A DNA stretch of 64,000 bases. It comes from Candidatus Eiseniibacteriota bacterium. Lineage in GTDB: Bacteria; Eisenbacteria; RBG-16-71-46; JABDJR01. The notes beneath the pieces were generated by a model. It saw only the letters and a list, made by a program, of their open reading frames with translations. It ran no database searches and had not been told where the DNA came from. Within the stretch, counting starts at the first letter, position 1. Each line of letters begins with the position of its first letter. Made by a program: the position numbers and the translations under genes. Shown piece by piece: positions 1 through 64,000 of this stretch. The DNA is taken from the NCBI GenBank assembly GCA_963783375.1, contig CAWANH010000029.1:448001-512000 (forward strand), given 5' to 3'.

Positions 1-1341
1 CGGCTGGCCGCGTCCCACCTGCACCTCCATCTCCGGTCCCTGGATAGCCGGGGGGAGATCCTGGATCCGGATTGGGACGCCCTCTCGATTCCGGCGGGAT
101 CCTCGATCACTCCCGCGAATCCCCTCAGGGTCCGGATCTCCTCGGACCTTCCCAGCGACCCCTATGGCCTTCCCCTGGCCCTCGACCTCTCCTGGGACGA
201 CGCTCCGGTCCGCCACCTCCCGGTCGAGCTTGGGTTGGGCTCGGTCGTCGGCCGCTCCGACGATTTCGACAGCTCCATCTCGGGGTGGCAGCACGAACCG
301 GTCCGGTTGACCGCCTTCGATCAGTGGAGCTATGCCCCCGGTATGGGCCGGGACGAGACCCCCGGGTTCCGCTGCGGGAACTATCCCTACGGATATCGCC
401 AGGGGGCGGATTGCGCGTTGGTGTCTCCTCCGGTGCTGCTTCCCCACGGAGCTGAACTCCTGTTCGATCAGAGCGTGAGCATCTTCCTGCCCGACTCCAC
501 CAGCGGCCTGGCCGGGGGGGTGATCGAGATCTCGGTGAACGGGGGCGACTGGACCCAGGTCGACCCCGATGGGGGCTACCCGGGCCGCTACGGCGGCACC
601 AACCCGATCTGGGCGGCGCGCGCGATCTACACCGGACGCATCCTGAGCGGGGCTTGGCACACCGTGCGGGTCGATCTCTCCCAGTACGTGGGCGCGGTGC
701 GGGTGCGTTTCCGCTTCTTCGCCGAGATGAGCTCGAGCGGGGGGAACGGATGGAGGATCGACAACGTGCGCATCCAGTCCGCCCTCACCCCGGTTCACGT
801 GATCACCGCCGCGGCCACCGTGGAAGGGGAGGACGTGAGGTTGGCCTGGAAGCTCGGAGAACCCCTTCCTGCCCGCGTCCGGTGGATCAGGGGCCTCACC
901 GCGGAGAGCGGGACGCCGGTGGGGGATGGCTGGGTGGAGGCGACGGCCGAGGGATCGACCCTCGATACGGGAGGGACCCGGTTCCTTCCCGCCCGCTACT
1001 GGCTGGAGGGGCGAGAACGCGACGGCACCGTCGACCGCTTCGGGCCGGTCCAGGTGGAGGGGGGGGGGCCTGCCCCGCCGGTCGTCCCCTGGCGGGTCGG
1101 CGGGAGCCCCTCTCGCGGGCCGGTCCAGTTCGTTTGGAACGTCCCGCTGCCCGAGGGGGCGGCGCTTCAGGTCTTCGATGTGCGGGGCCGCCTCGTGGCC
1201 GAAACCCCCCTACCCCCGGCCCCCGGGAGCTACACCTGGGGAGGGACGACCTCGAGCGGGACGGCGGCCGCTCCCGGAATCTACTTTGCGCGGATCGCCG
1301 GCGCGGGGCTGAACCCGCTCCGGGTCGTGAGGCTCCCATGA
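1..1341 (+). CDS. Secreted multidomain protein, 5'-truncated by the window edge; jelly-roll (immune inhibitor A/MAM-like) domain plus C-terminal FlgD-Ig/T9SS-like sorting domain
   Basis: Frame 1 is open from base 1 into ORF 235..1341. It contains 'LVSPP..GGVIEISVNGGDW..VDLSQY..VRFRF..W.IDNVRI' and the C-terminal 'LQVFDVRGRLV..YTWGG..G..APGIYFARI'. Confidence 0.75.
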   Translation, partial: RLAASHLHLHLRSLDSRGEILDPDWDALSIPAGSSITPANPLRVRISSDLPSDPYGLPLALDLSWDDAPVRHLPVELGLGSVVGRSDDFDSSISGWQHEPVRLTAFDQWSYAPGMGRDETPGFRCGNYPYGYRQGADCALVSPPVLLPHGAELLFDQSVSIFLPDSTSGLAGGVIEISVNGGDWTQVDPDGGYPGRYGGTNPIWAARAIYTGRILSGAWHTVRVDLSQYVGAVRVRFRFFAEMSSSGGNGWRIDNVRIQSALTPVHVITAAATVEGEDVRLAWKLGEPLPARVRWIRGLTAESGTPVGDGWVEATAEGSTLDTGGTRFLPARYWLEGRERDGTVDRFGPVQVEGGGPAPPVVPWRVGGSPSRGPVQFVWNVPLPEGAALQVFDVRGRLVAETPLPPAPGSYTWGGTTSSGTAAAPGIYFARIAGAGLNPLRVVRLP

Positions 1342-2543
1342 AACGCCAAGCCTGCGTGTTCGCCTTCCTGGTGGCTCTGCTCGCGGTTGCGGTCCAGGCG
1401 GGGGCCGCCGAGTGGGGGTCGGAGAGGGTTCCGGTTCCCGCCCCCTGGGGAAATTCGAGCCTGGGCGTGGCCGGTCAACCGGCGGTGGTCCGCCAGGACG
1501 GCTCCGTCGACCTCGTTTTCCAGAGCTACGTGAGCCCGGAGTCCGCTCGGGTGGTTTTCGCCCGTCGCGATCCAGGCGGGGTGTGGGGCCAACCCGAGAT
1601 CATCTCGCCTCCGGACCGCCTGGCCCGAAATCCGTGCGTGGTGCTGGACCGCCGCGCGTCGCTCCACGTGTTCTGGGAGGACTACACCGAGCCGGGGGGG
1701 GACATCGTGCACCGCGAACGTCTCGCCGACGGCGCCTGGCAGGCCCCGGAGGTGGTGAGCGCGGCTCCCGGCCTCTCTCGTGATCCGGTAGCCGCGGTGG
1801 ATGCCTTCGATCGCGTCAACGTGGTGTGGGTGGACGGGAGGAGCGATGAGCGCGAGATCATGCACGCGGTTCTCGCCCCCGGCCAGGACTGGTCCGCGGG
1901 AGACGTCTTGAGCCCCGGCAGCGACAGCCCCGACGAGCCGAGCGTCACCGCCGACAGCGTGGGGGCGGTGCACGTGGTATGGAGGGATCGGGACGCTTCG
2001 GTCCGGAACGGCTACAGCTCCCAGATCATCTACGTGCGCCTCGGTCCGGAGACCGCCGATCCCCACCCGGTGCGCCTGGTGGATAAGGTCTCCGTTTCCC
2101 AGAGCCCCTTTATCATGGCCGCGCCGGACGGCACCCTGCACCTGGTCTGGGCGGACAACCGTGCCTCCAGCATCGGCATCCGCTCCGACTACTTCGACAT
2201 ATACTACAAACGCTATCTGCCCGGGGTGGGCTGGGGACACGACAAGCAGTTCACCTGGGACGGGACCGACCATGCCCGACCCATCCTGACCCTCGGAGCC
2301 GGGAACACCGTGAACATCTGCTGGGAGGACTACCGGTTCGGCAACCCGGAGATCTACTACCGCCAGATCACTCCCGAGACGGGGTGGGACCCTGATCCAA
2401 GCCGGCTCACCGCCGACGCCGGGGCCTCCCAGGCGCCGGTCCTGGTGTCGGTGCCTGTCGGCGGCCTCCTCCTCCTGTGGGCGGACGCCCGGGGGAGCGG
2501 GGAGTACTCCCTCTATGCCCGCACCGGCAGCATCGCCCCCTGA
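1338..2543 (+). CDS. Secreted beta-propeller (BNR/sialidase-like repeat) protein
   Basis: ATG at 1338 overlaps the upstream stop (ATGA). Signal peptide MKRQACVFAFLVALLAVAVQAGA; repeated 'P.(V/L)..D..G.(V/L)H(V/L)VW.D' blades. Confidence 0.75.
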   Translation: MKRQACVFAFLVALLAVAVQAGAAEWGSERVPVPAPWGNSSLGVAGQPAVVRQDGSVDLVFQSYVSPESARVVFARRDPGGVWGQPEIISPPDRLARNPCVVLDRRASLHVFWEDYTEPGGDIVHRERLADGAWQAPEVVSAAPGLSRDPVAAVDAFDRVNVVWVDGRSDEREIMHAVLAPGQDWSAGDVLSPGSDSPDEPSVTADSVGAVHVVWRDRDASVRNGYSSQIIYVRLGPETADPHPVRLVDKVSVSQSPFIMAAPDGTLHLVWADNRASSIGIRSDYFDIYYKRYLPGVGWGHDKQFTWDGTDHARPILTLGAGNTVNICWEDYRFGNPEIYYRQITPETGWDPDPSRLTADAGASQAPVLVSVPVGGLLLLWADARGSGEYSLYARTGSIAP

Positions 2544-2696
2544 GCCATCCCCGGGGCTTTTTTCCCCCGAGGCGGGTGAAATACCCCTCGATTCAATCTG
2601 GCTTCCCGGGAACCCCCGGGACGGGAGTCCGGCTTCGAACCCCCATTTCTCGATGCCCGATGCGTTTGCGCGAGTCATCCGTGACGGCGCGTCGCA

Positions 2697-2712
2697 TGGC
2701 ACGGCGGTTGCA
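2697..2712 (+). promoter_or_regulatory. sigma54 (RpoN) -24/-12 promoter
   Basis: TGGCACG-GCGG-TTGCA matches the consensus TGGCACG-N4-TTGCW with correct GG/GC spacing, in an intergenic position. Confidence 0.75.
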
Positions 2713-2721
2713 ACTTATACG

Positions 2722-2887
2722 CGGTGGATGACGGAACGAAACCCGGGCCCCGACAAACCGGGTTCTTCCTGCGGTGTTTGTGATAGCTCGTGTTGAGAAG
2801 TTGATCCGCCAGAGTAAACGCCATTCACCGGGCACACGGCATCCGCGGGGAACGGGAGAGGCCGGCCGCAAGGTCGGTCTCTCCTTG
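2722..2887 (+). ncRNA. Putative sigma54-dependent structured small RNA (family unknown)
   Basis: Begins at the predicted sigma54 start site. Stem 2722-2733/2819-2830, inner hairpin AACCCGG/CCGGGTT, and a 3' 13-bp GNRA-capped hairpin. Confidence 0.5.
2855..2887 (+). terminator. Terminator-like hairpin
   Basis: GGAGAGGCCGGCC-GCAA-GGTCGGTCTCTCC forms 13 bp with 2 G.U pairs and a GNRA loop, followed by a weak TTGT tail. Confidence 0.5.
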
Positions 2888-2896
2888 TGCGACGGA

Positions 2897-2926
2897 TTGA
2901 CACCCCCTGATCCCGCCTGATACGTT
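2897..2926 (+). promoter_or_regulatory. sigma70-type promoter of sppA
   Basis: TTGACA-18 nt-TACGTT with an extended -10 TG. Confidence 0.5.
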
Positions 2927-2987
2927 GCGCGTTCGCGACCCGGGCGAACGTCCCCGCGCGCCGCACTCACCGTCCTGGGTAACCTCC

Positions 2988-3869
2988 ATGGCCAGTCGGA
3001 AAACAGGTCTCTTGCTCGGGTGTCTCCTCCTCGCGGCGATGGTCGTGATTGCGGTGGCGTCCCTGTCCATCTTCGTGGCCGGACCGTGGGTGGGAGGGAG
3101 CCTCCCGCTGATGGCCGGCGGAAAGGTGGGGCTGGTGGTGCTGGAAGGGCCGATCGGGCCGTCCCGCGCCCTGGTGCGGGAGTTGGACGCCAACCGGAAC
3201 GACGCCTCCATCAAGGCGGTGGTGTTGCGGGTGAACAGTCCCGGGGGTGAAGTCGCCCCGTCGCAGGAGATCCACGACGCCGTGCTCCGGCTGTCCCGGG
3301 AGAAGCCGGTGGTGGCCTCGTTCGGCTCGGTCGCCGCCTCCGGCGGCTACTACGCGGCGATTGCCGCTGATTCCATCCTTGCCGACCCCGGCACGCTCAC
3401 CGGGAGCATCGGCGTCATCTTCTCCTATCCCACCGTGGAGCGCCTGCTGGACAAGGCGGGGATCCAGTGGCAGGTCTACAAGAGCGGGGCGCTCAAGGAC
3501 ATGGGCACCTTCACGCGGGAACCGACCGAGGAGGAGGCGGCGGTTTTCGACGGGCTGGTGATGGACGTCTACGATCAGTTCGTGACCGCGGTGGCCGAGG
3601 ACCGGGAGTTGGACCGCGACCGCGTTCTCGCCATGGCCGACGGCCGGGTCTTCACCGGCCGCCAGGCCGTCGAACTGGGGCTGGTAGACGGGATCGGCGA
3701 CCTCCACGCCGCGGTCGGCATGGCGGCACGGATGGCCGGTCTGTCCGGGGAGCCGCAGGTGGTCCGGAAAACCCGTCCCCGTATTCCCATTCTCGACGTC
3801 CTCGACCAGTTCCTGGGCGACCACGCCCGTTCCGCCTCCTCGCCCCGCCTCGAGTACCGCTGGCGCTGA
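2988..3869 (+). CDS. sppA: Signal peptide peptidase SppA (S49, 36K type)
   Basis: N-terminal TM; motifs 'LRVNSPGG', 'KPVVAS.GSVAASGGYY', 'TGSIGV', 'KSG.LKD', 'DGRVFTG.QA..LGLVD.IG'. Confidence 0.93.
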   Translation: MASRKTGLLLGCLLLAAMVVIAVASLSIFVAGPWVGGSLPLMAGGKVGLVVLEGPIGPSRALVRELDANRNDASIKAVVLRVNSPGGEVAPSQEIHDAVLRLSREKPVVASFGSVAASGGYYAAIAADSILADPGTLTGSIGVIFSYPTVERLLDKAGIQWQVYKSGALKDMGTFTREPTEEEAAVFDGLVMDVYDQFVTAVAEDRELDRDRVLAMADGRVFTGRQAVELGLVDGIGDLHAAVGMAARMAGLSGEPQVVRKTRPRIPILDVLDQFLGDHARSASSPRLEYRWR

Positions 3870-3970
3870 TCGCGCTCCCTCCCCACCGTTCCGGTGTTCC
3901 CGAATCTGTGGATCGGTTTATCGATTTTCCACTTTGCCGATGGTCAAACCCTCTTTCTTGGGGGTATATC

Positions 3971-4000
3971 TTGACAACCCACCGCATTTTGTGGTAGGGT
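3971..4000 (+). promoter_or_regulatory. sigma70-type promoter
   Basis: TTGACA-18 nt-TAGGGT with an extended TG. The predicted start (~4006) coincides with the 5' arm of a long RNA stem. Confidence 0.55.
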
Positions 4001-4005
4001 GCCTG

Positions 4006-4185
4006 AACGGCTTCGAGCTGGTCTGAAGCGAGGGCTTCCGCGCCATGTGCGGCGTGAGTCGGTGGCTGAAACCGGACGTCGCTGTGTTAGCTTTATACAT
4101 GCCCGTCGGCGACCGCCCTTGCAGCGGTCCCCAGGCGGCCCCGGCCCAACTTCAAACCGGAAGGGCCGGCTTGAAGCCGGTTTTT
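4006..4185 (+). ncRNA. Putative ~180-nt structured ncRNA or leader (6S-like size, family unassigned)
   Basis: 5' arm CGGCTTCGAGCTGGTCT (4008-4024) pairs with GGGCCGGCTTGAAGCCG (4163-4179), giving 17 bp with four G.U pairs. Several internal hairpins; ends in TTTTT. Confidence 0.55.
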
Positions 4186-4235
4186 AGGGACCCGTCCCGC
4201 TGGGTCCCGGAGGTGAGGTGCCGGAGACGGTGATT

Positions 4236-4259
4236 GCCCCGCCCTCGCGTGGGGCTTTT
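4236..4259 (+). terminator. Intrinsic terminator-like hairpin upstream of the PilZ gene
   Basis: GCCCCGC-CCTCGC-GTGGGGC followed by TTTT. Confidence 0.45.
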
Positions 4260-4363
4260 CCATGGGGATGGAACTCTCCGGACGTTGCGGTGTATTTGTG
4301 GGCGATGGGCGTCCCCGGCCCGTCCCCGGTGGACACGCCATGTGGGCGGTGCGGAGGATTGAC

Positions 4364-4771
4364 ATGCCGAAGAAGGCAGTGAGGGAGCGGCGCAAGGCTC
4401 CTCGGATCGATTCGAGGCTCGCGCTGCAAGTTGAACGGGCGGTCAGAAGCAATACCGAGCGGCCGATGACCACGGAGAGCGTGAACGTCTCCAGCGGTGG
4501 CATCTGCTGCAACGTTCGTTCCTTTGTCGAGCCCCTGACCAAGGTGGGTCTGACCCTGCTACTGCCGTCCTTCGGCCGCAAGGGCAAGAAGACCCAGGTG
4601 GTTTCCTGCAACGGGGTCGTGGTGCGATGCCTGTCGTATCCTGCGGTCAGCGAGTTCGAGTTGGCCTGCGCCTTCACCGACATCAAGAAAGAGGACAAGA
4701 CCCTCATCGAGGAATACATCGGCTGGAGGCTGATGCAGGACCTCGTGGACGAGCGACTGTCCCAGCCTTGA
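4364..4771 (+). CDS. Stand-alone PilZ-domain protein (c-di-GMP receptor)
   Basis: Both PilZ motifs are present: RxxxR ('ERRKAPR') and (D/N)xSxxG ('NVSSGG'). SD GGAGG precedes ATG 4364. Confidence 0.85.
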   Translation: MPKKAVRERRKAPRIDSRLALQVERAVRSNTERPMTTESVNVSSGGICCNVRSFVEPLTKVGLTLLLPSFGRKGKKTQVVSCNGVVVRCLSYPAVSEFELACAFTDIKKEDKTLIEEYIGWRLMQDLVDERLSQP

Positions 4772-4811
4772 CCCCGATCCTCCGGCCCGGGGCGGGGCAA
4801 AGGAGACCCTG

Positions 4812-5843
4812 ATGAATGCGGTCCCTCTCCGGCAAGCGCGCCTGTTCCCCGGATCCGGCCTTCGCGCCGGGATCGCCGCCGCCGCGGCGACCGCCGTGCT
4901 GCTCGCCTCGGCCGTGCCCGCGTTTGCGGTGGACAAATACGCCGCGGAATTCCTCAAGATCGGCGTAGGGGCGCGCGCCCTGGGCATGGGCGGCTCCTTC
5001 GTCTCCATGGCCGACGACGCCAGCGCCGCCTACTGGAATCCCGCCGGCCTCGTGCATCTCGAGTCCCGGGAAGCGCTGGGGATGCACGCCAGCCAGTTCG
5101 GGGGAGTGGAGGCCCATGACGTCCTCGGCGTGGTGTCCCCGATCGAGGCGGGAGGGCGCCGGGCGGCGATCGGCGTCACCGTGATTCGTCTCGCCGTGGA
5201 CGACATCAAGGTGACCAAGGACGCCAAGATCGGCGAGGATGAGAACGGAAACCCCATCATCGACCCCAATCGGATCCAGACCAAGAGCGCTTACGATCTC
5301 GCCATGCTCCTCTCCTACGCCCGGGGATTGGGTGATCACTGGGCGATGGGGGTGAATCTCAAGCTGGTCCGTCAATCCCTGGTCGGCGAGGGAGCGAGCT
5401 TCGGGATCGGGACCGACCTGGGAATCCTCTATCAGGCCAACCCCAATCTCGGGTTCGGCGTGCGTCTGGCCGACATCACGACCACCCGGCTCTACTGGGA
5501 CACCGGACGGCGGGAGACGGTGTCTCCCACCGTCACTCTGGGTGCGCACACCACCCGGGAGATCGAGTCCCTCCAGGGAAGCTTGAGCCTCGGCCTGGAC
5601 GCCGCCTTCGCTTTCGAGGGGCAGACCGGCGATCAGTTCGACAGCGGGAGCCTGTCCGGCAATCTCCTTCCCGGGGCGGAGTACTGGTTCCGTCACACCG
5701 TGGCCCTGCGCCTGGGATCCGACGGCGGCGATTTCACTGCGGGGGCGGGGGTGCGCTACAAGCGGATCGGCGCCGATTATGCCTACCTGTCCCACCCAGA
5801 GTTGGACGCGACCCACCGGGTGAGCGCACTGATCCGATTCTGA
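4812..5843 (+). CDS. PorV/PorQ (UPF0164, FadL-like) outer-membrane barrel protein
   Basis: Signal peptide, 'FLKIGVGARALGMGG.FV..ADDASA.YWNPAGL', C-terminal 'DYAY..H..L..THRVS..IRF'. Confidence 0.85.
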   Translation: MNAVPLRQARLFPGSGLRAGIAAAAATAVLLASAVPAFAVDKYAAEFLKIGVGARALGMGGSFVSMADDASAAYWNPAGLVHLESREALGMHASQFGGVEAHDVLGVVSPIEAGGRRAAIGVTVIRLAVDDIKVTKDAKIGEDENGNPIIDPNRIQTKSAYDLAMLLSYARGLGDHWAMGVNLKLVRQSLVGEGASFGIGTDLGILYQANPNLGFGVRLADITTTRLYWDTGRRETVSPTVTLGAHTTREIESLQGSLSLGLDAAFAFEGQTGDQFDSGSLSGNLLPGAEYWFRHTVALRLGSDGGDFTAGAGVRYKRIGADYAYLSHPELDATHRVSALIRF

Positions 5844-5883
5844 TCGGGCGGAACCGGCGATCCGCCGGGAATGGGGGGAAGCA

Positions 5884-7116
5884 ATGAAGCGAGTGATGGC
5901 ATTCGCCCTGGCCGGCGGCCGTACCCGCGGGCTCTCCGTCCTCTCCCAGCCCCGATCGGTCGCCGCCGTCCCCTTCGCCGGCAAGTTCCGGCTCATCGAT
6001 TTCACCCTCTCCAACTGCGTCAACTCCGAGATCTTCCACGTGGAGGTTCTGGCCCAGTACGCTCCTCTCTCGCTGGCCCAGCATCTGGGACGGGGGGAGC
6101 CGTGGGATCTGAACCGACGGGAGGGCGGGGTTCGGATCCTTCAGCCTTACGCCCGGCAGGAAGGGGCCCGGTGGTACGAGGGAACCGCCGACGCCCTGCG
6201 GCAGAACCTGGACGTGCTCGAGAACTCCGGGGCGGAGTGGGTCTTCGTGCTGTCCACGGACCTGATCTACAAGATGGACTACTCCTGGATGCACGAGCAG
6301 CACCTGGAGACCGGGGCACGGGTGACCCTGGCGGTGGGCCAGGTTCCCTACGGGGAAACCGAACACTTCGGCATGCTTCGGATCGACGGGGAAGGGAGGA
6401 TCTCCGGTTTCCAGGAGAAGCCGGAGGCCACCGACTTCGATCGGGCGTTCATGGGGGTCTATCTCTTCGACAGCGCCTTCTTGAAGCGGATTCTCCAGGA
6501 GAACGAGGACCCCAACCTGATCCTGGACATTCTGCGGCCCTATCTCGGGGACCCGGCGGTGGTCCGGGCGTACACTTTCGGCGGTTACTGGGACGACGTA
6601 GGCTCGATCCCGCGCTACTTCCGGGCCCACCAGCGACTCCTGGGGGACGACCCCGCCCCGAACCTCCACGACCCCGGCTGGCGCATCTACACCCGGAGTG
6701 AGGAGATGTCCCCCGTCCTCTTCCATGCCGGTTCCGAGGTTCAGGACAGTCACCTGAGCAACGGCGCGGTGATCGCGGGACGGGTCGAACGGTCGGTGAT
6801 CTCCCCCGGGGTCTATGTGGGCCCGGGGGCGGTGGTGCGGGACGCGATTCTCCTGAACGGAACCACGGTGGGAGCGGGAGCCACGGTGGAGCGCGCGGTG
6901 GTGGACAAGAACGTGGTGATCGGAAACGGGGCGCGGGTGGGCCGGCGGGACGCCGGCGCGGAGAGCGGAGTCCCCGAACTCATGGGGATCACCCTGGTGG
7001 GGAAGTGGGCGCAGGTCGACGAGGGGTCCGAGATCGCGGCGGGGACGCTGATTCCTCCCGGCGAGGCGATCTCCGCCCAGGCGTACCACCTTCGCATGGG
7101 GGAAGCGCGGCAGTGA
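5884..7116 (+). CDS. glgD: ADP-glucose pyrophosphorylase family, degenerate GlgD-like subunit
   Basis: 'AVPFAGKFRLIDF.LSNC.NS', 'WYEGTADA', 'FQEKP' and a C-terminal beta-helix are present, but GGxGxRL and RAKPAV are degenerate (GGRTRGL, RSVAAV). Confidence 0.7.
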   Translation: MKRVMAFALAGGRTRGLSVLSQPRSVAAVPFAGKFRLIDFTLSNCVNSEIFHVEVLAQYAPLSLAQHLGRGEPWDLNRREGGVRILQPYARQEGARWYEGTADALRQNLDVLENSGAEWVFVLSTDLIYKMDYSWMHEQHLETGARVTLAVGQVPYGETEHFGMLRIDGEGRISGFQEKPEATDFDRAFMGVYLFDSAFLKRILQENEDPNLILDILRPYLGDPAVVRAYTFGGYWDDVGSIPRYFRAHQRLLGDDPAPNLHDPGWRIYTRSEEMSPVLFHAGSEVQDSHLSNGAVIAGRVERSVISPGVYVGPGAVVRDAILLNGTTVGAGATVERAVVDKNVVIGNGARVGRRDAGAESGVPELMGITLVGKWAQVDEGSEIAAGTLIPPGEAISAQAYHLRMGEARQ

Positions 7117-8402
7117 GCGGGGTCTATACCATGATTCTGGCCGGCGGCGTAGGAAGCCGACTCGCCGTGCTCACCGAGCAGCGGGCCAAGCCCGCCGTTC
7201 CCTTCGGCGGGAAGTTCCGGATCATCGATTTCGCCCTCTCCAACTGCGCCAACAGCGGGTTCTTCGACGTCGGTCTCCTCACCCAGTACCGTCCCATGTC
7301 CCTGATCGAGCATGTGGGAACCGGCCGGACCTGGGACCTGGACCGGAGCCTCGGGGGTCTTCAGGTGCTTCAGCCCTACCTGGAAGCGGAGTCCGGGGAC
7401 TGGTACCAGGGAACGGCGGACGCGGTCTACCGGAACCTCCTCCAGGTGACCCAGCGCGCGGTGGACGACGTGGTCATCCTTTCCGGCGATCACGTCTACG
7501 CCATGGACTATCGCCCCATGCTCGACTTTCACCGCGAGCACCGGTTTCCGGCCACGGTGGCCGTGACCCCGATTCCGCCCGAGATCACCCACCAGTTCGG
7601 GATCGTGCAGACCAATTCCCGGGGTCATATCACCGGCTTCCAGGAGAAGCCCCGGGAGGCCCGGGGGAACCTGGCCTCGATGGGAATCTACGTGTTCCGT
7701 CGCGACACCCTGATCCGGCTCCTTCAGGAATCCGCCGCCGACCCCGCCTCGAGGAACGATTTCGGGAAGGACATCTTCCCCCGGCTCATCGAGGTGGCCG
7801 ACGTGGGGGCCCACACCTTCGACGGCTACTGGCAGGACATCGGCACCGTGGAGGCGTTCTACGACGCCAACATGAAGCTCCTCGATCCCGACCACAGCCT
7901 CATTCTCTCCCACCCCTCGTGGCCGGTTCGAACGCCCAGCACCGACGCTCCTCCCGCCCGGGTGGTGGGCCGGGGACGGGTGTCGCGGAGCCTGGTGGCC
8001 AACGGGGCGGTGGTGCGGGGCCGGGTGGAAAACTCCATCCTGTTCCCCTGGGTGCGGGTGGAGGACGGAGCCGAGGTCCGGGACTCGATCCTGATGAACG
8101 AGGTGCATGTCCACCCCGGGGCCTCGGTGGTCCGGGCGGTGCTGGACAAGCGGGCCGAGGTGTTTCCCGGGGCGCGCGTGGGAGGGGAGGGCGCCGGCGT
8201 TTCCAACCTCGCCATGCCCGAGTTGCTCTGCACCGGCCTCACCGTGATGGGGAAGGACGTGGTGGTGGGGGAAGGGGTGACGGTGGGACGAAACGCCTGG
8301 GTGGGGGGGCGCCATGTGGTGGCCCCCGGCGCCGACGTTCCGGACGGCGGATACCTCGAAGGGAAGCTGCTCCGCCCCGGAGCCAAGCTCCGATCCGGCT
8401 GA
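7113..8402 (+). CDS. glgC: Glucose-1-phosphate adenylyltransferase
   Basis: GTG at 7113 overlaps the upstream stop. Intact '[21 protein letters not shown]', 'WYQGTADA', 'LSGDH', 'FQEKP', 'DFGKD', 'YWQDIGT'. Confidence 0.9.
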
Positions 8403-8436
8403 CCCGCGTCGTCCTCGGTTTCGGCGAGCCGGGAAA

Positions 8437-9738
8437 CTAGCCGGGAATCTTCAGCCGCTGGCCGGGGCGGATGAGCCCCGCCGCCCCGATTCCGTTCAGC
8501 TTCCGGAGCGTGGACACCGGGACTCCGTACCGGTGGGCGATGCCCCACAGGGTGTCCCCGGCCTTCACCCGATGCACCTGGGAAGGCGGGGCGGGGCGGG
8601 TTTCGGGGATGGCCTCCCTGCGGAGTTCGGCCAGCACCGATTGCCCGGTCCCCTTGGGAACCCGGGCCCGCACCGCGTGGCCGTCGAAGGGGGTGGTCTC
8701 CCGAAGCCAAGCCGGGTTCAGGCGCCGGAGGGAGTCCGCGGAAACCGAACACGCCCGGGCCAGGTCCTCGATCCGCATCGGATAGGAGAGGCTCACCACG
8801 TCATAGGACATCGCATCCTCTCCGGAAGCGGGTAGGGGATCCTCCCCGTCGAGCCCGTGCAGAAGATCGGCCAGGGCGAGGGCGCGGGGAACGTAGCGGC
8901 GGGTCTCGGGGGGGAGCGGGATCCTCCAGAAGTCGGCGGTCCCTGCCTCGGCCATCCGGTGGAGCACTCGGCTCGGTCCGCAATTGAACGCGGCGAGGGC
9001 CAGGAGCCCGCTCCCAAGATCCTCCCGGAGCTGGGAGAGGTAGCGGCATGCCGCCCGGGTGGCCGCTTCCCAGTCCCGGCGCTGGTCCCGGTCGGCGGTG
9101 ATGAGAAGGCCCAGATGGCGGGCGGTGGGACCGACGAACTGCCAGGGGCCGACCGCGTTGGATCGACTCCGGGCCCCCACGTCAAGACCGCTCTCCAGGA
9201 GCGCCAGCACCCAGAGCTCGGTCGGGAGCCCCTCGTCCCCGAGGATCCGGACGATGTCCTCCCGGTAGGGCGCAGCTTGTCTCAACCACTGGGCGAGCCC
9301 TCGAGCGCCCTTCCCCCCGAAGTAGGCCCTCCACCGCCGGACCTCGGGACGGGCGAGATCCTCTGGGCTCCACCACGGCTCGACCGGCGGGGCCATCTTC
9401 TCCGCGGCCGGGGCCGGCCGGGACAGCCGTCCGAGCACGTCGGTTCGCGCCCAGAGGGCCAGCACCGAGGCGGCGAAGGCCGGTCCCTCCTCCCCGGCGG
9501 CCGGCTCCTCGACCCCCAGGCGGACCAGGAGGTTCTCAGCCGCCCGGGAGGCGGCCAGAGGTCTCCCGGATTCCAGGAGCACCCGGGCGGCGGAGAGCTC
9601 GAGGCGGAGATCGGCCAGGCGGGGATCGGGGGCGATGACCTCGGGAGCGACCGGGGACGGAGCCGGAGGCGGCGCGGTGGCGCATCCCGCGACCAGGGCG
9701 GAGGCGATGAGGAGAAGGGTTCGCCGCAGTAGTTTCAC
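8437..9738 (-). CDS. MltD-like lytic murein transglycosylase lipoprotein with C-terminal LysM
   Basis: Lipobox 'LVAGC', SLT motifs 'LLESG..ARS...AVGPWQF', 'AAFNCG', 'ETRRYVP', LysM 'HRVKAGDTLWGIAHRYGV..L..LN..IRPGQRLKIP'. Confidence 0.88.
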   Translation of the reverse strand: MKLLRRTLLLIASALVAGCATAPPPAPSPVAPEVIAPDPRLADLRLELSAARVLLESGRPLAASRAAENLLVRLGVEEPAAGEEGPAFAASVLALWARTDVLGRLSRPAPAAEKMAPPVEPWWSPEDLARPEVRRWRAYFGGKGARGLAQWLRQAAPYREDIVRILGDEGLPTELWVLALLESGLDVGARSRSNAVGPWQFVGPTARHLGLLITADRDQRRDWEAATRAACRYLSQLREDLGSGLLALAAFNCGPSRVLHRMAEAGTADFWRIPLPPETRRYVPRALALADLLHGLDGEDPLPASGEDAMSYDVVSLSYPMRIEDLARACSVSADSLRRLNPAWLRETTPFDGHAVRARVPKGTGQSVLAELRREAIPETRPAPPSQVHRVKAGDTLWGIAHRYGVPVSTLRKLNGIGAAGLIRPGQRLKIPG

Positions 9739-9852
9739 GGCGCCGGAGTCTACCAGCCGGCCCCCGCCCCGGAAAGCGCCGGGGCTCTTCCCGGTCAAGG
9801 CGCTCGCCTCCGAGGCCGATAATCCAACCATACCCTGAGGAGGGAGACCCCT

Positions 9853-10146
9853 TTGCCCTACGAAGACTACCGCCTGAATGCCCAGGTGCGGACCGTCCTG
9901 GTGCGCCGGTGGATCGATCTCAGCAAGGTCGAGTACGGCGTGACCAACGGCGTGGTGTACCTGCGCGGCTCCCTCCTGCCCCACCAGACCAAGCGGGAGC
10001 AGGGCGACGAGCGCCTCCGGCAGGAAGAGGAGGCAACGGTGGCGGGAAGGTTGGAGCGCCTGCTCCGCCAGCTCCCAGGTGTTCGCGATGTCGTGTTCCA
10101 GCTCGACCGGGTGGTCAAGGTGGGCTGGCGCTGGAGGCCCCGATGA
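9853..10146 (+). CDS. Small BON-domain-like protein
   Basis: SD GGAGGGAG before a TTG start; 'V.NGVVYLRG...LPGVRDVV' BON-like pattern. Confidence 0.6.
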   Translation: MPYEDYRLNAQVRTVLVRRWIDLSKVEYGVTNGVVYLRGSLLPHQTKREQGDERLRQEEEATVAGRLERLLRQLPGVRDVVFQLDRVVKVGWRWRPR

Positions 10147-11453
10147 CGGATCACAAGCGGCTCATATTCGGCCTCCCCGTCGATGCGGACGTGCTGCGCC
10201 TGGTGGAGGAGGAATCCGAGCGCCACCCCCACTGGCCGGACGTCCAGAACCGTTGGGGCCTGGTCCTTCTGCTGCGCGGCAGGTTCACCGAGGCGGAACA
10301 GGTGTTCGGGCGGTGCCTCGATCTCAACCCCCGTTACGCGTGGGCGGCCTTGAACCTCGCCCAATGTCTCGCCCTGGCCGGCAAGTACGAACGCGCCCTC
10401 GCGGTGTGGAAACAGGCCGGGGAGCCGGAGCGGGGCGCCCGCGACTACGTGGCCGCCTTCCTGGATCTCCTGGAGTCGCGCGCCGAGGCGGGGAGGGCCC
10501 GCCTCGACGGACTGCCGGATGATCTTCGCGAACGTCCGGACTTTCTGCGGCTGCGCGCGACGCTGCTCCGCGAGTCCCGGCCCGAGGAAGCGGAGAGTCT
10601 CCTGCAGAGGGCGCTCGAGGATCCGGATGTCGGCGGGACCGGCATCGATGACGCCGGCGACGCCTGGCCCTTCGGGTACGTGGCCGGATTGTGGCAGCTG
10701 TGGATCGAGGTCAGCAGCCTGGAGGCCCGACTGGGCCGGATGGATGCGGCCGAGGCCTATGCCCATCGCGCTTTCCGTCATTGGTCCGACCGGGGAACCC
10801 TCTTTCACCAGCGGGGGATGGTGGCGTCGTTGGCCGGGAACGACGAACAGGCGGTGGCTCTTTACGAGGAGGCGGCCCGGATGGCTCCGGACACCCCCCG
10901 GCCCCTCATCTCGCTGGCTTACCACTGGAGCGCCATGGGTGAGTTGGAGCGGGCGCGTGAAGCTCTGGCTCAAGCGCTCCAACGAGCCCCGCGCTTCGCC
11001 GATCTGCACCACCAGATGGGGCTCCTGGAACGCGCGCGCGGTTCGTTCCAGGACGCCCTGCACGAGTTTCAGGTCGCGCTGGAGATCAACCCGCGCTACA
11101 CCCTGGCGCGCCTCGACGTGGCCGCCGCCCTCTTCGATCTCCATCGATGGAAGGAGGCGCGGGCGGTCTACCGCGAATGCGTCGCCGGGGGTATCCGTTC
11201 CTCCGACATCTACCTCCAGGTGGGGGAGGCGGAGGAACATCTCGGAAACCTCGAGGAGGCGGAGAGCTCCTATCGCGAGGCGCTCCGCCTGAACCCCGGG
11301 GAAGTGGAGGCGCACTACCTCCTGGGCCGGCTCTATCGCACGTGGGGGGATGCCGAGAAGGCCCGTCTCTCCTGGTCCAAATTCCTGGAGCTCACCGGTG
11401 ACGATACCCGCGCCGCCGAGGTGAAGACGCTGCTCCGGGACAAGGCTTCGTAA
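10143..11453 (+). CDS. Tetratricopeptide-repeat protein
   Basis: ATG at 10143 overlaps the upstream stop; many TPR units ('AL.LNP....A...LG'). Confidence 0.8.
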   Translation: MTDHKRLIFGLPVDADVLRLVEEESERHPHWPDVQNRWGLVLLLRGRFTEAEQVFGRCLDLNPRYAWAALNLAQCLALAGKYERALAVWKQAGEPERGARDYVAAFLDLLESRAEAGRARLDGLPDDLRERPDFLRLRATLLRESRPEEAESLLQRALEDPDVGGTGIDDAGDAWPFGYVAGLWQLWIEVSSLEARLGRMDAAEAYAHRAFRHWSDRGTLFHQRGMVASLAGNDEQAVALYEEAARMAPDTPRPLISLAYHWSAMGELERAREALAQALQRAPRFADLHHQMGLLERARGSFQDALHEFQVALEINPRYTLARLDVAAALFDLHRWKEARAVYRECVAGGIRSSDIYLQVGEAEEHLGNLEEAESSYREALRLNPGEVEAHYLLGRLYRTWGDAEKARLSWSKFLELTGDDTRAAEVKTLLRDKAS

Positions 11454-11476
11454 TCGCATCCGGAGGGGGAACGAAC

Positions 11477-12654
11477 ATGGATATGGAACAGGAAATCCAG
11501 ACCGCCCCGGCCCGGCGACGCCGGTCCGGCGGTTTCTTCTGGGGTCTGGCCCTGGGGCTCCTGGGGGCGCTGGCAGTTCTCGCCGCCGGTGACCTGGGAT
11601 GGACGGGGATGCCCTCGTTCTCCGGCCGCCCCGCCGCGGCGGAGACCGCGGGGGGAGCGACGGCGCAATGTCCACCGCGGCGGTGTACCTGGCCGGCGCC
11701 ATCCCCGAGGGACTCTCGGTCTACGTGGACGGAAAGGTCACCGCCCCCGCCTCCGGCGGCGACGGAAGCCTCTTCACCGTGGATCGGAACGCCCGTCGGC
11801 TCGAGGTCCGGGGGTCCCAGGGTCCGCTCTGGGCCACCCGGCTCACCCTTCGCGGAGACGCCCCGGATACCCTGCGACCCCTCCTGGGCGGCGACGTGGT
11901 GACGGAGGTGAACCGCCAGGGCCCGACCGGAGCCCTCTACGTGGACGGAACCCTACGCGGCGCCGCTCCGGGCACGGTTTCCGACGTTTCGCCGGGCTGG
12001 CACGTGGTGAGCGTTCGAAACGGGGACGACGTCCTCTTCGAGGACGCCTGCGTGGTGCGCTCCGGGGAGGTGACCCTGGTCACCGTCCCTCCGGTTCCCC
12101 CCCAGGGGAAGGGTCGGATCGACGCCCGCTCACGCATTCTCGACGATCGGGGCCTGACCGAGGTGGAGGGAAACCCGGTCTCGGTGGACGGCCAGCCCGC
12201 CGGAGTCACCCCGGCCGAACTCACCTTGCCCGCGGGATTTCACAGCGTGCGGGTTGAGTGCGCGGGCTACCCGGCCCGGGTCAACGTGGTCTATCTCGAA
12301 GCCGGGCGCTCGCTCTACGTGAACGCCGATTTCGGGGGCGAAGAGGGGCTTCAGGTATCGGTGGCTCCGCCGTCCGAGGCCGCGGTGCGGGGCCCGGTGG
12401 CCATTCCGGTGCGGGTGGAAGCCGGGGGTGAATCGGTGGAGCTCCGCCAGGGGACGCTGTCCCTGGTGCGGCCCGGGCAGGCCCGGCCCCTGACCATCCC
12501 GATGGTGGCTTCCGGGACCGATTCCAGACTCTGGGTGGCGGTGCTCCCCGCGAACCTCACCGCCTCGCGAGCCACGCTGACCGGCTACGCTTCCGGGGTC
12601 GACGCCCTGGGACGCCGCGGGGATTCGGAGATCTTCCATCTGACCCTGCGTTGA
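11477..12654 (+). CDS. Membrane-anchored PEGA-domain protein (apparent single frameshift near 11650-11667)
   Basis: SD GGAGG and an N-terminal TM in ORF 11477. PEGA repeats ('LYVDG..RG..P...V..VSPG.H.V', 'VDG..AG.TP..L.LPAG.H.VRV') are in ORF 11599..12654. The frames switch at a G-run. Confidence 0.65.
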
Positions 12655-12712
12655 CCGGTCGCCCGACCGGACCGTCGGGATTGTGCCGGGGCCGCGCCCC
12701 CTGATAAAGTGA

Positions 12713-15088
12713 GTGCGGCCCTGCCGCTTGCCGCCCCGCTTCCCGCGTCTCCTCCGTCCCTGGGAAACTCATCGCGTGGGATGGAGATGTCCGACCGGCG
12801 TGGCCACCGCTGCCGCCCTGGTCCTGGGGACCGCCCTCGGTCCCCTCGGTCCCCCCGGTCCGCTCGCCATCGCCGCCGCGGCGTTCGGCGTTCCGGCTCT
12901 GTTGTTCCGGCGCCGCCGCCGGCGCGGGGCGCCCGCCCTGGTGGCCTCGGTGGTCGCGATCACCACGCTCGGGGCCGGCGCGGGAGCGCTCCGGATCTCC
13001 GGCCCGCGCCCCGCCCCCCTGATCTACCGAACCGACGTTCCGGTGGCCGGAAAGGTGGAGGGGTGGGAGACGCGCGCGGGCGGGATTATGGTGACGGTCC
13101 GGGCCTACCGCGTCGGCGCCCTCCGACCCGACCCTCCGGTGACGATCACCCTGTTCGGGGAGCCGGCCTGGGGAGACGTTCCCGCCGCCGGCTGGGTACG
13201 CCTCCGGGGCCGCGTGGTCCCGTCCCGCAGCGGCACCGTCCCCGGGGGATGGGTGGATCGGAGAAGCGCGGGGCGGCTGGTCCCCGCGCGCGGGACCCGT
13301 CCGGAGTGGGGGCCGGGGCGGCCGCCCGCGATGCTGGTTCGGCGAGCGGCGTTGGCCCGCCGGGTCCGCAGCGCCCTCCGAGGCTTCCCGGCTCGTCTGG
13401 CCGAGGCCATGCTCCTCGGACGCGGGAGCGCGCTCACGCCCGGGGAACGCGCGGCGTTCCGGCGCTCCGGGGCGTCGCACCTGGTGGCGGTGAGCGGCCT
13501 CCACGTGGGACTTCTGGCCGGACTCGTCGCCTTGCTCCTGGCCGGTGCGCCGGCGTGGATGCGGAGCGCGGCGGTGGCGCTGGCCGGATGGGGTTATGCC
13601 GCACTGGCCGGATGGTCCCCCTCGGCGGTGCGCGCCGCCACCCTGGTGACCCTGGTCACCGCGGGATCCCGGGTCCGGCGGCCGCGGCCCTCTCCGGCGT
13701 GGCTCGCCCTGGCGCTCCCGTGGCTGGTGTGGGCCGATCCGGCCCTGATCCGATCGGTGAGCTTCCGCTTGTCGGTCGGAGCGGTTGCGGGAATCCTCCT
13801 CGCCCTCGAGATCGTCCGCCCCCCGACCGGACTCCGGGGGATCCTCGCCGGCCCGGCCGCCGCGGGGCTCGGCGCTCAGTGGGGGACACTACCCGCCGCG
13901 CTCGCCGCCTTCGGCACCATCTCCCCCCTGGCCCTCCTTCCCAACCTGGCCGCCATCCCCCTGGCCGGGCTCTTCCTGCCCGCGGTCCTGGTGACCCTGG
14001 CCAGCGCCGGGACGCCCGGGGTGGGGGTGATCGCGCGTGACGCGGCCATGGCCCTGGGCGCGGCGATCGGGGGGGTGCTCGGGCCCGCTTCCCGGCACTT
14101 GCCCTACGTGAGCGGGTGGCCGCCGCCCGCCGCCTGGGCGGTTGGGTTCTCGGCCCTGGTGCCGCTGATCTGGTTCGCGGGTCCGGGCGAGGTGCGCCGG
14201 CGGGGGAGGTGGCGGTGGGCGGCGCTCCTGGCCTCGGCGGCGGCGGCGGCTCTTTGCCTGCTGTCCCGGCCGCCGGAGAGGGGACCGTGGGCCGCGTTCC
14301 TGGACGTGGGGCAGGGGGACGCCGCGGTGTTCCGACTCGCCGGGGGCTCGGTGTGGGTGGTGGACGTCGGGGACGACCGGGGCCCCGGCGACGCGGCGCG
14401 AAACGCGGTGCTGCCGTTCCTCCGCCACGCCGGCGTCCGCCGGGTGAACGGGCTCATCCTCTCCCACCGGCACCGGGACCACGTGGGAGCGTTGGGGCCG
14501 TTCCTCGACGGGATGCGGGTGGACCGGATCTACGACGCGGGCTACGGGCGAGGCGGGGGAACCGCGGGGCGGGTGGACAGCGTTCTCGCCGCGCATCATG
14601 CCCTCGCCTGCCTGGTGGCGGCGGGGGACACCTTGTATCACGCCGGGACCGCGGTGATCCTGGCCGTCCATCCACCGCGGGGCAATCCCGTGGGGCCGGT
14701 TCCCGGCGGAGATCTGAACGAGGTCTCGCTCATGGTGCGGGTGGTGGATGGAAGCTTCTCGGTGCTCTTCGCCGGGGACGGCGGGTTTCCCGCCGAGACC
14801 GCCTGCCTGGCCCGGGGAGAGCCGCTCTCCGCCCGGGTGCTCAAGGTCGGACATCACGGTAGTCGCTGGGCCAGCTCTCCGGAGTTCCTGCGCGCCGTCC
14901 ACCCGGGGACCGCGGTCATCTCGTGCGGAGTGGGGAACCGATACGGGCATCCCTCCGAGGAAGCCCTGTCCCGTCTCGCCGCCGCTCGGGCCCGGGTCCT
15001 TCGCACCGACCGGGACGGGACGGTTCTCGTTCGGGAGGGGCCCCGCGGCGCGATCTCGGTCTCCCTCCACCCGCCCCGGCGCCCGTGA
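12713..15088 (+). CDS. comEC: ComEC/Rec2 DNA-uptake channel (Competence and metallo-beta-lactamase domains)
   Basis: 'SG.SHLVAVSGLHV', 'SPSAVRA', 'F.LS', 'FLDVGQGDA', 'LSH.H.DH.G', 'LKVGHHGS', 'ISCG..NRYGHP'. The exact start is uncertain. Confidence 0.9.
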   Translation: MRPCRLPPRFPRLLRPWETHRVGWRCPTGVATAAALVLGTALGPLGPPGPLAIAAAAFGVPALLFRRRRRRGAPALVASVVAITTLGAGAGALRISGPRPAPLIYRTDVPVAGKVEGWETRAGGIMVTVRAYRVGALRPDPPVTITLFGEPAWGDVPAAGWVRLRGRVVPSRSGTVPGGWVDRRSAGRLVPARGTRPEWGPGRPPAMLVRRAALARRVRSALRGFPARLAEAMLLGRGSALTPGERAAFRRSGASHLVAVSGLHVGLLAGLVALLLAGAPAWMRSAAVALAGWGYAALAGWSPSAVRAATLVTLVTAGSRVRRPRPSPAWLALALPWLVWADPALIRSVSFRLSVGAVAGILLALEIVRPPTGLRGILAGPAAAGLGAQWGTLPAALAAFGTISPLALLPNLAAIPLAGLFLPAVLVTLASAGTPGVGVIARDAAMALGAAIGGVLGPASRHLPYVSGWPPPAAWAVGFSALVPLIWFAGPGEVRRRGRWRWAALLASAAAAALCLLSRPPERGPWAAFLDVGQGDAAVFRLAGGSVWVVDVGDDRGPGDAARNAVLPFLRHAGVRRVNGLILSHRHRDHVGALGPFLDGMRVDRIYDAGYGRGGGTAGRVDSVLAAHHALACLVAAGDTLYHAGTAVILAVHPPRGNPVGPVPGGDLNEVSLMVRVVDGSFSVLFAGDGGFPAETACLARGEPLSARVLKVGHHGSRWASSPEFLRAVHPGTAVISCGVGNRYGHPSEEALSRLAAARARVLRTDRDGTVLVREGPRGAISVSLHPPRRP

Positions 15089-15165
15089 CCGTCCGATAAG
15101 TCCGCTGACATTCCAGAGGAATCGAGCTAAGCTGCCGCCACACTCTGGGCTGTGGAGGTTCTATC

Positions 15166-16539
15166 GTGAGTTCCTGGATACGGTGCCGTGTCCCGACCCT
15201 GATCGGATCGCTCGTCGTCCTGCTCCTGGGACCGGCGTGCGGGAAGGACACCCTCTCGCCCGAGGATCCCGGTTGCATGGTCGAGCCCACGAGCCTCGAC
15301 CTCGGCGCGGTTCTCACCTTTCCCGGCGATTCTCCGGACACCATCGACGTGGCGATCACCGTGCATAGCCTGGTGATCATCAACTCCACCGGGGGAACCT
15401 CTCCCCTGACCGGGCAGGTTTCGGTGGCGATGCAGTCCACCGCCGCGCACCCTCCCCGGGTCGTGCTGCTCCCCGAGGGACGCGACCCCCACTTCGTGCT
15501 ACCCGCCCGTTCCTCGGAGACCTTCCGCTTCAAAGTCATCTACGACCCGACCACGAGCCCCGGGCTCCACCAGGGACAGCTCGCCTTCGGCCCCCCCTGC
15601 GCCGCGGTTCCCTTTTCCATCGAGGTCACCGTGGCGGCCGAGCCCAAACCGGTTTTCGTGGACGAGTGGGGAGAACCCGGGACCGGCCCCGGCCAGTACC
15701 GGACCCCGTCCAGCCTGGCCATGGGGAACGCGCACACCCTCTACATCGCCGACCAGGTCAACAACCGGGTGCAACTGCTCAACCGGACCGGCCAGGTGCT
15801 CGGGGAGTGGCGCCAGTGGGACGAACACGACATGGACCAGGGGCTCACCCAGTCCTTCCTCCCCGCCGGGGTGGCGGTGGGGCCGGACGGCGACGTCTAT
15901 CTCGCGGATACCGAGTACGAACACGGCCGGAAACGGATCACCCGGTTCACCGCCGACGGTGAGTTCGTGAAGCGGTGGGGACCGGTCCGCACCGGGGGAT
16001 CGATCTTCACCGATCCCTTCCATCTCGCGGTGGCTTCCGACGGAACCATCTTCTCGGTGGATTCGGGGGCGCGGGTGGTGCGGGCGTTTGTCCTCGACCA
16101 GAGCTCCGAGGGATATCAGGTGGTCGCCGAGTGGGGGGGATCCGATCTCTTCGGCGTCCCCCACGGCATTGCCCTTGGCGACTCGGGCTGGGTGTACGTG
16201 AGCGATCAGTCCCGGAACCGGATCCATCGCTTCGACCGGGAGGGGAACGAGACTCTCTCCTGGGGTGCGTTGGGCGAGGAGATCGGGCAGTTCCGGAGCC
16301 CGCTGGGGATCGCGGTGGACGGCGCGGGAGAGGTCTACGTGGCCGACTCGGGAAACTCCCGCGTCCAGAAGTTCACCTCCGACGGGACCTTCATCACCAC
16401 CTGGGGCGACCCGGGCGCCGACATCGGCCAGATGGACAAGCCGAACGACGTGGAGGTGGACGAGAACGGAATGATCTACGTGCTCGACCAGAGCCGGGAC
16501 AGGATCCTCCGATTTCAGCCCGCCCAGTCGGTTCCCTGA
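15166..16539 (+). CDS. NHL-repeat beta-propeller lipoprotein
   Basis: Lipobox-like 'LGPAC'; repeated NHL units 'F..P.GIAVD..G.VYVADS.N.RVQKF'. Confidence 0.82.
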   Translation: MSSWIRCRVPTLIGSLVVLLLGPACGKDTLSPEDPGCMVEPTSLDLGAVLTFPGDSPDTIDVAITVHSLVIINSTGGTSPLTGQVSVAMQSTAAHPPRVVLLPEGRDPHFVLPARSSETFRFKVIYDPTTSPGLHQGQLAFGPPCAAVPFSIEVTVAAEPKPVFVDEWGEPGTGPGQYRTPSSLAMGNAHTLYIADQVNNRVQLLNRTGQVLGEWRQWDEHDMDQGLTQSFLPAGVAVGPDGDVYLADTEYEHGRKRITRFTADGEFVKRWGPVRTGGSIFTDPFHLAVASDGTIFSVDSGARVVRAFVLDQSSEGYQVVAEWGGSDLFGVPHGIALGDSGWVYVSDQSRNRIHRFDREGNETLSWGALGEEIGQFRSPLGIAVDGAGEVYVADSGNSRVQKFTSDGTFITTWGDPGADIGQMDKPNDVEVDENGMIYVLDQSRDRILRFQPAQSVP

Positions 16540-16578
16540 ATCCGCCCGGCGAATCCCGGGAAGCGGCCGTCCGACCTC

Positions 16579-16608
16579 TTGCCGGTGGGGGAGACGGCCT
16601 GATACAGT
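16579..16608 (+). promoter_or_regulatory. Candidate sigma70 promoter of the pur operon
   Basis: TTGCCG-18 nt-TACAGT with an extended TG. Confidence 0.35.
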
Positions 16609-16638
16609 CCTTCCTTCTCGAAAGGGAAGGATCCGCCG

Positions 16639-17250
16639 GTGACCACGCTTGGAATCCTGGCCTCGGGACGGGGCTCCAACTGCGAAGCCATCCTGCGCGC
16701 ATGCGGGGAGGAACGTCTTGCCGCCCGCGTCGGCCTTGTCCTCTCCGATAACCCCGGAGCCGGAGCCCTGGCCCGGGCCGCGGAGCACCGCGTCCCCGCC
16801 CGTCACCTCGACCCCGGACGCAAGGGAGCCCGGCTCACCCCCGACGCCGAGACAGCTTACGCCGCCGCCTTCCGTGAGGCGGGGGTGGAGTGGGTGGCCC
16901 TGGCCGGGTTCATGCGCATCCTGGGTCCGGTCTTTCTCGACGCCTACGCGGGACGGGTGGTCAACATCCACCCTTCGCTCCTCCCCGCGTTCCCCGGGCT
17001 CCACGCCCAGCGACAAGCCTACGAGTACGGGGTCAAGACGGCGGGTTGCACCGTGCACTTCGTGGACGCCGGGGTGGACACCGGCCCCATCGTGATGCAG
17101 CGCGCGGTGCCGGTTCGCGACGAGGACTCGGTGGAGGACCTCGAAGCCCGGATCCTGGCCGAGGAGCATGCTCTCTACCTGGAAGCGCTGGCTCTCCTCA
17201 TCTCCGGCGGCTATCGGCTCGACGGCCGCCGGGTCGTCCGTTCATCCTGA
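16639..17250 (+). CDS. purN: Phosphoribosylglycinamide formyltransferase
   Basis: 'LASGRGSN', 'LAGFMRIL', 'NIHPSLLPAFPG', 'GCTVHFVD.GVDTGPI', 'EH.LY'. Confidence 0.95.
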   Translation: MTTLGILASGRGSNCEAILRACGEERLAARVGLVLSDNPGAGALARAAEHRVPARHLDPGRKGARLTPDAETAYAAAFREAGVEWVALAGFMRILGPVFLDAYAGRVVNIHPSLLPAFPGLHAQRQAYEYGVKTAGCTVHFVDAGVDTGPIVMQRAVPVRDEDSVEDLEARILAEEHALYLEALALLISGGYRLDGRRVVRSS

Positions 17251-17268
17251 TTCAATCGGAGGAACCTC

Positions 17269-18209
17269 GTGACATCCAAGTTCGTCGATGAAACCCCCCT
17301 GACCACCCTCGACTTGGGTCCGATCCAGCCTGCCCACCGGGGCAAGGTGCGCGAGATGTTCGATCTCGGGGACCGGCTCCTGATGGTGGCCACCGACCGC
17401 ATCTCCGCCTTCGACTGCATCCTTCCCACCGGCATTCCCGGGAAGGGGAAGATCCTGACCGAGCTCTCGGTGGCCTGGTTCGACGCTCTGGACGGGGTCG
17501 TGCCTCATCACTACATCTCACAAGAGGCCAACGAGTTCCCGGATCGAATTTCAACCGTTTCGTGAAGTCCTGGAGGGGCGGTCACTCCTGGTCAAGAAGG
17601 CCGACCGCTTCGACGTGGAGTGCGTGGTGCGCGGGTACCTGGCCGGCTCGGGCTGGAAGGAATACCGGAAGACGGGGGAGGTGTGCGGGATCCGCGCTCC
17701 CCGCCGGGCTCCGGGAGTCCGACCGGCTTCCCGAGCCGATCTTCACCCCGGCCACCAAGGCCGACGAGGGGCACGACGAGAACATCTCCTTCGACCGCAT
17801 GGCCGACATCGTGGGGAGCGAGGACGCGGCGTCGCTCCGGGACCTCTCCCTGGCCATCTACCGGAACGTGGCCGCCTACTGCGCGTCCCGGGGGATCATC
17901 GTCGCCGACACCAAGTTCGAGTTCGGCCGGGTCGGGGACGCCATCACCCTGATCGACGAGGTGCTCACCCCCGACTCCTCGCGGTTCTGGCCCGCCGACC
18001 TCTACGAGCCGGGACGCTCCCAGGACTCCTTCGACAAGCAGTACGTGCGCGACTACCTCGAGCAGCTCGACCTGGGACAAGGCCCCGCCCGCCCCGGCGC
18101 TTCCCGAGAAGGTGGCGCGGGCCATCCGCCGCGCCGCTACGCCGAGGCCCTGGAACGGCTGGTGGACCGCGCGCACCCGCTCCGCTTCACCCCGGAGACC
18201 TGGCGATGA
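17269..18209 (+). CDS. purC: SAICAR synthase (frameshifted in this sequence, probably an assembly error)
   Basis: 'GKVRE..D...[13 protein letters not shown]', '[16 protein letters not shown]', 'PIFTPATK', 'IADTKFEFG', '[12 protein letters not shown]', 'SFDKQ.VRD' are distributed over three frames. Confidence 0.88.
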
Positions 18210-19758
18210 TCACCGATACGTCGCGCGCTGGTGAGCGTCTACGACAAGACCGGTCTGGACGAGCTCGGCCGCGCCCTGGCCTCGGCCGGGGTGGAGGTGG
18301 TCTCCACCGGGGGAACCGCGGCCCGGCTCCGGGAGAGCGGGGTCCGGGTGACCGACGTGAGCGAGGTGACCGGGTTTCCCGAGTGTCTGGACGGACGGGT
18401 GAAGACCCTGCATCCCAAGGTCCACGCCGGGATCCTGGCCGACCGCTCCAAGCCCGAGCACCTCGAGCAGATCCGAAAGCTCGAGGTGGAGCCGATCGAC
18501 CTGGTGGTGGTGAACCTCTATCCCTTCGAGGCGGCGGCGGAGCGCGAGGGCATCGGCCGCGCCGAACTGATCGAGGAGATCGACATCGGGGGGCCGACCA
18601 TCCTCCGGGCCGCGTCCAAGAACGCCGATCACGTGGTGCCGGTGTGCGACCCCGCCGACTATCCCGCGGTGATCGTCGCTCTGGGTGGGGGCGGGATCCC
18701 GGTGGATCTTTCCCGTCGCCTCGCGGCCAAGGTGTTCACCGTCACCGCGGCCTACGATGCGGCCATCGCCGCCCGGCTCGCCCCCGAGCCGGTGGAGCGG
18801 CGGACGCCCTTCCCTCCCGCCTTCCCCTCGGGCTCCGCCGGGTGGCGCAATTGCGCTACGGCGAGAATCCGCACCAGCGCGGGGCCCTCTACCGCCCCGC
18901 CGGCCTGCCCGCCGGACGGGCTGGCCGCCCTGGACCAGCTCCAGGGGAAGGAGCTTTCCTACAACAACTACCTGGATCTCGACGCCGCCTACCGGCTGGC
19001 CGCCGCCTTCACCCTGGGGACCGCGGTGGTGGTGAAGCACCTGAACCCCTGCGGGGTGGGGTTCGACGAGGACGCGGAGAGGGCCTACCGGCGGGCGCTG
19101 GCCGCGGACCCGGTGAGCGCCTTCGGGGGCATCGTGGCCCTCAACCGCCCCCTCACCGCCGCCGCGGCCTCGGCCATGAAGGAGATCTTCCTGGAGTGCA
19201 TCGTGGCCCCGGAGGTGGAGCCGGCCGCCCTGGAGGTGCTGGCGGCCAAGAAGAACCTCCGGGTGGTGACCGCGCGATTCGCCGCCCCGCCCCTGGGGCT
19301 CGAGATCCGTTCGGTGGCCGGGGCCTGGCTGGTGCAGTCGCCGGACGGCCCCCAGGGGGACGTCGAGCGAAAGACCGCCACCCGGCGCGCCGCCGACCCC
19401 GGCGGAAACCGAGGCCCTCGAGCGGGCCTGGATCATGGTCCGCAACGCCAAGTCCAACGCCATCGTGATCGCCGCCGGAGACGGGATGCTGGGTCTGGGC
19501 TGCGGGCAGACCAACCGGGTGGACGCGGTGCGCCAGGCGGCGGAGCGGGCGGACAAGGTGGACGTAAAGCCGGGGGTGAAGGTCCTGGCCTCGGACGCCT
19601 TCTTCCCCTTCCGGGACGGGATCGACGCCGCGGCGGCCGCCGGGGCGACCGCGATCATCCAGCCCGGGGGTTCGATCCGGGACGACGAGGTGATCGCCGC
19701 CGCCGACGAGCACGGCATGGCCATGGTGTTCACGGGAAGGCGTTGTTTCCGACACTGA
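18206..19758 (+). CDS. purH: Bifunctional AICAR transformylase/IMP cyclohydrolase (frameshifted, probably an assembly error)
   Basis: 'SVYDKTG', 'STGGT', 'GRVKTLHP', 'IDIGGPT', 'LRYGENPHQ', 'GKELSYNN', 'KH.NPCG', 'KSNAIV', 'ASDAFFPF.D', 'IIQPGGS.RD', 'R.FRH' across several frames. Confidence 0.9.
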
Positions 19759-19869
19759 TCGTTTTCGAGACGGTTTCGACACCACAGAAAACCTATCGGA
19801 ATCGCCGCTCCGGGGCCCGCCGGCCTCGGAACGGGCGGCGGTTCCCGGACGTCCCGGGAGACGCCCCCC

Positions 19870-21401
19870 ATGATCCTGGTCCTCGACTTCGGGTCCCAGT
19901 TCACCCAGCTCATCGCCCGCCGGGTGCGGGAGCAGAGGGTCTACTGCGAGATCCATCCCTTCTCGATGCCCCTGGAGGAGATCCGGAAGCGCCGGCCGGC
20001 GGGGATCGTCCTCTCCGGCGGCCCGTCCAGCGTGTACGCGGCCGACGGCCCCCGCCCCGACCCGGGGGTGTACGGGCTGGGGGTGCCGGTGCTCGGGATC
20101 TGCTACGGGCTCCAGACGATGATCCACCACGAAGGCGGGGGCGTGGAGCGGGTAGGGCAGGGGGAGTACGGGCGGACGCCGGTGCACCTCACCGAGTCCG
20201 CCGGCCCGCTCTTCGAGGGACTGCCCGGGACCCTGACCACCTGGATGAGCCACGGCGACTCGGTCACCCGGCTCCCCGCGGGGTTCCGGCGCGAGGCGGC
20301 CACCGCCGACGGCATCGTGGCTGCGGTGGGGGACGAGACCCGCCGGTTCTACGGCCTCCAGTTCCACCCCGAGGTGGCCCACACCGAGCACGGGTCCGAG
20401 CTTCTGGCCAACTTCCTCTTCCGGGTGTGCCGGGCGGAGGCGGACTGGAATCTGGAGGACTTCGGGGAGCGCGCGGTGCGGCGGATCCGCGAGACGGTGG
20501 GGGAGGCGGGGATCGTGTGCGGGCTCTCCGGCGGGGTGGATTCCGCGGTGGTGGCCACCCTGGTCCACCAGGCGGTGGGGGACCGGCTCACCTGTGTCTT
20601 CGTGGACCACGGCCTTCTCCGGAAGAACGAGGCCGACGAGGTCATGCGGGTCCTGGACTCCGGCTTCGGGCTCCGCATCGTCCGGGTGGACGCCGCGGAC
20701 CGGTTTCTGGACAAGCTCGAGGGGGTCGCCGACCCCGAACGAAAGCGGAAGATCATCGGGGAGGAGTTCATCCGGGTGTTCGAGGCGGAGGCCCGGAAGC
20801 TGGCCGGGGTGCGGCTTCCTCGCCCAGGGCACGCTGTACCCCGACGTGATCGAGAGCGTCTCGGTGGCCGGACCCTCGGCCCGCATCAAGTCCCACCACA
20901 ACGTGGGCGGGCTGCCCGAGCGGATGGACCTCGCCCTGGTCGAGCCGGTGCGGGAGCTGTTCAAGGACGAGGTGCGCGAACTGGGGCGGGGTCTGGGCCT
21001 TCCCGAGACGGTGATCGGGCGCCACCCGTTCCCGGGACCGGGTCTGGCGGTGCGCATCCTGGGGGCGGTCACCCGCGAGCAGGTGGCGACCCTCCAGGAG
21101 GCGGACCGGATCTACATCGAGGAGCTCCGACGGGCCGGGCTCTACGACGCCATCTGGCAGGCCTTCGCGGTGCTGCTTCCGGTGCGCTCGGTGGGGGTGA
21201 TGGGGGACGAGCGCACCTACGGGAACGTGGTGGCGCTCCGCGCGGTGACCAGCGTGGACGGGATGACCGCGGACTGGTTCCCGCATGCCCGCCGAGGTCC
21301 TGGGCCGGATCGCCAACCGCATCGTCAACACGTTGCCGGGGGTGAACCGCGTCGTCTACGATGTGACCTCGAAGCCTCCCGCCACCATCGAGTGGGAGTG
21401 A
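19870..21401 (+). CDS. guaA: GMP synthase (glutamine-hydrolyzing) (frameshifts near 20812 and 21285)
   Basis: '[14 protein letters not shown]', 'GICYG.Q', 'QFHPEV', 'LSGGVDS', '[14 protein letters not shown]', 'IKSHHNVGG', 'RHPFPGPGL', terminal '[10 protein letters not shown]'. Confidence 0.9.
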
Positions 21402-21408
21402 TCGGGCG

Positions 21409-24107
21409 ATGCGGATACCGGATGAACCACATGCTGAAACGAGTCCTCCCGGGCGGTCGCGACGGCGCTCTGCGTCGCCGGGGCGTGCCTGGCCCCGGTG
21501 CTCGCGTCCGCGGGCGGGGTTGACCCCGGCGCGGGCGCGCTCCGGGCCCCGCGTCCCCGATCCGCCCCCGGATCTCCGTCCCCCCGCCGCCCCCGGCGCC
21601 CGCGCGCCCGGCCTCCGGTTCTTCCGCCTGACCCCGCCACCGCCGACACCGTCTACCGGCTCCTGGCGGTCCCGGTGCGCTTCCCCGAGGACGCCGACCT
21701 GGGCGCCACCCCGGGCGAGCTCGCCGCCCGCCTGAACGGCGGGGACCCGGCGAGCCTCGCCGGCTACTGGAGCGCGGCCACCTACGGGCGCATCCAGTTT
21801 CGAGGTGACGGTGGCCCCCGTCGTGACCGCCGCCCACTCCCGCGCCTACTACACCGCGGAGGGGGCCGGAAACACCGGCTACGGGATCGACCCCGAGGCC
21901 TATCCCCACAACTCCCAGGGCCTGGTGGCCGAGGTCACCGCCGCCCTGGCCGACCGCGTCGATTTCCGCGGCTACGACAATACCGGGGACGGGATCGCCG
22001 ACGGACTCCTCATCCTCCACTCCGGACCGGCGGCGCCCGAGATCATCGATCCCCAGCTCCCGCGGACGGTGATGCTGGCCCACGCCTTCACCCTTCCCGG
22101 GTCGCGACGCGCGGGGCGGGGACGGTGTTCCCCTACGCGGTGGTCTCCGCCCGCGATCCGATCGGCCCCTGGGCCCATGAGACCGGACACCTCCTGGGGC
22201 TGGTGGATCTCTACGTGACCAACCCGCTCTGTCCGGGGGAAGGCCTGGGCGACGTGGTCGCTCATGGCCACCGGGGCGAACCGGGACGGCGGGCGCTCGC
22301 CCACCGGGCTCGACGCCATGAGCCGGGAGATCCTGGGGTTCGAGCCGACCTACGCCCCCGCCGCGGGCCCGCTGGCGGTGACCGGCGGGTCCTTCGCCCG
22401 GGTGTTCCGGGCCGGCGAGGCCCGCGGACCGCGCTACTTCCTGGTGGAGCGGCGAGACGGCGCGGACGGGCTCCCGGTTCCCGAGGCGGCCACGCTGATC
22501 CTGTACGTGGACGAGGCCGCGGTGGACAACCGGAACTGCCTCCGGCTTCTGGCCGCGGTTCGGGCCGCGGCCTGCGCGGGATCCGGAACCTGCGACGAGG
22601 TCCTGACCGACGACACCGCCCCCGATCTCCGGGACGGGGACGGGAACCCCACCGGCTTGGTGCTCCGCGCCGGCGGCGACGGGGTGACGGTGAGCTACGC
22701 GGGAAACCCGCCCCTGCGCCTGGAGTCGGTGCGGCTCCTCGACCCGCGCGACTCCGGGGGGACCGCGGCCCGGGTGCAGCCCCTGGCGATCACGGTGCGA
22801 AACCTCTCCGACGCTCCCCGCGGCGTGACCCTCGCCGTGGCCCCCGCGCGGCGGGCGCGCTCTGCGCCGCCGAGGAAGGGACGCCGGGGCTGGGGACGAT
22901 TCCGGCGGGAGGCACCGCCACCGACACGAGCTGGGTGCTCCTCGCCTGCGCCGGCTCCGGCGCGGTTCCCGAGCGACGGAGACCTTCGAGGTGTCCGTGG
23001 CCTCGGTCGGGGCGGGCCCGCGGCCCGGACAGCCTGGCGCTGGCCGCGGGGGGCTTCGGCCTCCCCGGCGACCGGCTGGCCGGGTTCACCGCGGTCAACC
23101 TCGCCGCTCCGCGCCGGAACCCGTGGTCCTGGGACGGATCGGCGTGGCGGGCCGCCGACATCCGGCCCCTGGCCGACGCCGAGATCGTGAGCCCCTGGTT
23201 CACCGTCCCCGAGGACGCCGCCCTGGTGGTGGACCACGGCTGGACCCTGGACGCCCTGGCCCCGGACGCGGCCCTCGATGCCGGCCGGGTGGAGATCGAG
23301 GATCAGACCGGGGTCAAGGCAACGCTGCTCCCGCCCGGGGGGTGGGGGTTCACCGCGGAGCGGGGAACCGGGAACGCCCTCGGCGGGCTCGACGTGCTCT
23401 CGGGGGACGGGGACCGGATCCACGTGATCGATCTGACCCCTTATGGACGGCGCACGGTGCGGTTGGCGTTCCGGGCCGCCGGGGACGTGGACCTCTCCGG
23501 AAGCCGGTGGACGATCCGCGGGGCGCGGGTCCTCGCCTCGCCCCCGGTGGGCTTCACCTTGAGCGAGGCCCGGCGGGGAGCCGCCGGTTTCTCGCCGTGG
23601 CCGACCGGCCGGTGGAGGCGGGCACCGGGTTGATCCTCTATGGTGGGCGTCTCGCCGTCACCGCGACCGGGGTGGTCGGGACGGGCGGCGCCGCCGAAGC
23701 GGACACCTTCCAGGCCCCGGCGGATCCGTGGCTCCGGCGCTTCGAGCTGGTGTGGATCGATTCCCGGGGACGGGGGGGAACGCGGGTGTTGACCACCGGG
23801 CCTTCGCTCGTGTCCGGTCCCGCGCTCTTCGCCGCCCCCAACCCGTTCCACCGCGGGGAGACCCAGACCTGGGCGGCGAGCCTCTCCGAGGGGTCCGCCG
23901 GGGGGCGCTTCGTCTTCCAGGTGATCGACGTCGCGGGGCGGCGGCGGGCGGAGCGGAGCGTGGTGATCGCGGTTCCCGGACCGCTTCTCGGTCGCCTGGG
24001 ACGGCCGGGACGCGGAGGGAAGGGAGCTCGCGGCCGGGGTGTACTTCCTGCGGATGGCGCGGCCGGACGGCGGAGCGGCGGTTCGCCGGATCGTGCTCCT
24101 TCCGTGA
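21409..24107 (+). CDS. Secreted M6-family (immune inhibitor A-like) metalloprotease with C-terminal FlgD-Ig/T9SS-like domain (multiply frameshifted)
   Basis: 'V.V.FP.D', 'VDF..YD..GDG..D...I.HSG', zinc motif '[12 protein letters not shown]' (22176-22190), 'LMA.G', C-terminal 'PNPF..DVAGR..WDG.D..G..L.AGVYF.R'. Start uncertain. Confidence 0.7.
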
Positions 24108-24176
24108 AGCGCGCGCGGTGGACCACCCGGGGCCGCAACCGGAAACGCCCATGAACGTCTTCCCGGAAAGGCACCC

Positions 24177-26638
24177 ATGCACCTGAGGCGAAACATCGTC
24201 CTGGCCGGCGCGGGGCTGGCGGTGGTCCTGGCCTGGTTCGGGCTCTCGGGCGAGGCCCCGCCGGTCCCGGACCCCGGGGGCCCGCCGGCGCGCCGGCGGA
24301 TAGCCTGGCCGCGCCTCCCTCGACCCGGTGGGGATCCTGACCGCCCTCGACTCGACGGCGTCGGCGGGACGGGCCCTGGCCCTGGCCATGTTCGCCGGGG
24401 ATTCGAGCGGCATGGTCGAGGCCTCGGCGGTTCGATCCCGGGCCATGGATCGGCTGGAGCGCGCCGCCCGGGCCCCCGATGTCATCCTTCGCATGCCCTG
24501 GCCCGACCGCGTCCGCTGGCTCTCCCGCGCCCTGGAGGAGCAGCGTGTGGACTGGTCCCGGGCGCTTCTCCGGGGGCTCGGGGACCGCCTCCCCGAAGCG
24601 GGGTCGGGCAACGCGGGGCCGGCCGGCCTGGCCGTGGCCCTGTCCCGGATCGCGGTGGCCGGGGCGGACGCCGAAGACGGGCGGCAGGCAGCGGGAACCG
24701 CTCCGGGGAGGCGCCGCCGCCGCCGATTCCAACGGGGTGGGGGACGCCCTCCGGATGGCCGCCGGGGCGCGGGACTTCCGCTCCGGGACGAGGCGCTCTA
24801 CCGGCTGTGGGCGGACGCGGAGGCGGAGGGGGACACCGCGGCCGCCCTGGCCTGGGCGGACAGCCTGGTGGCCGCCGCGCCCCGGAGCCTGCGGACCCCG
24901 TCGGTCCGGCTCACCCGGGCCCGGGCGCTTCTCGCCGCCGGGGCGGCCGGCGGAGGCGGTGGCCGAGGCCCGCCTGGCCCTCCCCGGGGCCGACTCCGCC
25001 GCCCTGCGCTGCGTTCGTGGCCCGGGCGCTCCTCCGCCTCGGCTTCGTCCGGCGAGGCCGCCTTCGAGCTCGAAACCCTGATCGGCAACTACGGCGGCGA
25101 CCCCCTGGCCACCGACGCCTACGCCCTGCGCCTCCGCCTGGTCGAGCGCGGGCAGCGAGCTCTACCCCGGGTGGAGAATCGTCTCGATCTCCGAACGCGC
25201 TCCTGGCCCGGCCGGAGAGCGGCGCCCTGGAGCGCATGCGGGCCGTGGCCGACAGCGCCGCCCTCGCCCCAGCCGGTGCGCGAGTAGGCGGCGCTCCTCC
25301 TGGGCTGTTTCTACCGGGCCAAGCGATACCCCGAGGCCGAGCCGCTCCTCGGGGTCTCGTGGATCCCCGCTGCGGAAATCGCGCGGGAAGCCGGTCTCAT
25401 CCTGGCCCGCATCCTGCGCAACACCGGGCGGGTGAAACCCATGACGCGGGCTATCGCGCGCTCATGAAGACGGCGGGGGGAACCGGGGCCACCGCGGCCT
25501 GGGAACTGGGCCGGGAGATGGAGAGCCTCGGCCGGTGGAAGGAGGCGGCGCGGGTCTACGGCGAGTTGATCGCGCCTATCCCGGTCACTCCCATGCCCGG
25601 GACGCGCTCTTCCGCCGCGGTTTCAACCGGGTGCGGCTCGGGCACGTCAGGGAAGCGGTGGAGGACTTCCGCGCCGCCTATCGCGCCTCCATCCTGGCGC
25701 CGGATCAGGAACAGGCGGGATTCTGGCTGGCCCGGACCCTGAAGCCCTGGGGCGGGAGGCCGAGGCCCGGGAGGCGGCGGTGTCGGGGCCTGGCGGACCG
25801 CGCCCACGGACTACTACGGCGTCCGGTATACCGGGAGGGTTCGGGCCCGAGGGTCCCGAGCTCCCCCGGAGGGCCGCCCTTCGCCGGCGGACGAGGGCTG
25901 GACGTGCTGGGCGATGCGGAGTGGAGCGGCCCCCTCCGGGAGGCCTTCGCCGGGGGCTCGACCTGGCCCGGCTGGGGGTGATCGACGAGGCGCGGCGGGA
26001 ATGGGGACGGGCGGCCGTCCTCGGCGCGGAGACCCCCGCCGCTATCCAGGCCCTGGCCCTGGCCGCCGCCGTTCATGATATCTACCCCGAGGCGGTGCAC
26101 TGGGCCAGACACTCGGGGATGGGGCTCCCGGTCACCTCCGGGATGCGGACCGGCTTCGATCGCCTCACCTTTCCCGCCGCCTACTACGGCAACGTGAGGC
26201 GGGCGGGGGCGGCGGTCGGGATGGAGCCGGAGATCCTCTGGGCGATGATGCGTCAGGAGAGTCTCTACGATCCCCTGGCCGTGTCCCGGGCGGGCGCGAT
26301 CGGGTCTGCTCCAGATCATGCCGGGGACCCTGGGCCGGATCACCGCGGAGGCCGGGATCGATCCGCTGCCGGTGGCCGCGCTCTACCGCTCCGACGTGAA
26401 CGTCGATCTGGGCGCGCGCTTCTTCGCCGACCGGCTGGCCGAGTTCGGGGGCGACCTCCTTCCCGCTCTGGCCAGCTACAACGCGGGGGAGGCCAAGGCC
26501 CGCGAATGGATGGAGCGGGCGGACGGCGACTCGGCGGAGGTGTTCGTGGAGTGCATCGGCTATCCTGAGACCTACAGCTATGTCCGACGAATCGTCTGGC
26601 TGGCCTGGGTCTATCGGGACTACTACACCGCGAGGTGA
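24177..26638 (+). CDS. Slt70-like soluble lytic transglycosylase (TPR + SLT; multiply frameshifted)
   Basis: 'FP.AY', 'AMMRQES.YDP.AVSRAGA.G..Q.MP.T', 'N..LG..F', 'ASYNAG', 'FVE.I.YPET..YV' over several frames. Confidence 0.75.
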
Positions 26639-26671
26639 GTCCGGCGAATATCGGTATTCTGGAGGGCGAGC

Positions 26672-28862
26672 ATGCCGCTTACCGCACGCTGCCATAGCCT
26701 TCGCCCCGAACGCCATTCGGGGTGGCTGGCCTTCTTCGAGCTTTCCCCCACGGGCACGCGCTCGGGCCATTTCCTGGTGGTCGGACCTTCCGAGGCCTCG
26801 GGGGAACGGGAACGCGAGGCGGCGCTCCGGGCCGGGCAGGCCGCGGTTCGGTACCTGAAGGAGATCCCCGAGAACGCGCCCGACCTCACGGTCCTGGAGT
26901 CCACCTTCCGGGTGATGAAGCACGAGGCGCGGGCGGCGGGAGTTCAGCTCGAGTTCGGCTGCGCGGTGCTGGACCGCGACCAGCTCTGGTTCCACACCGA
27001 GGGGCGGGTGCGGCTGGTGCCGCTCTCGCCCGAGACCGGACGCCCCCTCGACGCCGAGATCCCCCTGGCCGCTCCGGTGGCCGCGGGGACGCGGTTCTTC
27101 CTCGGCCGGCTTCCCCTGAGCGGAGAGGCGGACCGGGCGTCCCGGGATTTCCTCGCCCGGCTCGAGCACGGCGGGGGTGGGGACGGCGGCCTGGTGATCG
27201 CCTTCGCCGAGGGGCCGGGGCCCCGGGTGGTGGAGGGCGCGCATCGGAGGGAGCCCGCCTCGAGAGCCCGCCGCGGCGCCGGTTTCCGAGCCCCTCCCCG
27301 ACGCTCCCGAGCCCGCCGCCGCGGGCCCCTCCACCCCACCGCCGGCCCCCGAGCCCGACCCCGGCTCAGAGGAGTCCGCTCCGGCGCCCCCGGAGAGTGC
27401 CGCGCCCTTCGACGCCCTGGTGAGCGAGCTTCAGCAGACCTTCACCTTCGACCCCGGGGGGGGAAAGAGCCCGGAGGCCGAATCCGAAGCCCAATCCGGA
27501 GCCGAATCGAAAGCGTGGTCGGATGCGGACGCCGGATCCGAAACCGGCGAGGACAGCGGGCCCGAGGACGACGTTGCTTCCGTCGAGCCGGTCGTTCCGG
27601 AGACGGCTCCGGAGTCCGTCGAACCCTCAGGGATTCCCGCGGAAGCGCCCGCCGGCGTGACTCCCGCCGTTGCGGACCGGGATCTCTACGCGCCCGAGGA
27701 GCGGCGCGGCCTGGGTTTCTGGGTGAGCCTGGTGGCGGCGGCGTTGGCCCTCGCGCTTCTGATCGCCTATTTGGTCGTGGTCCGGCCTCACCTGGGGCGC
27801 AGCGACGGGCCGCCGTCCGGCGCCTCCGCGACGGAGGGGGAATCGGCCCCGAACGTCCAGGCGGAAAACGCTCTTCTCGACCAGGTCACCGCCACCGTGC
27901 TCTGGGAGGACCGCTTCGATCGCCCGATCACCTCCAGTCCGCTGGTGGCCGGAAGCGCGGTCATCTTCGGCTGTCGCGACGGCCGAGTCTACGCCCTGGA
28001 GAAGGACAGCGGGGAACGGCTCTGGGCCTACGCGGCCCCGGAGGGATTCGGATCGTCTCCCGCCGTGTCCGAGAGCACGGTGGTGATCGGCGGGTACGAC
28101 GGCCGGCTCTACGCCCTCGATCTGGCCACCGGCGGCGAGCGCTGGAGCGTGGCCACCTCGGGACGCATCGTGGCTTCTCCCGCGGTGGACGCCGAGCGCG
28201 CGTACGTCGGCTCCTACGATCGAAACCTCTACGCGGTGCGGCTGGACGACGGGCGCGTCCGGTGGAAGCGGGACCTGGGATCGGTGCAGTGGTCGAGTCC
28301 GGTGGTGGCGGGGGAAACGGTGGTTTCCTGCGGGCTGGACGGCAAGGTGTCCGCCCTCGACGCCGCCACCGGCCGGATCCGGTGGGAGGCCCAGGCCGGA
28401 GACGCGATCTACGGCTCGCCGGTGGTGGCCAAGGATCAGCTGGTGGTGGGTTCGGTGGACCACAACCTCTACGCCTTCGACCTGGCCACCGGCGCCGAGA
28501 CCTGGCGCGTGGACCTCGGAAGTCCGGTCAACGGCTCCCCGGCCTACCAGGAGGGACGGGTCGTGGTGGGAACCGGATCCGGAACGGTGTACGGGGTGGA
28601 CCTGGAGCTGGGGAAGACGGTGTGGAAGGTCCCCACCGGGGGCAAGGTGAAGAGCCGCCCCGCCTTCTTCGGGCGCACGGTCTGGGTGAGCGGCTACGAC
28701 GGCTTCCTTCACGGGATCGAATGGCTCACCGGGTCCGAGGCCGCCCGGATCGAGGTCGACTCCTCGATGTACTCGTCCCCCGCGGTGGAGAATGGAACCG
28801 CTTATCTCGGGGCGATGGACGGTCGGTTTCTCGCCGTCCGGCTGGGGCTCAAGGCATCCTGA
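26672..28862 (+). CDS. Membrane protein: degenerate PP2C-like N-domain, Pro/Glu linker, TM, PQQ-like (BamB-type) beta-propeller (one frameshift near 27260)
   Basis: The frame of ORF 27420..28862 continues upstream as a P/E/A-rich linker (PVSEPLPDAPEP...FDALVSEL). TM 'FWVSLVAAALALALLIAYLVVV'; repeated 'SSP.V....V..G..DG.(L/V)YA.D..(S/T)G...W' blades. Confidence 0.7.
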
Positions 28863-28948
28863 CCCCGAAGGGATCCGGGCGGGGAACCGGCCCCGCGGCG
28901 GGAAGGCCGGGGCGCTCCCGGGGTAGAAGGGGGGGGCAGGCCCGAGTC

Positions 28949-28977
28949 TTGCCGGCACCCACCGACTTTGCTAAGTT
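28949..28977 (+). promoter_or_regulatory. Candidate sigma70 promoter of secA
   Basis: TTGCCG-17 nt-TAAGTT with an extended TG. Confidence 0.4.
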
Positions 28978-29036
28978 AGACTGTTTGCGACTTTTGCGGC
29001 GGTTCACCGTCCCACGTTCAGGAGAACGAGAAGCCC

Positions 29037-32060
<3,024 letters not shown>

Positions 32061-32084
32061 TCCCCCCCGTGCCGCGGCCCGGGT

Positions 32085-32918
32085 TCAGAAGAGTGCCGAG
32101 GAGAGCTTCCGCCGGTACTCCTGGGTGATCGGATGCTCGGGGCCGAGGAGATCGAATACCGCCAGCGACGCGCGCCGCGCGCCGTCCTCGTCCAGGCCCC
32201 GGTCGCTTCTCACCACGTCCAGAAAGGCGTCGAGGGCCCGGGCGAAGTCGCCCACCGCCACCGCCTCCGCCCCCTCCCGGTAGCGGGTCGCCACCTCGGG
32301 ACTTCCTCCGCCGGGCCCCTCGAACCCCGGGAGCCCGCGCGTCCACCCCACCAGCCGGGCCAGGACCCGGAGGTTTTCGGCTTCCGGGTAGACCGGATCG
32401 CCGTCGGCGACCGGATCCAGGATCTCCCGCACCCGGGCCGGATCGGCGGGGAACCGGAGACGGGCGAAGAGGAGCCTGGCATCGCCGTCGGCGGGGTCGG
32501 CGGCCAGCGCGCTCTCCAGGAGGCGCGCCGCCTCGTCCCGCCGCCCTTCGGCCAGGGCCGCTCGGGCCGACTCCACCACCCCGGGCTCCATCCCGGGAAG
32601 ATGTTCGGTCAGCCAGGAACGGACCTGGTCCTCGGGGAGCGCGCCGCTGAACGCGTCCACCGGCTCGCCCCCCTCGAACAGGATCACGGTGGGAATGCCG
32701 GTGATGCCGAAGGCCCCGGCCACGTCGGGATGGGCCTCGGTGTCCACCTTGACCAGGTCCCATGCCCCCGCGGCCTCATCGGCCAGTTTCTCCAGGGTCG
32801 GACCGAGGATGCGACAGGGCCCGCACCACGCCGCCCAGAAGTCCACCACCACCGGAACCGTGCGGCTCCGGTCGAGGACCTCCTTGGCGAAATCGGCTTT
32901 CAGATCGAGCACCGCCAT
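32085..32918 (-). CDS. Thioredoxin-TPR co-chaperone (CnoX/YbbN family)
   Basis: 'VVVDFWAAWCGPC..LGP.LEK', TPR region, terminal 'YRRKLSSALF'. Confidence 0.9.
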   Translation of the reverse strand: MAVLDLKADFAKEVLDRSRTVPVVVDFWAAWCGPCRILGPTLEKLADEAAGAWDLVKVDTEAHPDVAGAFGITGIPTVILFEGGEPVDAFSGALPEDQVRSWLTEHLPGMEPGVVESARAALAEGRRDEAARLLESALAADPADGDARLLFARLRFPADPARVREILDPVADGDPVYPEAENLRVLARLVGWTRGLPGFEGPGGGSPEVATRYREGAEAVAVGDFARALDAFLDVVRSDRGLDEDGARRASLAVFDLLGPEHPITQEYRRKLSSALF

Positions 32919-32939
32919 GAACGCCTCACCGCCTTCCGG

Positions 32940-33650
32940 CTACTTCAGGACCGTGGCCTTCTTGATGTAGTCGAGCTTGGGGAAATCGCCGGCCAGGTAC
33001 TCGTTCCCCCGGGTCATGATGAGCCCCTGGCTCGGGCCCTTTCCCCGGGGCGCGCCTTCGCCGTAGCCCCCGTAGAGGGAGTCCACCACGTCCATCCCCT
33101 CCACCACGTGTCCGAACGGGGCGAAGCCCTGCTTGTCCAGCCCGCCGTTGGCCTTGAAGTTGATGAAGAACTGGGTGGTGCGCGAGTTCGGCCGTCCGGT
33201 CATGGCGAAGGTGATCGTCCCGCGGGCGTTGGTGGTCTTGACCGGATCGTCGGGAATGCCCGCGTCGGTCCAGGCCTGGTTCAGGGCGGGGTCGCCGCTC
33301 ATCCCGAACTGGGCCATGAACCCGGGGATGACCCGGAAGAAGCGGACCTCGTTGAACCAGCCGTTCCGGACGAGGTTGTAGAACCGGTCGGCGCCGTGGG
33401 GCGAGAGGGCCCGGTCGACCTCGACCACGATGTCCCCCTTGGTGGTCTCGAACTTGACCTGGAAGGAGTCGGGAGCGGTCTTGTTCATCTCCGGCGACTT
33501 GGGGTCGAGGAGCGGACTCTTGGCCTTGGCCACCTCCGCCATCCTGGGGGCGGGCTTCTGCGCGGGCTTCCCCGATTCCTGGGCCAGGGCGGGGAGGGCA
33601 GCCAGAGCCAGGACGGCGCCGGCGAGGAGGAGCGAATGAATCCGTTTCAT
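32940..33650 (-). CDS. Periplasmic cyclophilin-type peptidyl-prolyl isomerase
   Basis: Signal peptide MKRIHSLLLAG; 'FFRVIPGFMAQFG', 'N.RGTITFA', 'RTTQFFIN', 'FAPFG.VVEGMDVVD'. Confidence 0.92.
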   Translation of the reverse strand: MKRIHSLLLAGAVLALAALPALAQESGKPAQKPAPRMAEVAKAKSPLLDPKSPEMNKTAPDSFQVKFETTKGDIVVEVDRALSPHGADRFYNLVRNGWFNEVRFFRVIPGFMAQFGMSGDPALNQAWTDAGIPDDPVKTTNARGTITFAMTGRPNSRTTQFFINFKANGGLDKQGFAPFGHVVEGMDVVDSLYGGYGEGAPRGKGPSQGLIMTRGNEYLAGDFPKLDYIKKATVLK

Positions 33651-33839
33651 GGTTTCCTTTCCTTGCATCGGGGTTCGAAGAGGTTCCAAGTCCGTACCGC
33701 CGGCTCCCGCGGCGGATTCCCGGCCGGACGTCCGAGGACGCCGATCCGGCGCGGGAGGGCGGTCGAACCCGACCGCGAAGTATAGCAAGCGCCGCCGTGC
33801 CGGCTAGGCCCGCGCGTGGCCTCCTGGTATCCTGCCCGG

Positions 33840-34757
33840 ATGCAGACGCGCGTTCCCGTCTTCCTGGACTATCTCCGGTCCGCCCGGCGCTACTCGCCGC
33901 ACACCGTGGCCGCCTACCGCCGGGACCTGGCCGATTTCGAGCGCTTCCTCGCCGGCCGCCGCGGAGAGTCCCCGCGGGCGGAGTCGGTGACCGAGGAGGA
34001 CGTCCGCCACTACCTGCGCCAGCTCACCCGCCGCGGTCTCGCCGCCCGCACCGTGGCCCGCCGCCTGGCCAGCCTCAAGGCCTTCCGGAAGTACCTGGAG
34101 CGGCGGGGCGCCGCCGCCCCGGAGCTGGGCCCGGACCTCAAGGGGCCCAAGCTCCCCAAGCGCCTGCCGCCTTTCCTGAGCGAGGGGGAACTGGCCGGCC
34201 TCCTGGACGGCCCGGGCTGGGAGGACGAGGCGCGGCCCGTTCGCGACCGGGCCATCCTGGAGCTCTTCTACGGCACCGGCATCCGCCTCTCCGAGCTGGT
34301 GGGGCTCCGGGTGCGGGACCTCGATCTTTCTGCCGGCCTGATCCAGGTGCGGGGGAAGGGGAACCGCGAGCGGCGGGTCCCGGTAGGGGAGAAGGCCCTG
34401 GAAGCCCTGGCCGCCTACCGCGCGGAGATCGCCGCCGCCGAGGCCTCGGCCCGCGCGCCGGAGAGCCCGGTCTTTCCCGGACGGAAGGGAGCGATCTCCC
34501 CCCGCACCGTCCAGCGCATCGTGACCCACCATCTCCGGCGGATCGCCCGGCGGGCCCGGCTCTCGCCGCATCTCCTGCGGCATACCTTCGCCACCCATCT
34601 CCTGGACCGCGGGGCCGACCTCCGCGCCGTCCAGGAACTCCTGGGACACGCCTCGTTGGGCAGCACCCAGATCTACACCCACATCACCATGGACCGGCTC
34701 CGCTCCGCGCACGCCCTGGCGCATCCGCGGGGGAGCGGCAAGGACGGGGGCTCATGA
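33840..34757 (+). CDS. xerC: Tyrosine recombinase XerC
   Basis: 'S.HT..AY.RDL', 'RDRAILELFYGTGIRLSELVGL', 'GKGNRER.VP', 'HLLRHTFATHLLDRGADLRAVQELLGHASL.STQIYTH'. Confidence 0.85.
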   Translation: MQTRVPVFLDYLRSARRYSPHTVAAYRRDLADFERFLAGRRGESPRAESVTEEDVRHYLRQLTRRGLAARTVARRLASLKAFRKYLERRGAAAPELGPDLKGPKLPKRLPPFLSEGELAGLLDGPGWEDEARPVRDRAILELFYGTGIRLSELVGLRVRDLDLSAGLIQVRGKGNRERRVPVGEKALEALAAYRAEIAAAEASARAPESPVFPGRKGAISPRTVQRIVTHHLRRIARRARLSPHLLRHTFATHLLDRGADLRAVQELLGHASLGSTQIYTHITMDRLRSAHALAHPRGSGKDGGS

Positions 34758-35680
34758 GCAAACGCGATTTCCTGACCGTGACCGATCTCACCACCGCCGA
34801 ACTCGAGGACACGCTCGAGCTGGCCGCGACCCTGAAACGCGAGCACCGGGAGGGACGGCAACGCACCCCGATGCGGGGCAAGGTGCTCGGGCTCGTCTTC
34901 CACAAGCCGAGCCTTCGCACCCGGGTCTCCTTCGAGAGCGGCTTCGCGCGGTTGGGGGGCTACGCCATCTACATCTCCAGCCAGGAGATCGGTATGGGCA
35001 CCCGGGAATCGGTGGGGGACATCGCGCGGGTGCTCTCCCGCTACGTGGACGGGATCATGATCCGCACCTTCTCCCACGCCTGGGTGGAGGAGCTGGCCAC
35101 CGAGGCCACCGTCCCCATCGTGAACGGGCTCACCGACAGTTTCCACCCCTGCCAGATCCTGGCCGATCTGCAGACGGTGAGGGAGAGTTTTCCGGCCCTG
35201 GAGGGCCGCCGGGTGGTGTTCGTGGGGGACGGCAACAACGTGGCCCGGTCGTGGATGAACGCGGCCCGGCGGCTGCCGTTCCAGCTCGTCCTGGCCTGCC
35301 CCGAGGGCTACGAGCCCGACGCGGAGTTCCTGGCTGAAGTGCGGAACGACACCGGAGACCGGGTCCGGATCGTTCACGACCCCGCCCGGGCGGTGGACGG
35401 CGCCCACGTGATCTACACCGACGTCTGGGCCTCCATGGGGCAGGAGCAGGAGAAGGAGGCGCGGGCCAGGATCTTCGAGCCCTTCCAGGTGAATGCGAAG
35501 CTCCTGGCCGGGGCGGCCGGGGACGCGATCGTGCTCCACTGCCTGCCGGCCCACCGGGGGGACGAGATCACCGATGAGGTGCTCGACGGACCCCGCTCCC
35601 GGGTGTTCGACCAGGCCGAAAACCGGATGCACGCCCAGAACGCGCTCCTCGTCCGCCTTCTGGCCGAGCCCTGGCGCTGA
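34754..35680 (+). CDS. argF: Ornithine carbamoyltransferase
   Basis: 'F.KPSLRTR.SF', 'NGLTD..HPCQ.LAD', 'GDGNNVA', 'TDVW.SMG', 'HCLPAHRG', 'QAENR'. Confidence 0.92.
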   Translation: MSKRDFLTVTDLTTAELEDTLELAATLKREHREGRQRTPMRGKVLGLVFHKPSLRTRVSFESGFARLGGYAIYISSQEIGMGTRESVGDIARVLSRYVDGIMIRTFSHAWVEELATEATVPIVNGLTDSFHPCQILADLQTVRESFPALEGRRVVFVGDGNNVARSWMNAARRLPFQLVLACPEGYEPDAEFLAEVRNDTGDRVRIVHDPARAVDGAHVIYTDVWASMGQEQEKEARARIFEPFQVNAKLLAGAAGDAIVLHCLPAHRGDEITDEVLDGPRSRVFDQAENRMHAQNALLVRLLAEPWR

Positions 35681-35688
35681 TTCCCGCG

Positions 35689-36837
35689 ATGCGCCGGATC
35701 TCCGACGGGGAGGTGGACGGGAGCGGGGTCGCTCCACCCCAGGGCGCCGGGCACCCGGGGCGGCGCGCGATGGGGTTCACCGGAGCCACGGCGGTCCTGG
35801 TGGCGCTGGCCGCCTGCGCCCGGCCCGGCCTCCCCCCCGGCGGCCCCGCCGACGTCACCCCGCCCCGCGTGGTCGCGGTCACCCCCGAGAGCCTGGCCGT
35901 GAACGTGCCGGTGAACGCCCCGATCGTCGTCACCTTCAGCGAGCGGGTGGACCGCACGAACCTGGAGTCCGCGATCTGGGTCACCCCCCGGGGGCTGGTG
36001 AAGCCCAAGCTGTCCTACGACGGCGAGTCGGTCCGGATCGAGTCGGCGGCTCCGTTTCCCGAGTCGACCACGGTCGGGGTGCTCCTCACCACGGTGATCA
36101 AGGACCGGCGTCGGGGCACCGCCCAGAACGTGCTTCAGCGCCCCCATCGCTGGGTCTTCTCGACCGGGGACTCGATCTGGCCGGGCCGGGTGTCGGGGAA
36201 GGTGGACCAGGTGGGGATGACCGGCCCCGGGGGGACCGCGCGGGGTCAGGTTCTGGTGGCGCTCTATCCCGGCGATGCGGACACCGTGCCTGCGCCCGGG
36301 TCCATGCCGCCCACCGCGATCACCCAGGCGCTGGCCGACGGGAGCTACCTCATGAACGGCCTTCCCGTCGACGGTCGCCGGCGCTGGCTCATCGCCATGC
36401 TGGACCTGAACGGGAACCGCGAGATCTCGGGGTCGGGGGAGTTTGCGAGCGCCAGCCCGGAGTCGGTAGTGTTGACTCCGGATCGCCCCGACACCGTGGT
36501 GGCGCTTCGCCTGGTGAACCCCGCTGCCCCCGGCGAGGTGAGCGGGTCCTTCACCCGCGCCCCGGGGGACACGGTGGACCTGTGGACGGCGCTGTTCGAG
36601 GTCGGAGCCGATTCCACCGCCCGTCCCTCGGTCCAGGCCCGCGTGGACTCCACCGGGAGCTTCACCGCGACCCGGGTCCCTCCGGGGGAGTACCGGCTCC
36701 GGGCGTTCTGCGACGCGGACCGGAACGGGAAGCGCGGCCGGGAGGAGCCGTGGACGGTCTACAGCATCCGGGTCACGGTCGAGCCGGCGTCGAAGTTCGA
36801 CGTGGGGACCCTGACCCCGCCGGATTGTCGCCGATGA
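35689..36837 (+). CDS. Ig-like (Big_5) domain lipoprotein
   Basis: Lipobox 'LAAC' followed by 'A.PG.P.GGP.D.TPP.V', 'I.VTFSE.VD', EF-hand-like 'D.NGN'. Alternative start at 35770. Confidence 0.72.
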   Translation: MRRISDGEVDGSGVAPPQGAGHPGRRAMGFTGATAVLVALAACARPGLPPGGPADVTPPRVVAVTPESLAVNVPVNAPIVVTFSERVDRTNLESAIWVTPRGLVKPKLSYDGESVRIESAAPFPESTTVGVLLTTVIKDRRRGTAQNVLQRPHRWVFSTGDSIWPGRVSGKVDQVGMTGPGGTARGQVLVALYPGDADTVPAPGSMPPTAITQALADGSYLMNGLPVDGRRRWLIAMLDLNGNREISGSGEFASASPESVVLTPDRPDTVVALRLVNPAAPGEVSGSFTRAPGDTVDLWTALFEVGADSTARPSVQARVDSTGSFTATRVPPGEYRLRAFCDADRNGKRGREEPWTVYSIRVTVEPASKFDVGTLTPPDCRR

Positions 36838-36931
36838 GCCGCGGGGAATGCCCGCGACCGATTCAATCTACCGCGCCCGGGGCGATTCCCGGGGCCGCGG
36901 TCGCCGCCTCGAGGCCGGAAGGGAGGTCATG

Positions 36932-37810
36932 ATGTTCGAAGGTATATCGGTAGCCCTGGTCACCCCGTTCAGGAACGGTGAGGTGGACGAGGACGCGCTT
37001 CGCGGGCTCGTGCGCCACGTGCTGGGACAAGGCGTGGATGGACTGGTGCCGACCGGTTCCACCGGCGAAGCCGCCGCGCTCACGGAACAGGAACGGGAGC
37101 GGGTTTGGCGCATCGTGGTGGAGGAAGCGAAGGGAAAGGCGTTCGTGGTGGCGGGCACCGGCACCAACGTCACCCGCACCTCGATCGAGATCACCCGGCG
37201 GGCGGCGGAGCTGGGGGTGGACGGCTGCATGCTTTCGGCGCCCTACTACAACAAGCCGACCCCGAAGGGGCTCGTGGCGCACTTCACCGCGGTGGCCGAG
37301 GCGGTGGACGTTCCCCTTGTGGTCTACAACGTCCCCGGACGGACCGCGGTGAACATTCTGCCCGCCACGGTGATCGAGCTGGCGCGCCACCCGCGGATTC
37401 GGGCGGTCAAGGAGGCCTCGGGGTCCCTGGACCAGGCCACCGAGATCCTGGCCGGTTGCGACATCACCGTGCTCTCCGGAGACGACTCGCTGACCCTGCC
37501 CATGGTCGCGGTCGGGGCCAAGGGAGTGGTCTCGGTGGCCGGACACCTGGTGGGGCGAGAGATGAAGGAGATGCTCACCCTGGCCGCGGCGGGGAAGCCG
37601 GCCGAGGCCGCGGCCATTCATCGCCGCATCTTCCCCCTGATCAAGGCGCTCTTCCTGGAGTCCAACCCCGCCCCGCTCAAAGCGGCTCTGGCCCGGTTGG
37701 GGATCATCTCGAACGAGCTCCGGCTTCCGCTGGTGCCGGTGGGGGAGGGGACGGCCGAGGCTCTTGCCCGGGCCATGGATGCCCTGGGGATTGCGGCGGT
37801 TCGGGCGTAA
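36932..37810 (+). CDS. dapA: 4-hydroxy-tetrahydrodipicolinate synthase
   Basis: 'ALVTPF', 'GSTGE', 'PYYNKP', 'YNVPGRT', 'KEASG', 'LSGDD', 'SNP.P.K'. Confidence 0.95.
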   Translation: MFEGISVALVTPFRNGEVDEDALRGLVRHVLGQGVDGLVPTGSTGEAAALTEQERERVWRIVVEEAKGKAFVVAGTGTNVTRTSIEITRRAAELGVDGCMLSAPYYNKPTPKGLVAHFTAVAEAVDVPLVVYNVPGRTAVNILPATVIELARHPRIRAVKEASGSLDQATEILAGCDITVLSGDDSLTLPMVAVGAKGVVSVAGHLVGREMKEMLTLAAAGKPAEAAAIHRRIFPLIKALFLESNPAPLKAALARLGIISNELRLPLVPVGEGTAEALARAMDALGIAAVRA

Positions 37811-37851
37811 GGCGGCCCGCGGACGGGGAACGGACGACTTACCGGGATCCC

Positions 37852-37871
37852 GGCCCCCCCGTCGGGGGGCT
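37852..37871. terminator. Hairpin between convergent dapA and rpsT
   Basis: GGCCCCCC-CGTC-GGGGGGCT. Confidence 0.35.
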
Positions 37872-37897
37872 ATCGCCGTCCGTCCGGACCCGGAGGA

Positions 37898-38152
37898 TCA
37901 GGAGGCGGGGGTCTTGACCACGCGGCGGGCGGTACGGGACTTGAGCCGGTTGGCGCGAGCCTTGGGAATGATCCCCTTTCGGACGGCGACATCGAGCTGG
38001 CTGTAGACCTCGGGGACCCCCACCGAGCCCCCGTCCTCTCCGGTGCGATTCCGCTTCAACTGCTTGCGCAGATTGGACTTGACCGCGGTATTCCGCTGGC
38101 GGGACTTCTCGTTGGTCTTGAGCCGTTTGGTAGCCGACTTGTGGTGCGGCAT
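37898..38152 (-). CDS. rpsT: 30S ribosomal protein S20
   Basis: 'MPHHKSA.KR.K.NEK.R.RN..VKS', 'LD.AV.KG.I.K..A.R.KSR'. Confidence 0.93.
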   Translation of the reverse strand: MPHHKSATKRLKTNEKSRQRNTAVKSNLRKQLKRNRTGEDGGSVGVPEVYSQLDVAVRKGIIPKARANRLKSRTARRVVKTPAS

Positions 38153-38209
38153 GAAATTCCTCCGTATCGGCGGGGAATCGACGCTCCCGCCCGTTTGAAA
38201 CGAGGGGGG

Positions 38210-38238
38210 AGTCTAGCAACCGGGAAACCCCCTGTCAA
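38210..38238 (-). promoter_or_regulatory. sigma70 promoter of rpsT
   Basis: Minus strand TTGACA-17 nt-TAGACT with an extended TG. Confidence 0.6.
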
Positions 38239-38321
38239 ACCCACGGTTCCTTCAAGATGGGGCCCCCCAGGCCGATACCTGGGACAGGAACACCGTCGGT
38301 CCTTGTTGACCTGGGACACCC

Positions 38322-41300
38322 ATGGCGCATACCCAAAAACCCACGCACGAGCCGTCTCCGCCGACTGCCTTCGGGGCCGGGGGCGGCGTCCCCCTGCTTC
38401 ATCCCCAGGAGACACTCCAGTCCCTGCTGAACGCGTTGAGGGACGAGATCGGCTGCGAGCGGGTCTCGGTGGCAATGAACCAGGTGGACGAGGGCCGGCT
38501 GCACCACCGCATCCTGGCCGCGAGCGGGGATGCGCCCCTGTTTCCCGCCGGGTGGGTCCGGGAAGATCCCGAGGTCCTGGACGCGGGCGAGATCCCCGCC
38601 TACGTCGAGGAACAGGTCCACCTGGATCTGGCCGCGGAGGAGAACCGGCATCCGTTGGAAGACGTGCTGGTCGCCGCCGGCTACGGTTCCTACGCCCTGT
38701 TTCCCCTCATCAGCGAAGGCAAACCGTTCGGCACCCTGCATCTGGTGAGCCGGCGGCCCGGGTTCTTCACCGACCCGGTACGGGAGCGCGCCCGGGCGTC
38801 CCTGGAAGCTCTGGCCGCGGTGACCCAGCACCTGGTGCTCCTTCGCCGCCATCGTCAGCAATCACACTTTCTCGCCATCGCCCAGGAGCTCATCGAGGAT
38901 CTGGGGGCGGTCACGCGCATTCGCGAGACCTGCCAGTACATCACCCGCCGCATGACCGAGCTCCTGGACGTGGACCGCGCCGCCCTCTACCTGGTGAACG
39001 GGGAGGCCACCTGGCTCACCTGCGAAGCGCTCCAGGACCGGGCCGACGACGGGGGGAGCGACCACGGGCTCCTGCCCAGCCTCCGGATCGAGAGCACTCC
39101 GGTCCTCGGCAGGGTCCTGAAGGGCACGCCCATCTCGCTCATGGATCCCTCGGAGCAGCTGGCCCTGCCCCAGGCGGTGAGCGAACGGCTGGGCCTCCAG
39201 GATACCGGCGCTCTACTTCTGGTTCCGATCCTCCAGGGGGAATCCCCCATGGGGGTGCTCCTCTGCCAGCGCCGGGAAACCCGTCCGATCATCCTCTCCG
39301 AGGAGAAGGATTCGGTCCGCCTCCTCGGGCACCAGATCGGCCTCATCCTTCACAGCCGCCAGGCGGTGGAGAGCCGGGAGCGGAGTGCGAAGAACTTCGC
39401 CGAACTCCTGGACATGAGTCACGCCGTGAGTTCCACCGTGGACCTGAGCCAGGTGCCGGGGGTGGTGGCCCGCCGGGCCCGGGATCTCTGCGAAGCCGAC
39501 GAAGCCACCCTGTTCCTGCTCGAGCCGGACGGGGTCACGCTCCGACCGGCGGTCTGTCTGGGGGCCTACACCGAGCAGGTGATGAAGGTCCGCCTCCGGG
39601 TGGGGGAGGGAATCACCGGCACGGTGGCCGCGCGGCGAAAGGGCGAGATCATCAACCGGGCGGAGCTCGATCCCCGCTCCATGCAGATCCCGGACACCCC
39701 GCTGGAACCCGAGGCCGTTCTGGCCGTGCCCCTGGTGAGCGGCGACCGTCTGGAAGGGGTCCTCACCCTGCACAAGCTCGAAGGCCGGACCTTCGACCCC
39801 GTGGATCTGGATACGGTGGAGATCTTCTCCAGCGCCGCGGCCATCGCCATCGCGAACGCGCGGCTCTTCGCGGGCATTCGGGAGGAACGCACCCGGTTGA
39901 TCACCATGCTTCACCACATGGAGGAGGGGGTGATCTTTGCGGGAAAGAACGGCAACGTCCTCCTGCTCAACACCGCCGCCCGGCGCATGCTGAACCTGCG
40001 GGAAGGAGAGTATGAGGGGAAACCCCTCGCCGATCTTCTCCAGGGACCGGATTTCCAGGTGGTGCGGGAAGCTCTCGACCGGGTACGGGCGGAAGAGGAG
40101 CGGAACGTAACCCAGGAGTACACCATCCGCGGTCGCACCTCCCTCTGCTCGGTGTCCTCGGTGCACACCGGGGATGAGGACGATCGGTTGGGGGAGGTCC
40201 TCCTGTTCAAGGATGTGACCGACCTCAAGGAGATCGAGAACCAGCTACTCCAGTCCAGCAAGATGTCCGCAGTGGGACAGCTTGCCGCCGGGGTGGCCCA
40301 CGAGTTCAACAACCTCATCGCCTCGATCTACGGTTATGCCCAGTTCATGAAGGAGCACAAGGATCCGGCGGTGGTCGAGAAGGGCGTCGACGTGATCCTG
40401 CGCTCCTCGGAGCGGGCGCGGGAGCTGACCTCGAGCCTCCTCACCTTCAGTCGCCGGCGACCCGGACGGCGGGAGCCGGTGGACCTGAACCAGATTCTCA
40501 CCGACACCCTCCTGCTCCTGAACCGCCAGTTCGAGAAGTCGGGGATCCGGGTGGAACGTGAGGCCGGCCGGCTCCCCCTGACCGTGGCCGATCCCGGGAA
40601 GATGCAGCAGGTCCTGCTGAACCTCCTCATCAACGCCCAGCAGGCCATGGCCGGCGGCGGAAAACTCACCGTCCGAACCGGCGTCGAAGGGGGGAACCTG
40701 GAAATCCGGGTCGACGACACCGGCCCCGGAATCAAGGCCGAGCACCTGGCACGGATTTTCGAACCGTTCTTCACCACCAAGGGGGCCCTGTCCGGGGCCA
40801 AGACCCCGGGCACCGGTCTGGGCCTCTCCACCGCCTACAACATCGTCCGCGATCACGGGGGAACCATCCGGGTGAACAGCGCTCCCGGGGCCGGCGCCTC
40901 TTTCGTGGTGACCCTCCCCACCCGCACCCTTCACGAGCGGCGGGAGGAAGAAGAGGGCCCCCGGCTTCCCCGGAGCCTGGGCGCCACCGGGCGCATCCTG
41001 GTGGTGGACGACGACGCCACCCTCCGGGAACTGGTGGGGGAGATCCTGCAAGGGCTGGGGCACCAGATAGAGTACGCGGGAGAGGGTCTCCGCGCCGCCC
41101 ACCTCCTGGAGCACGAGGCCACCGACCTGCTCATCATCAGCCAGGCCCTGAGCGGGCTCGACAGCATGGAAATCTACCGGCGCGTCCGGTCCCGCCGGCC
41201 CCAGTTCCCGGTGATCTTCATCACCGACCGGACCTCGGGGACTCCCCTGGAGGCGGACGGCGACCCCTGGGTATTCCGGCTCAACAAACCCTTCCGGAAC

Positions 41301-41360
41301 CGGGACCTTATCGCCCTGGTGTCCCGGGTCCTCACCCAGAGCCTCCGCCGCGCGGGTTGA
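38322..41360 (+). CDS. Cytoplasmic hybrid sensor histidine kinase (GAF x3, PAS, HisKA, HATPase, REC-like)
   Basis: H-box 'GQLAAGVAHEFNN', N-box 'QVLLNLLINA', 'DTGPGI', 'FEPFFTTK', 'GTGLGL', C-terminal 'RILVVDDD...KPF'. Confidence 0.9.
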   Translation: MAHTQKPTHEPSPPTAFGAGGGVPLLHPQETLQSLLNALRDEIGCERVSVAMNQVDEGRLHHRILAASGDAPLFPAGWVREDPEVLDAGEIPAYVEEQVHLDLAAEENRHPLEDVLVAAGYGSYALFPLISEGKPFGTLHLVSRRPGFFTDPVRERARASLEALAAVTQHLVLLRRHRQQSHFLAIAQELIEDLGAVTRIRETCQYITRRMTELLDVDRAALYLVNGEATWLTCEALQDRADDGGSDHGLLPSLRIESTPVLGRVLKGTPISLMDPSEQLALPQAVSERLGLQDTGALLLVPILQGESPMGVLLCQRRETRPIILSEEKDSVRLLGHQIGLILHSRQAVESRERSAKNFAELLDMSHAVSSTVDLSQVPGVVARRARDLCEADEATLFLLEPDGVTLRPAVCLGAYTEQVMKVRLRVGEGITGTVAARRKGEIINRAELDPRSMQIPDTPLEPEAVLAVPLVSGDRLEGVLTLHKLEGRTFDPVDLDTVEIFSSAAAIAIANARLFAGIREERTRLITMLHHMEEGVIFAGKNGNVLLLNTAARRMLNLREGEYEGKPLADLLQGPDFQVVREALDRVRAEEERNVTQEYTIRGRTSLCSVSSVHTGDEDDRLGEVLLFKDVTDLKEIENQLLQSSKMSAVGQLAAGVAHEFNNLIASIYGYAQFMKEHKDPAVVEKGVDVILRSSERARELTSSLLTFSRRRPGRREPVDLNQILTDTLLLLNRQFEKSGIRVEREAGRLPLTVADPGKMQQVLLNLLINAQQAMAGGGKLTVRTGVEGGNLEIRVDDTGPGIKAEHLARIFEPFFTTKGALSGAKTPGTGLGLSTAYNIVRDHGGTIRVNSAPGAGASFVVTLPTRTLHERREEEEGPRLPRSLGATGRILVVDDDATLRELVGEILQGLGHQIEYAGEGLRAAHLLEHEATDLLIISQALSGLDSMEIYRRVRSRRPQFPVIFITDRTSGTPLEADGDPWVFRLNKPFRNRDLIALVSRVLTQSLRRAG

Positions 41361-41485
41361 GCCGGTCCCCCGGCGCTTCCGGCCCGATTCCTCCCCATTC
41401 GACTAGGCTCCGCTTGCCCCGTCCGGTATAATATTTGGTCACTCTTGGCGGTGCATCCCTCACCGCCGGCGAGGAAGACCACCCC

Positions 41486-43318
41486 ATGCCGGATCTAGCC
41501 CAGAAACTGGCCCGCTTGCCCCGTCGGTCCGGGGTTTACCTCATGAAGGACCGTCACGGGAAGATCCTCTACGTCGGGAAGGCCAAGCGGCTGGACCACC
41601 GGGTGCGCTCGTATTTCCAGGCCGGCGGGACCGACCACCCCAAGCAGGCCGCCCTGGTGTCGCGAATCCACGACGTGGAAACCATCGTCACCGACTCCGA
41701 TGTGGAAGCGCTCCTCCTGGAGATGACCCTGATCAAGGAGAAGCGCCCCGCCTACAACATCCGCCTGAAGGACGACAAGCGCTTCCCCTTCCTCAAGATC
41801 ACCCTGGGCGAGGACTACCCCAAGGCGGTGATCACCCGGCGCACCCCCCGGGACGGCTCGCGCTACTTCGGTCCCTACACCGACGCCGGGGCCCTCCGCC
41901 GGACCCTCAAGATGGTGCGCTCCATCTTCCCAATCCGCTCCTGCATGGGAGAGCGTCCCGGGCGCGGCCCCCACTACCGGGAATGCCTGGACTTCCACAT
42001 CCACCGGTGCGCCGCCCCCTGCATCGGAGAGATCACGCGGGAGGAGTACCGGGAGCTGGTGAACCGACTCATCCTCTTTCTGGGCGGGCAGGGGGAGGAG
42101 GTTCTCACCTCGCTCCGGCGGGACATGGCCGAGGCCTCGGCCAAGCTCGATTTCGAGCGGGCGGCCCGGATCCGCGACCGCATCCGCGGGGTGGAGCGGC
42201 TCATGCGCCGCCAGAAGATGCTGGACGCCCACGAGCGGGACCTCGACGTCTTCGCCTTCGCCCGCTCCGAGGACGTGGCCTACGGGGCGGTCCTCCAGGT
42301 TCGGGGGGGGACGGTTCTGGGCAAGGAGACCCGGCGCCTGCGGGGAACCGGCGGCAGCACCGACGCCGAGGTCATGTCTGCGTTCCTTTCCCAGTACTAC
42401 CGCGATCGCGACTCGACCCCCGGGGAGATCCTGGCCGCGGTCGAGCCGGCCGACCGGGACCTGGTGGTCCGGTGGCTCTCGGCGAAGGCCGAGCGCGGAA
42501 TCGAGATCCGGGTGCCCCAGCGCGGGCGATTCGCCGGCCTGGCCCGGCTGGCCGAGGAGAACGCGCGGCTGGACCTGGAGGAGGCGCGGGGGGAGCGTGC
42601 GCGAGGGGGCCTCGAACCGGCGGTCTACGCGCTCCAGAAGGCCATCGACCTTCCGCGCCCCCCGGCCCACATCGAGGGGTTCGACATCTCCAACATCCAG
42701 GGCACGAACCCGGTGGCCTCCATGGTGGTGTTCCGGAACGGAAAGCCGGCCAAGAGCGCCTACCGCCGGTACCGGATGAACTACCCGGAGGGGCCGAACG
42801 ACTTCGCCATGATGGCCGAGGTGGTGGGACGGCGGGCGGCGCGGATCGTGGCCGGCGAGTTCCCGGTGCCGGATCTCATCCTGATCGACGGGGGAGCGGG
42901 GCAGGTCGGAGCCGCGGTGACCGCGCTGGAGCAGGAGGGGCTCGCGGGGGTGCCGGTCGTGGGCCTGGCCAAGCGCGCGGAGGAGATCGTGTTTCCGGGG
43001 GGGCGGAGCACCTTGAGGTTGTCCCGCTCCGACGAGGCGCTCCGGCTCCTCATCCGGGTGCGTGACGAGGCTCACCGGTTCGCGGTGACCTTCCACCGCG
43101 CCCGCCGCGGCAAGGCGGCCCTCGCCTCGCGCCTGGACGCGGTGCCGGGGATCGGGGAGCAGCGGAAGATCCTCCTTCTGAACGCCTTCGGGAGCACCGA
43201 GGCGGTGGAGCGGGCCACTCCCGACGAGCTGGCCGGGGTTCCCGGGATCGGACGAAAGGTGGCGGCCCGGGTCCACGCCGCCCTGCACGAGGGAGAGAGG
43301 GGGTCCGATGCCGCCTAG
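41486..43318 (+). CDS. uvrC: Excinuclease ABC subunit C
   Basis: GIY-YIG 'GVYLMKD..G.ILYVGKAK.L..RV.SYF', 'LKDDK', 'IEGFDIS', 'DLILIDGG.GQ', 'RDEAHRFA', HhH repeats. Confidence 0.96.
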   Translation: MPDLAQKLARLPRRSGVYLMKDRHGKILYVGKAKRLDHRVRSYFQAGGTDHPKQAALVSRIHDVETIVTDSDVEALLLEMTLIKEKRPAYNIRLKDDKRFPFLKITLGEDYPKAVITRRTPRDGSRYFGPYTDAGALRRTLKMVRSIFPIRSCMGERPGRGPHYRECLDFHIHRCAAPCIGEITREEYRELVNRLILFLGGQGEEVLTSLRRDMAEASAKLDFERAARIRDRIRGVERLMRRQKMLDAHERDLDVFAFARSEDVAYGAVLQVRGGTVLGKETRRLRGTGGSTDAEVMSAFLSQYYRDRDSTPGEILAAVEPADRDLVVRWLSAKAERGIEIRVPQRGRFAGLARLAEENARLDLEEARGERARGGLEPAVYALQKAIDLPRPPAHIEGFDISNIQGTNPVASMVVFRNGKPAKSAYRRYRMNYPEGPNDFAMMAEVVGRRAARIVAGEFPVPDLILIDGGAGQVGAAVTALEQEGLAGVPVVGLAKRAEEIVFPGGRSTLRLSRSDEALRLLIRVRDEAHRFAVTFHRARRGKAALASRLDAVPGIGEQRKILLLNAFGSTEAVERATPDELAGVPGIGRKVAARVHAALHEGERGSDAA

Positions 43319-44303
43319 GCCGGCGGTGGCCGCCCTGCCCCCGGCCCTGGACCGGGCCCGGGAGGACTACCTGAGCTACCTGCGTTACGAACGTAGGCTA
43401 TCCGACCAGACGATTGATGCTTACGCATATGATCTCCAGGGATGGTTGAGCTGGTTGGCGGCCAGGGGACGCCGCGAGCTCGAGGGGATCTCCCGGGAGG
43501 ATCTGGAGGGGTTCATGACCGCGGAAGGGGACCGGGGGCTTTCCGGGCGCACCCTGGCCCGGCGGCTCTCCTGCGTTCGCGGTTTCCACGGATACCTCAG
43601 GCGGCGGCGTGGCGGGGAGGCGGACCCGACCGAGGGGATGGAGCCGCCGCGGCGGGGGAGGGCGCTCCCCCGGGCGCTGAGCGTGGAGGAGGCGGGACGG
43701 CTCATGGAGTCTCCCCAGGGGAACGACCCTCTGGCGCTCCGGGACCGGGCGGTTCTGGAGCTCATGTACGGCTCCGGACTCCGGGTTTCGGAGGTGCTGA
43801 CCCTCGAGGCCGGCGCTCTCCGCCTGGGGGAACGCTACGTGCGGGTGGTGGGCAAGGGGGACAAGGAGCGGGCGGTCCCCCTGACCGAGGCCTCGGCGGC
43901 GGCGATGCGGGAGTACCTGGATCGGGCGCGGGCGGGGCTCGTCCGGCGGCGGGACCCCGGTTTCGTCTTCCTGAACCGAAGGGGAGGGAAGCTCAGCCGC
44001 ATGGGTCTCTGGAGGATGCTGGGCCGACGGGCCGCCGCGGCCGGATTGCCCGGGGACTTCCACCCCCACATGCTCCGCCACTCCTTCGCCACCCACCTCC
44101 TGGAAGGCGGAGCGGACCTTCGGGTCGTACAGGAGCTACTGGGGCACGTCTCGGTCACCACCACCGAGATCTACACCCATGTGGACCGGGGGTACCTCCG
44201 GGAAGAACATCGGAGATTTCACCCGCGCAGCCGGGGAGCGGCGCCGCCCCTCGGGGAGGCGGGAGACGGGTCGAGTGGGCTTGGTCGGAAGGAGAAACCA
44301 TGA
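43308..44303 (+). CDS. xerD: Tyrosine recombinase XerD
   Basis: 'LRDRAVLELMYGSGLRVSE', 'GKGDKERAVP', 'FLNRRGGKLSR.G', 'HMLRHSFATHLLEGGADLRVVQELLGH.S..TT.IYTHV'. Confidence 0.88.
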   Translation: MPPRPAVAALPPALDRAREDYLSYLRYERRLSDQTIDAYAYDLQGWLSWLAARGRRELEGISREDLEGFMTAEGDRGLSGRTLARRLSCVRGFHGYLRRRRGGEADPTEGMEPPRRGRALPRALSVEEAGRLMESPQGNDPLALRDRAVLELMYGSGLRVSEVLTLEAGALRLGERYVRVVGKGDKERAVPLTEASAAAMREYLDRARAGLVRRRDPGFVFLNRRGGKLSRMGLWRMLGRRAAAAGLPGDFHPHMLRHSFATHLLEGGADLRVVQELLGHVSVTTTEIYTHVDRGYLREEHRRFHPRSRGAAPPLGEAGDGSSGLGRKEKP

Positions 44304-44965
44304 ACGGTCGAATCGGCGGACGGGCGACGATGCTGGCGATCCTGATCCTCTGCGTCGCGGGACCGGTCCGGGCGGCGGGGCTCGACGAATCGGGGACGGT
44401 AGGGCTCAGCGTCTTCGGCGACTACGGGGCCATCGCCGGAAACTCCCGGTACGGGCTGGACTTCAACAACGGGGGAGGCTACGGGGTCACCCTGCGCTAC
44501 GTGGTCGGGCCCCACTGGTCGCTCGGTCTCTTCTTCCAGAACCAGAGCTACGACGCGCAGGCGGGCGCGGTGAGCGGGCCGCAGACCGAGGAGGCGGCGG
44601 TCGACAAGCTGGTAATGACCGAATACATGGCCGACCTCTACTTCTACCGGGACCGGAAGGCGGACGCCTCCCAGTACCTGGTGGCGGGGATCGGCTTCTA
44701 CCGGCCGGAGGTGCGGAGCAACCAGGTGACGAACACCTCGGGGACCGTGGTCTTTCCCGGGGAGAACCTGGTGGTGTCCGCCGGGCTCGGGGTCGAGGCG
44801 TTCATCCGCGAGGACTGGGGGATCGACCTGAGCGGCCGGGTGTTCGGATACCTGGGAAAGGGCCTCTCCGATCAGGAACTCGACAATCCCGACGTCACCG
44901 GCACCGGGAGTTTCGCGGCCGGGTTCCAGCTCCAGGCCGGCCTCTTCTACTACCTCATGCGTTAG
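44300..44965 (+). CDS. Small outer-membrane beta-barrel protein
   Basis: SD GGAG and an ATGA overlap; signal peptide; amphipathic beta strands; aromatic C-terminal strand 'QAGLFYYLMR'. Confidence 0.65.
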   Translation: MNGRIGGRATMLAILILCVAGPVRAAGLDESGTVGLSVFGDYGAIAGNSRYGLDFNNGGGYGVTLRYVVGPHWSLGLFFQNQSYDAQAGAVSGPQTEEAAVDKLVMTEYMADLYFYRDRKADASQYLVAGIGFYRPEVRSNQVTNTSGTVVFPGENLVVSAGLGVEAFIREDWGIDLSGRVFGYLGKGLSDQELDNPDVTGTGSFAAGFQLQAGLFYYLMR

Positions 44966-44977
44966 ACCGGACGAAGC

Positions 44978-46948
44978 ATGGCCGAGAAACACACCTATCA
45001 GGTCGGGGACAAGGTCCACCACGGCGACTTCGGCGAGGGGTTGGTGGTGGAGATCCGCGACCGCCCGTTCTACGACATCCTCGAGGTGGTGTTTCCGGTC
45101 GGGGTCAAGCGTCTCACCAGCATCCATCCCCTCCTTCGCCCGAAGCCGGCGGTCCCCGATCCTCCGCCGCCCAAGTCCAAGCGAAGCCGGCGACGGAGAA
45201 AGGCCCGGAAGGAAGATGACGGGAACGGGAACGGTTCGCGGCTTCCCTACGTGCACCTCGACCGGGACACCCTGGAGCTTCTAAAGCGGGCGCGGAAGAA
45301 GGAGGCCGAGCCCCTGGAGGACTACCGTCTGCTCCTCGACGCCGAGGAGCTCGCCGCGCGCCGGGGGTTCGAGCGGCTCATGTGCCTCGATCAGCTTCAC
45401 GGGGTGGAGAAGCTCGACTACCAGAAGCAGGCCTGCCTGCGGGTGCTCCGGGAGATGCGGGGGCGGGGGCTCCTGGCCGACGAAGTGGGATTGGGCAAGA
45501 CCATCGAGGCGGGCATGATCCTCAAGGAGTACATGCTGCGAGGCCTCGTCCACCGCGTGCTGGTCCTGGTGCCGGCCAGCCTCACCATCCAGTGGCGGGA
45601 AGAGCTGGCCACCAAGTTCGGCCTGGACTTCGCGATCGCCGGTCGGCGCGGCGACTGGGCCGAACACCCCTTTCTCATCTGCTCCCTGGACACCGCCAAG
45701 ACCGCCCGGAACCGGAGCCGCCTCCTCGGCAACCCCTTCGACCTGGTCATCGTGGACGAGGCCCATCGCCTGCGAAACCACCAGACCCTGGCCTGGAAGT
45801 TCGTGGCCGCGGTGAACAGCAAGTACCTTCTGCTTCTCACCGCCACCCCGGTGCAGAACGATCTCCGGGAGCTCTACAACCTGGTGAACCTCCTTCGGCC
45901 GGGAACCCTGGGGACCTACCGGAGCTTCCGCCGCCGCTACATGGTGCGGGGGGACAAGCGGCTGCCCAAGAACACCGCCGAGCTTTCGCAGCTCTTGAGC
46001 CGGGTCATGATCCGCACCACCCGGGCCAAGACCAAGATCAAGTTCCCCCGGCGCACGGTCAACATCGTCCCCTTCCAGCTCACCGCGGCCGAGCGGGAGC
46101 TCTACGACGAGGTCACCACCTTTGTGCGCGACCGTTTCCGGGACTCCGACCGCACCCAGTTCCTGAAGTGGCACTTCGTCTCGATGGTGCTCCAGAAGGA
46201 GATCGGCTCCAGCGTCCCTGCGGCCCGCCACACCCTGAACCGGGCCCGCCTGGATCCCCGCTACCGCGCCCATGGGGAGGAGCTGAACCGGCTCTACGAC
46301 ATGAGCGAGCGGGTGGAGCGACACGCCAAGCTCGAGGGACTCCTGAAGATCCTGGCCGGGGTCGAGGACAAGGCCATCGTCTTCACCCAGTTCAAGTCCA
46401 CCATGGAGTTCCTGTCCCGCCGGCTCCAGGAGGCGGGCTACACCACCGCGGTCTTCCACGGCGGACTTCCCGCCGCCGGCAAGGAGGAGGCGATCCGCGA
46501 TTTCCGCCGCCGGGCCCGGATCCTGGTCAGCACCGAGGCGGGCGGCGAAGGCCGGAATCTCCATTTCTGCCGGGTGGTGGTGAACTACGACCTTCCCTGG
46601 AACCCCATGAAAGTGGAGCAGCGGATCGGACGCGTGCACCGCCTGGGACAGACCGGAGACATCGACATCTACAACTTCAGCTCCGAGAACACGGTGGAGT
46701 CCCACGTGCTGGAGATCCTCCACCGCAAGATCAACATGTTCGAGCTGGTGATCGGGGAAATGGACATGATCCTCGGCGATTTCAGCGACCAGCAGTCCTT
46801 CGAAGCGGCGGTGTTCCAGATCTGGGCGGGGGCGCGGAATCGTCGGGACCTGGAGCGGCGCTTCCAGGAGCTGGGGGATCAGATGGCCCTGAGCCGCCGT
46901 CGCTACGAGTCCATCAAGCGGCTGGACGAAGAGATCTTCGGTGGGTAG
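44978..46948 (+). CDS. SNF2-family ATPase (YqhH-like) with N-terminal PcrA/UvrD-type Tudor domain
   Basis: 'LLADEVGLGKTIEAG', 'VPASL..QW', 'DEAH', 'LTATP.QN', 'STEAGGEG.NL', 'NYDLPWNP..VEQRIGR.HR.GQ'; N-terminus 'VGDKVHH..FG.G.VV...F.PVGVKRL'. Confidence 0.9.
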   Translation: MAEKHTYQVGDKVHHGDFGEGLVVEIRDRPFYDILEVVFPVGVKRLTSIHPLLRPKPAVPDPPPPKSKRSRRRRKARKEDDGNGNGSRLPYVHLDRDTLELLKRARKKEAEPLEDYRLLLDAEELAARRGFERLMCLDQLHGVEKLDYQKQACLRVLREMRGRGLLADEVGLGKTIEAGMILKEYMLRGLVHRVLVLVPASLTIQWREELATKFGLDFAIAGRRGDWAEHPFLICSLDTAKTARNRSRLLGNPFDLVIVDEAHRLRNHQTLAWKFVAAVNSKYLLLLTATPVQNDLRELYNLVNLLRPGTLGTYRSFRRRYMVRGDKRLPKNTAELSQLLSRVMIRTTRAKTKIKFPRRTVNIVPFQLTAAERELYDEVTTFVRDRFRDSDRTQFLKWHFVSMVLQKEIGSSVPAARHTLNRARLDPRYRAHGEELNRLYDMSERVERHAKLEGLLKILAGVEDKAIVFTQFKSTMEFLSRRLQEAGYTTAVFHGGLPAAGKEEAIRDFRRRARILVSTEAGGEGRNLHFCRVVVNYDLPWNPMKVEQRIGRVHRLGQTGDIDIYNFSSENTVESHVLEILHRKINMFELVIGEMDMILGDFSDQQSFEAAVFQIWAGARNRRDLERRFQELGDQMALSRRRYESIKRLDEEIFGG

Positions 46949-47921
46949 GGGGGACGCGCAGCCGGGGGGCCGGCACCGTTGGGTCTTCGAGATCCTGGAC
47001 CGCGCCGGCGCCACCCCCGAGGACTCGGCGGACGGGCTGTACACCTACCGGCTGGCCGACGGGTTGGTGGATCTCCTCGAGCGGGACCGCATCACCTTCA
47101 CCTTCCGCAAGCGCCAGGCGGGCGGGGGAGTGGAGCTGATGTCCCCGGGGAGCTGGCTCCACGATCAGCTTCTGGCCTACGCCCGGAAGCGCGGCCGGGT
47201 CACCCGGGGATTTCTTCCCGCCCGCCCGGACGTGGACCGGGAGCGGCTGGCTTCGGCCCGCCGGCGCGGGTTCCGGGAGCTCTCCGGACTCCTCGACCGG
47301 CGCTACGGCGTCGTCCTGGTCTTCACCTTCCGACTTGCCTACTATTCGGACCCTCCCAAGGAGATCCTGGAGACGGTGGTCTACGACTGTGAGCGGCGCC
47401 GGGTGCTCAGGCGGGCCCTCTCCCGTCGGACCTTCCACGAGGCCTCGGAGGCGCCGACCGAGACGATGGGGCCCGCCCCCGCCCCCGACCTCGACACCGC
47501 CTTCCAGGCGGCCTGGGGGGAGATCCAGGATCGGGTGGAATCGCGGGTGGGAGCCCTCCAGCACGAGGGACGCGGGCACCTGGAGGGCGAGCTGGCCACG
47601 GTGGAACGGTACTACCGGCAGCTCATCGCCGAGGAAAAGCGCCTGCAGAAGAGCCGTTCCTCCCGGAGAGGACATGAGGAGAGCCGGCGGAAGATCGAGC
47701 TCTTGAAGCTGGAGTGGGAGCGCCGGGTAAAGGAGGAGACCGAGCGTCTCCGTCCCCAGGTGGTGGCGTCCCTGAGCGCTCTGGCCCGGCTTCACGTCCC
47801 CCTGGAGCGTTGGCGGGCGGTGGTCGAGGGGAAGAACGGGTTGGAGGAGAAGGAGTTGTGGCTGGATCTGGCCCGCTCCGAGGCCTGGGAGGGGGAGGGG
47901 AGCGGAGAGGGGGGGCGTTGA
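46941..47921 (+). CDS. Hypothetical protein coupled to the SNF2 ATPase (YqhG-like position and architecture)
   Basis: Overlaps the SNF2 stop by 8 nt, has coding-like composition and a C-terminal coiled coil ('EGELATVERYY..L..E...KIELLKLEWERRVKEE'). Confidence 0.7.
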   Translation: MGRGDAQPGGRHRWVFEILDRAGATPEDSADGLYTYRLADGLVDLLERDRITFTFRKRQAGGGVELMSPGSWLHDQLLAYARKRGRVTRGFLPARPDVDRERLASARRRGFRELSGLLDRRYGVVLVFTFRLAYYSDPPKEILETVVYDCERRRVLRRALSRRTFHEASEAPTETMGPAPAPDLDTAFQAAWGEIQDRVESRVGALQHEGRGHLEGELATVERYYRQLIAEEKRLQKSRSSRRGHEESRRKIELLKLEWERRVKEETERLRPQVVASLSALARLHVPLERWRAVVEGKNGLEEKELWLDLARSEAWEGEGSGEGGR

Positions 47922-47997
47922 TGCCTCGTGCGGTTTCCGGGATAATGACCGCCCCTTTAGCGGTATAGGTCGGCAAGAGGAGTCAAGGAGGATCCGC

Positions 47998-49572
47998 GTG
48001 AGACGACTTTGGGAAAACATGAAGCGACCCGCGTTCCAGGGGGTGGTGGCGGTCGCGCTGGCCGTCCTCATCATCCCCACCGCGGCCCGCGCGGACGTGG
48101 AGCGCATACGCGAGAAGGCGGTGGAGCTGCAGCAGAAGCTCCAGAAGCAGGCCTTCGAGGCCGACGCCAAGGTGGATCCGGCCAACTCCGCCCGAATCTA
48201 CAAGGACTACGGGTTCCTGCTGGGGAAGTCGAAAGTGGAAGAGGTGGCCGACGCCGCCAAGACCGCCCCCCGGGCCGAGGCCCTGCGCCTCTATCTCATC
48301 CGGGCCGCGGTGGGGGACGAGCTCGCGACCTACGTGGATGATCTCCGGAACTTCCAGGCCACCAACACCGCGTCCTATGGCGACCAGGACGTCCGGATGA
48401 ACGATCTGGTGGCCCGTCTCGCGGTGACCGGGGGTGAGAGCGACCGGCGGAAGCTCATGTCCGCCCTGTCACCCCTCTTCGACACCGCCGCCGTCTACCG
48501 GAACGAGGTCCTGAAACGGCGGAACGAGACCTACGCCACCTGGGGATTCGCGAACTACGCCGACTTCTACTCGACCCGGGAGGGGACCGATCTCGCCGCG
48601 GTTTCGGCCATGGCGGACGATTTCCTGACCCGATCCCAATCCATGTACGACTCGCTGTTCACCGTGATGGCGGCTCGGGTGCTCCAGACCGAGGCGCGAA
48701 AGGTCCGTTTCTACGACCTGCCTTACCTCACCCAGGGGACCGCCTACGAGGACGCATTCCCCGCCGCCGATCGCGTGGCGCGAATGCGAAGCGTCTTCAA
48801 GGGACTGGGAGTGGACGTGAAGGGTCAGTCGAACCTGACCGTGGACGTGGAAGCGCGCCCCGGAAAGGCGCTCGAGACCGGCGTCTACGCCGCCACGGTC
48901 CCGTCCGACGTTCGGGTGAGCTTCAAGCCCAGCCCCGGCAGCCGGGGAGACGACCGGCTGATCTACGCGGTGGGCGCGGCCGAGATCTACGCCCTCTCCG
49001 GCCAGACCGCCTTCGAGCCGGCCTACCTGCCCCGGGTGGCCCCCCAGGCCGCTCTGGCCTACCTGGCCCGCCTGGTCCTGGACGAGCCGGGATGGGCGAA
49101 GGCCCAGGCGAAGCAAAGCGGGTTCGATCAGAAGGCCTACGAAACCTACCGGGCCTTTGTCTCCCTCTATGAGGCCCGGTTCCTGGCCGCCCAGGCCAAA
49201 TTCGAGATCGACGCCTACCAGGGGGGAACGAACCTCGACGATACGTTCAAGACCGTGATGGAAAGCGCCACCGGAGCCCGCATCTCGTCGTCCGACTCCA
49301 AGCGGGCGTTGGCCTATCTGAGCCAGCTCGACTCCGTGGGTCGATTCCAGGGGCTCCTTCTGGCTGCGGCGGTCCGGGACCACCTCGTGGAGACCCTGGG
49401 CCAGGACTGGTACGCCGGGGGGAAGGCGGCCTCGCTCCTCACCGGCCTCTGGAAGCGGGGCGGCACCCTGACCCTCGACGACATCGGCTCGACCTGCGGG
49501 GGCGCCAAGGCCGGCGTGGACCCGCTGATCCGACACCTCAACTCCATTGTGACTCCCGGGATCTCCCAGTGA
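47998..49572 (+). CDS. Secreted M3/M32-like (gluzincin-fold) protein lacking HExxH
   Basis: SD AAGGAGG and a signal peptide; 'GF.NY.D', 'D.E.RPGK', 'VP.DVRV..KP..G..D..LIYAVGAA', 'L....G..WY....A...L..LW..G'. Confidence 0.6.
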   Translation: MRRLWENMKRPAFQGVVAVALAVLIIPTAARADVERIREKAVELQQKLQKQAFEADAKVDPANSARIYKDYGFLLGKSKVEEVADAAKTAPRAEALRLYLIRAAVGDELATYVDDLRNFQATNTASYGDQDVRMNDLVARLAVTGGESDRRKLMSALSPLFDTAAVYRNEVLKRRNETYATWGFANYADFYSTREGTDLAAVSAMADDFLTRSQSMYDSLFTVMAARVLQTEARKVRFYDLPYLTQGTAYEDAFPAADRVARMRSVFKGLGVDVKGQSNLTVDVEARPGKALETGVYAATVPSDVRVSFKPSPGSRGDDRLIYAVGAAEIYALSGQTAFEPAYLPRVAPQAALAYLARLVLDEPGWAKAQAKQSGFDQKAYETYRAFVSLYEARFLAAQAKFEIDAYQGGTNLDDTFKTVMESATGARISSSDSKRALAYLSQLDSVGRFQGLLLAAAVRDHLVETLGQDWYAGGKAASLLTGLWKRGGTLTLDDIGSTCGGAKAGVDPLIRHLNSIVTPGISQ

Positions 49573-49594
49573 ACCCGGGCGGGGGGAATATCGC

Positions 49595-50272
49595 GTGAGC
49601 GACCGGTTGACCAAACAGCAACTCAAGGAAGATCCGCTCATGAAGCGGACCGCCGAGGCGGCGGATTTCGCCGGCCGTCACGGGCGGGCCCTGACCGGCG
49701 GCATCGCGGCCATCCTGGTGATCGCCGCGGTGGGGTACTTCGTCAGTACCGGGAGCCAGAAGGCCGGCGGCAAGGCGGCGGGGCTCCTCACCGAGGCCTG
49801 GGGGTACTACAACCAGAATTCGTTGGACGCCGCGACCTCCCGGCTGGACGAGCTACTGAACACCTCCGGCGGGACGAACGCCGGTAAGCGCGCCCTCCTG
49901 CTCTACGGGGCCATCCGCTACGACCAGGGGCGTTACGGCGACGCCGAGCAGTACTACCGGCGGGCGCTCGAGGCGATGAAGACCGACCCCCTCCAGAGCA
50001 TGGCCGCTCGGCGCGGCCTGGCCGCGAGCCTGGAGAACGAGAAGAAGTACGCCGACGCCGCCCAGGTCTACCAGGACCTGGCCGACAGCGCGCCCGATCC
50101 GGGGATGCAGGCGGATCTCCGGATGAACGTGGCCCGGAACTACATGAAGGCCGGCCAACGGGAAAAGGCGCAGTCGATCTACGAGGAGCTGGCCTCGAAC
50201 ACCGACAACCCCCAGGTCGCCCAGGAAGCCAAGCTCCGCCTCGCCGAGTCCAAGTACATCCAGGAAGGTTGA
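49595..50272 (+). CDS. Membrane-anchored TPR protein (YfgM-like)
   Basis: 'LTKQQLKED' N-terminus, single TM, TPR helices. Confidence 0.75.
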   Translation: MSDRLTKQQLKEDPLMKRTAEAADFAGRHGRALTGGIAAILVIAAVGYFVSTGSQKAGGKAAGLLTEAWGYYNQNSLDAATSRLDELLNTSGGTNAGKRALLLYGAIRYDQGRYGDAEQYYRRALEAMKTDPLQSMAARRGLAASLENEKKYADAAQVYQDLADSAPDPGMQADLRMNVARNYMKAGQREKAQSIYEELASNTDNPQVAQEAKLRLAESKYIQEG

Positions 50273-50437
50273 TCCCCGGTTCGCGCGGCGCCCCGCCCGA
50301 GGGGACCGCTACGAGATCGTGAAGCCCGTCCCTGAGGGGGCCGTGGCGACCGGGGGGTCCGGGGCGGGACGGCGACGGTCCTGCACGGGGGATTCACGGT
50401 TCATGGAGGGTTTGCCCCCGGAGGGGCCCTCAGGTTA

Positions 50438-50465
50438 ATGTCGCATAATATCTATTATGTAACCT
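50438..50465 (+). other. dif site (XerC/XerD chromosome dimer resolution site)
   Basis: ATGTCGCATAA-TATCTA-TTATGTAACCT compared with E. coli dif GGTGCGCATAA-TGTATA-TTATGTTAAAT: 11-6-11 layout in an AT-rich intergenic island. Confidence 0.8.
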
Positions 50466-50561
50466 AATATCCGAACCGCGTGGCCGCTCCCATCCCGCCT
50501 CTCCCGGCCCCCTCCCCCCAAAAGCCGCCTTCCGGATGCGGGTACGGTAGAATTCCAGGTC

Positions 50562-51443
50562 ATGAGGCACCTTCCCCGCCCCCGCTTCGTTTCACTTCTG
50601 GGGGCGACGCTTGCGACCGGGGCGTTGCTCATGTCGGCGGCGCCGCCGGCCGCCGCCCATGAGGGCCTGGACGCCCAGATCGCCGAACTCACCGCCGCCC
50701 TGGCCGCCGCGCCGTCCGCGGATCGCTACCTGGTTCGCGGCGAACTCTACCGGCTGGACCGGGACTGGGACCGCGCGGAATCCGACTATGCCCGGGCCGA
50801 GACCCTCGATCCGGGGCTGGATGCCGTCCAGGTGGCCCGAGCCGCCATGGATGCCGACCGGGGGCGGTTCTACCCCGCGCAGGCCCGACTGGGCCGGTTC
50901 CTCTCCCAACACCCCGACCGGCCCGACGCGCTCGAGCTTCGCCACCGGACCCGGTTGGCCCTGGGAGACACCCTCGGGGCTCTCGAGGATCTGAATTGCT
51001 TCCTGGCCGCCGCGCCGTCGCCGCCCCCCGGGGCCTATCTGGAACGGGCCACCCTTCAGATCGCTCTGGATCCGGAGGACCTCCGATCGGTGGTTCAGGG
51101 TCTGGATGAAGGCATCTCGCGTTTTGGCCCCCTGGCCGTCCTGGAGCTTCGCGCGGTGGACCTGGAGAGCGCCCGCGGGGACTTCGCCGCCGCCCTGGAC
51201 CGGCTCGACCGGCTGGCTCCCCAGTACGCCCGCCCTGAGGCCCTTCTGGCGCGCCGGGGAGAGCTCCTGAAGGGCGCGGGACGGGACCTGGAGGCCGGGG
51301 CGGCCTGGACGGAGGCGCTTGGCCTCCTGGAGGCCCGCCCGCATCCCTCCCCCGTCGATCTGGCCCTGGCCGGCCGTCTCCGAGGGCTCCTGGAAGCCTC
51401 GCGGGACGATGCAAACCCCTCATCCCCGGAAGGCTCCCGATGA
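50562..51443 (+). CDS. Secreted TPR protein
   Basis: Signal peptide ending 'AAAHEG'; TPR helices; overlaps the next start (ATGA). Confidence 0.7.
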   Translation: MRHLPRPRFVSLLGATLATGALLMSAAPPAAAHEGLDAQIAELTAALAAAPSADRYLVRGELYRLDRDWDRAESDYARAETLDPGLDAVQVARAAMDADRGRFYPAQARLGRFLSQHPDRPDALELRHRTRLALGDTLGALEDLNCFLAAAPSPPPGAYLERATLQIALDPEDLRSVVQGLDEGISRFGPLAVLELRAVDLESARGDFAAALDRLDRLAPQYARPEALLARRGELLKGAGRDLEAGAAWTEALGLLEARPHPSPVDLALAGRLRGLLEASRDDANPSSPEGSR

Positions 51444-53563
51444 ACCGACGGCGAATCACCTCCGGTCTGATCTCGGTTCTCGCCCTGGTTGCCTCCGCGC
51501 CGCTCGCCCGCGCTCAGGAAACCGTGATCCCACAGCACGGCATCTGGCGCTACCAGGCCACCGGGACCGATCTCGGAACCGCCTGGCGGGGGCCGGCCTA
51601 CGTCGACGCCTCCTGGCCCCAGGGGGCCGGCCTCCTGGGCTACGGGGAATCCTATATCGACACCGTCATCCCCTACGGGCCCAGCGCCTCGAACAAGTAC
51701 CGGACCACCTACTTCCGCTTCACCTTCAACCTGAACCTGGATCCCGGGGACGTCACAAGCCTCAGGATGACCGCAAATTACGACGATGGCTTCGTGGCCT
51801 ACCTGAATGGGACGGAAATCGCGCGGCGCGCCATGCCCGCCGGGACCGTGGTCTATGCCACCTTCGCCTCCAGCCATGAAAGCGGAACCTACGAGACCGT
51901 GGACCTGACCGGGGCCGCCGGGGAACTCGTGCCGGGAGCGAACGTTCTCGCGGTGGAGGTGCACCAGACCAGCGCCGGGAGCAGCGACCTGGCCTGGGAC
52001 GCCTGGCTCACCGTATCCACCCTTCCCGCCCTGGTCACCCGGGGGCCGTATCTCCAGGTCGGCACCCCCGCCGGGGTGATCGTCCGGTGGAGGACCGACG
52101 TCCTCACCTCGAGCCGGGTCCGCTACGGGGACGACCCGGCCGCGCTCACCTACTCGGTTCAGGACACCGTTGCGACCACCGAGCACGAGATGGCGCTCAC
52201 CGGCCTCGCCCCGGAGACCCGGGTGTTCTACGCCGTGGGCACCCTGGACACCACCCTTGCCGGCGACTCCACCTACGCATTCACCACCGCGCCCCCGGCC
52301 GGAACCCGCCGCCCGGTCCGGGCCTGGATCATCGGGGACTCGGGGACCGCGGACGCGAACGCCGCCGCGGTGCGCGACGCCTACCTGGCCTACGCCGGCG
52401 CCCACCCGGCCGATCTCTGGCTCATGCTCGGGGACAATGCCTACACCGCGGGAACCGACGCCCAGTACCAGGCCGCGGTCTTCGACACCTACCCCGCGGT
52501 CCTCCGGAGCACCGTCCTCTGGCCCACCCGCGGCAACCACGATCAGCTCTACTCGGGGACGGGAAACGACTATTACGACATCTTCACCCTTCCCACCGCG
52601 GGCCAGGCGGGGGGGCTCGCCTCCGGCACCGAGGCCTACTACTCCTTCGACTACGCCGACGTTCACTTCGTCTGCCTGGACTCCGAGGGCTCCAACCTCT
52701 CTCCCGGCTCGGCCATGTTCACCTGGCTGGCCGACGATCTGGCCGCCACCGATCAGGACTGGTTGCTGGCCTTCTGGCACCATCCCCCCTACACCAAGGG
52801 TTCCCACGATTCAGACAACGACGGGGACAGCGGAGGGCGGATGCGCGACATGCGCGAGAACGCGCTCCCGGTGCTGGAGGCGGGCGGCGTGGACCTGGTC
52901 CTCTCCGGCCACAGCCATTCCTACGAACGGTCGATGCTGCTCGACGGCCACTACGGGTATTCCTGGACCCTGGCCGACAGCATGAAGGTGGATCCCGGAG
53001 ACGGCCGCCTCGACGGCGATGGGGCCTACCGGAAGCCGTCCCAGGGCCCCGCCCCCCACGAGGGGGCGGTATACGTGGTGGCGGGAAGCTCGGGGAAGAC
53101 CAGCGGCGGGTCCTTGAATCATCCGGTGATGCTGGTGAACCGGAACGTCCTGGGGTCGGTGATCCTGGATGTGGACGGCGACCAGCTCGACGCGGTGTTC
53201 CTCGACGCCGCGGGCGCGCCCGAGGACCATTTCACCGTGGTCAAGGGAACCGCGGTGGGGATCGGCGACCCGCCCCTTCCGGTCGCCGGGCCGACCCTGG
53301 AAACCGCCCGCCCCAACCCGTTCTCCCATCGGGCGCGCATTCGCTACACCCTCCCCGCGGCGGGCCGGGTGGAGATCGCGGTGTTCGACGTCTCGGGGCG
53401 GCGGGTGGCCACCCTGGTGGACGGGTCGCGGCCGGCCGGGGAACACGAAACCGTGTGGGACGGACGCGACGAAGCCGGGAGGACGGCGGTCCCCGGGGTC
53501 TACTTCACCGTGCTGGATCTCGGCGGGGAGCGACGGGTGCGGAAGCTGGTCCTCAGCCGGTGA
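51440..53563 (+). CDS. Secreted purple-acid-phosphatase-type metallophosphoesterase with C-terminal FlgD-Ig/T9SS-like domain
   Basis: 'GDSG', 'LGDNAY', 'GNHD', 'HHPPY', 'GHSHSYER', FN3-like 'RGPYLQ..RWRT', C-terminal 'PNPF..FDVSGRRV..L..WDG.D..G..PGVYF..L..RKL'. Confidence 0.88.
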   Translation: MNRRRITSGLISVLALVASAPLARAQETVIPQHGIWRYQATGTDLGTAWRGPAYVDASWPQGAGLLGYGESYIDTVIPYGPSASNKYRTTYFRFTFNLNLDPGDVTSLRMTANYDDGFVAYLNGTEIARRAMPAGTVVYATFASSHESGTYETVDLTGAAGELVPGANVLAVEVHQTSAGSSDLAWDAWLTVSTLPALVTRGPYLQVGTPAGVIVRWRTDVLTSSRVRYGDDPAALTYSVQDTVATTEHEMALTGLAPETRVFYAVGTLDTTLAGDSTYAFTTAPPAGTRRPVRAWIIGDSGTADANAAAVRDAYLAYAGAHPADLWLMLGDNAYTAGTDAQYQAAVFDTYPAVLRSTVLWPTRGNHDQLYSGTGNDYYDIFTLPTAGQAGGLASGTEAYYSFDYADVHFVCLDSEGSNLSPGSAMFTWLADDLAATDQDWLLAFWHHPPYTKGSHDSDNDGDSGGRMRDMRENALPVLEAGGVDLVLSGHSHSYERSMLLDGHYGYSWTLADSMKVDPGDGRLDGDGAYRKPSQGPAPHEGAVYVVAGSSGKTSGGSLNHPVMLVNRNVLGSVILDVDGDQLDAVFLDAAGAPEDHFTVVKGTAVGIGDPPLPVAGPTLETARPNPFSHRARIRYTLPAAGRVEIAVFDVSGRRVATLVDGSRPAGEHETVWDGRDEAGRTAVPGVYFTVLDLGGERRVRKLVLSR

Positions 53564-53652
53564 TCCCATGAAGCATTCATCCCGGGCGAACGTCCGCTCC
53601 CCGGGACCGGGTCCCGGTTCCCGGCTCGCTTCTCGCCGAGGCGGCGAGACCG

Positions 53653-55593
53653 TCACGCCGCGCTGGATCCGCCGTCACCACCCTCCAGGCGGACCGCACC
53701 GGCCACCGCGCCGGCGTCCACCCCGAAGCGCCGGCACCAGTTCTCGAACATGACCAGGGCCCAGACCGCCGGCCCCCAGTTCCGGCGGCCGCTCGCGTGC
53801 TCCCCGAGTACCCGCTCCAAGGCGTCCCGGCGGAGCACGGCCCGGGAGCGTCCCTCCGGCGCCAGCACCAGGCTGCGGGCATAGCCCACCAGGTCGTCCC
53901 GGAACCATGCGTTCAGGGGAACCACGAACCCCTGCTTGGGGCGGTTGACGAACTCCTCGGAGAGATGGTGGGCGAGAATCGTCTTCAGGAGATGTTTGCT
54001 CCGGAGCTCGGGCATCTTGACCGGAAACGGAATGCGGTTCACCAGCTCCGCGACCCGGTGGTCCAGGAACGGTGTCCGGACCTCCAGGGAGCTGGCCATG
54101 CTCATCCGGTCCACCTTGACCAGCATGTCGTCCACCAGGGAGTTCTCTCGTTGCCAGGCCGCGATGGCCTCGAGAGGCGAGGCGAACGCCGCGAAACGGC
54201 GGCGGAACCCCTCGCCCTCCCGGCCGGTCTCCCCCGCCACCCAATTCCCCTCCGCGAACCCGGCCAGGACGTTCGAGCGGAAGATCATCTGCTGCTTGTC
54301 CCGGAAGCGGAGCGGGGCCTCGCGGCCGGCGTCTCGGAGGTTCCGGGCTGCCCGCTCCAGCCGCTCCCTGCGCTCCCCACCCAGCCGGCCGGTCCGGTCC
54401 AGGACCCCCGCCCCCGCCCGGAGCACCGACGACGGAAGCCGCCGCACCCGCTCGCTCAGGACGTGGCCCCGGTAGACGTCGTAGCCCGCGAACATCTCGT
54501 CCCCCCCGTCTCCGGAGAGAGCCACCTTCACGTGCTCCCGGGTGAGGCGGGAGAGAAAGAACGTCGGGAGGGCGGAGCTGTCGGCGAAGGGCTCGTCCAG
54601 GTGCCAGGCCAGCTCCTCGGCGACCTCCACCCCTTCCGGTCGCAGCACGAACTCGTGGTGCCGGGTGCCGAAGCGCTCGGCCACCTCGCGGGCGTAGGGT
54701 CGCTCGTCGTAGCGCGGCTCCTCGAACCCGATGGCGAAGGTCTCCATCCTTCCCGGGGCCACCTCCGCCCCCAGGCTCACCACCAGGCTGGAGTCGATCC
54801 CCCCGCTCAGGAAGAACCCCAGGGGGACGTCGCTCACCAACCGCATCCGCACCGAGTCCCGGAGGAGATCCTCGGTTTCGCGCAGCGCCTCGGCGGGATC
54901 GGTGATGCCGGAGACGGGCTCGCTCGGAGTCCAGTAGCGCCAGGTGCGCGAGCCCTTAGGGGACCAGGTGAACGCGTGGCCGGGCTGGAGCCGGCGCGTC
55001 CCGGCGAAGATCGTGCCCGGCCCGGACACGTACCCCCGGGTGAAGTACTGGTAGAGGGCCCGGCGGTCCACCGACCCCACCGCCGCTCCCCCCTCAACCA
55101 GGGCCTTGAGCTCCGACGCGAAGCAGAGCTCGAGTCCGGTCTCGCACAGATACAGCGGTTTCTCGCCGAAACGGTCCCGGGCCGCGAAGACCTCCCCGGT
55201 GCGCCCGTCGTGAATCACGAAGGCGAACATGCCGTTCAACCGCTCCGGGCAGGCCTTTCCCCACTCCAGGTAGGCGGCGAGGAGGACCTCGGTGTCGGAG
55301 CGTCCGGAGACCGCGTGTCCGAGCAGGGCCAGCTCCTCGCCCAGCTCGCGGAAATTGTAGATCTCGCCGTTGAAGACGATTCGGACCTGTCCGGAGGCAT
55401 CGGCCATGGGTTGGCGGCCGCCCACCAGATCGATGATGGTCAACCGCCGATGGACCAGTCCCACCCGGCCTTCCACCTGGATCCCCTCGTCGTCGGGGCC
55501 ACGGTGGCCGAGAGCGACGCTCATGCGCCGGAGGCGGTCGGGGTCGGGGAACCGTCCCTCCCGTTTCTCCACGATGCCGGCGATGCCGCACAT
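53653..55593 (-). CDS. asnB: Asparagine synthase (glutamine-hydrolyzing) family amidotransferase
   Basis: 'MCGIAG', 'HRGPD', 'FNGEIYN', 'RDRFG.KPL', 'LSGGIDSS', 'LSGDGGDE.FAGY', 'DR.SMA.SLE.R.PFLD', 'R.K.GF'. Confidence 0.93.
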   Translation of the reverse strand: MCGIAGIVEKREGRFPDPDRLRRMSVALGHRGPDDEGIQVEGRVGLVHRRLTIIDLVGGRQPMADASGQVRIVFNGEIYNFRELGEELALLGHAVSGRSDTEVLLAAYLEWGKACPERLNGMFAFVIHDGRTGEVFAARDRFGEKPLYLCETGLELCFASELKALVEGGAAVGSVDRRALYQYFTRGYVSGPGTIFAGTRRLQPGHAFTWSPKGSRTWRYWTPSEPVSGITDPAEALRETEDLLRDSVRMRLVSDVPLGFFLSGGIDSSLVVSLGAEVAPGRMETFAIGFEEPRYDERPYAREVAERFGTRHHEFVLRPEGVEVAEELAWHLDEPFADSSALPTFFLSRLTREHVKVALSGDGGDEMFAGYDVYRGHVLSERVRRLPSSVLRAGAGVLDRTGRLGGERRERLERAARNLRDAGREAPLRFRDKQQMIFRSNVLAGFAEGNWVAGETGREGEGFRRRFAAFASPLEAIAAWQRENSLVDDMLVKVDRMSMASSLEVRTPFLDHRVAELVNRIPFPVKMPELRSKHLLKTILAHHLSEEFVNRPKQGFVVPLNAWFRDDLVGYARSLVLAPEGRSRAVLRRDALERVLGEHASGRRNWGPAVWALVMFENWCRRFGVDAGAVAGAVRLEGGDGGSSAA

Positions 55594-55646
55594 GGGGAGC
55601 TAGCGACCCGCCCGGGAGCGGGAGGCGCGGCCCGGATCGGCGCCGC

Positions 55647-58214
55647 TCACCGGGCGGGCACCAGGTTCACGAGCTTCCCGGGGACGTAGATCGCCTTGGC
55701 CGGCTCCTTCCCCCCGAGGTGCTCCCTCACGTTCTCGTCGGCCATGGCCAGCCCCAGGGCCTCGTCGCGGGTCGCGCCGACCGGGGTTTCGATGCGGGCG
55801 CGGAGCTTCCCCCCCACCTGCACCACCAGGGTGAACGTCTCGCGGCGAAGGGCGGCGGGATCGTGCCGCGGGATCGGGGCGTGGAAGATCGATCCCTCGT
55901 GGCCGGTCCGTTCCCAGAGCTCCTCGCTCACGAAGGGGGCCATCGGGGCCAGGAGCACCAGGAGCCGGTCCACCGCTTCCCGGAGCGCGGCCCCGTCGGC
56001 ATTGTCGGGACCGGGGCGGAAGCTCGCGTCCTGGACGGTGATGGACAGGGTGTTCACCAGCTCCATGAGCGCGGCGATGGCGGTGTTCATCTGGAACCGG
56101 TCCAGGTCCCCGTTCACCTTCTCGATCGTTTCGTGGATCTTTCGGTGAAGCTCGAGCGCCGGAGCCTCCAGCCCCCCTGCGTCCACCGGGGTCTCCGGCG
56201 GGGCCAGCCGGGGCACATGCTCCTCCGCGAGCCTCCAGAGCCGGGAGAGAAAGCGCCAGGCCCCCTCCACCCCGCGGTCGTCCCACTCCGCGTCCTTGTC
56301 CGGGGGTCCGATGAAGAGGGTGTACACCCGCACCGTGTCCGCCCCGTAACGCGCGATGAGCTCGCGGGGGGCTACCACGTTCCCCTTGGACTTGGACATC
56401 TTCTCCAGGCGCCCGGTCTTGGGGCTCACCTTGGTGATCATGCCCTGGGTGAAGAGCCGGGCGAAGGGTTCGCGGAAGTTCGTGAGACCCAGGTCGGCGA
56501 ACACCTTGGTGAAGAACCGGGCGTACATGAGGTGGAGAATGGCGTGCTCCACCCCGCCGATGTACTGATCCACCGGAAGCCACCGGTTGGCCAGCTCCAC
56601 ATCCCAGGCCCGCGTTTCGTCCCGCGGCGAGAGGTAGCGCAGGAAGTACCAGGACGAATCCACGAAGGTGTCCATGGTGTCGGTCTCACGGACGGCCGGG
56701 CCCCCGCACTTCGGGCAGGTGGTGTGCTTGAACGAGGGATGTCGGGCCAGGGGGCTCTCCCCCTTGGGCTGGAAGTCGGCGTCCATGGGGAGCAGCACCG
56801 GGAGATCCTGCTCCGGCACCGGAACCGTGCCGTCCTTCTCGCAGTAGACGATGGGGATCGGCGCCCCCCAGTACCGCTGGCGGGAGATGAGCCAGTCCCG
56901 CAGCCGATAGGTCACGGTGAACTCCCCGTCGCCGTCGTCGGCCAGCCACTCGCCGATCTTCCGGATGGCGTCGTCACCCGGGAGCCCATCGAAGGAACCG
57001 GAGTTCACCAGGGTTCCCGGGCCGACCCATGCCGCGGTGAGGTCCTCCCCCCGGCCGCTCGCGGTCCCGGGGGCGTCCTCGGGGTTCCGGATGACCGTCC
57101 GGACGGGCAGGCCGTACTTCTTCGCGAAAGCGAAATCCCGATCGTCATGAGCCGGGACCGCCATCACCGCCCCGGTTCCGTATTCCATCAGCACGTAGTT
57201 GGCCACCCAGATCGGAACGGCCTCCCGGCTGATCGGGTTCACCACGGTATGGCCGGTGTCGAAGCCGGTCTTCTCCAGATCGGGATCGGCCTGGCGGGCG
57301 GTGCGCTGGTTCTTCATCCCCGCGACCTCGGCCAGAAGGCGCTCCCGCTCGGGGTGATCGGCGAGAAGTTCCTCCACCAGGGGGTGCTCGGGGGCCAGGA
57401 CCACGTAGGTCACCCCGCCCAGGGTGTCGATCCGGGTGGTGAAGCACTCTATCTCCGTCCCCGCTCCGGAGCGGTGGAACCGGATGGTGACCCCTTCGCT
57501 TCGCCCGATCCAGTTCCGTTGCATGGTGCGGACGCGTTCCGGCCATTCGTCCAGCCGGTCGAGGTCGTCGAGGAGATCCTGGGCGTAGCGGGTGGTCTTG
57601 AAGAACCACTGGGAGAGCTGCTTCTGCTCCACCGGGGTGCCGCAACGCTCGCAGGCCCCGTCCACCACCTGCTCGTTGGCCAGCACCGTGGCGCAGGACG
57701 GACACCAGTTGACCGGAGCGCTCCGCTTCTCGGCCAGGCCCCGTTCGAAGAGCTGGAGGAAGATCCACTGGGTCCAGCGATAGTAGCCGGGGTGGCAGGC
57801 GGCGATCTCCCGGGACCAGTCCAGGCCGATCCCCCACTCCTCGAACTGGGCCTTGAAGGCCACAATGTTGTCCCGGGTCCACTTCAGGGGATGAATGCCC
57901 CGCTGGATGGCCGCGTTCTCCGCCGGAAGGCCGAAGGCGTCGAAGCCCATGGGAGCCAGGACCTCGTACCCCTCCATGAGCTTCCGCCGGACCACCACGT
58001 CCCCGAGGATGTAGTTCCGGCCGTGCCCGACGTGGAGGTCCCCCGAAGGGTAGGGAAACATGTTCAGGCAGTAGTACTTGGTCTTGGGGGAATCGGTGTC
58101 GCACCGAAAGAGCCCTTCGCGCTCCCACCGCTCCCGCCACCTGGGCTCGAACTCCCGAAAAGGAGGATTCCGACCTATGTCCCCGGCGCGATCCGGGGCC
58201 GGTTTCCGTGCCAC
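55647..58214 (-). CDS. leuS: Leucine--tRNA ligase
   Basis: 'MFPYPSG.LHVGH', '[11 protein letters not shown]', '[14 protein letters not shown]', '[12 protein letters not shown]', 'GGVEHA..HL.YARF', 'KMSKS'. Confidence 0.97.
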
Positions 58215-58215
58215 C

Positions 58216-59082
58216 TCAGCCCTGCCCTTCGTGGTTCGGGATCGTCTCGGCCAACCGTTCGGCCTCGTGCTTGATGTACTCCATCGAGGTTGCGGCCGCC
58301 GCCTCCCGGAGCTTCTCCAGCCCCTCGGCGCGGTTTCCGGTTCGGATCAAGGACACCCCGTAGAAGAAGAGCGCCTGGTCACGCCGGTCGGCTGCGGGAT
58401 GAGCGTCGAGGAACGCGGTCAAGAGCGGCAGCGCGGCGCTGTCCTCTCCGGCGTAGACCCGGGAGACCGCCAGGTCCAGTTCCGCGTCGACCCCCACCCC
58501 CCCGGCGTCGCCGGCATCCAGGTCCCGCGCCCGCGACAGAGCGGTCCGGGCCTCGTCGTAGCGGCCCAAGGCCAGGAGCACATCCCCCAGGGCATAGACC
58601 GCCCGGGGATCGTCGGGGGCGGCGGCAGCCGCGCCGCGGACATCCCGGAGGGGCTCGGCACGGCCCATCGCCTGGGCGAGGGCGGCCACGAACGGTTCGG
58701 GGGGCTGGTAACCCACGATCCGCCCGACCTCCTTTCCCCACCGGCTGAGCACCACCGTGGTTGGGTACCCCCGGACCCGGAAGAGGGCGGCCAGGCTCCG
58801 CTCCTTGTCCCCGTTCACCCGCACCGGCACGAAGCTCCCGGAGAGATCCCGGAACCGCGGATCGGTGAAGGTGGTGCGCTCGAGCTTTCGGCACCAGCCG
58901 CACCAATCGGTGTAAAAGGTGAGGACCACGGGGCGGCGGGTGAGGAGCGCATCCTCCAGTCCCATCTGGTAGTCGCCCAGCCACTGGACCGCGCGCCCCG
59001 GATCGGCCGCCGAGGTTCCGGCGGACGGCAGGACGGCGCCCAGCAATACGGCGAGCGCACCGGCAAACCATGCTGATCTCAA
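58216..59082 (-). CDS. Exported thioredoxin-fold (WCGWC) protein with TPR repeats
   Basis: Signal peptide, '[10 protein letters not shown]', 'V.GYPT', C-terminal TPR helices. Confidence 0.8.
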
Positions 59083-59271
59083 ACTCGGCTCCCTGCCGGG
59101 GAAACGCCCCCCGGCTCGAATCGTCCCGATGGTGAGCGAATGTAAACGGGGGAGTTTAGCAAATCCCGGGTGCCCTCTCCAGCCGGGCCCCGATTCGCGG
59201 GCGATTGCGGCATCGGCTATACTGTCGGGCTCTTGCCGCCCTTCCCATCACCACGATATCCCGGAGCCCGC

Positions 59272-60381
59272 GTGCGGATCGCCATCCTCACATCCAGCCT
59301 CCCACCCCATCCGATCGGCGGGGCCGAGCACCAGGCCCTCGACACCGCCCGCCGTCTCGGAGAACGAGGGCACCGGGTCACGGTCTACGCCCGGCGATTG
59401 CCCGTCTCCTCTCCCCCGCTCCTCCACGAGGGAAACGTCACCTGGGTGCGCTCCCGGGCCGCGGGCCCCCCCGGCATCCGGTTCGCATCCCATGTGGCGA
59501 GCTTCCTCCGGGACTGGCGCCGGACCGGCGGCCCCAGGCACGAGGTGATCCTGGCCTACCAGATGGTGATCAACGGGCTCCTGGCCACCCTGGCCCCGGC
59601 CCGGGGCGCCCCGGTGGTCACCTGGGTGCGGTGCGAATCCGAGGGGTTCCTCTTTCGGCGGCCGTGGACCCGCCTCCTGGCCCGGAGGGTCCTCGCCCGC
59701 TCGTCACGCCTCCTGTTCCAGGACCGGGCCATCCGGGACCCCGTCCTCGACGCGGCCCGGAGCCGATACGGCGAACCGTTCGCCCGGGCGGTCGCCGCGC
59801 GGACGGAGATCCTCCCCAACGCCATCGAGCTCGGCGGGGAGCCGGACTACCAGGGACGCGCGGGCCTGGTCTTTCTGGGACGGCTCACCCACCAGAAGGG
59901 GCCGGAGGTGCTGATCGAGGCGCTCCGGCGCATGCCCGATCCCCCACCGCTCCGGGTGGTCGGGGACGGGGAGCTTCGCCCCCGCCTGGAGGCGGAGGCC
60001 CGGGGGCTCCCGGTGACCTTCGTGGGCCGGGTCCCCGAGGAACGCGTGGCCGCGGAGATCGCCGGGGCCAGGGCCCTGGTCTTCCCTTCGCGGTGGGAGG
60101 GGTTTCCCAACGCGGTGCTGGAGGCCATGGAGCGCGGCCTCCCGGTGGTGGCCAGCGACGTCGGGGCGGTACGGACCCTGGTCCGGGACGGGGAGACCGG
60201 GGTTCTGGTCCCCCCCGGCGACCCGGCGGCCCTGGCCGGGGCCATCGAACGGTTGCTGGCCGACGAGCCCGCCCGCCGGGGGATGGCGCGGCGCGCCCGG
60301 GACGCGGCGCGTGGCTACGGCTGGAAGGGGCACCTGGACCGGCTGGAGGCCATCCTGGCCGAGGTCACGCGTCACCCTTGA
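59272..60381 (+). CDS. Glycosyltransferase family 4
   Basis: 'GGAE', 'PNAI', 'FLGRL..QKG...LI.A', 'VGDG', 'PSRWEGFP..VLEAM..G.PVVASDVG'. Confidence 0.9.
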   Translation: MRIAILTSSLPPHPIGGAEHQALDTARRLGERGHRVTVYARRLPVSSPPLLHEGNVTWVRSRAAGPPGIRFASHVASFLRDWRRTGGPRHEVILAYQMVINGLLATLAPARGAPVVTWVRCESEGFLFRRPWTRLLARRVLARSSRLLFQDRAIRDPVLDAARSRYGEPFARAVAARTEILPNAIELGGEPDYQGRAGLVFLGRLTHQKGPEVLIEALRRMPDPPPLRVVGDGELRPRLEAEARGLPVTFVGRVPEERVAAEIAGARALVFPSRWEGFPNAVLEAMERGLPVVASDVGAVRTLVRDGETGVLVPPGDPAALAGAIERLLADEPARRGMARRARDAARGYGWKGHLDRLEAILAEVTRHP

Positions 60382-60426
60382 GACCCGGCGGGCGCCCCCC
60401 CCGGCCGCATGCCGTGAGCTACAAAG

Positions 60427-61455
60427 CTAGTCCGTACAAATTGTTAATAGCGTCTCTTCGAGTACGATGCGAGGATTCCGGGGGCTCGATTTCAGGATCC
60501 GGTCGGCGCGGGCCAGGGCGTCGAGACCTCGGGTCAGGGCGGGGCGATCGTACCTGCGGGCGGCGCGCTCGATATCCGGCCACGCCTTGGGCCAGATCCC
60601 CGCCGCCTTTTGCGCCTCCCCGGGTTTCAGCCCCGCGTCGAGGAAGTCGCGCACCCTGGCGATGTTCACCAGGGTGTACATGAGGTTGGCCACGATCCGC
60701 ACCTCGGTGTTGTCCTTGAAGAGAAGGGCGCCGTCGAGCGACTGGAGCGCGCCGGGAAGGTCGCGGGCGGTGACCCGCTCGGTGATCGCGTACAGGAGCT
60801 TCTCGTCCGCCTTCCGCGCGATCACGGTGAGATCGTCGGCGGTCACCGTATCCCGGACCCCGATCGTCAGGGCGACCTTCTCGATTTCCGGGGCCACTTC
60901 GCGGAGCGGCACCTGCCGTCCTCCCCCACCGCCGCAGAGCTCGATCAGTTCCTGGGCGGTCTCCGAATCGCAACGCTTCCCGTGGTCCCGGAAACGGATC
61001 TGGACCCACTTCCGGGTATCCGACTCGAAGGGGGTCCAGAACACGGCCTGGACCGCCCCCGCCGCGACCAGGGCCTTGTGAAAGGAGTCGCCGGGATGGC
61101 GGTCGCCGGAGAGCACCAGAGCCGTCTCCGGGCAGGGGGCGGCGGCGTAGGCCGCAAGGGTCTCCCGTTCGGACTTCCCCAGGGCCTCCAGATCCTTGAT
61201 GAGCACCGCCCTTCGCGGCGAAAGCATGGGAATGGTGCGGCAGGCGGCCAGGATCCCGTCCAGAGGGTCGTTCCCGGCCCGGTACCGGCTCACGTTGAGC
61301 GCGCCCATGCCCTCCCCGGCCACCCGGTCGGCGAGCCTCTGGAAAAGCTCGTCTTTCAGGAAGTCCTCCGGTCCCGACCAGAGCCACACCGGGGGGATCT
61401 CCCCCCGGTCCACCGCCCGGCGGATCACCAACGAGTCCGGTTCCCGGGCCATCAC
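60427..61455 (-). CDS. holA: DNA polymerase III subunit delta
   Basis: 'PVWL..G.E.FL', 'PM.S.RR.V.IK', 'EIEK..L', 'L..AD..LKS'; located downstream of the lptE-like gene. Confidence 0.82.
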   Translation of the reverse strand: MMAREPDSLVIRRAVDRGEIPPVWLWSGPEDFLKDELFQRLADRVAGEGMGALNVSRYRAGNDPLDGILAACRTIPMLSPRRAVLIKDLEALGKSERETLAAYAAAPCPETALVLSGDRHPGDSFHKALVAAGAVQAVFWTPFESDTRKWVQIRFRDHGKRCDSETAQELIELCGGGGGRQVPLREVAPEIEKVALTIGVRDTVTADDLTVIARKADEKLLYAITERVTARDLPGALQSLDGALLFKDNTEVRIVANLMYTLVNIARVRDFLDAGLKPGEAQKAAGIWPKAWPDIERAARRYDRPALTRGLDALARADRILKSSPRNPRIVLEETLLTICTD

Positions 61456-61940
61456 CAGCCCTCCACGCTACGGGAGATCGCGAAATCCACGATCTGCTTG
61501 ATGGCGAGCTGTCGGGCCGCCTCCTCGGAGCTGACGTTCTGCCCGGTGGCCCCCGGAAAATACGACGCGGTCCCGCGGACCGCGTCCTCGGACCAGAGCT
61601 CCTTGTTCTTCACCCGGTCCCGGAGCGTCATCTTCACCGTCATCACCACGATGTATTCCTGGGCCTGCTGCTGGGCGTTGAACCCGAAGACCCGGTTCTC
61701 GTAGCCGGTGACGTCGGACTCCAGGACCGCGTCCGCATCGTCCTGGATCACGTGGAGATGACCGTCGGCCACGAAGCGGTCGCTGAGCGCGGAGGAAAGC
61801 TCGTCCGAGAGCTCCACCTCGAGGGTCTGGTTGTCGGCCACCGGGATCTGGAGGGTCTTGATGTAGGAAGGGAGCGAGGGGTTGAAGGTGTAGGCGCAGC
61901 CGGCCAGGAGGAGCGCCCCCGGAAGAAGGAAACGTCGCAT
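61452..61940 (-). CDS. lptE: LptE-family lipoprotein
   Basis: Lipobox 'LAGC', 'Y.F..SLP..IKT..IP..N.T', 'ADAVL...V..Y'; coupled to holA. Confidence 0.72.
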   Translation of the reverse strand: MRRFLLPGALLLAGCAYTFNPSLPSYIKTLQIPVADNQTLEVELSDELSSALSDRFVADGHLHVIQDDADAVLESDVTGYENRVFGFNAQQQAQEYIVVMTVKMTLRDRVKNKELWSEDAVRGTASYFPGATGQNVSSEEAARQLAIKQIVDFAISRSVEGW

Positions 61941-62057
61941 GGCGGAAAGGCTAGAGGAACCCGGCCCGGGGGACAAGGGGCGGCGGGGACGAGCCCCGCC
62001 GGAATCGGGGACGGCCGACTCCGGCCCGGATCAGCGCCGCCGCCGGACCGCCGGCGT

Positions 62058-63485
62058 TCAGGCCACCTGGCGCCGTCCCGGCCGGTTCAGCCCGTAGAGC
62101 TTCATCCGGTAGCGCAGCTTGTCCCGCTTCAGGTGCAGGATGTCCGCGGTCCGGCTCTGGTTCCACGCGGTGGCGTCCGACGCCTTGACGATCAGGGCCT
62201 GCTCGATCTCGGCCAGGAGCTCCTCGAAGGGGATCCCGTCCGAGGGGATTCCGGGATCGTCCAGTAGCTGCTCCAGCCGGGCCACCGGAGAGTCGATCTC
62301 CCGGGTGGTGCGGCCGCTCCCGAGCTTCAGCATCTCCCCCTCGACCCGGTTCCCGTTCTCCAGAAGCACCGTCCGCTCCATCAGGTTCTTGAGCTCGCGG
62401 ATGTTCCCCGGCCAGGGATAGCCCATCAACTCCTGCTCGGCCTCGGGGCCGAACCCCTGGAAGCTCTTGTTGAACTGCTTGGAGAACGTGTACAGGAAGT
62501 GCTTGGCCAGGATGATGATGTCCTCCCGCCGTTCCCGGAGCGGGGGCACCCGCATCGGCACCACCTTGAGACGGTAGTAGAGATCCTCGCGGAAGCGCCC
62601 TTCCTCGCACATCTTCTGCAGATCCTGGTTGGTGGCGCTGATGATGCGCACGGAGACGTGGATGTCCTTGGTGCCACCCACCCGCTTGAAGGTCATGCGT
62701 TCGAGCACCCGGAGGAGCTTCACCTGGATCTGGAGGCTCATCTCCCCCACCTCATCCAGGAACAGCGTGCCTCCGTTGGCCATTTCCAGCAGCCCCTGCT
62801 TCTGGTTCCGGGCGTCGGTGAACGCACCCTTCTCGTGCCCGAACAGCTCGCTCTCCAGGAGCTCCCTGGGGATGGCCGCGCAGTTGATTTCCAGGAAGGG
62901 CTTGTCCCGTCGGACCGAGAGCTCGTGGATCATGTTGGCCAGGTGTTCCTTGCCCGTCCCGCTCTCCCCCTGGATGAGCACGCTGGTGGAGTCGGAGAGG
63001 GCCACCTGTTCGATGACGTCGTAGACCTCCTTCATGCGCGGGCTCTGGCCGCGAATGAAATCGCGGTTGAACCGGTCGGACTGCTGACGACGAAGGTGCT
63101 TGAGCTCCCGCCACAGCTTCCGGCTCTCCAGCGCCTTGTCCACGGTGATGAACAGTTGTTCCAGGTTGATCGGTTTGTTGATGTAGTCGTGGGCGCCGAG
63201 CTTCATGGCCCGGACCGCCGATTCCACGTCCCCGAAAGCGGTCATGATGATGACCTGGAGATCGGGATCGTCCTCCTTGAGCTTCTTCAGGACGTCGAGT
63301 CCGTGGGTGTCGGGCAGCCGAAGATCCAACAGCACCAGGTCGGGTTGGTTCTCGGCCACCTTGCTCAGGGCCTCGCGACCCTCGCCGGCGGTGCTTACCT
63401 GGTACCCCTCGTCCACCATGGCCTTCTCGATGAAGTGCCGGATGGATTCCTGGTCGTCCACGATGAGAATGTGTGCGTTGGTCAT
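62058..63485 (-). CDS. sigma54-dependent response regulator (NtrC/AtoC family)
   Basis: REC 'ILIVDD..PDLVLLD.RLP', AAA+ 'GESGTGKE', 'ESELFGHEKGAFTDA', 'LFLDE', 'WPGNIREL', Fis-type HTH. Confidence 0.95.
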   Translation of the reverse strand: MTNAHILIVDDQESIRHFIEKAMVDEGYQVSTAGEGREALSKVAENQPDLVLLDLRLPDTHGLDVLKKLKEDDPDLQVIIMTAFGDVESAVRAMKLGAHDYINKPINLEQLFITVDKALESRKLWRELKHLRRQQSDRFNRDFIRGQSPRMKEVYDVIEQVALSDSTSVLIQGESGTGKEHLANMIHELSVRRDKPFLEINCAAIPRELLESELFGHEKGAFTDARNQKQGLLEMANGGTLFLDEVGEMSLQIQVKLLRVLERMTFKRVGGTKDIHVSVRIISATNQDLQKMCEEGRFREDLYYRLKVVPMRVPPLRERREDIIILAKHFLYTFSKQFNKSFQGFGPEAEQELMGYPWPGNIRELKNLMERTVLLENGNRVEGEMLKLGSGRTTREIDSPVARLEQLLDDPGIPSDGIPFEELLAEIEQALIVKASDATAWNQSRTADILHLKRDKLRYRMKLYGLNRPGRRQVA

Positions 63486-64000
63486 TCCGTGATCTCCGTA
63501 GCTTCGAAGCGGTCCATTGGGAGCTTCACCGTGAACACGGCCCCCCCTCCATGCGCGTTGGCGACGTGGATCTCTCCACCGTGCCGCTCGACGATGCCGT
63601 GACTTACGTAGAGGCCCAGGCCCGTCCCCCCGGCCTTCCCCTTGGTGAAGAACGGTTCGAAGATGTGCGCGAGGTCCTCGGGGTCGATGCCGGGGCCGGT
63701 GTCGATGACCTGGATGGCCATCTTGGGGCGATCGTCGTCGGGGGCCGAAGCGTAGGCGTGGATCTCCACCGTCCCTCCCGAGGGGGTGGCTTCCACGGCG
63801 TTCTTGATCAGGTTCAACAAGACCTGCTGGATCTGGTCGGGGTCCACCGGCACCGGCGGCAGATCCTCGGCGAGGTGCAGGCGGAGCTCGAGGCCTCGTT
63901 CGGCGGGCGCGGAACCCACCGAGAGAAGCGCCCGCTCCACCAGGCCGGACACCGGTTCCAGGCTCTTCCGCAAGGGATGCGGATGGGTGACCCGGAAGAG
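63482..64000 (-). CDS. Sensor histidine kinase, C-terminal HATPase part (truncated by the window edge)
   Basis: 'QVLLNLIKNA.EA', 'DTGPGI', 'FEPFFTK', 'GTGLGL'; the frame is open to base 64000. Confidence 0.88.
   Translation of the reverse strand, partial: LFRVTHPHPLRKSLEPVSGLVERALLSVGSAPAERGLELRLHLAEDLPPVPVDPDQIQQVLLNLIKNAVEATPSGGTVEIHAYASAPDDDRPKMAIQVIDTGPGIDPEDLAHIFEPFFTKGKAGGTGLGLYVSHGIVERHGGEIHVANAHGGGAVFTVKLPMDRFEATEITE

Follow-up and report, generated by a model that had tools for sequence, protein, structure and literature searches.

A putative half-length 6S RNA paralog with a sigma54-type promoter in Candidatus Eisenbacteria

The window analyzed here, a stretch of 64,000 nucleotides, carries a non-coding region upstream of sppA that opens with a sigma54-type box, TGGCACG-GCGG-TTGCA at 2697-2712 (Table 1). 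The strict form of this box occurs four times in the whole 4.73-Mb genome. A first-pass annotation had read it as a consensus sigma54 promoter with no substantial ORF behind it; the box recurs upstream in relatives, and the ORF check agreed. A coding role was rejected, as there is no conserved ORF and the homolog alignment contains 1-2-nt indels. The leader hairpin AACCCGG/CCGGGTT and the 13-bp, GCAA-capped terminal hairpin (with two G.U pairs) are present as described. No U-tract follows the terminal hairpin in the window and a terminator scan of the region returned none; the terminal hairpins of relatives carry pyrimidine tails. The separate sppA promoter that had been proposed was also recovered (TTGACA at 2897-2902, TG-n-TACGTT at 2918-2926), conserved and located after the hairpin. 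The start of the leader, GGUGGAU (2723-2729; GGCGGAU in relative G002), is complementary to AUCCGCC in the loop (2804-2810); this pairing is possible in a precursor, and no conservation of it was seen beyond the genus.

Table 1. Features of the window around the RNA locus, with the candidate regulator
Feature	Position	Strand	Remarks
Upstream palindrome 1	2553..2566	.	consensus GGGGGAATTCCCCC; likely enhancer-binding-protein site
Upstream palindrome 2	2574..2587	.	21 bp past palindrome 1; likely enhancer-binding-protein site
sigma54 -24/-12 promoter motif	2697..2712	+	predicted +1 about 2723; based on sequence and relatives
Variable 5′ leader	2723..2765	+	hairpin 2740-2746/2758-2764; unconserved, about 2-148 nt in homologs
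Conserved core, putative half-length 6S RNA paralog	2762..2855	+	88-107 nt in 52 aligned homologs
6S-type closing stem, 5′ strand	2766..2782	+	pairs with 2833-2851
Inner interrupted helix (6S P2 equivalent), 5′ strand	2786..2802	+	pairs with 2817-2833; predicted product-RNA template
14-nt loop	2803..2816	+	opens with conserved GAUCC; in place of 6S central bubble and apical arm
Closing stem, 3′ strand	2833..2851	+	agrees with Rfam 6S consensus 3′ end
13-bp GCAA-capped hairpin, likely terminator	2855..2884	+	position kept among homologs, sequence variable
sppA sigma70-type promoter motif	2897..2926	+	TTGACA and extended -10; kept among homologs; separate unit
sppA (peptidase S49)	2988..3869	+	downstream neighbor in some families only
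NtrC-type sigma54 activator, candidate regulator	62058..63485	-	single-copy in most of class; near-invariant DNA-recognition helix

The predicted fold of positions 2720-2895 (176 nt) modestly beats shuffled sequences (z = -1.76, with 9 of 200 shuffles equally good), and no family reached threshold when the region, the whole window and 10 homolog loci were scanned with Rfam. Because the single-sequence fold and the Rfam results are weak, the case for this RNA rests on comparison with relatives. Loci of sppA were taken from 40 relatives and the best 24 upstream regions were read. In 17 of these 24, the window genome included, a sigma54-type box is followed by a variable leader and then by a conserved block of ~90-105 nt that folds as a single interrupted rod; in relative G005 the box is cut off by the contig end. 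Conservation upstream of sppA in relatives had been set in advance as a check, and it bore out the promoter but not the main stem proposed by the first-pass annotation. That stem, CGGTGGATGACG (2722-2733) against CGCCATTCACCG (2819-2830), can indeed form 11 of 12 pairs with one G.U in the window, but a single change breaks the pairing in the closest relative and the other aligned homologs have no counterpart. In the window genome itself its probability is 0.24 or ~0 depending on the ends chosen for the transcript, against 0.43-0.75 for the rod 2766-2782/2833-2851. Similarly, the GCGG of the proposed GCGG/CCGC arm (2771-2774) pairs in the conserved fold with CCGC at 2843-2846 and not at 2806-2809, and of the ~165-nt structured RNA first envisaged only ~95 nt are conserved, with both leader and terminator varying.

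The conserved rod is well supported across homologs, its closing stem having a probability above 0.8 in 65 of 78 homologous transcripts. Covariation was assessed on a sequence-only MAFFT alignment of 52 distinct homologs, with a 25-pair structure derived from those same sequences. In this alignment 90.1% of cells can pair, compared with 37-49% in slid controls, and two-sided changes occur in 15 of the 25 pairs, amounting to 120 cells compared with 44.9 in shuffles that ignore kinship. The closing stem is the best-conserved part, with invariant U.G and G-C pairs; because the U.G pair is found in all 52 homologs, the + strand is favored. The unpaired GAUCC of the loop is conserved at 90-96% per position, and the loop of some families is able to fold into a short hairpin of its own that leaves ~6 unpaired template bases. 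In three genomes the predicted +1 coincides with the start of the core, so the leader appears dispensable. Taken together, we regard a conserved non-coding RNA gene of 6S origin as almost certainly real.

The kinship with 6S RNA is read from several features. Both arms, UUCCUGCGGUGUUUGUGA on the 5′ side and CACACGGCAUCCGCGGGGAAC on the 3′ side, are almost identical in sequence to the Rfam 6S consensus. The 6S model RF00013 scores below cut-off at short-RNA loci (21-34 bits in 10 genomes of family f9, and likewise in G011) and gives no match to the window copy at E<=10, against a gathering threshold of 46.4 bits. Conversely, a model built from the short copies alone matches two of the six canonical 6S loci given to it (24-25 bits), including that of the window genome. 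When aligned to E. coli ssrS, the conserved GCUGAU falls on GCCGAU44, with window T2805 at U44, the position described as the E. coli product-RNA start (PMC8876501). The distance from the invariant closing-stem U to the loop U is 31-36 nt, as compared with 36 nt to U44 in E. coli and 35-38 nt in canonical copies of relatives, and at least 42 of the 52 homolog templates would yield a product beginning 5′-AUCA. What is kept is therefore the closing stem, with its conserved sequence and interruptions, together with P2 and the product-RNA start in register. What is lost is the apical '-35' arm and the 3′ '-10' bubble, ~90 nt being replaced by a loop of 13-24 nt, and the CACC...GGUUCAA block of canonical copies is missing. 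All 52 aligned homologs measure 88-107 nt, and neither the 6S apical stem nor the ~160-200-nt length is found in them; because three defining features that were tested are absent, the RNA was not filed under RF00013. On these alignments, the window RNA is a truncated 6S RNA paralog and not an unrelated new sRNA. The earlier suggestion of an undescribed family is thus right in that no Rfam family reaches threshold, and wrong in that a known RNA is its relative.

The window genome also carries a canonical 6S RNA at C29:533224-533404 (80 bits in a local search), preceded by ORFs that we take from their translations to be zapA-like. The short RNA does not lie at this typical 6S position after zapA, which is occupied by the canonical copy. 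Full-length 6S above cut-off is found in 82 of 96 short-RNA genomes, a count made with a filtered whole-genome Rfam search that misses some canonical copies, for example that of the window genome. Other 6S-like loci were seen as well. Diverged second copies of full length (167-185 nt) occur at L062, L064, L065, L415 and L408; a sigma54 box lies 14-91 nt upstream of the first four, making such copies possible intermediates toward the short form. Further RNAs of 87-123 nt (L257, L258, L259, L260 as a second copy, L261, L262, L263, L264, L265 and L059) keep the 6S closing stem, differ in their inner parts and have no sigma54 box. The count of short copies without the box was eight. Some of these RNAs follow TTGACA-type promoters, and one stands in tandem with a sigma54 copy. 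This collection suggests that short 6S paralogs form a wider radiation.

The distribution of the RNA was surveyed with covariance models. A first model, trained on 18 sequences, found a match of ~100 nt in 96 of the 151 class genomes searched (one partial), including seven families absent from training. A refined model raised this to 112 of the 151 genomes in the draw from this uncultured phylum, mostly with one copy each. Among the matches, a weak second one (G092, L135) was dropped as spurious and that in G113 is partial. The refined model found none among the searched genomes of families f6, f7, f8, f11, f14, f15 and f16, although the f7 genome G014 has a divergent copy upstream of sppA nonetheless. 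A pattern scan of GTDB contigs gave at least 120 matches, each then scored with the model; among the matches listed, 46 pass, comprising every one of the 32 titled Ca. Eisenbacteria, 11 from unnamed bacteria and 3 under other titles. Samples of two other phyla, centered on Myxococcales and Geobacteraceae titles, gave 1 match in 101 genomes and 0 in 101 respectively, and the lone match looks like coding sequence and was set aside as a chance match. Five further single genomes had no copy, and none of 16 pattern matches in phage contigs passed the model. The genes downstream differ by family (sppA, an OPT transporter, BMC proteins, phosphofructokinase, a glycosyltransferase), from which we conclude that the RNA unit is free-standing. 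The first reading of the locus as a non-coding unit independent of sppA is borne out by the presence of both RNA gene and promoter in these other neighborhoods.

Evidence for sigma54 control comes from sequence upstream of the RNA. An independent set was assembled from 115 f10-type metagenome loci, on contigs of 1 kb or more, of which 95 were distinct; the other 20 were duplicates or lacked 200 nt of upstream sequence and were dropped. A strict sigma54 box occurs within 200 nt upstream in 86 of these 95 loci, compared with 0 of 95 on the opposite strand and 4 of 1900 shuffles, and no box is present at any of 21 canonical 6S loci. Among genome loci, a -24 GG / -12 GC box with 10-nt spacing is present in strict form in 46 of 68 and in a looser pattern in 67 of 68. 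Upstream of the box, at the ~80-220 bp expected of an activator site, the palindrome GGGGGAATTCCCCC is found in 61 of 78 training loci (55 of 1560 shuffles) and in 47 of 55 independent loci (23 of 1650 shuffles; 1 of 48 downstream controls). Its positions cluster ~11 bp apart, at -122 to -125, -132 to -136, -143 to -147, -162 to -164 and -174 to -178, and helical phasing is what a looping enhancer would give. Just 6 of 123 sigma54-like boxes in the window genome have the palindrome. A fixed pattern of palindrome plus box proved too strict as a search, reaching 5 places in 4 of 151 genomes. The sigma factor gene rpoN is present in 147 of the 151 genomes; one rpoN match, G038:C2:462746-464089, contains three in-frame TGA codons, which may reflect a frameshift or an error of assembly; the RNA is present in that genome. 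We consider it very likely that the RNA is under sigma54/enhancer control.

The regulator most likely to act at this promoter was sought among the 25 sigma54 activators of the window genome. These were compared with 70 activators extracted from six genomes that represent five families, 10-13 being taken of the 15-23 that each genome has. Two have reciprocal best matches in all six genomes, and one of the two is the ORF at 62058-63485, at 60-68% identity. The first-pass annotation had called this ORF an enhancer-binding protein, and it is indeed an NtrC-type activator. Its recognition helix, KRDKLRYRMK, is near-invariant; other activators have conserved helices too, and those at C29:174211 and C28:262018 are likewise conserved. 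Its C-terminal part has one match each in 122 of 151 genomes, including every RNA-bearing family, and it also occurs in families f14 (6 of 6) and f15 (12 of 13), where the RNA was not found. By these comparisons, this ORF is the best candidate regulator of the RNA.

Several other elements in the window and its genome were observed. In f9 loci, an AT-rich stretch ~60-110 bp upstream of the sigma54 box, between palindrome and promoter, resembles an IHF site. At C28:509466(-)/509770(+) of the window genome (L416), divergent sigma54 boxes share the same palindrome and lead to a receiver/HD-domain gene and to a gene for a 288-aa hypothetical protein. The latter has no Pfam or NCBIfam match, its Atlas clusters are unnamed, and its gene has the palindrome upstream in two relatives also; the L416 genes are likely co-regulated with the RNA. 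At C29:938075(+) (L417), a sigma54 box with the palindrome upstream precedes an ORF for a 56-aa lipoprotein-like peptide, and at C28:433051(+) a sigma54 box precedes a ~30-aa peptide ORF with repeated GAWEW units. After sppA, the window contains a conserved promoter-like motif, TTGACA...TGTGGTAGG (3971-4000), and a second conserved GC-rich non-coding block (4215-4360) upstream of a PilZ-domain ORF (4364-4771). Motif and block were seen in 6 of 7 aligned family loci, and an Rfam scan of this stretch gave no match; the block is possibly a structured leader.

6S RNA normally holds the housekeeping RNA polymerase idle. The prevailing view is that it depends on both arms as well as the central bubble for imitating an open promoter and selecting the housekeeping holoenzyme. 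For the window RNA, the reading we favor, and hold to be somewhat probable, is a signal-induced plug of the polymerase downstream channel and active site that is freed by product-RNA synthesis. An NtrC-type activator, with the ORF at 62058-63485 as best candidate, would bind GGGGGAATTCCCCC, loop to the sigma54 holoenzyme and fire the promoter at ~2723. The variable leader would be trimmed or ignored to give a ~95-nt rod, whose helix P2 would enter the beta/beta′ channel and place the unpaired GAU in the active site; polymerase would then copy a product RNA starting 5′-AUCA and let go. Overall, the RNA would act as a polymerase brake or store triggered by stress or development, apart from canonical 6S. 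A precedent for trimming the leader is the RNase J1 maturation of 6S-1 (PMC10578484). In 6S RNA, the sigma70 contacts are described as the apical arm and 3′ bubble and the beta/beta′ contacts as P2 (PMC8876501). With neither sigma70-contact element left, the likely target is the core enzyme, or holoenzymes without sigma selectivity, and since P2 and the start site are kept while the sigma contacts are dropped, binding is inferred to proceed via the downstream channel. Through a half-length 6S, one signaling pathway could then likely plug polymerase without the usual sigma70 contacts.

Published experiments bear on this proposal in different ways. B. subtilis 6S-1 shortened to 78 nt by a truncation that removes the -35 region is described as binding ~10-fold more weakly, making product RNA and being released (PMC8876501), a precedent qualified by the fact that the 78-mer retains the whole central bubble, which the window RNA does not have. 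For E. coli 6S, the same source describes trimming of the apical stem as abolishing gel-resolved binding, and 6S RNA is elsewhere stated not to bind core polymerase (PMC11077062). The terminal stem P1 is described as dispensable for binding (PMC8876501) but shows the highest conservation of any helix in the window RNA, pointing to a different binder or to a role in stability.

Alternative explanations weigh different parts of this evidence. The conservation of the closing stem would suit a decoy for a closing-stem factor, either an RNase or an RNA-binding protein, by which the level or activity of canonical 6S is tuned. Conservation is highest in this stem even though P1 is reported to be unnecessary for polymerase binding, the other 87-123-nt copies share mainly this stem while their inner parts are unrelated, and the short RNA co-occurs with canonical 6S. 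A decoy leaves unexplained, however, why an unpaired GAUCC is so conserved at the exact product-RNA start, and we judge it unlikely. The loop could instead be the functional part of an old 6S copy reused as the scaffold of a base-pairing sRNA. Sigma54-driven sRNAs of this type, such as Qrr, exist, and the loop (GAUCCGCC here, GAUCCCC elsewhere) is single-stranded, C-rich, invariant within families and might pair with G-rich ribosome-binding regions. Matches of 8 nt complementary to the loop occur 63 times at 4573 crudely called starts in the window genome, as against 7-51 in base shuffles, but this apparent enrichment is gone when compared with in-gene (72, 73) and antisense (64) controls. Moreover, the nucleotide at the fourth position of the loop may be G, C, A or U, and in no case does it complete a true UCCUCC anti-Shine-Dalgarno, so that this role seems improbable, more so than the decoy.

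The position of the RNA upstream of sppA in 17 of the 24 sppA loci read could also indicate a cis-acting leader or attenuator of that gene, or a functionless remnant of a 6S duplication. Against this, other families have other downstream genes, and a conserved promoter past the hairpin belongs to sppA itself; compensatory changes, the kept sigma54 box and the phased palindrome across 11 families argue for selection, making either version very unlikely. Lowest of all we place an RNA of ~165 nt from a new and unrelated family, with 2722-2733/2819-2830 as its closing stem. That stem exists in the window genome and fits a near-optimal fold with a 5′ end at 2722, but it is unconserved, pairing of leader to inner core exceeds a probability of 0.5 in only 3 of 78 homologs and the 6S homology is clear; we give this reading next to no weight.

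The polymerase-plug reading has a stronger form, which we advance tentatively and hold to be less probable than the plug as such: a natural minimal inhibitor of ~95 nt, derived from 6S by loss of both sigma70-recognition elements, that binds core (or any) polymerase through the downstream duplex and active-site template alone, and that is switched on by a dedicated sigma54 enhancer pathway, thereby shifting polymerase between sigma factors. If true, the 6S lineage would gain its first sigma54-controlled member, which would also be its smallest, within a radiation of 87-185-nt paralogs in one phylum. A phylum-wide, natural downstream half of 6S, with the product-RNA start under selection, makes it possible to test which parts are enough for binding and release, and also what sets sigma selectivity. 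It also connects a 6S-type RNA with sigma54 control in response to a signal, for which an activator site is predicted and an activator put forward as a candidate. Our search of the open literature found no natural half-length or sigma54-driven 6S RNA and no paper combining '6S RNA' and 'Eisenbacteria'. Since Rfam misses this short-RNA family, similar short paralogs may be overlooked elsewhere.

Qrr, CrcZ, GlmY and Pxr are sigma54-dependent sRNAs that need an enhancer-binding protein. The window RNA has its promoter type in common with them, but no Rfam match to any, and its scaffold derives from 6S. With 6S/SsrS RNA of the E. coli type (RF00013) it shares the sequence and fold of the closing stem, P2 and the GAU in U44 register; it differs in its shorter length (6S is given as 160-200 nt in PMC8414754), in lacking the '-35' arm and 3′ '-10' bubble, in scoring below the gathering threshold and in being a stand-alone sigma54 unit outside the zapA-type locus, where the window genome has its canonical copy. 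Second 6S copies, such as 6S-1/6S-2 of B. subtilis and those of other Firmicutes, are likewise paralogs beside a canonical 6S under separate control, but those known are described as full length and binding the sigmaA holoenzyme, while the window RNA is of half length. The engineered 6S78 and 6S82cp, derived from B. subtilis 6S-1, are similar in size, lack the -35 region and cycle on polymerase in vitro (PMC8876501). They are artificial, with the central bubble kept and both arms shortened (PMC8876501), whereas the window RNA retains its closing arm in full and has lost the 3′ part of the bubble and the apical arm. Ms1 and CoRP, described as actinobacterial RNAs of about 300 and 516 nt (PMC11077062), have no Rfam match that ties them to the window RNA, but they bind core polymerase without primary sigma (PMC11077062) and so offer the closest functional model for the target proposed here.

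Follow-up and report, generated by a model that had tools for sequence, protein, structure and literature searches.

Candidatus Eisenbacteria encode their own form of the two-gene YqhH-YqhG motor, in which the SNF2 ATPase is preceded by a Tudor domain of the PcrA/UvrD type. With moderate confidence, we favor a model in which this domain docks on the TGE-tipped hairpin of RpoB and tethers the motor to stuck RNA polymerase, which the RapA-shaped pair would then dislodge.

Organization of the locus

The two genes lie in a 64,000-nucleotide stretch of Eisenbacteria DNA (the window), where they follow a group of genes encoding UvrC, a recombinase and an outer membrane protein (OMP). The features are as follows.

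41486..44965, + strand: uvrC, xerD-like recombinase and OMP beta-barrel genes, the conserved upstream operon context
44978..46948, + strand: SNF2 ATPase gene of the YqhH/HepA type with an N-terminal Tudor domain (656 aa)
44990..45139, + strand: PcrA/UvrD-type Tudor domain (residues 5-54)
45140..45241, + strand: low-complexity Pro/Lys/Arg linker (approximately residues 55-88)
45437..46648, + strand: SNF2 motor core (SNF2-rel_dom, residues 154-382; Helicase_C, residues 451-557)
46941..47921, + strand: YqhG-like partner gene (326 aa, GTG start)

The genes are closely packed. uvrC ends at position 43318 and overlaps by 11 nt with xerD (43308-44303), which in turn shares 4 nt with the OMP-barrel gene (44300-44965); the latter is separated from the ATPase start by 12 nt, and the ATPase and partner ORFs overlap by 8 nt. 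An earlier note on this DNA had described a 326-aa partner overlapping the stop of the ATPase and a pair placed behind uvrC-xerD-OMP with overlaps or very short gaps, and both descriptions are borne out. A scan of the locus for promoters and terminators gave a signal no better than the shuffled level.

The Tudor domain of the ATPase

Residues 9-46 of the ATPase match the Pfam family PF21196 (PcrA_UvrD_tudor) above its cut-off of 23.9 bits, with 25.9 bits for the whole protein and 31.3 bits for the isolated N-terminal segment. The predicted structure of the domain contains five strands (pLDDT 90.7), and its top three matches among 48,161 chains are the Tudor domains of UvrD1, PcrA and UvrD (Z 9.5, 8.9 and 8.4, respectively), with an rmsd of 1.5-1.9 Å over 51-53 residues. 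Both lines of evidence agree with the previous identification of the N-terminus as a PcrA/UvrD-type Tudor; the string of letters on which it was based, placed at residues 6-53 or so, is indeed present, its exact span being residues 7-46. To place the domain in the phylum, an alignment of 38 Tudors was built from the window and from 37 loci that were identified through their similarity to the ATPase and hand-picked across families. All 38 match PF21196 at E ≤ 1, while Tudor_RapA matches one of them (E 0.16) and Tudor_1_RapA none, and the best PDB sequence matches of the Tudor profile are the tails of UvrD and PcrA (E 6e-8). The domain is of the PcrA type and not of the RapA type.

Alignment to the PcrA structure 5DMA equates H15, F18, K44 and L46 with H681, W684, K712 and L714 of PcrA. 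It has been reported that the H681A, W684A, K712A and L714A substitutions each reduce the polymerase pull-down by PcrA to near background, and that a basic residue at the position of Lys712 is uncommon among Tudors in general (PMC5397179). In the 38 Eisenbacteria Tudors the first position is always His, the second is Phe in 32 and Tyr in 6, and the fourth is Leu in 25, Val in 8 and Ile in 5. The third position, the Lys of the KRL motif to which the earlier note had attributed a role in polymerase binding, is Arg in 28 and Lys in 10, so that it is the charge and not the Lys that is invariant. The residue class of all four polymerase-binding positions is therefore kept in 38/38. The phylum also has conserved residues of its own, namely LE.F and, often, RPF[YF]D and S.HP.

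Most genomes of the phylum contain at least two PF21196 matches, and the PcrA-like frames keep their own Tudor; a hand-over of the domain from PcrA to the ATPase, considered as its origin, is not supported, as those frames still end in it. Some families of the phylum additionally encode free Tudor micro-genes.

The linker and the SNF2 motor

The Tudor domain is separated from the SNF2 core by a linker rich in Pro, Lys and Arg, which is unconserved and ranges from about 13 to 108 aa across the phylum (35 loci). Such a long and variable low-complexity segment suggests that the domain would act as a tether rather than as a rigid lever of the RapA kind. Beyond the linker, the motor is complete, as previously described: both Pfam domains are found and the catalytic motifs are intact, including Walker A (167-175), DEAH (260), TATP (288), motif V (518) and motif VI (548).

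Over 525 aligned columns, the ATPase and YqhH of Brevibacillus are 43% identical. The latter has only 29 residues before the aligned part and no Tudor, in keeping with the statement in the earlier note that YqhH has no such N-terminal domain. The PDB sequence that best matches the motor is E. coli RapA; the ATPase reaches 200.2 bits against the RapA equivalog model (PRK04914), whose cut-off is 576, and the module is made of two genes instead of a single chain of approximately 960 aa. A tree of 24 rows places the ATPase among YqhH-like rows with modest support (84/78) and sets two one-piece RapAs apart on long branches; the rows dropped from this tree at motif extraction were Rhodovastum, L036 and three second copies of the ATPase. 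Two candidate natural fusions of ATPase and partner (P0176 and L055) were rejected, as their junctions are garbled and look like frameshift errors; as evidence on such longer forms, the search behind them is weak.

The partner protein

The partner model (mean pLDDT 88.9) has a mixed alpha/beta fold with a long helical hairpin at residues 184-270, and is thus more than the coiled coil that had been proposed for this protein. Searched alone, the partner has no match in Pfam (E ≤ 1), including RapA_C, in NCBIfam or in PADLOC. It also falls below detection by the YqhG family (PF11079) when taken alone, and 3 of 54 relatives match that family weakly. A profile of 52 partner sequences, on the other hand, matches a Brevibacillus protein of the YqhG family (PF11079) with a probability of 96% (E 4e-9) and 59 bits by hmmsearch, which substantiates the YqhG similarity anticipated by the earlier note. 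The same profile matches the genes behind Tudor-less plasmid ATPases of cyanobacterial, haloarchaeal and alphaproteobacterial origin in four of four cases (39-65 bits). Taken together with the YqhH identity and the grouping of the ATPase in the tree, these profile matches establish the module as a YqhH-YqhG pair. It resembles a RapA in two chains and falls outside the RapA equivalog family.

The resemblance to RapA is one of fold. In a Foldseek search with the partner model the top five matches are all RapA (E 2.5e-7 to 6.3e-3), the sixth having an E of 0.27, and a second structure aligner places partner residues 8-289 on RapA 711-968 (Z 9.9, 233 residues, rmsd 8.6 Å). The match is loose, with an rmsd of 8-10 Å and a Foldseek TM of 0.27-0.34, and generic helical hairpins reach Z 8-9 against the same model; in a wider structural search such hairpins fill the list and RapA is absent among the best 50 matches. 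Sequence comparison of partner and RapA gives a probability of 2%, which is not significant, the shared sequence being limited to one F..R..A..E....G[HS]P-like stretch of short length. The suggested similarity to the RapA C-terminus thus has a loose match of fold in its favor, to which sequence adds nothing significant.

The C-terminus of the window's partner lacks the Cys cluster found in many relatives. Hairpins at this end are DxxRGE-like in 12/52 partners and of the [TS]GE form in 5/52, neither being present in the window's partner, and the partners of family f5 stop before the hairpin. As a general rule, the partner's C-terminal hairpin was therefore rejected as the ligand of the Tudor.

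Distribution in Eisenbacteria and beyond

Of the 151 Eisenbacteria genomes, 145 contain the ATPase (E ≤ 1e-100), including 116 of the 118 near-complete ones, and 146 contain the partner. Four genomes are without both genes (G082, G093, G118 and G143), of which G082 is 99% complete; re-searching five of the six ATPase-negative genomes revealed frameshifted pieces of the gene in G084. The pair is thus a core module of the phylum and not special to the window's genome. All 37 primary loci examined combine Tudor, xerD and partner, accompanied by the OMP gene in 36 and by uvrC in 35, and three second ATPase copies at other loci are devoid of the Tudor. RapA_C occurs in 13/151 genomes. Since the window's genome, with a one-piece RapA-like gene, is among them, the two systems are not simple substitutes for each other. 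The host is uncultured.

A scan of a species collection with the Tudor pattern yielded 160 relatives, and the 80 that were kept are all fused to an ATPase; the partner is visible in 73 of them, and the other 7 break off within the ATPase gene. The pattern was derived from this family, so divergent fusions escape it. Eleven of the 80 stand under other taxon titles; they carry Eisenbacteria-type Tudors, mostly in the same synteny, and probably represent labelling or binning noise. Among the best 150 of 432 representative matches, 21 have an SNF2 core, all of them Eisenbacteria-type by eye. For the plasmids, all of the 25 ATPase matches listed, out of 34, start at residue 130 or later, and a Tudor profile search of four plasmid records with ATPase matches found none; some of these Tudor-less plasmid relatives adjoin mobile genes. 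How often YqhH homologues carry the domain, a question raised by the earlier note, has accordingly a divided answer for the plasmid records and representative sequences on which the picture outside the phylum is based: it is constant at the 37 primary loci examined in Eisenbacteria and missing from the Brevibacillus YqhH, from the three second copies and, to judge by the matches listed, from the plasmid relatives.

The ligand of the Tudor domain and the role of the pair

The Tudor of PcrA binds a TGE-tipped hairpin present in RpoB SI1 and in UvrB; the Glu is required in both proteins and is more variable in UvrB (PMC8318588). In RpoB of Eisenbacteria (50 sequences, drawn from 50 of 117 matching genomes), the tip reads TGE in 47 and SGE in 3, so that the Glu is present in 50/50; in the window's genome, an Asn replaces the Asp of the motif and RpoB misses the strict pattern. 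In UvrB (the 30 best-scoring sequences from 60 genomes) the tip is TGK in 14, TGN in 8, TGR in 3, TGQ in 3, TGA in 1 and NGH in 1, with Glu in 0/30. This difference favors RNA polymerase over UvrB as the ligand. As the PcrA-like frames keep their own Tudor, PcrA alone may explain the conservation of the RpoB hairpin, which, given also the multiple PF21196 matches per genome, is compatible with binding by the ATPase Tudor without being proof of it.

According to published work, post-termination polymerase is removed in E. coli by RapA, whose N-terminal domain grips the beta-prime zinc-binding domain and pulls the clamp open, and loss of this activity promotes R-loops (10.1101/2024.09.28.614012, PMC8666675); the former work, a preprint, proposes that lineages without RapA rely on analogous ATPases. 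We infer that the Eisenbacteria ATPase and its partner would assemble as a RapA-shaped unit in which the partner supplies the equivalent of RapA residues ~710-968. The Tudor would dock on the RpoB SI1 hairpin via H15, F18, K/R44 and L46 and serve as a tether on its linker, in contrast to the N-terminal domain of RapA, a rigid lever on the beta-prime zinc-binding domain. ATP turnover could then dislodge post-termination or stalled polymerase, leading to recycling and to fewer R-loops and replication conflicts. For the Bacillota protein, the available account of B. subtilis HepA/YqhH offers genetic data, cites the polymerase contact from work on E. coli RapA and refers to its own Table S2 on the point that HepA has a conserved polymerase-binding domain (PMC7385302). 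A broader proposal, which we put forward tentatively, is that YqhH-YqhG pairs across bacteria and archaea may be an unrecognised two-chain counterpart of RapA, and that in Eisenbacteria the motor, PcrA and, in some families, the free Tudor micro-protein might compete for one RpoB hairpin.

An unlikely alternative is that the Tudor has a ligand other than polymerase (a different hairpin protein, nucleic acid or its own partner) and that the pair works as a general translocase on DNA or a remodeller of protein-DNA complexes. PcrA/UvrD Tudors are promiscuous, with several hairpin partners in B. subtilis (PMC8318588), weak DNA binding has been described for the UvrD-CTD (10.1101/2020.07.06.189035), the phylum-specific residues may form another surface and Tudor-less YqhH pairs are widespread. 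Against this, the polymerase-binding positions, including the uncommon basic residue, are kept throughout the 38 Tudors, and the scarcity of the C-terminal hairpin forms, together with the early end of the f5 partners, speaks against the partner as ligand.

It is quite unlikely that the pair, tethered to polymerase or to UvrB, acts mainly in nucleotide excision repair by passing lesions under stalled polymerase to UvrABC. The position of uvrC upstream of nearly all loci fits this idea, and a structure of the UvrD Tudor with UvrB is known (7EGT). Moreover, loss of hepA lowers MMS survival of B. subtilis under PcrA depletion (PMC7385302), and UV survival at 30 min was altered by a B. thuringiensis gene named yqhH, although at 60 min the effect was reversed and the orthology of this gene is by name (PMC10054049). 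However, the Eisenbacteria UvrB hairpin has Lys or Asn in most cases where Glu would be expected, even if this Glu is the more variable one; xerD and the OMP gene are as constant as uvrC, so that the arrangement resembles an inherited order of genes; in Brevibacillus, yqhH-yqhG adjoins gcvT and not uvrC; and the window's genome has Mfd and PcrA motifs. The absence of the UvrB Glu and the presence of the unrelated xerD and OMP genes in the operon weaken the suggestion of the earlier note that the pair works with UvrC in transcription-coupled repair. Finally, a role in anti-phage defence, with the pair as a relative of DISARM DrmD or BREX BrxHI, is highly improbable: DrmD and BrxHI give the motor's best profile scores, and Tudor-less relatives lie on plasmids, some beside mobile genes, but the scores are far below the cut-offs (DrmD, 272.5 versus 610; BrxHI, 263.6 versus 950), the partner is not recognised by PADLOC and, unlike defence systems, the pair occupies one fixed locus among housekeeping genes in 145/151 genomes.

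The preferred reading, docking on RpoB, addresses the question of what recycles RNA polymerase in bacteria without a one-piece RapA. The joining of YqhH, throughout a phylum, to a domain of a type characterised for polymerase docking is a natural pointer to an action of YqhH-YqhG on polymerase, and the uncharacterised YqhG family would gain a structural identity. If the pair is indeed a two-chain counterpart of RapA, a motor for polymerase recycling would here be recruited by another route than the clamp-pulling lever of RapA. Sharp tests are offered by a 56-residue domain, one Lys/Arg, one Glu of RpoB and a tractable Bacillus counterpart.

Comparison with known systems

Full-text literature searches, with most subscription journals outside their coverage, returned no paper containing both Eisenbacteria and SNF2 and, among the results listed, no description of a Tudor-YqhH fusion or of a link between YqhG and RapA. 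DISARM DrmD and BREX BrxHI have a related SNF2 motor; that of Eisenbacteria is much shorter, below their cut-offs, and core rather than patchy in distribution. With the PcrA/UvrD C-terminal Tudor (PF21196; PDB 5DMA, 7EGS, 6YI2, 9DQS), the Eisenbacteria domain shares sequence type, fold and the four binding positions. It differs in opening a superfamily-2 motor, where the known domain closes a superfamily-1 helicase at its C-terminus, in often having Arg in place of Lys712 and in its extra phylum-specific motifs.

E. coli RapA (HepA; PDB 6BOG, 8SO8, 8T0L) has the same order of Tudor, motor and tail, here spread over two genes, and the partner model aligns, loosely, with its residues 710-968. 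The Eisenbacteria system differs in its two chains, in a single PcrA-type Tudor on a flexible linker, where the RapA N-terminal domain contacts the beta flap and the beta-prime zinc-binding domain (10.1101/2024.09.28.614012, PMC8666675), and in scoring 200 versus 576 bits, lacking a RapA_C Pfam match and standing separate in the tree.

The closest relative is the Bacillota pair YqhH (HepA)-YqhG (PF11079), with the same gene order, 43% identity in the ATPase and a partner profile that matches Brevibacillus YqhG, so the kinship to yqhH-yqhG proposed by the earlier note stands for both genes. The neighbourhood is different, yqhH-yqhG adjoining sinR in one account (PMC6123443), and the Eisenbacteria pair adds a PcrA-type Tudor and linker of about 85 residues. 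ATPase and partner are each of known kinds, and the Tudor fusion is the added feature.

Free-standing Tudor micro-genes

Stand-alone micro-genes for PcrA-type Tudor domains, about 55-85 aa long, occur in other Eisenbacteria (families f5, f7, f8 and f11; loci L250-L265), for example:

L251:3416-3610, Tudor micro-gene
L252:3409-3627, Tudor micro-gene

At the seven loci with an identified upstream gene, they are preceded by alr and followed by cdd/deo genes. With the SNF2-Tudor profile the free micro-Tudors score 24-38 bits, versus 14-22 for PcrA tails. It is possible that the free micro-Tudor represents a competitor, or the source, of the domain fused to the SNF2 ATPase; a search of the window's genome for such a free micro-gene found none. 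Tudor-like stretches of the PcrA type are also seen, six or seven in each, in four unrelated proteins of 495-574 aa (P0177, P0178, P0186 and P0219).

Partner and neighbouring genes

Many Eisenbacteria partners terminate in a Cys-x2-Cys ... Cys-x2-Cys cluster (alignment A4). In the same alignment, the partner of the window (end region 47800-47921) and those of its order lack this cluster, and the partners of family f5 end earlier still. In families f3 and f5 the ATPase is separated from the OMP gene by an additional 1.1-1.4 kb (L041-L048, L050-L053), DNA that is absent from the window. Directly 3' of the partner lies a further gene, an arrangement kept in several families:

47998-49572 (window), 524-aa protein, no Pfam/NCBIfam match above cut-off

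Other RapA- and YqhH-like genes, and frames with UvrD- or UvrA-like motifs

The window's genome and its order also contain a one-piece RapA-like gene, in a shorter form; RapA_C is present in 13 of the 151 Eisenbacteria genomes, that of the window included. Other frames of this genome carry a UvrD-like or UvrA-like motif:

L082:1175-3553 (-); C29:91674-95264, one-piece RapA-like gene, Tudor_1_RapA weak, RapA_C above cut-off
C28:565605-572438, 2278-codon frame with UvrD-like Walker A motif
C29:61953-65198, frame with UvrA-like motif
C29:689131-692340, frame with UvrA-like motif

Some genomes possess an extra, Tudor-less YqhH-like ATPase away from the primary locus (L072-L074), and two of these second copies are accompanied by a YqhG-like partner.

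The UvrB hairpin

The helicase-interaction hairpin in UvrB domain 2 lacks the Glu required for PcrA Tudor binding in all 30 Eisenbacteria sequences (L274-L303; the best-scoring from 60 genomes), Lys often taking its place. The window's genome has its own copy:

L083, UvrB

The coupling of PcrA to UvrB in Eisenbacteria may differ from that found elsewhere.
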